A stretch of 56,590 nt of DNA, taken from Vicugna vicugna (lineage: Eukaryota). The notes beneath the pieces were generated by a model that ran no database searches, was not told where the DNA came from, and saw only the letters and a list, made by a program, of their open reading frames with translations. Made by a program: the position numbers and the translations under genes. Positions 1 to 56,590 of the stretch are shown piece by piece; the first letter of the stretch is position 1, and every line of letters begins with the position of its first letter. The stretch is taken from positions 26,700-83,289 of the forward strand of contig MU057507.1 of the NCBI GenBank assembly GCA_013265495.1, written 5' to 3'.

Positions 1-575
1 ACCCCAATGTTCATAGCAGCACTATTTACAATAGCCAAAACATGGAAACAGCCTAAATGTCCATCAACAGGTGACTGGATAAAGAAGAAGTGGTATATTT
101 ATACAATGGAATACTACTCAGCCATAAAAACCGACCACATAATGCCATTTGCAGCAACATGGATGCTCCTGGAGAATGTCATTCTAAGTGAAGTAAGCCA
201 GAAAGAGAAAGAAAAATACCATATGAGATCGCTCATATGTGGAATCTAAAAAACAAAAACAAAAACAAACAAACAAAAACAAAGCATAAATACAGGACAG
301 AAATAGACTCACAGACAGAGAATACAGACTTGTGGTTACCAGGGGGGTGGAGGGTGGGAAGGGATAGACTGGGATTTCAAAATTGTAGAATAGATAAACA
401 AGATTACACTGTATAGCACAGGGAAATATACACAAAATGTTATGATAACTCACAGAGAAAAAAATGTGACAATGAGTGTGTATATGTCCATGAATGACTG
501 AAAAAGTGTGCTGAACACTGGAATTTGACACAACAATTTAAAATGATTATGAATCAATAAAAAATGTTAAAAAAA
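1..575 (+). mobile_element. Young LINE-1 3' end (ORF2 C-terminus, 3' UTR, poly-A), cut by the window edge
   Basis: ORF 7-249 MFIAALFTIAKTWKQPKCPS...WIKK.WYIYTMEYYSAIK is the L1 ORF2p C-terminus; G-rich 3' UTR tract 342-363; AATAAA 556-561; A-run 569-575. Confidence 0.97.
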
Positions 576-669
576 TTTAGGACCAAGTGAAAGGAAACGT
601 TTCAACTTCATAAACTAAAATAAAGTCTCATTTATGCTGGAAAAAAAAAGAACTAAGTTAAAAATCACA

Positions 670-830
670 GCTGAGCAATGTTGGGCAAATCACTTTGCCT
701 CCCTGAGTTTCCATTTGTCTCATCCCTACAGTGTATCAGAATAATGATTTTTATTTCATAATGTTGCTTTAGGGAATTAAATGAAATAAGGGACAGGACA
801 TCACTGTGACTGGCAGGAAGTAAACTGTTA
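670..830 (+). mobile_element. MIR SINE fragment
   Basis: ttgggcaaatcactttgcctccctgagttt...gaattaaatgaaataa resembles the MIR core; boundaries approximate. Confidence 0.7.
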
Positions 831-1093
831 ATTAACTTATATTAGTAGTCCTGGCCTCCTTGTCCTCAGAGAACTCTTTTTAAGAACGCTGCTTTCCTGT
901 TACTCCATTTCCTCTTTCTTGTTCCTTTTACCTTGGATGCAGGTGAAGGCCTCTGCACCACCTATACAGAGTTACTGGGGAACTTGGCATATGCCCTGGG
1001 CTTAGATTTGGGAACATTAGAAGAGGTGAACTGAGAACAGATGTCCAGGGCCTAGAACTGGCTGCGAGAAGAGGCTACCAGGCACAGTCACAG

Positions 1094-1107
1094 GTTACCA
1101 TGACAAC
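1094..1107. promoter_or_regulatory. RFX X-box-like site
   Basis: GTTACCATGACAAC, near-palindromic match to the RFX X-box (GTNRCCATGGYAAC). Confidence 0.4.
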
Positions 1108-2049
1108 TAATTCACATCTTCTGAGCCTGAGACACCTCACTTGGGAGAGGGAGGGTGAGAGAAGGCACAGAGAGCAACAGGGCTTGTGCTGCAGGGTTCT
1201 GGTTTTGGAGTAAGGGAAGACTCGGCAAAGATCAGTACCTCTACACCCAACTTGGTGTCCTCAAAATTTGTCTTGCTCTCTGGGGCTCAGTCCATCTTGG
1301 TTAGAATCTCTCCTCCCAGAATTGCCTCCATTTAAAGTAATGATTCAAGATCAGGAAGGGACATCTTTAGGGAAAAGATACTAGGATATGATGAATTAAG
1401 ATTACACTAGTGATATTCTAGTACTCCTGGCATGGGAAAGAACTAGAGTCAAATATACTTGCCACCTCTGAACGCCCTCTGTAAGAAGGGAATCAGAACT
1501 GAAACCCAAGTGAGTAGGGATAGTTTTTGATCTGTATTCCTGAGCTGGATGGTTAAAGCCAATAAGTTACCTCAGGCATGAACACTTCTTTGAGTATTTA
1601 ACAAGTCCTTTGCAATGAAAAGTTAGATTGATAACGAAATAGTTTTAGAGGTCTGTGCATGCATGCATGTGCACATATGTGTGTGTGCGTTATATATGAG
1701 TTAGAGCGTTGTCTATAATAGGTGAGAGGATTGAAAAAGGAGTAGTGTGGATACTGCTATAACAATAGTTGTCCACTTCACCAGTATACCTAGAGCCATC
1801 ATTGGCTCCAAGGCTCTTACAATAAAATGAGCAGGTAACAGGTAGAAAGATGGGGAAGGACATTTCTTGGCTGTGGCTTTGATCTTTGCCTTTTGGTCAA
1901 TAAAGACCAGGTTAACCAGGATTCTTTCACTGAACCCTTCTTATGTTTCCAACCACATCAGTCCATTTTACTTTCTCTTTTTTGGTATTTTTTGTGAATG
2001 TACTCCCTTCTTAAAACTTCTCAAAACTTGAGAAAATCCACCACCCTTT

Positions 2050-2390
2050 GATAGAAGAGAAAAATCATGGGTTTTTGGAGCCAGGTAAATTTGAGTTCAC
2101 ACTTTAACTCTTGGGTGGGAAAAATACATCCATCATTTGCTAGTTGTGTGAATTTGTGCAAGTAAATTCTAACCCTCAGTTTACCAATCTGTAAAATGTA
2201 GGTAATACTACATATATTGCAAGATTGTGAAGATTACCAACAATACATGTAAAGTCCTGGATATAATAAATGATATCCATTTATTATAGTAATATGGTTT
2301 GGAGGCGAGTGCATAGACTTTATAGTAAGAAAGCCCTGAGTTCAAATATGAGCTCTACTACCTAATCACCCACAGGCAGATCATCTAACA
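2050..2390 (+). mobile_element. Two MIR fragments
   Basis: tttggagccagg...cctcagtttaccaatctgtaaaatg...; ctgagttcaaatatgagctctactacc. Confidence 0.65.
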
Positions 2391-2409
2391 TTTATGAGTA
2401 TATAGTTTT

Positions 2410-2700
2410 CTATGTCTTGCTATGAGCATTCTTATTCATGTATTTTGGTGAACTAATGCATATTAGTATTTAGTATTAGCTTCTTGGGTATATACCTAGA
2501 AGTGGAATTGCTTGGTCATGGGGCATGCATATGCTTAACTTTAGTATATATTGCTTGCCAGAGTTTTCCAAAGTGCCTGTACCAATTTACACTCCCTTGA
2601 CAGTGTATGAACAATCCAGCTGCTCCATGTCCTCACCAATTCTGGTATCATTTATCTTTATCATCTTAGCCATTCTGGTGGGTGTTGTTATGCAATATTT
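2410..2700 (-). mobile_element. Old L1 ORF2 3' fragment
   Basis: gggtatatacctagaagtggaattgcttggtcatgg...tgtaccaatttacactccc is typical antisense L1M sequence. Confidence 0.8.
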
Positions 2701-3829
2701 TTATTCATTTTCCATGAATAAATAATTCATTTTTCATAGCTCATGTTTCATAGTGATTCTTCTAGATCTTGTCCACTTATTCACTTATTTATTCAAAAAG
2801 TATTTATTGAGCTCTCTGTGTGCCAGACACTGTGCCAGTTGCCGGGGACACTCTCCAGAAGCTCTTAGTCCCATGCTCACTCTCCTTCCCTTCTCCAGAT
2901 AATCTATTGATAACACCAAGACATCAGTTGCATGGTGCACAAATTTCCATGAAAATCTGGAATGTTTCCAGTTTAATGCCATCTCTTCATGTCCAAATAT
3001 TTCTGTAATTTTAGTTGGACTTTTTTTTTAATTTTCCAAAAAAGTCGATATCACCCCCATATTTGCCAAAGTAAACATTCCACTTAGCTCTTGATTCTAC
3101 CTTTTCTCGCATTCATCAGGATCTCATTCTTGTCACTATCACCCTTGACCTGGCCCCAAATTTTAATCTCTACATCTGCACTAGCAATTGTTACTTAATA
3201 AACATTTTCCTTCAGCTAACAAATGTTCTAGGATCATGCTTACCTTAAGAAGACCTTTCAATAGTCCTAGCACCCCTTAAGTATTTATTTTGCTCCTTTA
3301 ATTTCACCACACAAAAAAACTCTCCTGAGCATTTTCTACACCCACAGTCTCCAATGTGTGACCCCTACTCTTTCTCATCTTTATCCCCTTGAAATCTGGT
3401 TCTATTATGGAACTGCTCCTTGTCAATCACTATAGATGATCTAATCACCCAAATAAATAGTATTTTCTCATCTTTCTTTTTCTCACACCCCTCTACCATG
3501 TTGACAATGTTGATCACTCAACCTACTCGAAATCCCTTTCTCACAATTTCTTGTTTCTCTCCCCTCTCCAACGACATCTTTCATCTATCTCCATTATAAG
3601 TGCCCCTCTTTGCCACATCAGTTCAATGGAGGCAACCCCCCAAGCTTTTACCATTGGATGTTGTCTCTCCCCAAGTTGATTTTATTCATTTCTGAAGTTG
3701 CAAGGATCACTCTTTTGAAATTTCTCCCAGTTTCAATCTCAAGTCCAAACTTCTCTCCAGGATAGCAGTCCCACTCTCTGTGACTGGAATCACCATTTTT
3801 CTAATTAGAAAGTCTCCAAACCTCAGCGT

Positions 3830-3830
3830 C

Positions 3831-3921
<91 letters not shown>
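3830..3921. repeat. (CTTT)n microsatellite forming the tail of the adjacent L1
   Basis: About 22 perfect CTTT units directly abutting an antisense L1 3' end. Confidence 0.97.
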
Positions 3922-4108
3922 TTAACATTTTTTATTGATTTATAATCATTTTACAATGTTGTGTCAAATTCCAGTGTTCATCACAATTTTTCAGTCATAC
4001 ATGGACATATACACACTCATTGTCACATTTTTTTCTCTGTGAGCTACCATAACATTTTGTGTATACTTCCCTGTGCCATACAGTATAATCTTGTTTATCT
4101 ATTCTACA
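3922..4108 (-). mobile_element. Severely 5'-truncated young L1 (3' UTR only)
   Basis: Reverse complement closely matches bases ~385-575 of this window; possible degenerate TSD cagcgtccttt (~3824) / cagtgttcttt (~4107). Confidence 0.93.
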
Positions 4109-6089
4109 GTGTTCTTTATTTAATTTCTACCCCTTCCTCTCCCTCAACACCCACATCCGGTTAGTCACGAACTTATTTTTCTTTTCCTTCACAATGCCTT
4201 TCCTCTGTCTATTCCTCTCTTTGGCTTTCTTAGTTAAAGTGCTTAATACACTACCTCACACCCAGGCTATTGTATTGCAATAGCCTCTTAACTGCCTCCA
4301 GTTTATCTCCTTTCCCATCCATCCTCTGCACTGCTGACAGATTAATATTCTTAAAGCATCACTTTGACTGTCACTTCACTACTTTAAAATTTCCCATGGT
4401 TTCCCATTGTTTACAGGATCCAGTCCCTACATCTTATGCTGCCAATTAGGTGCTTCACAGTTTGGCTGAATCTGTCATTTCTCCTTTCCATATGCTCTGT
4501 GCTCCAGCCACACTGTGCTTTTTTCACTCCTTTCCATAAGCTGACTTGCAAATAGTCTATTGGTTAGTTGCATGCATGGGCGCTGGACTCAGATAGGCCC
4601 AAGTTCGAAACCTGGTTCTGCCACTTCATAGTTGTATAATATTGGACTACTTATATAGCCTCTCTGGTCTTAGTTTCCTTATTTATAAAATAGGGATAGT
4701 AGTGGAATCCTACCATATAGGCTTATTATAAGAATTAAATGAGGTAATGCATCTAGAGTGCTTAGCACAGTGCCTGGTGCTTAGAAAACAACAACAACAA
4801 AGAAGGAGCAGGAGTTTGCTATTATTTTATTCATATTATACACTCTTCCTGGTTCTCTGCTCAGTCCATTTCTTCTGCCTTGAATGTCCTCTCCCAATCT
4901 CACCTACTGAAGTCCTTTGCACCTTTTAAAAAACATCTCAAATGCTACCTCCTCTAAGAATTCTCCTCTGCTTCTTCTAACTTGAGCACTTTGTTTGAAT
5001 ACCTCATCATTTTTCATCCCACCTTAGAATAAAACCATCAGCCTTCTTTGGCAGACTGAAAGCTCTTTTTTACCCTGTGTTCTAATCATATTTGTGTCAC
5101 CCACAACATCTATCACAATAGGTGGTATAGAACAGACACTTAATAAATATCTGTTGCCTGACTATGGCTGGAGATCACATCATTAGATGGAGAGGGTTCA
5201 GAGATTGGTAAACCATGACTATGGAGTAATTAAAGTTTCTAGTGTTTACACTAGCATCCCCTTTCTTTTCTTTCTTTCTTCCCCTATCTCCTACTCCTGC
5301 TTATTTTCTTTTCCATCTTGTTCTTCTCCTGTCCCTAGTCTTGCTAGTGTGCTCCATGGCCATTATTTAATCCTGCTTATGGCCTTTGAGGGCAAAGAGG
5401 TTCCTATGACAACCTCATATCTTGTCCCTTTGTCTTTACCGCTTAAGCTTTGATAAAAACCACCCTCCTATCTACTACAAATTCTTACAAGAGGGGTTCA
5501 TTAAATTTATGATCCAATTCTCCATCTGGAAACTGTGATAAAAATACAGAGCAAGAAATTAGACTTCTTTATGTAATGGCACTTAGCCTGCCCAGATACT
5601 AATCACCACTCTATGTCAGTAACATTCTTCAGCTCTTGAAGATTGCCTAGCCCAAACTTTGCTTTTAGTCTGCAAGTAAATTTTGAGATCTAGTTATCTA
5701 GTTATCTAATTTTCAAACTTTCCTTCCTTGGAATCTCCAAAGTAAGTCCTGTTTAGTATAAAATTGTGGCCATGTGAAATTATCTGTAAGCTTCATTGAT
5801 GTCTTCTGAATTTTCCACCATTCACCAAGCCATGTGATTATAGAGACAAATAAGATGTGGTCGACCCTTTGATAGAAGTGTACAATCTTGTAAATAAAGA
5901 TTTTATGAACTTTGAATTTTATATGCCACTGGGTAAGAAATATTGGTTCTCTCAGCTCCTGACTCCTAATCACAGCATCAGCATCATTCTGGCATTCTGG
6001 CTGCTTTTCTTTGCAGTGAACGAAGCTGTTCATTTTTCCCCCTCTTTTTTCATCAAAGAAACAAAAGGGGAGAGAAGAGAAGGAACTAG

Positions 6090-6310
6090 TATTTGTTGAA
6101 CACTTATTTTTAGCTGGTGTTTTGCATAAAAGGCACTTATATTCAAACCACACAACAACCTATTCAGGTGGATATTGTCTCCATTTTACAGATGAGGTAG
6201 CTGAAGTGCCCCAAACTTAAAGTTTGTCCAAGGTCACTCAACTAGCAAAAGGCTAAGTTGGGATTTGACGGCTTCAAAGCACATGCTTTCTCCACTCTGC
6301 TGAACTACTA
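6090..6310 (-). mobile_element. MIR SINE
   Basis: ccattttacagatgaggtagctgaag...tccaaggtcactcaactag...gggatttga. Confidence 0.8.
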
Positions 6311-9300
6311 CCCCTGTATAAATCAACACCTGTACACCAGAGTAAATCCCTTTTTTCAGCACTTGCACAATGGATATGAACCATTTCCTATAGACTCTGG
6401 TTCAGATTTCCACACAGCCATCCCCTACCACCCATGGAAGTCAGAATGCTCTCTCCAACTTCCCAGTCTACTCTGAAGTGAGTCCTCTGTGTGGGAACCT
6501 GACAATCTATCTTGTGTCCCATGTGGTTGACCCCTGAATGAATCCCTTCATTTTTACCCTAGGAAACAAAGATACGGGAAAGTTCTTTAAAATGCATCTA
6601 GTGAATTTCCCAAAGCTGCATTCTAGAAAGAATGGAGCCAGATTTTACTCCTAATGGCTTCTTTAGAGAAAGAGGTAACACTGTTTTGGGGAAAAAAAGA
6701 AAAAGAAGTGTGCTTCTTGAATTTGTCTTAGCAAAGAGATTTTATGGATATAGTGGTAGATGTTTCCTTTATGCTATCTGAAACAGAAATATAGGGTCCC
6801 ATATTAACAGTAAAATAATCGGCAATAAAAGTCAGTTTAAATACAGGGATAACTCCATTTAAGAAAATCTACTACCTAAAATTCTGTATTCTTAAAACAG
6901 AGATATAGCAATCAGACAAGTAGTCATATTACAAAATATTCCTCACTTTTCTAAAATTTGCTACAGGGCTTCTTTTCTTAGAAAGCCCACCTAATGCATT
7001 TGAAATTGGAGTAGTTTTACAAAAGTTAAAAGGTATATATTTGTTAAGGAGCACATATATTATATAATTCAAGATATACCCATAGTGGGACTATGCATGT
7101 AGCAGGCATTTAGTAAACATTTTCTAACTGAATAATAGAATGGAAATCTAAAATGCAGCTATTTTCATCTTGAGTATATTCAATAATTTAAATTAACAGC
7201 TTTAAATGTTGTCAAATGTTTGAGGCATTTGCTTTAATGAATAGACATAAACCATTTGTAATCAGCAATATTGATTTATACTAGGTATGCTAGATTCTCT
7301 TGAGGAGGTTAAGCATGACCCCTGCAACCTTGTTTGCAATATTAATTTTCTCAGTAAATTTTTCCTTCATAGCTAGTGCAATAGTGAAACTTGGTAGATC
7401 ACTATTCAGAGGATTCCAAATTCACTATGAGTTCTAGAAATTTAACTACAAATCAAAGTCTGAAAAGAAGAACTGATATTTTGAAAGGGGTCTCCTAGTG
7501 GTATTGAACCAAAAGGAGGGAGTAGAAGTTTGGAAATGCTTTTTTTAACTATTGATTCAGTACTAACCATACTCAAGAGGAAGCAATTGTATTTCTGGAT
7601 CTTTATTTAGTCAGCAAATATTGTGTGTCTACTAGGTACAAATATTTCCATCACAGGTCTATACTCAGTTTCATATTAAGTAAGTGCTTCAAAAATAGAT
7701 ATATATTTTACTACAAATAAAAGAGGAAATATTTTGAAAAGGACTTTCTGAAGTACTGAACTAGAGGTGGCGAGAAAAGGAAAGGGTTCAGAGACAATAT
7801 GAAACAGGGATCAAGCAAGGTGGAATGTGCTAGAGAAAGAAAGAGAAAGTATAGCTTCAGATAAACCTTTCCCAATATCCCAGTGTTGCTGAAGGTTGAC
7901 TCAGTTAATCACAACAGAGAAGTCTGGCTTCATAGTAATAATTGGCTTCTCTGAACCCATAAACTTCAGAGTTCAGGATTTGGTAAGAAATTTGTTGGCA
8001 AGAGACATTCTGGATGCTCTTTGTATACTCTACCATTTTATTTAACTTTCTTAGTGGAGGAGGAGAACATTACCCTTGGGAAACAGGCTTAAGGGAAATT
8101 GATCTTCATGAGAACAACATATTGAGCAAGCAGACAGGACCTGACTCCCTAATGGGAGGAAGTTAAGGCAGGATATTAAGTTGAGCAGTTAGAGCAGCAA
8201 CTAGACTGAGAATGCTCTTAATGGTAGATTCTGATTCTCTCTCAAGATGAACAAAGCATCCAGACCATAGGGTTATGGGCCAGCCCTTCTGTACAGGAAA
8301 AGGATAATGAGAGGTAAGAAAAATCTATCAGGATTTCTATCAGCAGTGACGAAAATACAGCTTGTAGATTTTGGCTGGGGTGGGAAGAAAGTCATACCAA
8401 TAAACATTTACTAATATGCTACTGGGGACTCATTCTTATGTTAGATATGTGAAGGAGATCAGAGGAGAACAATTTTAAAAACTGTAAATTTGTCACAATC
8501 AGTGAAGAAGAGGAGTCTAGGAGCAGAAAGTTTCAAAAATAAAATTTGAGTGGTGACAGATAGTACTCTTGAATGCTGCAAGGTGGGTATTTAGAGAGCA
8601 GTGAGTAGGAGAGGTACTGAGGTTTTCTCCATTGTTAAAGTCAAACACCAGGACAATAAATGAAAGATGCAAGAAAATAAATGTCACCACTATTCAAATT
8701 TGTAGCACCATAAGTATATGAGCAGATGAGTATTAAAATGATGGAACAAATGTTTCAGTTCTTCTGAATATAAGGAAATCGAGCAGGCATAGAAAGATTA
8801 CCAAATGCTATTTCTTTACTTAGAGGACAAGATGAACATAGTCAATTAGAAAAATATATAACTCTAGAATGGTTTATTAATGGAATGTTTTCTGAACTCT
8901 ATCAATTTCAGATTTTTGCTATAAAGCAATAACCATAATTAGAGTCTACATTGATAGGTTAAATGAGGAACTTAGATATTTATACAGATAATTTAGATCT
9001 CTCACATTTTTATATGAAGTATTTTGGCAGTTGGGACCAAAAAAAGTATGAGCCATTATTCTCGGCACTACTTACTAGGATAATTGCTGCCATTCTTCAC
9101 ATTTAGTCTAGGTATGTCACATAATGACACATCACATATCATTTGGCCCAAGATATTTCCTGGCCTATTTCATTGTCTGTCGTGTTGACAAATGGAACAG
9201 AATTGGGAAAAAAGTATTAGGCACCAAAGAATATAGTTTAATTAGAAATATCTGTCACCAGGTCTCAATAATGCTTATCTCCCAGTCTGTTTCTGGGTCT

Positions 9301-9975
9301 CAATATTGTTTGTTTCAGGCATCTCAGCAATGCCTATCCCCAGGTTTCAATAATGTCTTTCTCTAGGTCTCAAGGTGCAAAACCACAAATAACAAAATCA
9401 TTTCCCTGGACACCAAGGGGTTTCTAATATTAAGGTGTGATTCCTTTTAAAAGTGAGTTATCTATAATGTTCCACAAGTTCTGTTCAAAGAAAAATAAAC
9501 TTTTAACCAAATTTTCCTGTTGCCTGGGACAAACTTGAATTATTCAAGACACTACTTACAGTAAGTTTTTTGACAAAAAAAAAAAACGCTTCATCTATTA
9601 GCAGAAGAGCTAGTAGAGTACAAGTTAAGGATTTCTTCTCTACTCTGCTTTTCCAAAGACTCTCTTTCTGGGTAGTTTTCCTGTTCACCAGCCTAGTATC
9701 TCTCAGATACCACTTTCAGGAACAGGTTTACATGTATTTGGACCGAGGGATGACCTAAATAGTGAGGACTGGGCTACTAAGATGATCTTCTGTACCTACC
9801 AGTTATCCTTGATATCATTAAACAATTTCCCTGATATCTGTATAGTATAACTTTGGGGAGAATAAATTTAGATCGAAGGGCACATTTGCATGTTATATGT
9901 TTGTCACTTATATTTTTAATGGATAGATCTGGAGGTGTAAAGAAAGGGAGAGCACTGGGTTTCTGATTGTTTTAA

Positions 9976-10600
9976 GATGTATAACATGATGATTTAATGT
10001 ATGTATACATTGTGAAATGATGACCACAATCAAGTTAACACACTCATCACCTCACATAGTTACCTCTTTTTTGTGGTTAGGACACCTAAAATCTACTCTT
10101 TTAGCAAATTTCAAGTACACAGTGCAGTGTTATTAGCTATAGTCACCGTGCTGTTCATTATTCATCTTATAACTGAAAGTTTGTACCTTTTGACCATCAT
10201 CTTCCCATTTTCCCCACCCTACACACCCAGACCCTGGTAACCATGGTTCTACTCTCTGGTTCTATAGGTCATCTTTTTTAGATTCCACATATAAGTGAGA
10301 TCACACAGCATTTGTCTTTCTGTGTCTGATTTATTTCACTTAGCATAATGCCCTCTAGGTTCATCCATGGTGTTGCAAATGGCAAAATTTCCTTCATTTT
10401 AGGACTGAATAATATTCCATTTATATACATACCACATTTTCTTTATTTGTCAATCCACCAATGGACATTTAGGTTGTTTTCATATCTTGACTATTATGAA
10501 TAAAGCTGTAATTAGCATGGGTATGCAAATACCTCCTTGAGATATTGATTTAATTTACATTGAATATATACCCAGAAGTGGGATTGCTGTATCCTATGGT
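9976..10600 (-). mobile_element. L1 3' end (L1MA-like)
   Basis: tagattccacatataagtgagatcacacagcatttgtctttctgtgtctgatttatttcacttagcataatg is antisense ORF2 end/3' UTR. Confidence 0.92.
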
Positions 10601-11756
10601 ATCTGATAGGTACAGCCAGATAATTGCTCTTCTTTTTCAAGCTGTATATTTTTCCTCTAGAGCAGTTAACCTTCAGCAATTCTTCAGAGTCCTCCTCACT
10701 ATCCCCTTTTCCAAGAGGTTTTCCTGGATTGACTCTAGAAGAGGTAATGAGTTTGGGCTTCTATAGTTAGTTTCTTACTCCCTAGTTATGTTGCTACACT
10801 TTCAATTTTATGATTACACTTTTGCAACTATTAGCATCTTGGAGATGGTGAGGGAGGTGAATTTGGGGATTTTATTTAATATTGGGCAACAATTTTTCAT
10901 GTTAATTAATATCTTTTTTAGTGATTATAAGCACATAGGAGAATTAATACCAAGACAAACCCTGATTAAGAGAATACCACAGGAAAGGGGGAAAGGGAAT
11001 ATGTTTAATTAGATTTTCTGGGTAACTGAAGGTTAAGAATAAAGCTGTTTTCCATTGTGTTGGCTAAGAAAAAGAAATATCCCACCAAGTTATCTGAGTC
11101 CACTGTCCCGACTTAGTAAATCAAGTATAAATGTTATACTTGAATCACTCTTTACTGATTGAGGATCTTTCAGAGCCTCCAGCCATTATTTTGAGCATTA
11201 ATTCTGATTGACCAGAACTAAAGATGAAATTAAGGGAAAAAGAGTAGGACTGAATGTATTCCAACCCCAGGATATCTCGTAGAAATTGTTTTCTTGACTG
11301 AGTTCATTTCATTATCTGTCTCCTTCATGCAAAAGCAAAATGAGAAAAAACAGAATTTTTAAGAATCTCAGATAATTGATAGCTCTGGGTAGTTGAATTG
11401 CCATTAATGAAGGTTTCACTGAGCCTCACATTGACGGGAGTCTAACAGTTCCCCATGAAATTGTGCTTTTCTGTGCTTCATATGCAGAGGATGTTCCTGA
11501 TATGCGATCGCTCACCCTGTACTTTGGGCAATTTTTACAGAGTAAGTAAAGGTTACACTGACACTTTCCCTCCCTTCCCTGGTCCCTTTTGAGACCAAGG
11601 ACAAGAGTTTGTCAGACTTTTGCTTAAGAGCTTGTTGTGTGGCCACAGTGAGAACTGTCTCTCAGAGCTGGGGCTCTGTCTATTACCAGATTACTGATCC
11701 ATATGTGGATTGAAGTGATCATCCCAGGAATGGATCACAGCCCAGTAGATCTATCA

Positions 11757-11875
11757 AAAAGGAAGGAAAGAAGGATGGAAGGAAGGAAGGAAAGAGAGAA
11801 AAAAAGAAAGAAAGAAAGAAGGAAAGGAAGGAAGGGAGGGAGGGAGGGAGGAAGGAAGGAAGGAAGGAAGGGAGA
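11757..11875. repeat. Compound (GGAA)n/(GAAA)n/(GGGA)n microsatellite
   Basis: Directly visible purine tetranucleotide repeats. Confidence 0.95.
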
Positions 11876-11899
11876 AAATTCTCCTCAAACTAAATTACC

Positions 11900-12760
11900 T
11901 ACTTAGTCCACCCATCTCAGGAATAGACATGATCAGCCATGCAGTTGCTTAAGCCACCCTCTTTTTATGCAATCCATGTCATTTCATTAGAATAAACTTT
12001 TTATTAAAGTTTAATATTCATGCAGAAAAGAACAAAAATATGTATCAATTCTACTATGCAAAAAGCCTTAAAATTAATCCACCTTACTCCAGCCCAACTT
12101 AATCCTAGCTACTGTCTCTTATCTGGATTACTATATTAGTTTCCTCATCAGTTTTCTCACTTTCCCTTTTAACTCCTTGCACCCTCCACATAGAAGCCTG
12201 AGGGAGCTTTTCAAAATGTAAATCACATCACGCATTCTACAAACTCACCTCCTATCACTCTTTCCCTCACCTGCATTACCTGTTGCCCTCTGGCCACAGT
12301 TGTTGTTTTTGCTGTTTGCTTGTTTGTTTTAATTCTTCCAGTATTCAAGTACTTATCTCACTCAGGGCCTTTGCACATGCTGCCTCCCTACCTGTAATAC
12401 CTCTCCTCTGACTGTTCTTATAGCTGGCTACTCCATATCCATCAAATCTTAGCTTAAATATGACTTCCTCTTCAGAGAGATCTTTGCTAACCATCCTACC
12501 AAAATGAGGTCACCTCTCCAGATATATTATTTTTGTATTAGGACCCTGTATTTCTCCCTCATAGTATTGATCGCAATAGTAGTGTTACAGTTATTTTAAA
12601 GATCACCCCTGCTTCTAGGATGTAAGCTCTGGGAACACTGAGACCATGAATTTCCTCTTCTTAATTTTATCTCCAATGCCTACCTAGCCCAATACATGAC
12701 ACATAGTAGGTGTCCAAAAATATGTGCTGAGTAAATAAACTACTGATTGAAAGAATGAAT
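11900..12760 (+). mobile_element. L2 3' fragment
   Basis: ctcagggcctttgcacatgctg...acatagtaggtgtccaaaaatatgtgctgagtaaataa. Confidence 0.75.
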
Positions 12761-12917
12761 AGAATTCTGAGCTGAAACCTTTCTTTTGTGATGACATTAA
12801 TCTATCTTCACTGCAAGAAAAGAGAAGATGAAAGAGGATTTAGGGGGGTTGATGCACCCTTAAACTTGGAGGCACCAAGGAGCATGCCTGTAAACCAAAA
12901 GAGAAAATCAACTTTAT

Positions 12918-13080
12918 TCATTATTAATTAATGAGACTTGGGATTGAATAATAAAAATCTAATGATGTTAATTTTGATTCTGAATGCTGGCTGCCAGTCC
13001 CTGAAGACAAGGTAAAATGGTAGGTAATAGGACACTGCAGTTTAATCCCCCAATTAGGAAGCTGTTTTCACCCCCAGGGA
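12918..13080 (+). promoter_or_regulatory. Candidate OR promoter (homeodomain and O/E sites)
   Basis: TCATTA 12918-12923, TAATGA 12929-12934 and 12960-12965, O/E-type CCCCCAGGGA 13071-13080, about 1.3 kb upstream of the + strand OR start. Confidence 0.45.
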
Positions 13081-14356
13081 CAACTCTAGTTGCAGATTGA
13101 TTTTCCTTACACACTATAATTATATTCAGTACCACCTTAGGCACCCTAAATATCCTGAATACCCCTATTACAGGTGGATCTTCCTTAACACAAGCTCAGT
13201 GTATTAATAATCCATATTGGTACAAAGGGTAAATTATGTAGAAATTCTTTCATGTCACAGAAGCATTCTTAATAAGAGTCCTCTGAATAGCCAGTTTCCT
13301 GAGTGGATTTAAAATAGAATTTTATTTACAAAATATAACTTAGCTGTAACCTTTTAGGGACACATTGTCTCTACCGAAAGCAAAGCAGCAAAGATGTCTT
13401 TGTTCTATTCCCTGGCCACAACCTAGAACATCAACTGAACTAAGCTCCTAATTCTGGCCTCACACTTACCCTTAGTTTAGGCCACAACATAGACCAATTG
13501 TTAATCTTATCACACAGCCCAGGCACTAAGACCAGCCAGCCATTTCAAAAATATGTCTCTAAGCGCCAGGGTTAGGGTAGAGGGGCTTGTGGGGACAGGG
13601 GAGTTGCATCTATGACTCACTGCTAACCCATCCGTGCTGCTGGAAAAAGAAAAACTAAATGCACATCCTACTGCTTGTGAGTCAGGAATGTCATTTTCAT
13701 TTATGAAGGATGGAACATTATTTTTCTCTAACATTTTGAGTGAATAACTTTACATACATTTCCCTCCAATTTCCATAGGAATTCGATGCCATGGAAGCAA
13801 TCAGCTACACATCCCCAGAGTCTGGCAGAAACTCTTATTTTTCTTACAGGTACTTTAAGATCAATAGTTCTGAATTCCCCTCCTCCCTCCAATTACATTC
13901 TTGGTGAAACCCACCCTGACTTAGGGATTCAGTGGGAGTTAGGGTCATGTGAATTCCAATGTTATTTTACAGTTTTGGACTAACATTTCCATTAAGTCTT
14001 AAAAGCTGTGTTTCAGAAATTTAGAGAAGCTTCTGCACCATGTCCCCATTGAGAGGTGTTTGCCTCCCACTGTGAGACTCCCAAAGGTAGAATCATCACC
14101 AGTTATGTCAAGGAAGAATGGAAAAGAGAAAAGGAGACGCCCTCTTTTATAACTCTCCAGGACATAGTTTCTGATTCTACTGTAACTATTAGGTAAATAC
14201 ATCTAGTAGAACAAAACAGAAAATTTGTTCCAGAGGAGAAAAGATAGGGCCTCTGAGTTTTATACTATTTGGTATTTCTGGTGCTGTTGCCCTTCTCCGA
14301 TAACATAATACTTTTTCCAACTGGCTGTATTTCTCTTCTTTCTCTAGGTCTAAAGC

Positions 14357-15305
14357 ATGAATCTCACAGATATGGGTAATCTGACCATGATCAAAGAATT
14401 TCTCCTCCTGGGATTTGGGAGTCTCCATGGGTTACAGTTTTTTTCTTTTTGGGATATTTCTGGGAATCTATGTAGTGACCTTGCTAGGGAATATTCTTAT
14501 CCTTACAGTCATTTCCCTTGACCGCAGCCTCCAAACCCCTATGTACTTCTTTCTGTCCAATTTCTCCTTCCTTGAGATCTGGTACGCTACCTCCATTGCC
14601 CCTAAGATGCTGCAGACCCTTCTCTCAGGTCCTGAGGTGATTTCTTTTGTAGGTTGTGTGGCCCAGTTTTACTTCTTCGGGTCAATGGCAGTAGTTGAGT
14701 GTTTTCTACTGGCAGCCATGTCTTATGACCGCTACCTGGCCATCTGCAGCCCCCTCCAGTACTCATCCCTCATCCACACACGTTTCCTGTTTGCAGGTGG
14801 GTCTTGGCTGCGTGGCTTCCTAACCCCTGTGGTCACTGTCACCATGACTTTCCAGTTGCCATTCTGTGCAGCCTATAATATTGACCACTTCTTCCGTGAT
14901 CTTGCCCCAGTGATAGAGCTGGCCTGTTCTGATACTGAGACAGTAGAGAAAACCACTTTCATCCTGGCCTCCTTCATTACCATGGTGCCCTTCCTACTCA
15001 CTGTAGCCTCCTATATCCACATTGTTGCTGCTGTCTTCAAGATTTCATCAACTGCAGGAAAGCAACAGGCCTTCTCCACCTGCTCCTCCCACCTCATAGT
15101 GGTAACTCTGTACTATGGAACACTGGGAACAGTGTATGCCATTCCCACAGCAACCCAGGCTGCTGCCCTTAACAAGATCTTCTCCATGCTCTACACTGTG
15201 GTCACTCCCATGGTCAACCCCATTGTGTACAGCCTGAGAAACAAAGATGTTAAAAATGCAGTAAGGAGGCTCATGAGTCAATGGGCATATACTAAGGAAA
15301 CCTAA
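14357..15305 (+). pseudogene. Olfactory receptor pseudogene, class II, family 11-like
   Basis: ATG 14357 (or 14372) MNLTDMGNLTMIKEFLLLGFGSLHGLQFF, then an extra T in the T7 run 14438-14444; downstream frame has GN, LQTPMYFFL, PKML, MSYDRYLAICSPL, AFSTCSSHL, PMVNPIVYSLRNKDV; HFFCD is changed to HFFRD (14895); splice acceptor ttctcttctttctctAG ends at 14347. Confidence 0.9.
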
Positions 15306-15604
15306 TGGCCATCACCATCCCCAGAGAATCTTTTTTCTTGGAGCAGCCTGGGCTTCTGTGAAGGAACTCAAGCACTAGGCTGAGTATTTAGGGGCTCAGA
15401 CCACTGCTTCCGTCCAGGGAAATAACCAGCAGAGGAGGGACCTTCCCTCAGTTCCTACAGCCTAATGCCCTTGAGACTTTCAGGTTAATCCTTGCGTGGT
15501 AAAATTAAGCTTGCCAGACAAATGTGACTCTGTCTGGCTATTCTACCATATTTAGATGTCTTTTAGGGGAAAATTCAAGACCCAAGTTTGCTTGTCACAA
15601 AAGT

Positions 15605-15780
15605 ATCTCTCTGTCTCTGTCTCTGTCCCTGTCTCTTTCTCTCTTTCTCTCTGTTATAGAAATATATGTTGGTGCTAAGGCTTTTTATTTCATTATGTGC
15701 ATGTGCCCAATGTGCTTATGTGTACACATGCACACACACATACACACCACTACATACATGCATAGTCACCATACCCATTC
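15605..15780. repeat. (CT/CTGT)n and (CA)-rich low-complexity tracts
   Basis: ctctctgtctctgtctctgtccctgtctc...; cacacacacatacacacc. Confidence 0.8.
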
Positions 15781-16495
15781 AAACTTAGGGGCCCTTCACT
15801 GTGCCTCTTCTCATGGTTCATGCACACTTACCTCACCTTCTGTTGTTCCACTCACTTGAACAGTTAATTAATCAAGCCCTTTGAAGACTGAAGTAACATC
15901 ATCCTTATTCCTCTTAATGTCCCCTATCATGTTGCTCTGCACAGGTGCAAAATAATTATTTGTTGATTGAATGAATCAATAACTACTCAAAGCAATGGAT
16001 GTTTGGTGGACGAAGAGAGTAAAGTAAGTCACTTTTTTCTACCTACACTGGCCCCTCCTCCCCAGCTTCCTCCTCCTGGTCATAGACACCCCCAGCTCCC
16101 TCCACAGGCAGCTCTGACTGAGTCCCCTAACCTTGCTCCTTTCCATGCCCCCTCAACCACCCTCCAAACAGTGGCCAGATGTATCTTCTAAAACCAAAAC
16201 TTAACCCTATCCTCTCCATGTTTATAACTCTCCATGGTTCTCCAGTGCCCCCGGGATGGAGTCAGACTCCTCAGCTTGACTTGTGGCTACCTATTGAGCT
16301 CACCCCTCGCCAGTCTCCTTCTCCTCCTTTATGCTCTAGCCACACCAGAATCCTCAAATAGAGTTGGAAACTCCTTAAAGGGAAGATCATATGCACACCA
16401 TCTCTCTCCCACAGAATCTAGATCCAAAGTGGGATAAAAAAAAATAGCTCAAATAGGCTACAAATAAGTTCAAATAAGACATCTTCAATTGAATT

Positions 16496-18955
16496 TGTTT
16501 TTAGTGAGTTATAGTCAGTTTACAATGTTGTGTCAATTTCCAGTGTAGAACACAATTTTTCAGTTAACATGAACATACATATATTCATTGTCGCATTCTT
16601 TTTTGCTGTGAATTACCACCAGATCTTGTATAAATTTCCCTGTGCTATACAGTATAATTTTGTTTATCTATTCTACATATGTTTGTTAGTGTCTACAAAT
16701 TTCGAACTCCCAGTCTGTCCCTTCCCATCCCCCTCCCCCCTGGCAACCACAAGTTTGTATTCTATGTCTAAGAGTCTGTTTCTGTTTTGTATTTATCTTT
16801 TGTTTTGTTTTGTTTTTGATTCCACATATTAGTGATCTCATATGGTATTTTTCTTTCTCTTTCTGGCTTACTTCACTTAGAATGACATTCTCCAGGAACA
16901 TCCATGTTGCTGCAAATGGCGTCATGGTGTCGGTTTTTATGGCTAAATAGTATTCCATTGTATAAACATACCACTTCTTCTTTATCCATCATCTGTCGAT
17001 GGACATTTGGGCTGTTTCCATGTCTTGGCTATTGTAAATAGTGCTGCTATGAACATTGGGGTGGAGGTGTCATCCTGAAGTAGATTTCCTTCTGGATACA
17101 AGCCCAGGAGTGGGATTCCTGGGTCATATGGTAAGTCTATTGCTAGTCTTTTGAGGAATCTCCATACTGTTCTCCATAGTGGCTGCACCAAACTGCATTC
17201 CCATCAGCAGTGTAGGAGGGTTCCCTTTTCTCCACAGCCTCTCCAGCATTTGTCATTTGTGGACTTTTGAATGATGGAAATTCTGGCTGATGTGAAGTGA
17301 TACCTCATTGTAGTTTTGATTTGCATTTCTCTGATAATTAGTGATATTGAGCAGTTTTTCATGTGCTTTTTGATCATTTGTATGTCTTCCTTGGAGAATT
17401 GCTTGTTTAGGTCTTCTGCCCATTTTTGGATTGGGTTGTTTGTTTTTTCTTTTTAAGTCATATGAGCTGCTTATATATTCTGGAGATCAAGCCTTTGTCG
17501 GTTTCCTCGTTTGCAAAACTTTTCTCCCATTCCGTAGGTTGTCTTTTTGTGTTACTTATGGTTTCCTTTGCTGTGCAGAAGCTTGTAAGTTTCATTAGGT
17601 CTCATTTGTTTATTCTTGCTTTTATTTCTATTGCATGGGTAGACTCCCCTATGAGAACATTTCTGAGATGTATGTGAGATACTGTTTTGCCTAGGTTTTC
17701 TTCTAGGAGGTTTATTTATTGTATCTTGTCTGATGTTTAAGTCTTTGATCCATTTGAGTTTATTTTTGTGTATGGTGTAAGGGAGTGTTCTAGCTTCATT
17801 GATTTACATGCTGCTGTCCAGTTTTCCCAACACCATTTGCTGAAGAGACTGTCTTTATTCCATTGTATATTCTTGCCTCCTTTGTCGAAGATGAGTTGAC
17901 CAAAAGTTTGTGGGTTCATTTCTGGGCTCTCTATTCTGTTCCATTGGTCTATATGTCTGTTTTGGTACCAATACCATGCTGTCTTGATGACTGTAGCTCT
18001 ATAGTATTGTCTGAAGTCTGGGAGAGTTATTCCTCCAGCCTCTTTCTTTCTCTTCAGTAATGCTTTAGCAATTCTAGGTCTTTGATGGTTCCATATAAAT
18101 TTTATTATGATTTGTTCTAGTTCTGTGAAATATGTCCTGGGTAATTGGATAGGGATTGCACTAAATCTGTAGATTGCCTTGGGCAGTATGACCATTTTAA
18201 CAATATTGATTCTTCCAATCCAAGATCATGGGATATCTTTCCATTTTTTAAGTCTTCTTTAATTTCCTTAATCAGTGTTTTATTGTTCTCTGTGTATAAG
18301 TCTTTCACCTCTTTGGTTAGATTTAATCCTAGGTATTTTATTACTTTGGGTGCTATTTTAAAGGGGATTGTTTCTTTACTTTCTTTTTCTGTTGATTTAT
18401 CGTTAGTGTAAAGAAATGCAACTGATTTTTGAACATTAATTTTGTAACCTGCTACCTTGCTGAATTCTTTGATCAGCTCTAGTAGTTTTTGTGTGGACCT
18501 TTTAGGGTTTTCTGCATATAGTAACATGTCGTTGGCACATAGTGACATTTTTACCTCTTCTTTTCCAATTTGGATCCCTTTTATTTCTCTCTCTTGTCTC
18601 ATTGCTGTGGCTAGGACTTCCAAGACTATGTTGAGTAGGAGTGGTGATAGTGGGCAGCTTTGTCTTGTCCCAGATTTTAGTGGGAAGCTTTTGAGTTTTT
18701 CACCGTTGAGAACTATGCTGGCTATAGGTTTGTCATATATAGCTTTTATTATGTTGAGATATGTTCCCTCTATACCCACTTTGGCGAGAGTTTTTATCAT
18801 AAATGGGTGTTGAATTTTGTCAAATGCTTTTTCTGCATTGATTGAGATGATCATGTGGGTTTTGTCCTTTGTTTTGTTGACGTGATGTATTACATTGATT
18901 GATTTGCATATGTTGAACCACCTTTGTGTCCCTGGGATGAAACCCACTTGATCAT
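16496..18955 (-). mobile_element. 5'-truncated young L1 (~2.46 kb; RT domain to poly-A) with target-site duplication
   Basis: ORF2 fragments 18117-18947 ([30 protein letters not shown]), 17737-18195, 16982-17191, 16686-16958 in shifted frames; TSD taagacatcttcaattgaatt 16475-16495 vs taagacatattcagttaaatt 18956-18976. Confidence 0.97.
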
Positions 18956-19093
18956 TAAGACATATTCAGTTAAATTGTAATGCAACCCCCAACTTTCTTT
19001 CCTCTTTGTTTCCATTTATGTGCTTCTGACCTATGAAGAACTTTGACCTGATGAAAGGTAATCTTTATTGGCTGTCAGTGATGTGAATGAGTA

Positions 19094-19125
<32 letters not shown>

Positions 19126-19130
19126 TGTGT
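19094..19130. repeat. (TG)n microsatellite
   Basis: Directly visible. Confidence 0.95.
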
Positions 19131-19589
19131 ATTTACCTCATTCCACTGGTAACAATGGTAGACTCCTCCCCCCAAAAAAGCCTCTTCCTATAACTTGAGT
19201 CAAAGAATGCCAAGCAGTGTGGGAAACACTTTCTCAGCTGGTTTTTCCTACACCCTTCCTAACCACCCACAGAGTTCCCTCTTGCATAGGCTCTAATTGT
19301 CTCTAATCTAGTTTTAACTTCTTGTAATTACCCTCAGTTAAGAAATAGAGCCTGCAGAACACACTCCTTGTGGTTAAGATGTGGATCCAGAGTAGAAGTG
19401 TAATTACTTTTCAGCCTTTCAGGAACTCTTCCTAGCCTTCTGTGCTGATCTACAGAATGGAAATGCTTCATCTGCTCCATCCGTACGTGTCTTTCTTTTT
19501 TTCTTGAGTCTAGGTTTGTGATATAGGTCAAGGGCTCTGTTTGGTGTGTTGGCCATTGGGAAATTTCTAAAAATCTGCTAGTGTAAGGT

Positions 19590-20160
19590 CTACTGAGCTT
19601 AGAAAACTTCAATGACTTCCTATTGCTCTTAGGGTCAAGTCCAAATGCCCTGTGGATGTGACCAACATTACTTGTCATAATACCCAAGGACATGTAGCCC
19701 ATCTAGAGCCTGTCCACAGCCAAAAAGATATAACTCTTTCCTTGATCTCCAGTCTAATGCTTTGTTGCTTTGTTGTTCTCTGAACTCCTTTCCTCCCTGG
19801 ATGTCTTTATGTTCCTCAAATCTAATTGCCCCCTTGTAACTTTCACACATACTGTTTTTTCCCCTCCCTCACTCCACTTTACACCTGGCTCATTCTTTGG
19901 GTTCCACTCGGTCTTTTTATCATACCTTCTTAGAGCACTCTGGCTTTTTCACTTTTTCATTTTAAATTTCTCACAATTGTATTTGAACATTCTGTGTGAC
20001 ATATAATATAGATATAGATATATATCCTCTATGTGGACTATAAACTTCACAAAGGCAGGATCTGTGTTTTGTTTGACCACTACATCCCTAGTACCCAGCA
20101 AAGAGCTTAACAGAGAATAATTGTTCAATAAATACTTGTTAATAAAAGAATGAAAAAGAG
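19590..20160 (+). mobile_element. L2 3' fragment
   Basis: aaaacttcaatgacttcctattgctcttagg...ggcaggatctgtgttttgtttg...gttcaataaatacttgttaataaaagaatg. Confidence 0.75.
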
Positions 20161-21388
20161 CCATCTAAAGTTATTTCATTTATTTGATAAAGTATTATGT
20201 TGTTTTCACTCAAGATTCAGTTATTTAATCTTCTTGTGCCCATTAGTTTCACTCGGTTCCCCAAACCACAGTGTACCTCCTTATTCTCTGCCTATCATCA
20301 CACAAATGTGTGTAGTGCCCCTGAGAGAATGGAGGAGGGAGGAGCTCAAGACAGCTCATTCCTGCTAGTGAGGAACATATCAAAGTGCATGTCCTGCTCA
20401 CAGTGATAGTACAGCCTCCCTGCGGAACACAAAAAGCAATACTTTTTTTTATTGTGGTGCTTTGGTTGCTACACTGCTTCTGCAATGTGAATAGATTTTC
20501 TCTATTCAGTGAAACATTATGATAATGATTAGACACAGTAATTAATAGCAAAATCAGATTAGATTTTCATGTCTCTGTACAAGCCAAAGAGAAATTATCC
20601 CCATTAACCTGATCAGTACAAACTGTCATACTAGATTAGAAGAGCTCCAGCTCCAATTTGTACCTTAACCCTCACTGCTTTGGCCAGATGGCTTGCTTGT
20701 ACCTCCATGGCTGCCTAGGAAAGAGGGAAAAGAAATCTGGAATGGGCAATTCAGGGGTGAGGAGAGGCAACATGGGCTTCAGTCTTGCCCTAAAGGAAGT
20801 TTGTCAGCAGTATGTTCCACAATATCAGAAACCCATCTATGTTAATATTTCTATACAAAGGGGCCAGGCTAGGAAGCAGGGAAGGCTACATGGTTCTCAG
20901 GGCAGTGGCATTAATTGTGAAAGGTTATTATGGTGTTCCAGAAGAGAGAGAACCTAGAGACAAATTTCAGAACTTTTAGAGCAGAGGACTACCAAGAGTT
21001 AGAAAAGTATCAGGAACTCAGACAAATGAATTGGGGCTCAAAATGGGATTCAAAGGTTAATTTTAGTATAAACCAAGAGTAGAAGCAAAAAATATTTAGG
21101 GCATTCTGGCAGGGGGCTCCAAGATTCCTAAACTTTAACCCATTATCTGTTTCTTCTGCTTCTCAGGCTCCATAGCCTCTTCAAGTTTATCTTCTATGCC
21201 CAACTTCATCTGTAGTGCAAGATTGCTGCTGGCATAAATATGAACAAAGACACAAGCAAAGTGGGGACATAGTGTCTGGTCCCACTACTCTTCTAGCTGG
21301 TCAAGATTGGGGTTTAATAAAGCTGATATCAAACTGTGTTTCACAGAACCACTAAATAGGAGGGATTGTGTGACAAGCCCATTAGAAT

Positions 21389-22913
21389 TTATATATCTAA
21401 ATGAGCGTCATCCCCTTCACAGAAGTCCACTGGGGAAACTATACACTTATTCCATTGATGCAAAAAACAAAGTCATTGGAACTTATTTTTGAGTATTTTC
21501 TTTAGGGTCTTCGATATGTTCTTTTGGATTTCTTCAGCTAAGGTTAACGTTCATCTTTTCAGGATGGATTTACATTCTACAAATGGCCAAAAGTCTCTTT
21601 GAGTTTGTTCTAACAAATAACTATGGAGATTAAGTTGAGTGATATCACTCAAATAATTTGAATTCTTTAACTAGTGTTCTTATAGTTACAACCATTAAAT
21701 GTTGTCCAAGCCCATGGACTAAATCAGAGATGGCGAGAATCTAAAGATCAGACAGACCAGTTGGACTTACCTAAGCTCTGAGAAGGGCCTAAATAAACTC
21801 AAGCAAGTAACCAAAGTGTCACAGAGACCTGGCAGTGGCAATAGTAGAGATCAAGGCAAGAAATAGGCAGAAGGAATTCAGGAGTCCCAAGAGCAGATAG
21901 AATTAAAGTATTAAAGTAAGGATTAGAAAGGCCTGAAGAGAAGCAAATCAGAATCCGACTCTCAGGGTAAATGGATTATCAATTGAGGAACCAAAGAAGA
22001 AATTTGGATTCTAGAAGAAGTTATAGGAAATTAAGCAGGAACCCCAATAAAATTATGGGAAGAAAAAGTCAGAGTAAACCTGAATTTCTAATATTTCCCC
22101 TGTGCAAAACTAAGATTGTTCCAAGAGCCAAGATTAGAGCTGAACCCACAGGGATTTTTGAATGCCCTTAGGCACAACTAAAATTGTAAAAATTGTCAGC
22201 CACAGCACTGTCATGGTGAAGAAGCCTGTCACATAATTCCAGTAGTACTTTAGAATGTCTATCCTACTAGCCTGACTGCCGGCCTTTTGAGAATTGAATT
22301 CTACATGGACAGTACCATCATTGTTGTCAGAATAGCACAAATCCATTATCCTCATGTGTAGTTGGATTCTGCAGCCATTTTGGAATCTCTGGCATGCTGA
22401 AGTTTGCCTCTGAGGTTTCTAGCACTTTCGCTTTTTGGTCATACCAGAAAAGATACCTTCCACCCTGGTTACTATGCTGCTTGAGAACACCTTGTTTTGT
22501 TGAAATTCCTTTGATAGTTCAAAACAAATGTCAAGTCCTTCCTGTTTCCATTCATCATTCAAAATGCACTGACATTTCAGAAATTTTGCTTGTGGTTAAG
22601 GATTCTTCCAGAAAGTTAGCTTCTCCATCCAAATTGGATTCCCAGACATCATTCTTACAGTTGCAAGGCATTAAGAAATTTAACAAAGCAGAAGTTTTAC
22701 TTTTTCAATATTTCCATCAGGGTCCCATCAATGACTAGATGATCAATTCGCACATTATAATAGACACCTTTCCTAAACCTTTTTTGACAGTCCCAATTCT
22801 TGCTCTTGATACTATTCATCCCTTGATAATATCTTTTAACACAAAAACTATCTCACAAATTCATTTCACATAGTATTGATATTGATCCTTTTCTCTAAAC
22901 AATAGCCACTCAT
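21389..22913 (-). mobile_element. Decayed Tc1/mariner (mariner) transposase fossil, near full length, split by a ~0.5 kb insertion
   Basis: Manual minus-strand translation across frameshifts gives colinear motifs: MSGYCLEKRINI (ATG 22913), QKRFRKG, GNIEKVKLL, TVRMMS...NLDGE, SSIVT...WYDQKAK, GTVHVEF, RLLHHDSAVA, DFWPF...KSILK, HQWNKCIVSPVDFCEGDD, stop at 21389-21391. Confidence 0.8.
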
Positions 22914-23319
22914 TTTTTTTTCAGTGACATGAAAATAGCATGCATTCCACCACCAATGCTAGGTAGTACAAGTCTGATTTGCTTACGCTGACAACTTTGT
23001 TCCTGAAAGTTAAAACATGTTGCCAGTTTGGCCTTGATCACAGTTCCAAACACTGAGTAACAACTTCCCTTTGGCTGTGTAGATGTAGACTCAAGAATGA
23101 TTACTCAAAAAATTAGGACACTTATTTTGTCCTTTCTCTTTCATATACTTTGTAAACATCATCCCAGCCAAAACTAGCTGAAAGTCATTGCCCTATGGGC
23201 TTGGAGGTAGGTAAGTAGAGCTTAGGAGGGCCATTTAGCATGAATCTCAGCTTGGTTACTGACACATACCTGTTATAGCACCTCAGAATATTTGTCTTAT
23301 CCTGTCTCTTGAGGAACTA

Positions 23320-23540
23320 CAGTGTATGGTAGTGGTTAAGATAGCAGGCTGTGGAATGGGTTTGAAACCTAAGTTGATCATTCACTACTTTGGTTAGGTG
23401 AATCACTTTCACCGAATTGCAGTTTCCTTATTTACACAATTAAAATACCCACCTGAAAAGTTCACAAGGCTTAAATGAAAAAAGATATGTAAAACACTTA
23501 GCATGATACCTAGCACATATTGAGCTCTCTACTATTAATT
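23320..23540 (+). mobile_element. MIR SINE
   Basis: gtagtggttaagatagcaggctgtgga...cagtttccttattt...atgtaaaacacttagcatgatacctagcacat. Confidence 0.75.
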
Positions 23541-24744
23541 GACAGGAAGACCAGTCTGACTTAGTTAAAAGGCAGAATATCTTTCAAAGCTATAAAATAA
23601 CACCTCTACTAATATTGACTCTTCTTGTTCAGAAACTTCCTTCACAGAGTAATATCAGAAACATATTCCATTCCAGCCATGCTCCAAGGGGAGGCTGTGA
23701 CTCTCAGGCTTGTGGGATATATCTCTGTTTCCTTGGAACAGGACCCAATATCAGTTATTCTTGAGCTAAAGGCACTGCAGACCTTTAACTTCCCCACTAA
23801 AATGGACTTAGCTCTCTCTTTTCTTCAGCTGCCACTATCACTAGCCAAGGACCGAGAGCTTTCATTAATTTTCTATGTCTCTATGTCTCTATGAACCAGG
23901 CTGACTTTATTCAAATGAACTTTCTCCTCAATGAATCGATTAATTTAGGTATCACTGTTTGTTATTGTTACTTTCAAATATACACAGTGAATTGTATTAC
24001 CCAATAGTTGGCTTAATGGGATCCATATTAATAAACAGATATAGTCAAGTTTGATGTGCAAATGACACTTGCATTGCCCATGTGATTCTGTTTAAGATAT
24101 TAATTTACCAAACATGTCCTTTCTCTTTGTAGCTGGTGAAATGATAAACTTCAAAACCTAGTTTATAAATGAGACAGTCCCATATTATGAATTAGTGAAG
24201 TCCAAATTAATGAGGTTTAGTTTATCTATATTAACTCTAACTGCAATGATATATCACTTACCTGAAGGTTCCCTTCCTAGAAACCATAATTGTCTAGTAC
24301 TCTTAGAGCTAAACTCTAAGAATTAACCTTTAAAAACCTGAGAACAGCCAAAAGAGATGATACAAAAGCTATACAACAATGCACTATACACTCATGCAGA
24401 GTACTTACAGAAAAACTCCTGAGGCTCTGAATTTTACTTTATACACAATTGTAACTTAGCTTGGTTTCTGAACCTAGGTTAGAATAGAAAATGTCAAAGG
24501 GCTACTGAAGGCAAAAACAATATTATCAGCAAGCAAAAACTTTGGAAAAAAGACAGGATACTTCTTTAAAAATAGACAACCAGGGGCCATTTGTTGGATG
24601 ATTAAACAGTCTGATACACTCCAAGGTAGCTCCTAAGGACATCCCTTATATCCAAGCCCAACTCAATGATTAGTGTCTATAAAAATGGCCTGGAATCAAC
24701 CTGAAAAGGGCAAATTGTGTCAAGTTCACTTGGCATGGAAAGAT

Positions 24745-24990
24745 AGGGATGGACAAAATAGGTGAAGGAGATTAAGAGATAAAAACTTCCAGCTTTAAAA
24801 TAAACACATTATGGGGATTCTATGTACACATAGGGAATGTAGTTGATAATATTGTAACAACCTTCTATGGTGATGGATGGTAACTGGTCTCATTGCGGTG
24901 ATCATTTCATAATGTATAAAAATATCAAATCACTATGATGTACACCTGAAACTAATATGTGTTAATTATAAATCAATTTTTAAAATATAA
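24745..24990 (+). mobile_element. L1 3' UTR fragment (L1MA9-like)
   Basis: ggtgatcatttcataatgtataaaaatatcaaatcactatgatgtacacctgaaactaat. Confidence 0.85.
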
Positions 24991-25310
24991 AGACATCCAT
25001 CTGAAACAATTACAATGAAAAAGACTTGGCCACTGCAAGTACACTTCTATTATTTGGGACATTCACTTGCAAACATGTCCTTGCCAGCCAATGCCAAACA
25101 GATCAGGTGTTAAGGTATCTGCCAACCAAGGCATGTCACAGTAGGTTCTGCCAACCTGATTTCAATGAACAGGTAAAGTTTTTTGATGAGCACATAGTGT
25201 ATATGTAAATAAAGCAGATGCTGGTGAAATTTTTCTCTCCCCTTCCTGAGGTGGTACACATGTGAACATCACCAGTATAAATGGTGTCCCAGTTATTTAC
25301 AAGTTTGAGT

Positions 25311-25770
25311 TAATGAGGTGACTCTTTTGCTGCATGTATGTTGGTGGGGGCATGACTGTTCTCCAAGGATGAGTCCTGAAGCTCCTGAGAGTTTTTTAAG
25401 GCTGTACTTTAGACAGAAAGGATACTTGGGGCTGGCCATTTTGCTACACCACCTCCCAGGAGAAATGTGTCCCAGCAAGAAAGAAAGGTATTGGCAAGGA
25501 AAAGTTATTTTTCCAGGTTTCTAATGAAGTCAGGGAATTCCCTCTCACCTGGTTACCAATAATAAACATACCCTTTGGTGGGGAGGGGGAGAGTGCAAAA
25601 TAATGGCATCCCAAGGAGCTGTTATTGCTTACTTTTAATAACTCCCCCAGAGCCCATCTCCCAGTGAAGTTCTTTGTAGTTAAAATGCCTCCTTTAACTA
25701 AGTCAGGTGTGACCAATTAAAACCACCAACTCTGCAGTGAATGCTACACTAACTCCTTAATCCCAAGAGT
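25311..25770. promoter_or_regulatory. Candidate intergenic OR enhancer (Lhx2/Ebf composite motifs)
   Basis: TAATGG-CA-TCCCAAGGAG (25601-25618) and TAATAA-CT-CCCCCAGAG (25636-25652) share an 8-nt TAAT-to-EBF offset; also TAATGA 25311 and 25522, TCCCAGGAGA ~25454, TCCCAAGAG ~25761. Confidence 0.5.
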
Positions 25771-26405
25771 CAGTGTGCAAAGGAAGGAAGGAAAATGACA
25801 AAACAAGCAGGCTATTGGCTATAAGAAAGGGAGGCACTTACAAACCTAGCTACAGGGAGTGCATAGGTTGCTTGTAAGTAACTGCACTGTGCATGTATCT
25901 ACACAGCATGTCTTATGTGCATCTTGTATGGAGATATTTAAATGAAAAGATGATTTGTACATATATATTTATGCACATACATATCTGTACACATATATGG
26001 ATAATATGACTGTCTATGTAAATAGCATATTTACACTGGGGGCATTTAGGAGAGGGGTAAAGAGTTCACTACATTCCAGCATCGCTCCTAACAACACCCT
26101 AAGTTCACCCCAGAATCAAATAATGAGTGCCCATGAAGATGGCTTGGAATCATCCAGAAAAAGTTGTATCAGGTTCATTTGGTATGAGAAGAGAGAAAGC
26201 TATCTGAGACAAATTTCAAAGGTTTTGTTATTTCAAGTGATGCTTCTGTTATTTGTGACATGCACTTATAAAGAGTACCTCCTTCCCAGCAGGTCAGTTG
26301 CAAACAGATCAGGTGTTACAATTATCTGCCAACCAAAGTAAGTCATACTAGGTTCTGTCACTGTGGGTATGGGTCTGTGTATCAGCATTTTGTGTCTGTA
26401 GTGTA

Positions 26406-26407
<2 letters not shown>

Positions 26408-26461
<54 letters not shown>
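26408..26461. repeat. (TG)n microsatellite
   Basis: About 26 TG units. Confidence 0.97.
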
Positions 26462-26463
<2 letters not shown>

Positions 26464-27169
26464 TGCTCAAGTTGGGCAGGTGGGAGGAGATGTACTTTTT
26501 TAATTAATTCAATCTGATGAGAACACAAGGTCTCTGTTTGGCATCTTGCCTTGATGATCATTGTTCCTAGTTTCCCTTTCAGGTGTCCTATTTTACCATT
26601 TTTCAATGAAAATGCCATGGGTCAAATTTGGCTCAGTTAAAGATTGCTCAGATTATCTGACCCTGTCAAACTGTTGAACCTAGCAATCCCATTGCCCCAT
26701 CCTGTAGCCTCAGCTGCATCCTCTTGCCAAAGTTGCCACCTGTTCTTTGGCCCATTCTGGCCAGAGCTACTTCCTTGAAACTTACCTAATGACCCTATTT
26801 AGACTAAGTTAAGCATTAGTCCTGGTAAAACTAGGGGCAGAAGTAAGGTGACAAGGTTGATTGCAGGGCTCTACATGGTGTGAACCAGGCTCCCTTGGGG
26901 ACAGTAGGAACCTGGATGCATGAGAGGCTGTCTAAAGTGAGGACTAGTGATTTTGGGTAGGAGGGAGCACACAAGAAGCTTCCAGGATCCTTGATCCAAA
27001 GAGAAAACCAAGTGGAGAAGTGAAATGAGTGCCAAGTGTGGAGGGAGATAAATCATCAGTGAGAGGAAGGAAGAGGAGAGAAGAGTAAAAGCAAAATATG
27101 GAGTGTCCCGGAATATCATTCCAAAGAGAGCTAAGAAGTCCCAATGTTGTCACTAGGAACACACCAGAC

Positions 27170-30100
27170 AGCCATTTACTGAGAGACTACTATATGTCAA
27201 GCACTTGTCAGGCACTGGGTGTATCTCAGTAAATAGGACATAGTCGCATCCTGCATATTTGAGATCAAGAAGCAAGCTCTTTTTCATGTTTCTGTGTGAT
27301 AAGTTCCACAATAGATGTAAGAAAAGGCTTTTTAGAAAAATGGAATTAGGCAAGTGAATAGTGGGGAGGGGAATAAACATTTAAAGGCCACACTTTGGCT
27401 TCAGGATAAAGCCCAAATTCCTTGGCTTAGAATAGAAGGCCCTTCATGAATTGGCTGCAGCTTCTCAGTTCTCAGTTGTCACCGCCATTGCCCACACACT
27501 CTGCATCCAGCCATGTTGGATTACTTGCAGTAGTTTGGACATGTACACTCTCTTTTACTTCAAACCATCACAGAGATGATCACTGTACATAGAATGACTT
27601 CCCCAAGCCCCACCCATGCAATCCTACTTATTTATCTTGATTCAGTTAAAATAACAACTCCACTCGGAAGTCTTCCCTTAACCTGACCCACTCCGCCCTC
27701 AGATTGGTTTGGATGCCTGTATTAGTTTTCTAGGGCTGCCATAACAAAGTACCATAACTTGAGTGTGCTAGACAACAGAAAAATTTTTCTCGAAGTTCTG
27801 GAGGCCAGAAGTCCAATATCATGGCAGCACTGATTCCTTCTGAGGGAAATGAGGAAGAATCTGTTCCATATCTCCCTCCTGGCTTCTGGTGGTTTGCTGG
27901 CAATCTTTGGTGCTCCTTGGCTTATAAACATATCATTCCAATCTCTGCCTTCATCCTCACGTGGTGATCTCCTTGTGTGTGTGTCTTTCTATCTAAATTT
28001 CTGTATTTTATAAGAGTGCCAGCCATATTGAATTAGGGCCCACTTGAATGACCTCACTTTAACTCCATTACCTCTGTAAAGATCCTATGTCCGAATGAGG
28101 TCACATTCTGAGATACTGGACATTAGGACTCCAACATATCTTTCTTTGAGGGACAAAATTTAACCCATAACAATGACTCTCCCTCCCCAGCACTGACATA
28201 TGACCCTCTATTTATCATAGCATTAATCAATCTAATTATAATTTTCTGTTGACTTATCTGTATCTCACCAAACTGTGAGCTCCATGAGGGTACGAACCAT
28301 ACTTTATTCATTTTTTAAAACATTTTTTATTGAGTTATTGCAACCCTAGTACTTGAAACAGAACCAAGCACATGGTAAGTATTCAGTACATATTTGTCAC
28401 AGTAATCACTTGTTACTTCTTTGATCAGAGGACCATACCTTCACATATGCTCTGGACCTTGGAACTCCCAGCCTTTGCAGGGACCATAAAATACTATATC
28501 CCTCTGGTTTCCTGCATCTTAAACTTCTCCCTTTCTAATAAATTCTTCTAGTAGTATTCAAATATTTTCTATTATTTCACATTATAAAAACAAACACCTT
28601 CCTTTAAGTTCCTTATTCAACCTTTCACCAAATCAATTTCCTTTCAGAGCCAGGTTTCTCCAAAAAATTATCTACATGTAGTGTCTGCTTTCCTTCACCT
28701 TTTATTCATTTCTTTATCTCACTCCAGTGTGGTTTCTGCACACATCACTCTACAAAAAGTTCTTTTAGTGAAGTCATCAATGTTCTCCAAGTTATCAGAT
28801 ACAGTGGACTCTTCTCTGTCCTTAGCTTACACCTCCTCTTACCAGCCTTCAGCATAGTTTACCAGGCTTTCCCCCCATAAAACACTCTCTTCTCTCTACT
28901 TGCATGAACATACACACTTAGGTTTTCCTGCTACCCTTCTATCCCCTCCTCATCCTTCTTCTACATGACCTTTAAATGATGGAATTCTCAGGGCTCCTTT
29001 CTGGCATCTCTTCTCTCTCTAAACTGTTTCTCTACATGATTTACCCAATTTCCATGATTTTGAATGCCATCTACATGCTGATGGCATCTAAATTCATATA
29101 TCTAGCCCAGATATCTCTTCTGAGTTCTAGACCAGTATATTTAGCCACCTACTTAACATACACTGCTATATCAGAATACTTTCACACAAGATTGATCTCA
29201 TCATTTCTCTTCTCCCCCAAACCTGGTCCTATTCCAGGGTTCTTTCATCCTAGTGAGTAGCATAAGCATATTTTCAATTCACAAACCAGTAACCTAAAAG
29301 TTATTATTGATGCCTCCCTCTGTAATCTATCACTAAATCCTCTGATTTCTACCTCTGAATATATTGAGTTCAATTCATTTCTCCCCATCTCTGCCACTAC
29401 TCTCTTAGTTCTCACCACCATCATTTCTCAGAAGTAACATTGTAACAGTATCCTAACTGGTTTCTCAATGTCTATTAGCCCTCTAGTCCCGTTAAAAGTA
29501 ATTTTCCACATAGCAGTGAAAGTGATCTTAAAACATAAAAGGGATCATGTCACTCTACTAAAAACCATTCAATGAGTTCCAATCTGACTTACAGAAAAAT
29601 CCAGTGAGTACTTGTATTACATAGTTCCTGCCTACTTTCCTAGGTCCATCTGTTATGCTCTCCCCTTTGATCACTACATTATAACCACACTTGCCTTTTC
29701 TTTGTTCCCAAAACATTCAAAGGTCTTTACTACTGCAGGACCCTGCTGCTATCTAGTATCTCTGTTGAAATCCTCCCCTTCCTTATCAGAGAAGTCTTCT
29801 CTGATATTTCAATCCAATTCAAACTATGTATCCTTATTAAACACCTTCCTAGCAGCCTATGCTTTTCCTTTATAGCATTTATCACGGTATTAAATTATGA
29901 GGGGGCCATCAGTACATAGGAGGTACTTGAAGTCAATGAAATAATAAACTTGTAAGGGAGAAAGACATGTAACTATTCAGCTACCCACTTAGCTAGTAGT
30001 CATTTGCTGTCTCCTATGCCAAGAATAGTTCTAGGCACTGAAAATGCAGTGGTAATCCACCAGATAATGTGATTACTGCTTAAATCTAGGTCCACAATGA

Positions 30101-31030
30101 ATCCCATGGAGATACAGGAGAGTATCACTTTACTCAATGTGTTGGATGAAAGAAAACAGTCAGGTAAGATTTCCTGGTGAGGATGTTGATAAGTCCAAGA
30201 AAATATCATGGGGCATTAACCCGGAGAAAAACAAATATGGGCAGGAATTTTTAGGCAAAGGGAATGAGAAAGGATGCATGAGTGTGATATGGTAAATTGT
30301 GAGATGGAGTCTGGTGGCACATGGGATTGGGAAAGGAAGCAGAAGCAGGGTCATGGAAGACTTTGAATCCCATGCTGAGGAACTTGGGTTTTATCAGATA
30401 TCAAGTGTCTACTGTGTGAAATGTGCTATGCTGGGTACTTGGACGTATAGCTAGAAATGACCTTCTATTTTTGTCTTTGAGGATTTATAATATCACTGGA
30501 AGATAGGTCATATACATATAATGTGAAGATCAGTGCATGCTTACTTGTCAAATGAAGGGGAATAAAGTACTTCCCAGGGGATGAAATGACATAAGCAGGG
30601 CAGCAGGGAGAGTTCCAAGAGAAGGTAGAACTTGAGCTGGGTCTTAAAGGGGAAAAAGGGGTGGATTTAGCTAAGTAAGGGACATTCTGCACATTTGTGC
30701 TTGTTCATATGTTTTACTAAAAGCTTTGTTATGTCTTTACATTATGCTGTTTCATATTAATTATATATTTATTATTAAAATTAAGATAACTAAGAATATT
30801 GGGGTTTTATGTATAGAGATTCTCTTTATAGGAGGTGCTTTCAAGAACTACATAGTCTACAAACAATGTAAAAATAAAAATTCTGAGCAATTTGAACACC
30901 AAGGCCATATTTTTTAGATCAAAAGCTGTGTCTATGTTGTTCACTCTTCTATTCCTATCACCTAGCACAATGCTTGGATAATATTAGGCTCTCAGTAAAT
31001 ATTATTGATTGAATAATTGAATACATGTAT
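27170..31030. mobile_element. Array of L2 fragments in both orientations
   Basis: tgccatctacatgctgatggcatctaaattcatatatctagcccag (L2 RT YADD region ~29065), caggataaagcccaaattcctt, ctcagtaaatattattgattgaataattgaat (3' end). Confidence 0.75.
27718..28172 (-). mobile_element. MaLR solo LTR (MLT1-type) inserted in L2
   Basis: tgtattagttttctagggctgccataacaaagtacc...tcacattctgagatactgg...aacccataaca; near TSD atgcc/atgac. Confidence 0.9.
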
Positions 31031-31577
31031 TGTCTCCATTATCAGAACAGAATTTTTTGCTTTTCTTTCTTGAAATGTAGCTTGAATACACAAGTTGATA
31101 ATGTTAGGTAGCTGGTAGCAGATACAAAAATAAGAAACAAAAACACAAGTGAGGCCATCAAGGCTAACTCAAGTACACAGCAGAAGGAGGATCTGAGAGG
31201 GGAGCATAAAGAGATGAAAACACAGTGGGTAGCTATAAATGCTAGAGAAAATTCAACTTAGAAAAGAGTGCCTTGAGGCAATCTATATGTCTAACAAATT
31301 TCTATAAGTGCTTAATTCATATTTCTCCACAACTAGTCTTCTAATGAGTTTCTGTATATTTTATTAGATTCCACTTTTATCTTTCTTAATCCTAAGCCAA
31401 GTAGAGGTACAGTATTATTATTATCCATTTAACATAGCTTCACAGCCAGAACTCTAGTGTGAGTACTAAGCAGATAAATATGGTCCCTTCATTTAGGGAG
31501 CTGAGCTTCCCTATTCTAATGAGGGTAGCACAGTTATTACTCCTCCCCCAACCCCAGGATCTCCCACTCTGATTTAT

Positions 31578-31580
<3 letters not shown>

Positions 31581-31619
<39 letters not shown>
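31581..31619. repeat. (CA)n microsatellite
   Basis: Directly visible. Confidence 0.97.
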
Positions 31620-31622
<3 letters not shown>

Positions 31623-31992
31623 CGGAAATTGAACACAACTAAAGCACACTTGCTAATCCTTACCTCTAAAATTGAGCTTTTTGAGGGATTATATGCAGCA
31701 ATTATTTATTTTCTATCCCAGAATGGCTACCCTCTTATCAACTAGGAAGTGCTCCTCCCATCTAGATGTATAAATATGCTCAGAAAAACTAAATCATTTC
31801 AAGGAGACCAAGACAAATCTACTAACTCTTCTCCTAAATCAGTTAAGTGGAATAATTTGGGGATTAACCAATATTTCAGGTTATAAAGATCATAATCTAA
31901 TCAGACTGAGAGTTCCCTGAGGATGGGGAGAGTGCCTTGACCTTCAGTCTTCCATCATTTCTGTTGACTGAATGAAGCTTATCATTGTAAGA

Positions 31993-32918
31993 TCAAACCC
32001 TCAGCTTCTTCAAGGCCTCCTTGACATCGTTGTTTCTGAGGCTGTAGATAAGGGGGATACACATGGGGTTGAGAACAGTATAGAGCAAGGAGAAGGTTTT
32101 GTTAAGAACTGGCACCTGGCCAGCAAAAGGCAGAGCATAGACTAGGATCAAGGTCTCGTAAAACAAGTTTACAACCACTAGATGAGAGGAACAAGTGGAG
32201 AATGCCTTCTGCTCATCAGTCATGGAAGATATATGCAAGACTGTGGAAAGAATCTTCCAGTAGGAGACTAGGGTTAGTCCAAAGAGGGACGATGTCACCA
32301 GTGCTGTTAGACTCATACAGACCAGGTTGACTAGCTGGGGATCTGAGCAGGAGAGCTTCCACAGAGGCTTCAAGTTACAGAAGAAATGGTCAATCTTGTT
32401 GCCACTGCAGAAGGTCAAGCTGGATACCATAGCAGCCTGGAATGCAGCTGTCACTATGAAGTCACTAACCCATGAGCCAATTACTAGCCCTACACATATG
32501 GTTCCATTCATTAGGGTTGGACAGAGCAAGGGCCAGCAGATAGCCAGGTATTGGTCATATGACGTCATTGCCAGAAGATAACATTCAGTGCTGCCCAGAG
32601 CCCCAAAGAAATACAGCTGAATAATACAACCTACGATGGAGATCATTCTGTTCTCTCTCAACAAGTCTATAAGCAACCTGAGCATGATATTGGATGCATA
32701 ACAGACCTCCAGGCATGAGAAGTTTGCCAGAAAGAAGTACATTGGTGTCTGGAGCCCCTGTTTAGTGCTCACCAGGACTACACAGAAGAGATCACAGAAA
32801 TGGTGGCTAAGTAGACAATGCCAAACACCAAGAAGAGCAAGAGACCCAATTCCTTGAGGTCTCCAAACCCTGGTATGATAAATTCAGTCACTATTATAGT
32901 GGTATTTCCTGGCCCCAC
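31993..32918 (-). pseudogene. Olfactory receptor pseudogene, class II, family 11-like
   Basis: GTG 32918 (lost ATG) VGPGNTTIIVTEFIIPGFGDLKELGLLLFLVFGIVYLATIS, 1-nt deletion ~32791 (stop at 32778-32780 in the original frame), then LVSTKQGLQTPMYFFLANFS, TSYDQYLAICWPL, HFFCN, KAFSTCSSHL, PMCIPLIYSLRN; reconstructed length 308 aa. Confidence 0.92.
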
Positions 32919-33664
32919 AGAAGTTCCTAGGGATATGTCAGTTCCTCCATACTGTTTTTTCAGACTGCTCTACCATTTAGATTTCCTACATAGTACAATT
33001 CTATCAGTGGTTGGAGTTCTGCACTGATTAGGGCATTTCGTGAGGACTGGCCCTCATTGTAGCTAGTTAATTTTACCTTCAGAAAAACTTTTATGGAAAT
33101 CAGCTGAACCTGTAATCTGGTCAGGGGATGGAATAAGAATGAGAAGACTAAATGGGAGAAGGAATGGTTCAGTGAAAGTCTATCCCCATCCTTAAGGAAA
33201 TGATCCAGAGTACAATTGTATAAGACCTTCATATTCACATTGAACAGAGATATGGAGAGCCCATGCTTGGCATTCTTTATGTCATTTTGGACAGAATAAA
33301 TTTCCAAGGAAAATTCCTACTAAATGTTGACAATTCAAAGAAATGGTGGACCAGATAGAAAATCATATTCATGATCTTTGTCAGAGCATGAAATGGAAGG
33401 TGAAATGCCATGACTGAAGCAGAGAACCATTCCATTGATGTTACTGGGGCATCCATGCTTGTTGGTAGTGACATTTCTGTGATAGCAGAATAGTAATTGC
33501 TGGAGAGAGAGTAGATTTTGGAAAACTAGGTACATTCTATAACAGAATAAGGATTTCTTGTTTTTAAAGCTTGCCCCATAAAAGGCTGGATTTTAGAATT
33601 CTGGGGAGAAAGCCCAGCAGTTGACATCTGAAACTGCTGGTTAGATTCATATGCACATATTTGA

Positions 33665-33699
33665 ACACACAGAGACACACACACACACACACACACACA
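33665..33699. repeat. (CA)n microsatellite
   Basis: Directly visible. Confidence 0.9.
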
Positions 33700-33964
33700 T
33701 CTGGATCTACTCAGTCAGGTATAGATAGTCACATGTGCTATTATCTTTGCCATCACTTTTCAATTTCATTTTCCAAGAATAGTATTATAGAAGTGAAATA
33801 TTTGCTGCATGGAATGTTGCTGTAAATCAGAAATACTGACATTAGGGAGGTAGTGGCCATGGATTAGATCACAAGGTCTGAATAATCAGGCTTTTCATAT
33901 ACATTATGGGCAGTAGAAGAGAAACTAACATGTTCTCTCATTTAATTATTTTATTGCTTTGTTT

Positions 33965-34205
33965 TGTGAGGCAGTGTAGTATAGTGATTAAACACATGAA
34001 CTCCAGTGCCACACTGCCAAGGATCAACTCCCAGCCTCTCCATTTCCTGGCTGTGTGACCCTGGGTAAGTTATTGAGCTTTCTGGGCCTCAGTTTTCTCA
34101 TCTGAATAAATGAAGATAATAGTAGCTTCACACAGTGTTGTTCTGAAGAGTAAGTACACGTAAAGTAATTAAAATAATGCTTGACACATAGCACTAAATA
34201 AACAT
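33965..34205 (+). mobile_element. MIR SINE
   Basis: gaggcagtgtagtatagtgattaa...ctgtgtgaccctgggtaagttattgagctttctgggcctcagttttctcatctg. Confidence 0.88.
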
Positions 34206-34984
34206 TAAAGATTTATATTTACAAAATAATTTTTTATAAAAACTGCCCCACAGAAGCATTAATCAACATTACTAATCACTATACTTAAATAAGATGATGC
34301 TACACAAATGCACAAGAGGAAAATTGTACATCTCTCATTACTTATTAACCATTACCCACCACTACTTAATTTCACCTCTTAATTTAAGTTAAAGGTAATT
34401 TAAGATCACACTAGTGTCTATCTATAGAGTTATAAAAGGATTAGATGAGATCATGAATATAAAGTTCCTACCCCATAGAAAATGCTCAATCATGGCTAAT
34501 AACAGCACTAACAAAAAAATTGCCTAAACTCATCAAACAAGTGAGAGCTGAGATGCAGACACAGTTCTGTGTGACTCCAACACTCATGATCTTTCCACTA
34601 CACAAATGGACTCACTGCCTGCTATTATTTATACATATGTGTTCATCTTTGTCTTATGTGCAAGGAGTTTTTAGAATTCTATCTAAAAGGATTAAAGACA
34701 AATTTATGATCTTATACTTTTAAGCTAGCCTTCTTCCTACATATCTACTTTGTGCCAAGTATCCACCACACATGAGCCATGTGTACCCACACTGTTCTCT
34801 CAGTCCCTTAGGCTCCGGTTCCTGCCCAGCTTCTGATCCTTGGTTCTGCCTCCTCTGAGAAGGAACTTGAAATTTTTGTTAGGTACTCTCAGCCCAGATT
34901 CCTGACTCCTCCTCAGGAGCTATGGCTCAGAGTTATTCTCCTTGGTTTCCCCAATATTGAGACCAACCTTAGCCATTTCTTTTA

Positions 34985-35370
34985 AAAATGAATCCCTATC
35001 CCAACTCTGTCACTATCTTTCTTTCTTGATTTATTTTTATTTATAGCACCTATCATCTCTAACATATAATGTGTTTTACTTAATTCCTTTCTAATAGTCT
35101 GTCTCCTTTATTATAGTTTTCACAAGAGCATAGATTTCCTTTCTCTTATTCACTATTCAAACTCCAGCACCTAGAACACTGCCTGATGCAGAGTAGACAC
35201 AATAAATACTTGCTGAATGAATGTGTGAGGCAGTATGCTAGAGTGAATATTTTTGCCTTTGGAGCCAAACAGAGCCATGTTCAGATCTTAGTTCTGCCAC
35301 TTACCAGTATGTCACCTTGGGCCATTCACTTGAACTCTATGTGCTTTCCTTTCCTCACCGTTAAATAAAA
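34985..35370 (+). mobile_element. L2 3' end followed by MIR
   Basis: ccagcacctagaacactgcctg...caataaatacttgctgaatgaatg; gaggcagtatgc...ttggagccaaacag. Confidence 0.8.
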
Positions 35371-35379
35371 ATTTAACAG

Positions 35380-35990
35380 AGCCTATTGGACTCCAAATAT
35401 CCATTCTCTCCTTCCTCTAGAGCACGGGTTGGCAAACTTTTTTCTTAAAGGCCAGAGTTTTTAGGCTTTGCAGAACATCCAGGCTTTGTTACAGCTACTG
35501 AGCAATGCCATTGTAGCAAGAAAGCAGCATAGATAATGTACAAATAAATGGGAGTAACTGTATTCCAATAAAACTTAATTTATCAAAAAAAACTTTAAAC
35601 CTCAAGCTGTAGTTTGCTGCCTAGCTAAAATCCACATTTCCTTTGCAACCGGGTCAGGTCAACTGAGTGTGAATGGAATGATGTGTATAATTTTAGACTG
35701 TGTCCCTAAAAGGAAAGTACATGTCCTTACCTTCCCCTTTTCACCATTCTCAATGGCTGAAATACAGACCCGAGAGCAAAATCAGCAGCTGCCACCTAGG
35801 ACTATGAGATAGAATCTGGGTATTGAAAATAACACAGCAACAGCACAGAAGCAGCCTGGATCCTCAATGTGGTATGCCAAAGTAAACTTAAACTGCCTGC
35901 TTGGCTTTCTTGTGGAGGTAAACACATTTCTATTTTGTCTAAGGCCCTGAAGGTTTTAGTCTTTTGATTATAACTATCTCCTGGGTTTTT
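35380..35990. mobile_element. Old ERVL/MaLR-type LTR interrupted by a MER58-like MITE
   Basis: ccaaatatccattctctccttcc...cacatttcctttgcaacc...aatggctgaaatacagac...gaagcagcctggatcctcaatg; subfamily uncertain. Confidence 0.5.
35423..35624 (+). mobile_element. MER58-like hAT-Charlie MITE
   Basis: cacgggttggcaaactttttt...tgtattccaataaaacttaattta...gctgtagtttgctg. Confidence 0.8.
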
Positions 35991-36390
35991 GTGATTAGTC
36001 AAGACAATCCATAGACAACACTTAGCACAGTGGCTGGCAAAAAAAATAAATGGTGACTCATGATTTCTGACATTAGTGAGTTCATTCCTCATCTCCATTC
36101 TTCCCCTTCTCTGTCATCTTTAAGTATTTTATCCTAATCTAATTTTGGTTCCCTCAAGACCCAATGTTTTGTCAGTCCCAACTACTTTTGCTATGGATTC
36201 AACAATTCCCTGTTCCCATGGGCACAGAACTTCCTCACTCATGCAGGAAGGAAATTAAAGCACAAGCAATCAGATTTTGCTGTTTTCCTGGATAAAGCAC
36301 AAATAACACATATGACTTATTTGGGCTTTGTTCATATTCTTAATAAACTAGATAATCAATCTTCAAGCTGGGGTATGCAGAGCCCAAGAT

Positions 36391-36616
36391 CGATGGTGCT
36401 CAAGTGTGGGAGATTTGCACACACTCCTTCCCCCAGACATTTGGCAATATCTGCAGATGTTTTTGGTTGTCATAACTGGAGAGGTGGGCTACTACTGGCA
36501 TGTAGTGGATAGAGGCCAGGGATGCTCCTAATCACCCTATAATGCACAGGACTGTCCCCTACAACGAAGAATTATCTGACCCCAAATGTTACTGGTACTG
36601 TTGTTGAGGAACCCTG
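36391..36616 (+). mobile_element. MER20-like hAT-Charlie MITE
   Basis: gacatttggcaatatctgcagatgtttttggttgtcataactgg...gaggccagggatgct...gttgaggaaccctg; near 8-bp TSD cccaagat/ccctaaat. Confidence 0.88.
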
Positions 36617-38439
36617 CCCTAAATGTACACAATGACTTCAGAAGGAGGTATTCAGACAGGGAGAACTTTAAGAGAATTAATTTATAATTTATACATGGAC
36701 TATTCTCTAAAACTTATCTACTGTGAATGTGCCTGAGGTTGAAGATCATTCTGGTCCTCCTTTCTCACCTCTCTTTTCACAATTACCCTTCTCTCACTTT
36801 ACAAGAGAAAAGTCTACTCATTAGGCATCTTGAGTCCTAACATTGTTGCAGTCACTTCTGTGAGATCCCAGAGTACAGAAGAGCAGAGTGGATAAGATCT
36901 TGAAGTTGCAGCATAGTCGCAGGTTCTAATTAATTCTCTGTCACTCACTAACTCTGTAACTTGTTTGCTTGTTTATTTTAACACTTTTCAGACTTCTGGT
37001 CTCAGTGCTTTTTAAAAAATTTCAGCGTTTTTTAAAATTTTTTTTAAAAATTTCATTTGTTGAGATGTATAATAGTATGATTGAGAGAAGACTTTCAAGT
37101 ATAAAAAAATAGGACATTAGGATAAACTTACATGTAAGTGAATGGAAATGTGAGTTCAAGAAGAAAAGGTAATGGTGTCAAATGTCTGACGGTTAGAGAA
37201 CTTATCCATTTATATTTTAATGGGTGACAGTGGATATCAAAATACTACAGTATTTAGAATCCATTGAAGAAGTTAAAAGAGTGATGCAAGAGTTTAATTT
37301 TAAGCTGTCAATATTTACAAGGTGACAGAAATTATGCAGTGTTTGCATCTATTTGAACTTACGATGAAAAATTTTGAGATGTCAATTTGAAAATGTGCAA
37401 GGGGACAGGGTACAGTACAAAATTTAAAGAGCTAGATTACTGCTGAATCCCCTCTGTGTCCTTTCTTGCTTGATGAAAAAACAGAAAGAGGAAAAAAAAA
37501 AACAGTCACATAGAGATGTGATTAAAATGCAGCAGCAAATCCTACTGCACAAGACCGGTTTTCTCCGGTCCCCACTCACCCTGCCAGCTAGCTTCCAAGT
37601 GTTTTTTCTCTTGTTCAAGAAGTTCTTCATGCTCCCCCAGCCTTCCTTTCAAACCAATACCTATTTTCCCCTTTTTATCAAATAATGGCTCTCTTAGTCA
37701 TCAATGCAGGTCTCCTGGACTCTTACAACCTGCCTATGACTCAACATCCTTTTAGCAAGTGGGCCTTCAGATACAATCCATGATTATCAGACAGAACTTT
37801 GAAAAACATATTAAAAGAAAAGGAAAAGTTTTAAACAGTGCAATAGGGTGGTCCTCAAATCCACATTCACACACACATACAAGCTGCACTCACAGAGTTT
37901 TCTTCCCCATGCCAAGAAGACTACTGGGAAAATGGACAAGATAATCCAATGAATTAACTCAGTTGTTTGTTTTTATGCAGGAAACGGCAAAATATGGCTC
38001 TTTGGGGGATTGCAACCTTTATCGTTTCAGGCAAATTGTGAAACCGGTGTGTGTTCACAGGCTCAAGATAGTAATTTCACATGCACACATAAGCACATAT
38101 CTGCGCACACTGGGGATGGTGTGATTGTAGCTGTAGTGTGCAAGAAAGGGTGTCCTTTTTTCCATCCACCAGCCCAGACCTACATTTGCACATTGAAATC
38201 AAAGAACACAACCTTAAAATAGAAATGGCAATAAATAAAATAGTTCATTTTCATCCAGATTGGTTTGCAGAGCATAGTTCTACACTGGACTCTGGCCTGG
38301 TAAATGTCTCTTGCCTCACTGGCAGTCTGAGCTGTTTGATTCTTCCCTGTTTGAAGACAGCTTCTTTACACTCTGAAAAGAGCCAAGGGGAAAAAAAAAT
38401 CCTTCCTTATGCACTCACTCAAGACCAATCAACAGGTAT

Positions 38440-38595
38440 GGATTTCATTTCCAGGTTATCCTATACTAGCTATGTGACCTTGAGTAATAGTCTTAACATC
38501 TCTGTGCTTCAGTGTTTTCATCTGTAAAATAGGAACAATGCTGTACGCCCTGACTGATTTATACATTGAGTGATGGGGATTAAATGAGACACACT
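38440..38595 (+). mobile_element. MIR SINE
   Basis: actagctatgtgaccttgagtaatagtcttaacatctctgtgcttcagtgttttcatctgtaaaatagg. Confidence 0.85.
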
Positions 38596-39844
38596 GTTTT
38601 TAACAATTATTTAAAAGTACTATATATAAAATACATTAGAAAAACAATTATTAATATTATAATAATTCATTGTTATTAGTAGCTCCCAAGACCATATATT
38701 CCGCAGTTGATAAGCTGTAGCTATTAGAAATAAACCAAAATCAGAATCTCTTTAAATTCATTCCTGGTCTGCTTGCTGATTCTGTACAACATAGATCTAA
38801 CCCTTTTCCTAATGCAATAAATACTATCTTGATCTTTATCTTGATCGTCAGATAATTGAAGAGAGATACTGTGGTCCCATTCGACTTCTACACCTAGGTT
38901 TTCTTTGCTCTGGGCTAAAAGAAAGCTAATCTAATCAATTGAGAAGATTTTAAAGAAGAGGAAAAGTACAATATCTGTGGACGCATGCTGCTGTTCTCAG
39001 TGTTATTGTTTACTTGACTGATGGCTTTGGAGGTTGTTAACACATGGAAATGATGTTTGTTGAGTCTGGAAAAGTGAAAGATGTTTCAGTTTGCTCTTTT
39101 ATTCTCAATACTAGTCAGGGTTTAGTACTCTTTTGAAGTACTCATGAATAAGTGAATGAAAATCTGTCATAGATTTTATTTTTCCTAAGCATGATGGCCT
39201 GGAACTCCCAAGTCCTGCTGCATGGCTCCAGCATGATTGAACTCCAGGATCCTGAACCTTGATTCCAGCCCACATTCACAGAGCACCTGGCTTTGCCCCT
39301 CTACTCTTCTAAGAGGGTATTTCACAAACTTTGGGAAACTGATGGCACATGGGGCCATCTGGGGCCAGTGTCAGTAACTGATAACAAGTTGAATCATTTT
39401 TTTTCTTTTCCAAGGGGCAAGTGGGGACACAGCAACCTGGTCCTAAGTTCTCTTTTAGACAAAGCAAGTGGGTTAACTATCTTATTTGCTTATTAGGTAT
39501 TAATGCTGCAGCCTCAACTTCAGATCAGATGATTTAAAAAAAATAGACTGAGCCCTTCAAAGCCAAAGAAAGGAAACTTCTGTGGGACCAACTGGAAAGA
39601 AGAGTTTTGTGTGTTTGTTTATTTTCTTTGTTTTTTGTTTGTTTGTTTTGTCTGGTGTTTGTTTACTTAGTGTGTTTTAATCATACACACCTCACCTCTT
39701 CTCTATAATTTGGGTGAGCATAGCAAGCAGGAAATTTCTTGAGCTGCTTAAGTTATGAAGCTATGTCAAAGGCAAAAAGTCAGCACCTTTCATCCCACCC
39801 CTAGTCCTTGTTCTCTGCTACCTCAACCTGATCAGCTCCATAGA

Positions 39845-40070
39845 TGAAGGGTATTAAGAGGTACAAACATCCAGTTATGTAATAAATAAGTCACAGAGTT
39901 GTAATATACAGCATAAAGAATATTGTCAACAATATTGTAATAACTTTTTATGGGGACAAGTATTACTAGACTTATCCTGGTGATCATTTTGTAATGTATA
40001 CAAATATCAAATTATTATGTAGTACATCTGAAACTAACATAACATTGTACATCAACTATTTTTCAACTTA
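39845..40070 (+). mobile_element. L1 3' UTR fragment (L1MA9-like)
   Basis: aagaggtacaaacatccagttatgtaataaataagtcac...ggtgatcattttgtaatgtatacaaatatcaa...ctgaaactaac. Confidence 0.85.
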
Positions 40071-41309
40071 AACAATCCTCCTTTTGCCTAAGATCTTAAA
40101 TACTACAAGTTAAAGAAAACAAAGAAAAATCATGTTAGGAACTGTATATAACACAAAACTCAAACATGACTGTGGAGCTAGCTTTCTCTAAGCTTCAGGT
40201 CCTGTATGTCCCAGAACATTATAAATTGTAAATTCTATGAGAGTAGGAGCAGCGTCTGTCTTAAGTATGCTGTACCTCAATCTCTAGCACTATGCCTAGG
40301 CTTTTAGTATACACTCAGTAAATATTTTGGAAAGGAATAGTATGAGGAGTGTAAGGAAAAGAAGGACAGAAGGAAGTTCTAAGAAAAATAACTAAAGAAG
40401 GAATGGTGCTTGAATAAGGCACCATACCAGTGGGACCATAAGAGCCCACTGGTATCCACCCTTTGCATTCATACAGGAGACTATCTGAACCATTCATCAC
40501 TCCATTTTTAAGAATTCATTGGACAAAATCTCCATGGCTCTCTTTGCCTCCCATTTTTACTGCCAATAAAGTCATGCTTACACATTGGTCTGTAACTTAC
40601 TGAAAATTTCCGGACTACCCATGCAGGTTCATTATTCCCACTTGAGCTATCAACGTGCTACTTAGGAAATTTACCTGTATTGATTTAGTCTCCAGAGCAG
40701 CCAAACAACTGGTCAATTTTCAAAAGAAAAAGAATTTAATCAACTAAGTTGTATTCCCTTTTCCTTACTTAGATAAGGCAACTAGATAAGTCTACATAAT
40801 GAGCTGTCTGGTTTATTTAGAGACAGAGAAAAGACTCTCGTAAAATTCTGATTAGCTAAGACTCAACAGAACTAGGAAAGTTGAATAAACTTTGATATTA
40901 AGGGAAAAAGAAAAATTAAAATAAAAGCAATCACAGTTAAAATTACAAAAAATATTAAGGCCTCTCCTGCATTCAAATTACATTCAGTTCAGTTTCCTAT
41001 AACTTCTATAGCTGAAGCTTTGGACAGTGGTAACAAAGGGTATGAATGATCCTCCTATGGCCTTGCAAGAGTCTCAGAGTATCAGGTTTCAATGATGATA
41101 CCAGATATTTCATAATAATTCAAGAAATGTGGACCCAGGCCCCTTGGAAAGGTTTGAAAAATGGTGTTTGAAATTAAGAAAGTTCTCAGCCCACCCTTTA
41201 GATATCTGGAATTATTTATGGACAGAATATCCAATTCTTTAACCATTCTGCAATAGTTTTGTCACATCATTATCGTTCTAGTGGTAGAGTGTAGTGGTAG
41301 TGATCATAG

Positions 41310-44300
41310 CAGTGACATCTATTGAGCATTTACTACATGGTGAACTCTATGCTAAAGCTTTTAGATGGATTAATTTATTTATTCATAAATAATGTTTTTT
41401 TAATCTTCAGAACAACCCTATCAGATAAATATTAATATTATATTTACTTTGCAGATGACAAAACTAAGGAAAAAAGATGTTAAGCAACTTTCCTATGGTT
41501 ACTAACAGGGAAATTCAGATTTAATTTTGGCATGAAGCTCTCTGCCCCAACCACAAATACAACCCACTCTTTGGCCCTCTCCAAATCATATTCTCATACT
41601 CTAACATACAAATTAATAGTGATTAGATGATAAGTTTGAAACCAGAGAAAATACCAGGTTAAAGTCAGAGGACCTCAACCCCAAACAATACCCATTTCTA
41701 TAAATATAGATAAAAACTTTCTCCTCATAGTGAGTAAAGAATAGTGTTTTTAGATGCTAAGGAAAGCATGACATTAATATGTAAAACCATAATTTATATG
41801 AAAATGATTTTCTAATGATTGTTACATTTTGAAATATCAAATTAATCTATTCATAATTCATCATAATAAGGAAGAATTAGGCAAGCGCTTTATATCTATT
41901 AACTCTGTGAACTTTTGTCATCCTATTAAAATCATTACAATTCTGATTATAGGCCAGGTGTACAGACTGCCTTCTAAATTGATAGCAATATAAGATTAGC
42001 ACCTCATTCTTTAAAATATTCACATAGTTTATGCAAAAGCACGATTGTTGGCTGGATAATAATTGGCTTAATTAAGGAAAAGGAGGCAAAGGAAACAAAC
42101 ATTTACTGACCACCTGCATTATATTGTACTAGGTGCTTCCACATACATTATCTTGTTATGGTGATAATACATATCTCACATAGTTGTTCTGAAGATTAAA
42201 TGAGCCCACATACATGAAAGTGCCCAGGGGGAGGCAGAGAAATAGACCTAACATTATAGATCACATACCATATTCCAGGTCCTGTGATGTGTGCTATCAT
42301 ATTATTTATTTTAATCTTCACAACAGCCCTGCACACTTGGCATTGCTACCTAGATTTTATGCATGACAATGCTAAGTCTCAGACAAATTTTTAACTACTA
42401 ATGTCAACCACATAGTAGATGATTGAGTTAGGAGTGTAGACCCTGAATTGACTGAATTAAACATCCATGATCTTGCTGCTTAAAGTATAGCAAAAGCCTT
42501 TTTAACAACACTTTATCATAGGGAGGGAGGGAAAGAGAAATATCAGTATCGGTTCATTCATTCAACAAATACATCTTCAGCACATACTGTGTGCCAGACA
42601 CTGAGCTAAATTCTTTCCATAAATTATCTCAGTAAATCTTCACAACACACCTAGGAGTCATGTACCAGGATTACTTTAATTTTATAGGTAAGGAAAACAG
42701 GGCTCAAGGAAGTTAAATTGACTTGCTTAGCATCATAGAATTAGAACATGGCAGAATCTGGATCCAAAATTAAGTTGTTTGTCTTCAAAGCCTGTACTCA
42801 TTTCAGAATATTGTGAAACTTTTCTAAGGTAAATTATTCAAAGAAAAGAACTTCGAATCATCTCAAACACCATTAGGAAGATCAGTTTGATAGCCCCCAG
42901 TCCAATGGCTCTATTACATGGACTGAGCTCTGTAGGTTAGGAGAGAGGGACAGAGACAGAGAAAAAGAGAGAGAAACAGAGAGAGAAATATTCAATCATG
43001 TTGGTCACCTTAGAGATGGAAGGGACCATAAGAAACCATCAGGTCTAGCCATCTGCTTTGCGAAACAGCATTTCTGAACTACCTGCCTATTCTCATACTA
43101 AAGATTTATTGATGCCATCCTAAACCCAGGAGTGTTCTGTACACACTGTTGGCATCAGACCAAAGCATGACATGCCCCATGCAAATCCATCTCCACCACC
43201 AGTTGTAGAATGTCATGGCTCCTTCTACTAAATAAAGAGCAACACAGGAAAGGCTGCTACAGAGTGAATGGACTTAATGGATTTCATAAGAAGACTATTT
43301 TCAAGTCATAAAGTTGCCCCCAAAACCAATCTTCTGTCATTCACCTCAGCAACATCCCTTTTAAATCTACAATATGTAGGCCAATGACCATACTTCTGGG
43401 TAGGCAAGACTCAGCCTCCTTCTTCCTTCCCTTCTCATCTCTGGTTGTAGCTACTCCCATAGCCTCCACTCTTATAACAGTTCTCAATATTCTACCAGCC
43501 AAGGATATGATTTTCTGGATTAAATCCTGAGCAAACAAACTTGCCTTTTCTTTTATTTAAAGGTACCTGCCTTGGCTATTCCCCACAAGGCTTTCTTCCC
43601 ATACCTGTATCAGGGGAACAGAAATGGAAGTCAGAGACTCCAGGGAATCCCTGCCAGGTAACTTGAAGACTGCCCTATGAGATAGTTGGCCCAGAATGAG
43701 ATTCTGATGTTAATAAGGCCTAGATGGAGTGTTCAAGCTCTGTGGAATCAATTATAATCCTGCACAGTGAGTCTGTGCCGTAGCTGAAAACTTTGAGTTG
43801 CTACCTCCCAAATGCAGACCCTGGATCACAATGAGGAACAGGGTCAGAGAGTAGAAGGCCTCCAAGCAAACTCTTCAAATTGCACGTGCTAATGGAGCAG
43901 GTAAACAAGGGAAATAACTGCAGACTTCACAATTCAGAGGCAGTATAATGTTACAGGATATACAAGGCCTTTGGAGCTAGAAATCTGGGTGACTTGGGGC
44001 AGTTACTTAATCTCTCTGAGTTTCTGTGTCTTCATTTTAAACAGTGGTGAGCTGGGTAGAGAGGAGCTGAAGTAGGAGGGAGGACATCACATTTACTGAG
44101 TGCATACTTTATGCAGGCATTGTACTCAATACTTTACAGATACATTCACTTCACCGGACCAAAATTTCTTCACGTTATGAATTATTATTGAAATAATGTA
44201 CAATATAAGAGAGTGCCTAGCTCATAGTACACTTAATAAATGTCAGCTCCTTCCTTTTCAAATCTATAGGGAAAAGACAAGAATTCCAGTTCTCAGAAAA

Positions 44301-44540
44301 TACATCTATTCAGTGTTCTCCCTAGTGCTTTTGAAGTTTTCAGTTTACAGTTTGAAGAGGCCTCAAAGAAATCATTTCTAGAAGTAATCATAGAATTTTA
44401 GAGTGGATGGGACCTTAAAGATTGTTGATGTCCGAGTCCTCAATGGATAGGAGAGGGAGATATTTATTTGTTACTGGTTCTGCAGCAAGGGCTACACCAG
44501 AACCAAGGTGTCCTCCCTCCCAAGTTTGTGTGCTCCAATG
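41310..44540. mobile_element. Cluster of MIR and L2 fragments within partly unique sequence
   Basis: tttgcagatgacaaaactaagg (~41450), cattcattcaacaaatac (~42555), ttttataggtaaggaaaacagggctc (~42680), gtgacttggggcagttacttaatctctctgag (~43990), aatcatagaattttagagtggatgggacc (~44387). Confidence 0.65.
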
Positions 44541-46619
44541 ACTCTTAAGGGCTGGCTCAGAAAAAGCCACTCTTAACTTTTAATTAGCAGAGGTGAAAGG
44601 CAGCATTCAGACTCAGGGTGGCTGCAGGACATAGAAGCTTCTTGGTGTTCAAGAGTTGCTGCTCCAAAGGAGTTTCAGGAAATGGCTTTGGGGCATGGGA
44701 GGGAGGGAAAAGATACAAGGATTCACCATGTTGGGGTAGCCACTTTGGAAACAAAGGCAGAAACAAAAGCAGAACCATGATTTCTCAATAGCCCCATCTT
44801 TGGAGTTTAAAGAAATTCACAGGATTCCACTTTCTTTGTCGGGTCTTGGAGTCCACTGCCCTCTCCCGTGAGCTAGTTTGCATTTCCCACCACAGGTCAC
44901 TCTCAGCCATTGTCTTCTAAGACCCTTGTCAAAACGAATATGCTGGCAAGAAGAATTCTGTTCCCAAACCTGGAGCTATGCATGGAAAGTACTCTAGAAA
45001 TATCTACTGAATGAATTAATCAATTAATCAAGGCCTGCTTAGGGAGATCTTTCTGCTCTCTCACTGGAACATAGGAATAGGGCTGAATTTCTTAAGCAGC
45101 CTATAGACATTGTTGGTTAGTTCTGTTTCTCACCTCCTAGCCTAGAGCTGGAGAATGGGCCTTCTCTGGTGGAAGCAAAGCTTTTCCCCAAAAGCAAAAA
45201 AGGCCCAGTCTCTGTGACTCATCCTGAAATTTTCCAAAAAGAATGGTAAGGAGAACGCAAGGCAGACAAACATAAAAGAACTGAGGCCAGAACTACAATT
45301 CCTCAATAATCTAAGGGGAGTAGAAATGGAGAGCAGAATCCCCTGTTATGATGACACCTCATCTGCTACTCACTTAAAGGAAAGATGTGGAATTATTCCA
45401 TTCATTCTTCATGAGAATGCTACCCTTTGTAGAGAAATGGCCTGAGTAGCAGTGGGAGCAGTCAGAGGGCTACATGGGCTGTGAGGGTAGGGATGGGGAG
45501 GAAGCATTGATCAAAGGAATTGTCTTGAAGTGGTAGAGCAAATTCTAGTCTAGTCTATAACCTTCTCAAAATGAACAATTAACCCTTTTTGCTCACAAGC
45601 TTACTCTATAAAATAAAGAGTCCATAGATTACCAAAGCCTTAAAATAATCCCAGAATCCTGGACATGTACATATACATGTACATGAACTAAAATGTTCAC
45701 AGGATACACAGGCAGATTCAAACACATACAAAATGTAACAAAAGCAACCATGTCAACACATACTATCACTCGGATATAAATCCATATACATGAACATATT
45801 AAAAACAAAGAAATGACACCACATATACACGCGCACACACACTCTTCCAGACACAGATTAGCCACAGTTTCTGGGCTAATTGGACAAACTGAATACTCCC
45901 AAAATGATAGCTTGCTACTACTCCCAACTCTTTCTCTATCTGCCCCAGCATTTGAAGTTTTCCCTAACTTTTTTTTAAAAGTTGTTTTTAAAATTTGTAA
46001 CAACTCCCAGCAGCTAGTACTTGAGGACTTCTAGAGTTTTTACTTGAAGGATGACTTTCTCTTGAATAAAGTGAAACTCAGAGATGGAAATAAGATAATA
46101 CTTTCACAAGCCCAATTTTCTTCTCCATTATATTATTAAATGGGAAATCATCTTCCGTAAACTACACCTCCCTGTCCACAGGATATGTTGGCTGATCCAA
46201 ATTTTTGCAAACCATGTTTCACTTTTGCTTAGACATTTTCCAAATTCTTGCTCCAGTCCTGCTCCTACTGAAGCAACTTCACATCCAGGTTCCCTTGAGT
46301 AGCACTAGATTTGAGATGGATACTAAGGAAAGAACAGAAACTTGAGACCCTAAATCATATGTCTGTGACCACTGTCTCAAGTCCCTTTTTGGGCAAGAAT
46401 TGAGTTGGTAGCAACTTGACTAATTATGATTTTGCTAAGAGTGAGAAAACAGGGAACTTCTTTGCTTCACCCTCTGGATCACTATAATTACAAACCCACA
46501 CCTTTTTGTGCAGCTCTTTATAGTTTACTATGTGCTGCTGTTCCTTTGTTGTTCTTTTACACCTCTGTTCCTATTGTTCCTTTGTTGGTCCATGAGATAG
46601 CTCTCTGAAGTTATTCATG

Positions 46620-47140
46620 CAAGTTTGATGACTCTATCCATTTTACTGATAAAGAAACTGAGGTCCAAGAAGGTGTGATGGCATGCCTAAGATCCACAAA
46701 GCTAAGTAGTGTCAGAGCTAAGTCTTGAACCTGATTTTTATGACTCTGCTGCCAATATCTTTAAAATTATACTACTTCATTCCTTGTTGTCTACCCAATG
46801 CCACTTCCCCCACCCCACAACACACATACACACACAAACACACATACACACATACATACACACACACACACACACAGAGTAAGGCTATATTCTAGTTTCA
46901 CCCTTTCCAGACAACACCCTAGTCTTTTGCCTTCTCTTGTTCCCAGCCAACTTAACCTATTTTACATCTCTTCAACCTGGACCATCTTCTCTATGCCTAA
47001 GTTGACAATATTATCTCATTTAATCTTTAGGAAGAGTTAAGTAATTTGCCCGAAGTCACACAACCAATAAATTATGGAGCCAAGAATGCAATTCAGTGGG
47101 CTTCAGTGCTTATGTATTTTTTGTAACATTATACTGCCTT
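46620..47140 (-). mobile_element. Two MIR fragments flanking a (CA)n tract (46818-46876)
   Basis: ccattttactgataaagaaactgaggtccaag; gttaagtaatttgcccgaagtcacacaac. Confidence 0.75.
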
Positions 47141-47719
47141 TCAGAGTTCATTTGCTAAATTAATCTGCTAATGGGCTAATACCATACAAAGACCAATCAA
47201 AAGGATGCTATAATAGCTGCATTTGTTTTTATTATTGCAGTCAGTGTGACACAAGAGTGGTTTAATACATTTTTTCTAACTAAATTCTATTGCCATGGCA
47301 TTGGATGCCTACTGTATATCTGGCTAGACCCTATGACACCGTTAGGAAACAATATAACACAGTGTAGTAAAGTACTAAGTAGTACACGTTTAAAGGTCCA
47401 CTTGTAAATTGGAGGCAAAAATAGATTAAAAATAAGCTATAAGGGAGATCAACAAGGAAGTAGTTAAAGTTGGCTGGAATTATCAAGAAGGAAGTAAAAG
47501 TTGAATTTGTCTAAGAAGGATTTGAGAACTTATAGAAAAGAAAAAAGGGCTTTCCATACAAAAGAACAGGATAAGCAAAGACACAAAGACAGCTTTGAAT
47601 ATTCCATGTATGGGAACAATGAATAGACTGGCTTCATTTCCATATAAGATAAACAGGCTGGGGAGGAGTTCAAAATAGTATGTTGTGTGGAATAGCTGTC
47701 TGTCCAACACAAGGGAAGT

Positions 47720-50700
47720 TCACATTCACACATATACTATTGTTCATACACTTACATTGGATATTCACAAAAAGGATGGGAGAAAGACTTCCCTGCAAGC
47801 TTTCTCAGACTCTTCTCTCCTATGAAGCAAAAGCCTTAAGATGCTAGGCATAAGGCAGAAAATTCTCTCACATCCATGGCACAGGCAAAGATCTATTGCT
47901 TTGAGGGTTGGCGGAGGGAAAGTTGAAGGCATACTTGTCTGTCTCTAAGGAAAGCATAAGGAATCTTTTACCCAGAAGTCAAGAAAAATCCTTTGCCCCC
48001 GGGGGAAGAATATAAGCAAATCCCTCTACTTCTGAAACAGAAGCAGGAACCTTTCTTGGATCCAGGATCCTACAAACATAACACACAGAGCTCTGCTACA
48101 ACTGGAAGAGGGACAGGAAACTTCTGTCCAAGACCAAAAACAGATACAAGGCAGATCATTGCCAGTGTGAGGATGGCTGGGAGTACTAAGAAGCTTCTTT
48201 CCTGAAGCCCTGGTGTACAGGGCCTATCTGAGACTGACACTGGACCAAGAAAACAGAGAACATGCTATGCCCCCATGAGGATCCCAGTGCAAAATAACAA
48301 GCAACAGCATTTTTCTGTTGAAGGAGGGGCAAGAACATAGAAAGAACTCCCCTCTGTGGCCCAGGCATGCAAGGGCAACTGAAAGCTGAGGGGAAAACAG
48401 GAACACTGAGAAAAACCCTGTGGCAACACAATTCACACTCTAAGGATGTGATATTAGCAGCTTATAAGAATTCAAAGCCAGTGGTACACTGATGATAATG
48501 ATAGCACAAGTCACAAAACCTGCTCAAGTACTGAGTGGACTGACTTAGTTTCACAATTAAATGGCCCTATAAAGGAAGAGGCAGGTTCATATCTTTCATA
48601 TCTAGACATAACTATTTACCTTAGTTCTTAGTATTCTTCTAAACACATTGTCTGGTATTAAATGAAAAATTAAGAGACAAATAGAAAAGCAAGAAAAAAT
48701 GATTTATTGTCAAGAAATTAAGCAACCAACCAAATCTCATTCAGAGTTGTTGCAGCTATTGCAATGATTAGAAAGATACTTTAAAATAACTATAATAAAT
48801 ATGATAAATGACCTAGTGAAAAAGATGGATGAACATGTATGAACAGATGGAGAATTTCAGCACAGCAATGGAAACTACATGGAAGAGAAAAATGGAAATA
48901 CTATAAATTTTTTAAAAACACAGTAACAAAGTAATACAGTAATGAGTTTACACAGATGAATAATGCCTTTGATGGCCTCATTAATAGATGGATACGACCA
49001 AAGAAAAGATTAGTGAACTTGGGGATAGGTCATCGTAAATTATTCAAACTGTAATGCAAAGAGAGGGAAAAAGTGAGGGAAAAAAAAAGAACAAAGCACC
49101 CAAAAGTTGTGGGACAATATATAGTTGACTAACATACAAGCAATTTGAGTCTCAGAGAAGAGGCAGGGAAAAAAATGGGGCAGAGGAATCCATTGAAAAC
49201 AGAATAACTGAGAATTTTCAAAAAATAATGAAAGGTTACACACCACATATCCAAGAGCCAGATGTGGATAAATATAAATACACATTTCAAGATAAATCAA
49301 AGTTAAACTTCTGAAAACCATCTATAAGACAAAATATTGATGGTAAAGAAATGCAGTACATTTAAAGGAGCAAAAATTAAAATCAATGTAGACTTCTCAT
49401 CAGAAACTTGCAAGCCAGAAGATAACTCAGTGGCATATTTAAAGTATGAACAGAAATATATGCCAACCTAGAAATCCATACTTATTGAAAATATTTTTCA
49501 ATAATGAAGAGAAAATAAAGACTTTCTCACACAAAAGCTGAGAGAATTTACTTCTAGTAAACACGTACTACAAGAAATGTTAAGGGAAGTTATTTAAGCA
49601 GAAAGAATAAGATACCAGATGGAAACTTGGATCTATAGAAAGAAATGAAAAGCGCCAAGAATGATAAAAATAAAAATAAATATAAAAGGCATTCTTTGAA
49701 TATTTTAGTCTCTTTAAAATTAAATAGGCAATCTCAAGAAAAAATAGTAAAACATATTTTGAAATTTATAACATAAATAAGTAAATTGCCTAGCAACAAT
49801 AGCACAATAGATATGAATAAGTAATTTGTAACATACTGGTGTAAGGTTCTTATTCTATATGTGAATTGTATACTATTATTTGAAGTTGGACTGTGACTAA
49901 TTAAAGCTGTATATTATAAATCATAGTGAAACCAATAAACAAAAATTTTAAAAGAGCCTAAACAAGTTAAGAGAGGAGATAAAATGGCATCATAAATATA
50001 CAATCTATTCAAAATAAAACAGGAAAAGAGGAAAAATTAATAAATAACAGATGAGATTAGCAAAAAACAATTACTAAGATATAGATGTAAATGTTAACTA
50101 TATCAACAATTCCATTAAATATAAAGTCTGAACATCCACAGAAAAGGTAGATATTGTCATATTGGCTATAAAAGCAAGACCCAGTTATATGCTTTTTACA
50201 AGAAGCTCACTAGAAATATAAAATTCCTGATAGATGAAAAGTAAAGTGAAGGAAAATAAGATATACCATAAAAACCTTAACCAAAAATAAAGCTGGAATG
50301 ACTATATGAATGAATATCAGTGCAAGAATACTTCAGAACAAGTAATATTACTACCAGAGGTAGAGACATTGCATAATAATAAGGACTTCAGTTCATCAAG
50401 AAGACATCACAATCCTAAATGTGTGTATACTATCAACAGAATTTCAAAATACACAAAACGAAAGTTGTCAGAACCGAAAGGAGAATAAGATAAATACACT
50501 ATTACAGTTGGACATTTCAACACTTCTCTCTCATTTTACAATAGAACAAGTAAGAAGAAAATAAATAAGGATATAGAAGGATTTTATGTTGGTATCTGAA
50601 AACACTAATGAACTTATCTACAAAACAGAAACAGACACACAGACATAGTAAACAAATTTATGGTTACCAGGGGAAAGCGGGTAAGAAGGGATAAACTGGG

Positions 50701-51397
50701 AGTTTGAGATTTGCAAATACTTACTGTATATAAAATAGATAAAAAACAAATTTTTTCTGCATAGCACAGGGAAAACTATATTCAATATTTTGTAGTTAGC
50801 TATAATGAAAAGAATATGAAAGCAAATATATGTATGTACATGTATGACTGAAACATTATGCTGTATACCAGAAATTGACACATTGTAACTCGTGATACTT
50901 CAATTTTAAAAAGAAAGGAAAAAAGACATAAATTACCAGTGTTACAAAAGAAAGGAGGGACATTACTACAAATCTTGCAGAACTTACAAAGGATAATAAA
51001 GGACTATTTTCAACAATTTTTGCTGAAAAATTTGATCAGTTAGATGAAATGGTCAAATTCCTTGAACAATACTACCATTTTTCACTCAAGAAAAAATAAG
51101 CAACCTAAACAGTCCTATGTCTACTATAGAAATTGGATTCATAGTTAGAAGCCATCAAACAAGCAAAAACAACAACATAAATTAGAAACAAACTCTTCCA
51201 GAAAATACAAGTATAAGAAACATTGTCCAATACTTATTATTATACCATCATTTCTCTGATATCAAAACTAAACAAGGGCATCGCCAGTAAAGAGAAGTAC
51301 AGACAAATATCCCTCAGGTACATAAATACAGAAAGTTTTAACAAAAATATCAGTAAACTAAATCCAGTAATATATACAAAGGAACATGCATCATGAT
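47720..51397 (+). mobile_element. Old L1 5' half: putative 5' UTR, decayed ORF1, inter-ORF, ORF2 endonuclease and linker
   Basis: ORF1 C-terminal motifs gacttctcatcagaaac...aataaagactttctc...ctacaagaaatgttaaggg (49390-49590); ORF2 EN aagcaagacccagttatatgctttttacaagaagctcac and gttggacatttcaacacttctctctca; the 5' boundary is uncertain. Confidence 0.8.
50585..50918 (+). mobile_element. Younger L1 3' UTR inserted into the old L1
   Basis: gaacttatctacaaaacagaaacagac...atgactgaaacattatgctgtataccagaaattgacac...A-rich tail. Confidence 0.9.
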
Positions 51398-51785
51398 TGT
51401 TGTAGGCAAAATAATGGCCCCCAAAAGATGTCTATGTCCTAAGGCCCAGAACCTGTGAATGTATTATGTCAGATTGTATTAGTCAGTAGGCCCAAATGGA
51501 AACACAAGGATCCTTAAAAATAGAAGAGGGGGCAGAAAAGTCAGTGTCAGAATGATGCGACAAGAGAAAAATTCAACTGGCCATTGCTGGCTTAGAAGCT
51601 GAAAAGGGCTCACAATCCAATTAATGTGGGCATCCTCTAAAAGCTGGAAAAGGCAATAAAACAAATTACACCCCCTTGAGCCTCCAGAAAGTAAAACAAG
51701 CCTGCCAACACCTTCGTTTTAGCCAAGAGAGACCAGTCCGAAACTTCTGATCTGCAGAGTTATAACATAATAAAGTTGGGTTTGT
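51398..51785 (+). mobile_element. MaLR LTR (MLT1D-like), right end interrupted
   Basis: tgttgtaggcaaaataatggccccc...gatgtctatgtcctaa...agaacctgtgaat...gagcctccagaaag...acttctgatctgcagag. Confidence 0.88.
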
Positions 51786-51794
51786 TTGTCTGTA

Positions 51795-52903
51795 TTTAAT
51801 TGAAGTATAGTTGATTTACAATATTACATTAGTTTCAGGTGTACAGCATAGTGATTCAATATTTTTATAGATTATACTCCATTTAAAGTTATTATAAAAT
51901 ATTGGCTACATTCCCTGCACTGTATAATATATACTTGTGGCTTATCTATTTTATACATAGTAGTTTGTACCTCTTAATCCCCTACCACTAACTTGCCCCT
52001 CCCCACTTCCTTCTCCTTGCTGGTAACCACTAGTTTGTCCTCTATATCTGAGAGTCTGTTTCTGCTTTGTTACATTCCCTAGTTTGCTTTATTTTTTTAA
52101 GTGTCCAATCCACTAGCATTAAGTACATTCACATTGTTGTGCAACCAACTCCAGAATTCTTTTCATCTTAAAAAACTGAAACTGTATACCCACTAAACAA
52201 TCACTCCTCATTCCATTCTTCCCCCAGCTCCTGGCAACCACCATTTCATTGTCTGTCTCTGTGAATTTGACTACTCTGGGTACCTCATGTAAGTGAATTC
52301 ATGCACTATTTGTCTTTTTATGACTTACTTATTTCACTTAGCAATGTCCTCAAGTTTCATCCAAGTTGTAGCATGGGAAATGTAGAATTTCCTACCTTTT
52401 CAAGGCTGAATAACATTCTATTATATAGATATACCACATTTTGCTTATCCATTCATTTGTTGATGGACACTTGACTTGCTTCCGTCTTTAGGCTATTGTG
52501 AATAATGCTGCTACGAACATGGATGTGCAAATATCTCTGAGATCCTGATTTGAATTCTTTTGGGTATATATTCAGAAGTGAGATTGCTGGATTATATAAT
52601 AATTCTATTTTCAGTCTTTTTGAGGAAACTCCACATTGTTTTCTGCAGCAGCTGCATCATCTTACATTCTCACCAACAGTGCACAATGGCTCTAATTTCT
52701 CTACATCCTTGCCAGTGCTTGTTTTTTTCTGTTTTTTTTTTTTTGATGGGACCCATCTTAACAGGTGTGAGGTGGTATCCCATTCTGGGTTTGATTTACT
52801 TTTCCCTAATAATTAAGGGTATTACACATCCTTTTATGTGCCTATTGGCCATTTGTATATCTTCTTTGGAGAAGCATTTATTCAAGTCCTTTGCTCATTT
52901 TTA
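51795..52903 (-). mobile_element. Two adjacent antisense L1 3' ends (about 51795-52095 and 52098-52903)
   Basis: ttgaagtatagttgatttacaatatt; gcattaagtacattcacattgttgtgcaacc...ggctattgtgaataatgctgc...ttcaagtcctttgctcatttt. Confidence 0.9.
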
Positions 52904-52904
52904 A

Positions 52905-53560
52905 TAACAAAAATACACTGACAATACCTGGCGAGGTTTCAGAGCAACTGGAACTTATATACATTGATGTTGGGAAAGCAAAACAGTAAATCTTTCTCTT
53001 TGGAAAATAATTTGCCAGTTTCTTATAAATTTAACTATATAACTTATGACTCAACCACCTCACTCTTATGTATTTATTCAAAAGAAACAAAAACATATAT
53101 CCACAAAGACCTACCAAAAAATTCTTATAGCAGTTTTTTCAAAAGAGATAACAAATCAGGATCAAATCAAAATTCCCATCAACTAATGAATGATCAAATT
53201 GTGGTGCATTTATCCAACAAAACACAATTTAGCAATGAAAGGAATGAACTACTTATATATGCCACAACATGGATAAGTCTCAAAAGCATTTTCCTATGTG
53301 AAAGAAGGCAGACACAAAAGGCTGTATATCCTATGATTGCAGTTTTATAACTTTCTGGAAAAGGCAGACCTATAAAGGGGAGAAATCAGATTGGTGGTCA
53401 CAGGGATGTGTGAAAGGCATTGATTGCAAAGGAGTAAACAGAGACTTTTGGGGGTGATGAAAATATTCTATACATTGATGTGATGGTGACTAAATGACTA
53501 TATATTTGTTAAAACTCAGAACTGTACATATAACAAGGTAAACTTTACTGTATAATACCT
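52905..53560 (+). mobile_element. Old L1 (L1ME/MC-like) ORF2 end and 3' UTR, possibly the 3' end of the 47720-51397 element
   Basis: ORF 52964-53350 retains YDS...LLCIYSKETKTYIHK...NERNELLIYATTWISLK; ttttgggggtgatgaaaatattcta. Confidence 0.82.
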
Positions 53561-55135
53561 CAACAGTCCTGTCTTTTTTAAAAGGACAATAAAAAATAAA
53601 CTGTGGGAATCCATTTTAGGTTCTTGGGCAGGAAAGTGATGGATAAAGGGGGTCTTTTATCTAATTTCTTTCTAAATATTAGATTTTTGCAGGATAGATT
53701 AGAAAGAAGAGTAGAGGTTTGATAGACCAGTTGGGGAATGCCGAATAATTCAGGTGTTAGGTAGTGAGGAATACCAAGAGTTATCCTAAAATATTTGAAA
53801 ATTTGTATTTTCAAAGCAAGTTTATACTTATTCTGGGTAGTTCCAGAGGGTAACTAAAAACAACTAGAGCTTTTCTGAAACTTAATATGTCTGTACATCA
53901 GAGAGCTCACCATTATGAAAATTCAGTAAACTGGATATTCACAAGTTTGAGAGGCTATAAACTGCAGGGGGTCGAATGGCAGAGTAAGAGAAAAAGAGAG
54001 CAATTTTTAATCTTTATTTTTGCTACTCCTAGTGATTCCACACTTTTTTTTTCCCTGACATCCCCATTATGTTCTAATTTTTCCTTTGGAAGCCAGACTC
54101 CCAGATAACCCAGACTCAAATAGTCCAGAGAATTTGAAGAGTCTCCGTTCAACAATATTTGCTCTTAAGAGCTTAAGACAAACTCAGGCAGCAGTATTCT
54201 CCTGCATCAAAATTTAGGAAACTGGTAGACAACAGCTCAAGGTGGGCTCTAAGCAGCTGATTTAATCTGTTTCAAAGGGTAGAGCTATAGCAGGCATGAT
54301 TTCACTTAGAGTCCTGGAGCATAATCAAGGTGTCATTTAACATTGGGTCAGTGCAGGGTAGCCTTTTCTCTACATTCTGTTCAACATTCAGCTAGAACTG
54401 TGATTCCTCAAGTCTAGCTTAGGCTCATGCAAAGTTTTCAGGGGAAGACATAGAGGTTTTTCTTTTCTTCAAATAGTACTCAGTTTTCTAAAGCAATAAT
54501 TTTCTCTTTCCCTGAAGGCTTGGGAGGAAAATTCCTTATTCCTACACTTGCTTTTTTAAAACTATCTGCAATAGGCTATTTCACCAGTGTTCAGAAGTGA
54601 GGATGCCCTATCTTCTACCTACCAAAACTTTTCAAAGATACAAGGATATGTGTCTTGCCACATCCCATCCATGTTGGACAATGTCAGGTGACATTTTTTT
54701 ATTTAACATCATGACAGTTATGAAACAATGAAGACATTAGATCTCTCCTAACATAAACAATTCTTTTCCTTCTGAAAGTATTATGGGCTCTTCTCAAAAT
54801 ACCAACACTATGAGGTTTCAGCTGAGGTAACTGACTTGAGATATCTGCTTTCCTTCCCCAGATCCTTTCACAGTCCATTAAGTAAGGTTAGGGCTGCCCT
54901 GAAGTTTAGGTTTGGGGTCTTTAGGGAATGGCTACTGGGTCCTGGAACAATAAGGGAATGTGGGTTATTGGCAATATTCCCTAGATGATAGTATCCCCTT
55001 ACTTCATGCAACAGGCATCACTCCCCCCACCCAGAAAAGTTGTTTTATTTTTACAAACCAAATACTTTGAAAATGCACCAAGAGAATGATCTTAATAATA
55101 GAAAGATAACTCCAATCAAAAGACATAGGGTGGCT

Positions 55136-55718
55136 TCCATTGTTCATAGCAGCACAATTTACAATAGCCAAGACATGGAAACAACCCAGATGTCCACTTA
55201 CAGATGACTGGATAAAGAAGTTGTACTATATATACACAATGAAACACTACTCGGCCATAAAAAATAATAAAATAATGCTATTTGCAGCAACATGGATGGA
55301 GCTGGAGATTGTCATTCTAAGTGAAGTAAGCCAGAAAGAGAAAGAAAAATATCATATGATATCACTTATATGTGGAATCTTAAAAAAAAAGATACAAATG
55401 AACTTATTTACACAACAGAAACAGACTCACAGACACAGAAAACAAACTTATGGTTACCCGGGGGGTGGTGGGGAACAGGGTGGTAAGGGATAAATTGGGA
55501 GTTGGAGATGTGCAGATACTAACTACTAAATATAAAATAGATAAACAACAAGTTTATACTGTATACTACAGGGAGCTATATTCAATATCTCATAGTAACC
55601 TATAATGGAAAAGAATATGAAAAGGAATATATGTGTGTATATGTATGACTGAAACATTATGCTGTGCACCAGAAATTGATACAACCTTGTAAACTAACTA
55701 TACTTCAATAAAAAAAGA
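55136..55718 (+). mobile_element. 5'-truncated L1 3' end nested in an L1 endonuclease domain, 18-bp TSD
   Basis: ORF 55140-55493 is the ORF2 C-terminus; TSD aaaagacatagggtggct 55118-55135 vs aaaaggcatagggtggct 55719-55736. Confidence 0.95.
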
Positions 55719-56238
55719 AAAAGGCATAGGGTGGCTAAATGGATTAAAAAAATGGTCCATATATATGCTGCCTACAAGAGACTCACTTCAGAGCTAAAGA
55801 CACACAAATTGAAAGTGAAAGGATGGAAAAATATATTCCATGCATATCAAAGTGAAAAGAAAGCTGGGGTAACAATACTCATATATGACAAAATAGACTT
55901 TAAAACAAAGTCTATAACAGACATAAAGAAGAACTTTATATAATTATAAAAGGGTCAATATGAGAAAAGGACATAACATTCATAAACACATATACACCTA
56001 ACATAGAAACAAACACATGGAGACTAAGTAACATGCTACTAAAAGGAAAATCAATGGATTAACAAAGAAATTAAAGAGGAAATCAAAAAATACCTTGAGG
56101 TGAATGAAAATAGAAGCACAACTTTTTAAAATCTATGGGATGCAGCAAAATGAGTTCTATGAGGAAAGTTTATAGTGACTCCAAACTCATTTTACAAGGC
56201 CAGCATTACTTGGATACCAAAACCAGACAAAGACACTA

Positions 56239-56342
56239 CAAGAAAGAAAGAAAGGAATTGAGAAAGAGAGAAAGAAAGAAAGGAAGAAAGAAAGGAAGAA
56301 AGGAAGAAAGGAAGAAATGAAGGAAGAAAGAGAAAGGAAGGA

Positions 56343-56393
<51 letters not shown>

Positions 56394-56446
56394 GAAGGAA
56401 GGAAGGAAGGAAGGAAGGAAGAAAGAAAGAAAAGAAAGAAAGAAAA
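56239..56446. repeat. Compound (GAAA)n/(GGAA)n microsatellite expanded inside L1 ORF2
   Basis: Directly visible; flanks read ...KDTT / ENYRPISL. Confidence 0.95.
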
Positions 56447-56590
56447 TTACAGGCCAATATCCCTCATAAACATATATGAAAAAATCCACAACAAAATATT
56501 AACAAACTTAATTCAACAATACATTAAAAGGATCATCTGGGTCTTCCCTCTCCAATTGAGAGGCCAGCGGGACGGAGAGGGAGCCTCCAA

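Follow-up and report, generated by a model that had tools for sequence, protein, structure and literature searches.

The window analyzed here, that is, the whole stretch of 56,590 nucleotides (56.6 kb) of vicugna DNA, contains two olfactory receptor (OR) pseudogenes, OR1 and OR2, which face each other tail to tail as the corresponding pair does in mouse. Between them lies a candidate regulatory element, bracketed by an old direct duplication (74-77% identity) that does not include it. The main features are as follows.

14357..15305, plus strand: OR1, pseudogene, ortholog of mouse Olfr1321 (Or5o1); open frame 14391-15305
24511..25208, plus strand: left copy of the duplication, ~450 bp, split by a repeat fragment at ~24750-24990
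25306..25770, no strand assigned: candidate Lhx2/Ebf (Greek-island-type) element, ~460 bp, proposed from motif counts and from homologues that together span 25216-25716
25973..26406, plus strand: right copy of the duplication, identical to the left copy at 157/213 and 153/200 positions; contains the composite-like site at 26121
31993..32933, minus strand: OR2, pseudogene, ortholog of mouse Olfr1320 (Or11q2); open frame 31993-32883, frame break at 32793-32802

In a tree of 22 proteins, OR1 and OR2 each grouped with their own mouse protein (100/100). The mouse genes, Olfr1321 (chrX 49,683,474-49,684,460, plus strand) and Olfr1320 (49,726,976-49,728,208, minus strand), are also tail to tail. Since OR1 and OR2 converge, the candidate element is downstream (3′) of both, 10.0 kb from the stop of OR1 (15305) and 6.2 kb from that of OR2 (31993). 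The original prediction had given 6-10 kb to either OR coding region, which our measurements bear out, and had called both neighbors pseudogenes, as they indeed are, both being frameshifted near the N terminus. The lesions of OR1 comprise a frameshift in a T-run at ~14440-14450, a 2-codon deletion and a change of HFFCD to HFFRD. This frameshift could be an assembly slip, but the 2-codon deletion and the loss of a conserved cysteine are further signs of a young pseudogene. The end branch of OR1 in the tree (0.087) is short, as in the intact orthologs (0.061 and 0.07), so that OR1 probably died late. OR2 has a long branch (0.17 shared with camel plus 0.028), which suggests an early death; it shows 94% identity to a Camelus ferus record, as fits a camelid source, and camel records of OR2 likewise begin at an internal Met. 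If OR1 died only recently, the element could look intact without continued selection.

Between OR1 and OR2 no OR remnant came up in a profile search, the best matches there having E values of 8 or worse. Upstream of OR1, two weak collinear OR profile matches (5896-6036 and 6508-6591, plus strand, E ~0.04 each) may be the remains of a further, heavily decayed OR pseudogene. At 9260-9375, some 5 kb before OR1 begins, there are about four degenerate units of 23-34 bp, each with a TAATG-like site followed by an O/E-like site, the spacer being one base longer than in the island composite; we take this tandem repeat for the probable promoter of OR1. A weak third match to the duplicated unit was seen near 20000-21500, and a truncated L1 with ORF2 fragments lies on the minus strand at 16498-18965, with related 3′ ends at 1-563 and 55137-55722. 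The window is contained wholly or partly in 20 of the 24 sequencing runs listed (18 with all sampled words, 15 flagged as a possible source), and no RNA run is among the listed runs containing window sequence; two runs with a small share were left out of account. A search for OR11Q-type genes with flanking DNA gave two loci from 82 candidate metagenome stretches, both distant paralogues at 43-44%, and none from 42 candidates in prokaryote genomes or 33 in viral contigs.

Motifs of the candidate element

The sites within the element are listed below; P0365, P0367 and P0375 are homologues described in a later section.

25311..25316, plus strand: homeodomain site TAATGA, seen in the sequence and compatible in P0365
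25353..25369, plus strand: composite-like site with a broken homeodomain half (O/E-like at 25361), rank 17 under a five-composite matrix; new relative to the original prediction
25381..25390, minus strand: O/E-like site of the YYYCARRRR type, kept in P0365 with one forced change
25454..25463, plus strand: best stand-alone O/E site, one base away from TCCCNNGGGA; the window contains 15 such sites
25522..25527, plus strand: homeodomain site TAATGA, compatible in P0365 and P0367; poor O/E half downstream
25601-25618, plus strand: composite 1, TAATGG-CA-TCCCAAGGAG, with TAAT and O/E half in the Sfaktiria/Lipsi register and positions 7-8 off consensus
25636-25653, plus strand: composite 2, TAATAA-CT-CCCCCAGAG, with a weak homeodomain half (TAATAA) and an O/E-like half
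25714..25719, minus strand: homeodomain site TAATTG, seen in the sequence and half covered by a homologue
25761..25770, plus strand: O/E-like site, outside homologue coverage

The composites at 25601 and 25636, the TAATGA sites at 25311 and 25522 and the O/E-like sites at 25454 and 25761 had all been named in the original prediction, and we found every one of them in place. The starts of the two composites are 35 bp apart. A T-run precedes composite 2, resembling an extended homeodomain site, and the 11 bases ending at the 25522..25527 site are identical to those of the Rhodes Lhx2 probe. Counted with the TAATKR and YYYCARRRR patterns given in the available text of PMC5638857, the element holds four sites of the former type and five of the latter, and it is the only 460-bp window in the 56.6 kb with at least four YYYCARRRR and at least three TAATKR sites. 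An in-register composite-like site with a good TAATGA half lies 350 bp beyond the element at 26121-26138 (plus strand; rank 2 under one graded model) and may extend it.

Several other accounts of the sequence were set aside. The two composites are not a recent 35-bp duplication, because outside the motif only 3 of 17 bases are alike. The copy of the element sought within the flanking duplication scored at the level of shuffled sequence, Rfam gave no RNA family match at the element, and a coding gene is contradicted by stops and by frameshifts against the homologues.

A composite is described in the available parts of PMC11643329 as an Lhx2 and an Ebf site 1 bp apart, in a 17-position pattern. 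Five reference composites taken from supplementary files 7 and 6 of PMC5608512, as far as these were available, namely the Sfaktiria probe and four Lipsi sites (from the first 400 bases of an enhancer-hub construct, the Lipsi identity being taken from construct order), fit this pattern exactly with TAAT at position 1. Both composites of the element are in the same register as all five, so the fixed geometry claimed in the original prediction is that of real Greek-island composites; an apparent conflict with the published 1-bp spacer is a difference in counting. Like Sfaktiria and Lipsi, the element has TAAT at positions 1-4, followed by a run of pyrimidines (9-12) and one of purines (14-18), and composite 1 is identical to the Sfaktiria composite at 12/18 bases, including positions 11-17.

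The fit is imperfect in other respects. Composites 1 and 2 depart from the published pattern at two positions and one position, respectively; both have C at position 7, where the pattern and 5/5 references have a purine; and the Lhx2 halves of both are weak as read from their bases. There are no exact TAAT-anchored matches to the published pattern in the element and 15 elsewhere in the window. The best exact match to the pattern, at 48966 (minus strand), lies within 48940-48983, which we take to be an old L1 fragment; an exact match in such sequence indicates that single composites arise easily. Under our own five-site matrix, which is not the published matrix with its score thresholds of 5 or 10, the two composites ranked 60 and 526 of 113,146 positions and the element was not top; they ranked 1-3 under graded models written after the sites had been seen. 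Composite 2 differs at three positions from the J-element 13-mer, a level reached 57 times in the window.

Comparison with known OR regulatory elements

As described in the available parts of PMC5608512, Greek islands are intergenic in OR clusters, measure ~450 bp and have more than one composite with extra homeodomain and O/E sites. The candidate element is similar in all of these: it lies between the Or5o1 and Or11q2 orthologues, its composites have the stereotyped spacing, and two composites within ~450 bp also occur in 27/63 islands by our own count. It differs in having C at position 7 in both composites, in having pseudogenes for both neighbors and in being known from sequence alone.

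The H, P and J elements, in the available parts of PMC5638857 and PMC7804114, have several TAATKR sites with neighboring YYYCARRRR sites in 200-450 bp, as the candidate does. They are conserved across species, for which the candidate has indirect support from its three homologues read as peptides. The candidate lacks a good extended homeodomain 13-mer (three mismatches at best).

Homeodomain and O/E sites are also shared with OR proximal promoters, according to the available parts of PMC3247239, and the element might accordingly be the leftover promoter of a deleted OR gene or a promoter-like fragment connected with the old duplication that brackets it. We consider this highly improbable. The element is not directly upstream of an OR start, as both ORs point at the site, and it is downstream of both genes and outside the duplicated unit; the stretch between the genes holds no OR remnant; and the element carries composites, which are depleted from OR promoters (PMC11643329, available parts).

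Frequency of comparable clusters by chance

Our measure of chance was the number of simulated 56.6-kb windows that held an equal cluster anywhere. A pattern fitted to the two composites was found in 0/400 simulations, twice over, a result that is post hoc and circular. When sites were defined by TAAT, the published register and the O/E core given in the available text of PMC3247239 (at most two mismatches), a pair within 60 bp occurred in 9-17/500 simulations and a pair within 460 bp in 62-75/500; the window has five such sites, versus 3.9-4.3 in simulations. A joint signature of at least two composites, one O/E site and three homeodomain sites was reached in 15-23/600 simulations, and the full observed counts in 1-2/600. 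The TAATKR and YYYCARRRR counts (4 and 5) were reached in 70-115/600, the homeodomain/Ebf count in 104/150, a looser pair test in 27/150, and the graded models, written after seeing the sites, in 1-17/150; O/E counts alone were at chance level (487-493/500). The element was the top or only cluster in the window by the smaller of the two homeodomain/Ebf counts, the graded models, the joint signature and the TAATKR/YYYCARRRR counts.

Enrichment over chance is therefore borderline, with a window-wide p of ~0.003-0.19 depending on the definition. The motif features are real and exceed chance modestly, not overwhelmingly; judged by motifs alone, a real element would be a tentative call that falls somewhat short of even. 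The least tuned tests (window-wide p 0.12-0.19) and the weak Lhx2 halves speak for neutral intergenic DNA with a chance cluster of short degenerate motifs, whose homologues would be orthologous DNA of close relatives. The joint signature, however, is unique in the window, and the homologues below bear further on this account.

Homologous sequences and motif cores

A 90-codon stop-free frame across the composites was compared with 1.84 billion predicted proteins in a full HMMER scan, which gave five matches, three of them (P0365, P0367 and P0375) 71-80% identical, in a kind of search that favors the best-kept, stop-free copies. These three come from metagenome and run assemblies, are distinct, find a good match at this locus alone, and move from one of its frames to another. 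We infer that they are spurious gene calls on homologous non-coding DNA, and that this is probably host DNA of three other mammals. The remaining two, P0366 and P0369, are repetitive proteins at 31-32% identity that we discounted as chance matches. The cluster member P0373 had no match in the window, and the same pseudo-ORF drew no hits in a word-index protein search. False gene predictions of this sort, made on host DNA within metagenome assemblies, can be used to probe the conservation of non-coding mammalian sequence.

Frameshift-aware alignment implied DNA divergences of 18%, 14% and 13% for the three homologues. Forced changes affected 82/717 covered positions overall and 0/48 at the TAAT and O/E half-site cores, where ~5 were expected (Fisher p 0.004; likelihood ratio p 0.002); the core mask was chosen after the list of changes had been seen, and the cores were compared with other positions of the same homologues. 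Random 4-bp blocks had no changes in 0.6% of 20,000 draws. All these comparisons share the camelid branch, and silent positions are invisible in a peptide-based reading. Shared positions mapping to the camelid branch numbered 4/158 and 1/74, which seems few and is at most a hint of continued selection there.

P0365, the longest homologue, kept 7/7 fully covered motif tests, some of them overlapping, as did 1-2% of neutral simulations at 18-21% divergence. Its residue identity was 72/103 inside the element versus 13/28 in the flank (p 0.026), and its divergence was 27% to the left of the first TAATGA versus 14-18% inside. P0367 kept 1/2 and P0375 3/4 motif tests, and neither alone shows a difference between motifs and the rest. 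P0365 and P0375 are both compatible with the core of composite 1, and each requires C in place of the camelid A at 25608, a change toward the consensus; in composite 2 the sole forced change in P0375 is at the degenerate position 25649. The O/E site at 25454 is altered in the homologues, fitting YYYCARRRR in P0365 and failing at fixed coordinates in P0367, and the site at 25353..25369 (25361) is struck by an indel in P0365.

For hoofed mammals a divergence of 13-14% on the X chromosome, as implied for two of the homologues, could be close to the neutral level, and this counts, together with the lack of a mouse peak, for a neutral cluster. The 0/48 core changes and the rise in divergence just outside the first TAATGA count against it, and on balance we regard a neutral cluster as unlikely.

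The counterpart interval in mouse

The mouse peak table for olfactory neurons has no Lhx2 site at chrX:49.6-50.1 Mb, the only match being Schiza at 50.196 Mb; this search spanned 25/29 Monahan supplementary files, in their available parts, with limited sensitivity for this cluster (PMC5608512). The Schiza row in that supplement is classed Lhx2-only. No island in the orthologous interval is among the 63 and 27 listed. The list of 63 has one on X, at 74.56 Mb, and Schiza (chrX:50,195,564-50,196,065, mm10) is among the 27 added later, according to the available parts of PMC11166570. In the searched ~60% of one mouse ATAC table, where 25 rows had matching coordinates and none of these was on X, there was no chrX row at 49.68-49.73 Mb, and Schiza was not found there either.

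In the mouse tables searched, the overlap that the original prediction had proposed as a check came out negative, with neither an Lhx2 peak nor a listed island in the orthologous interval. Its description of the element as the cluster's enhancer is not supported; the island listed for this X cluster is Schiza. Schiza belongs to the same X-linked OR cluster but lies between Olfr1323 and Olfr1324, ~470 kb from Olfr1321 (PMC11166570, available parts), and by its position in the gene order it is not the ortholog of the element. The literature we covered, with few subscription papers, on Olfr1320/Olfr1321, Or11q2/Or5o1/OR11Q1P/OR5AW1P, Schiza, the composite motif and orthologous islands describes no element here. 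The element also differs from the Greek islands in that the mouse lists show nothing corresponding to it in this interval. Greek-island membership is defined by binding and chromatin, and with no Lhx2 peak or island listed in the mouse interval used as a proxy, we do not file the element as a Greek island. Conservation across all the placentals tested holds for only 15/36 mouse OR enhancers, so absence of an OR enhancer in one species is common, and mouse may have lost or weakened this one.

Conservation combined with no signal in mouse olfactory neurons would also be explained by a conserved homeodomain/EBF enhancer that serves a non-OR neighbor, ARHGAP36 or IGSF1, in another tissue. The OR pair presumably lies between these two genes. 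In human, ARHGAP36 and IGSF1 share one 0.8-Mb domain, as given in the available parts of PMC10090176, and composite motifs occur in non-island elements too (PMC11643329, available parts). The composite is, however, enriched in OR enhancers over other co-bound sites in mouse, and the element sits between two ORs; an enhancer of a non-OR neighbor is in our judgment quite improbable.

Discussion

Taken together, the motifs and the homologues lead us to favor, with moderate confidence, a conserved Lhx2/Ebf Greek-island-type OR enhancer of the X-linked Or5o/Or11q pair that is missing from the mouse lists searched. On the sequence evidence, such an element would work like a Greek island. By extension from mouse work, Lhx2 would bind the TAAT sites in olfactory neurons and an Ebf dimer the O/E halves, the fixed spacing would allow Ldb1 recruitment through Lhx2, and the element would stay open inside OR heterochromatin, make nearby ORs in cis more likely to be chosen and perhaps join inter-chromosomal hubs. 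With its two nearest targets dead, one long ago and one recently, it may still be active, be weak or have begun to decay.

A stronger version, in which an ancient OR enhancer kept across mammals and absent from mouse catalogues is still selected in camelids though both adjacent ORs are dead, is distinctly unlikely in our view. Selection after gene death would imply that the element is kept for long-range or inter-chromosomal (hub) service or has been co-opted by a non-OR neighbor.

Studies of OR enhancers have been confined almost entirely to mouse, as stated in the available parts of PMC6744719. Because the enhancer mechanism is already known, the surprise here is moderate. If a conserved element is indeed missing from the mouse lists, the catalogue would be incomplete for other mammals, and composite-motif scans could find such elements. 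As the nearest targets are pseudogenes of different ages, the locus would offer a clean test of whether an OR enhancer degenerates together with its targets in cis or is retained to serve the shared hub. Should the element still be under selection after the death of its genes, it would amount to a natural experiment testing the importance of Greek islands in trans.
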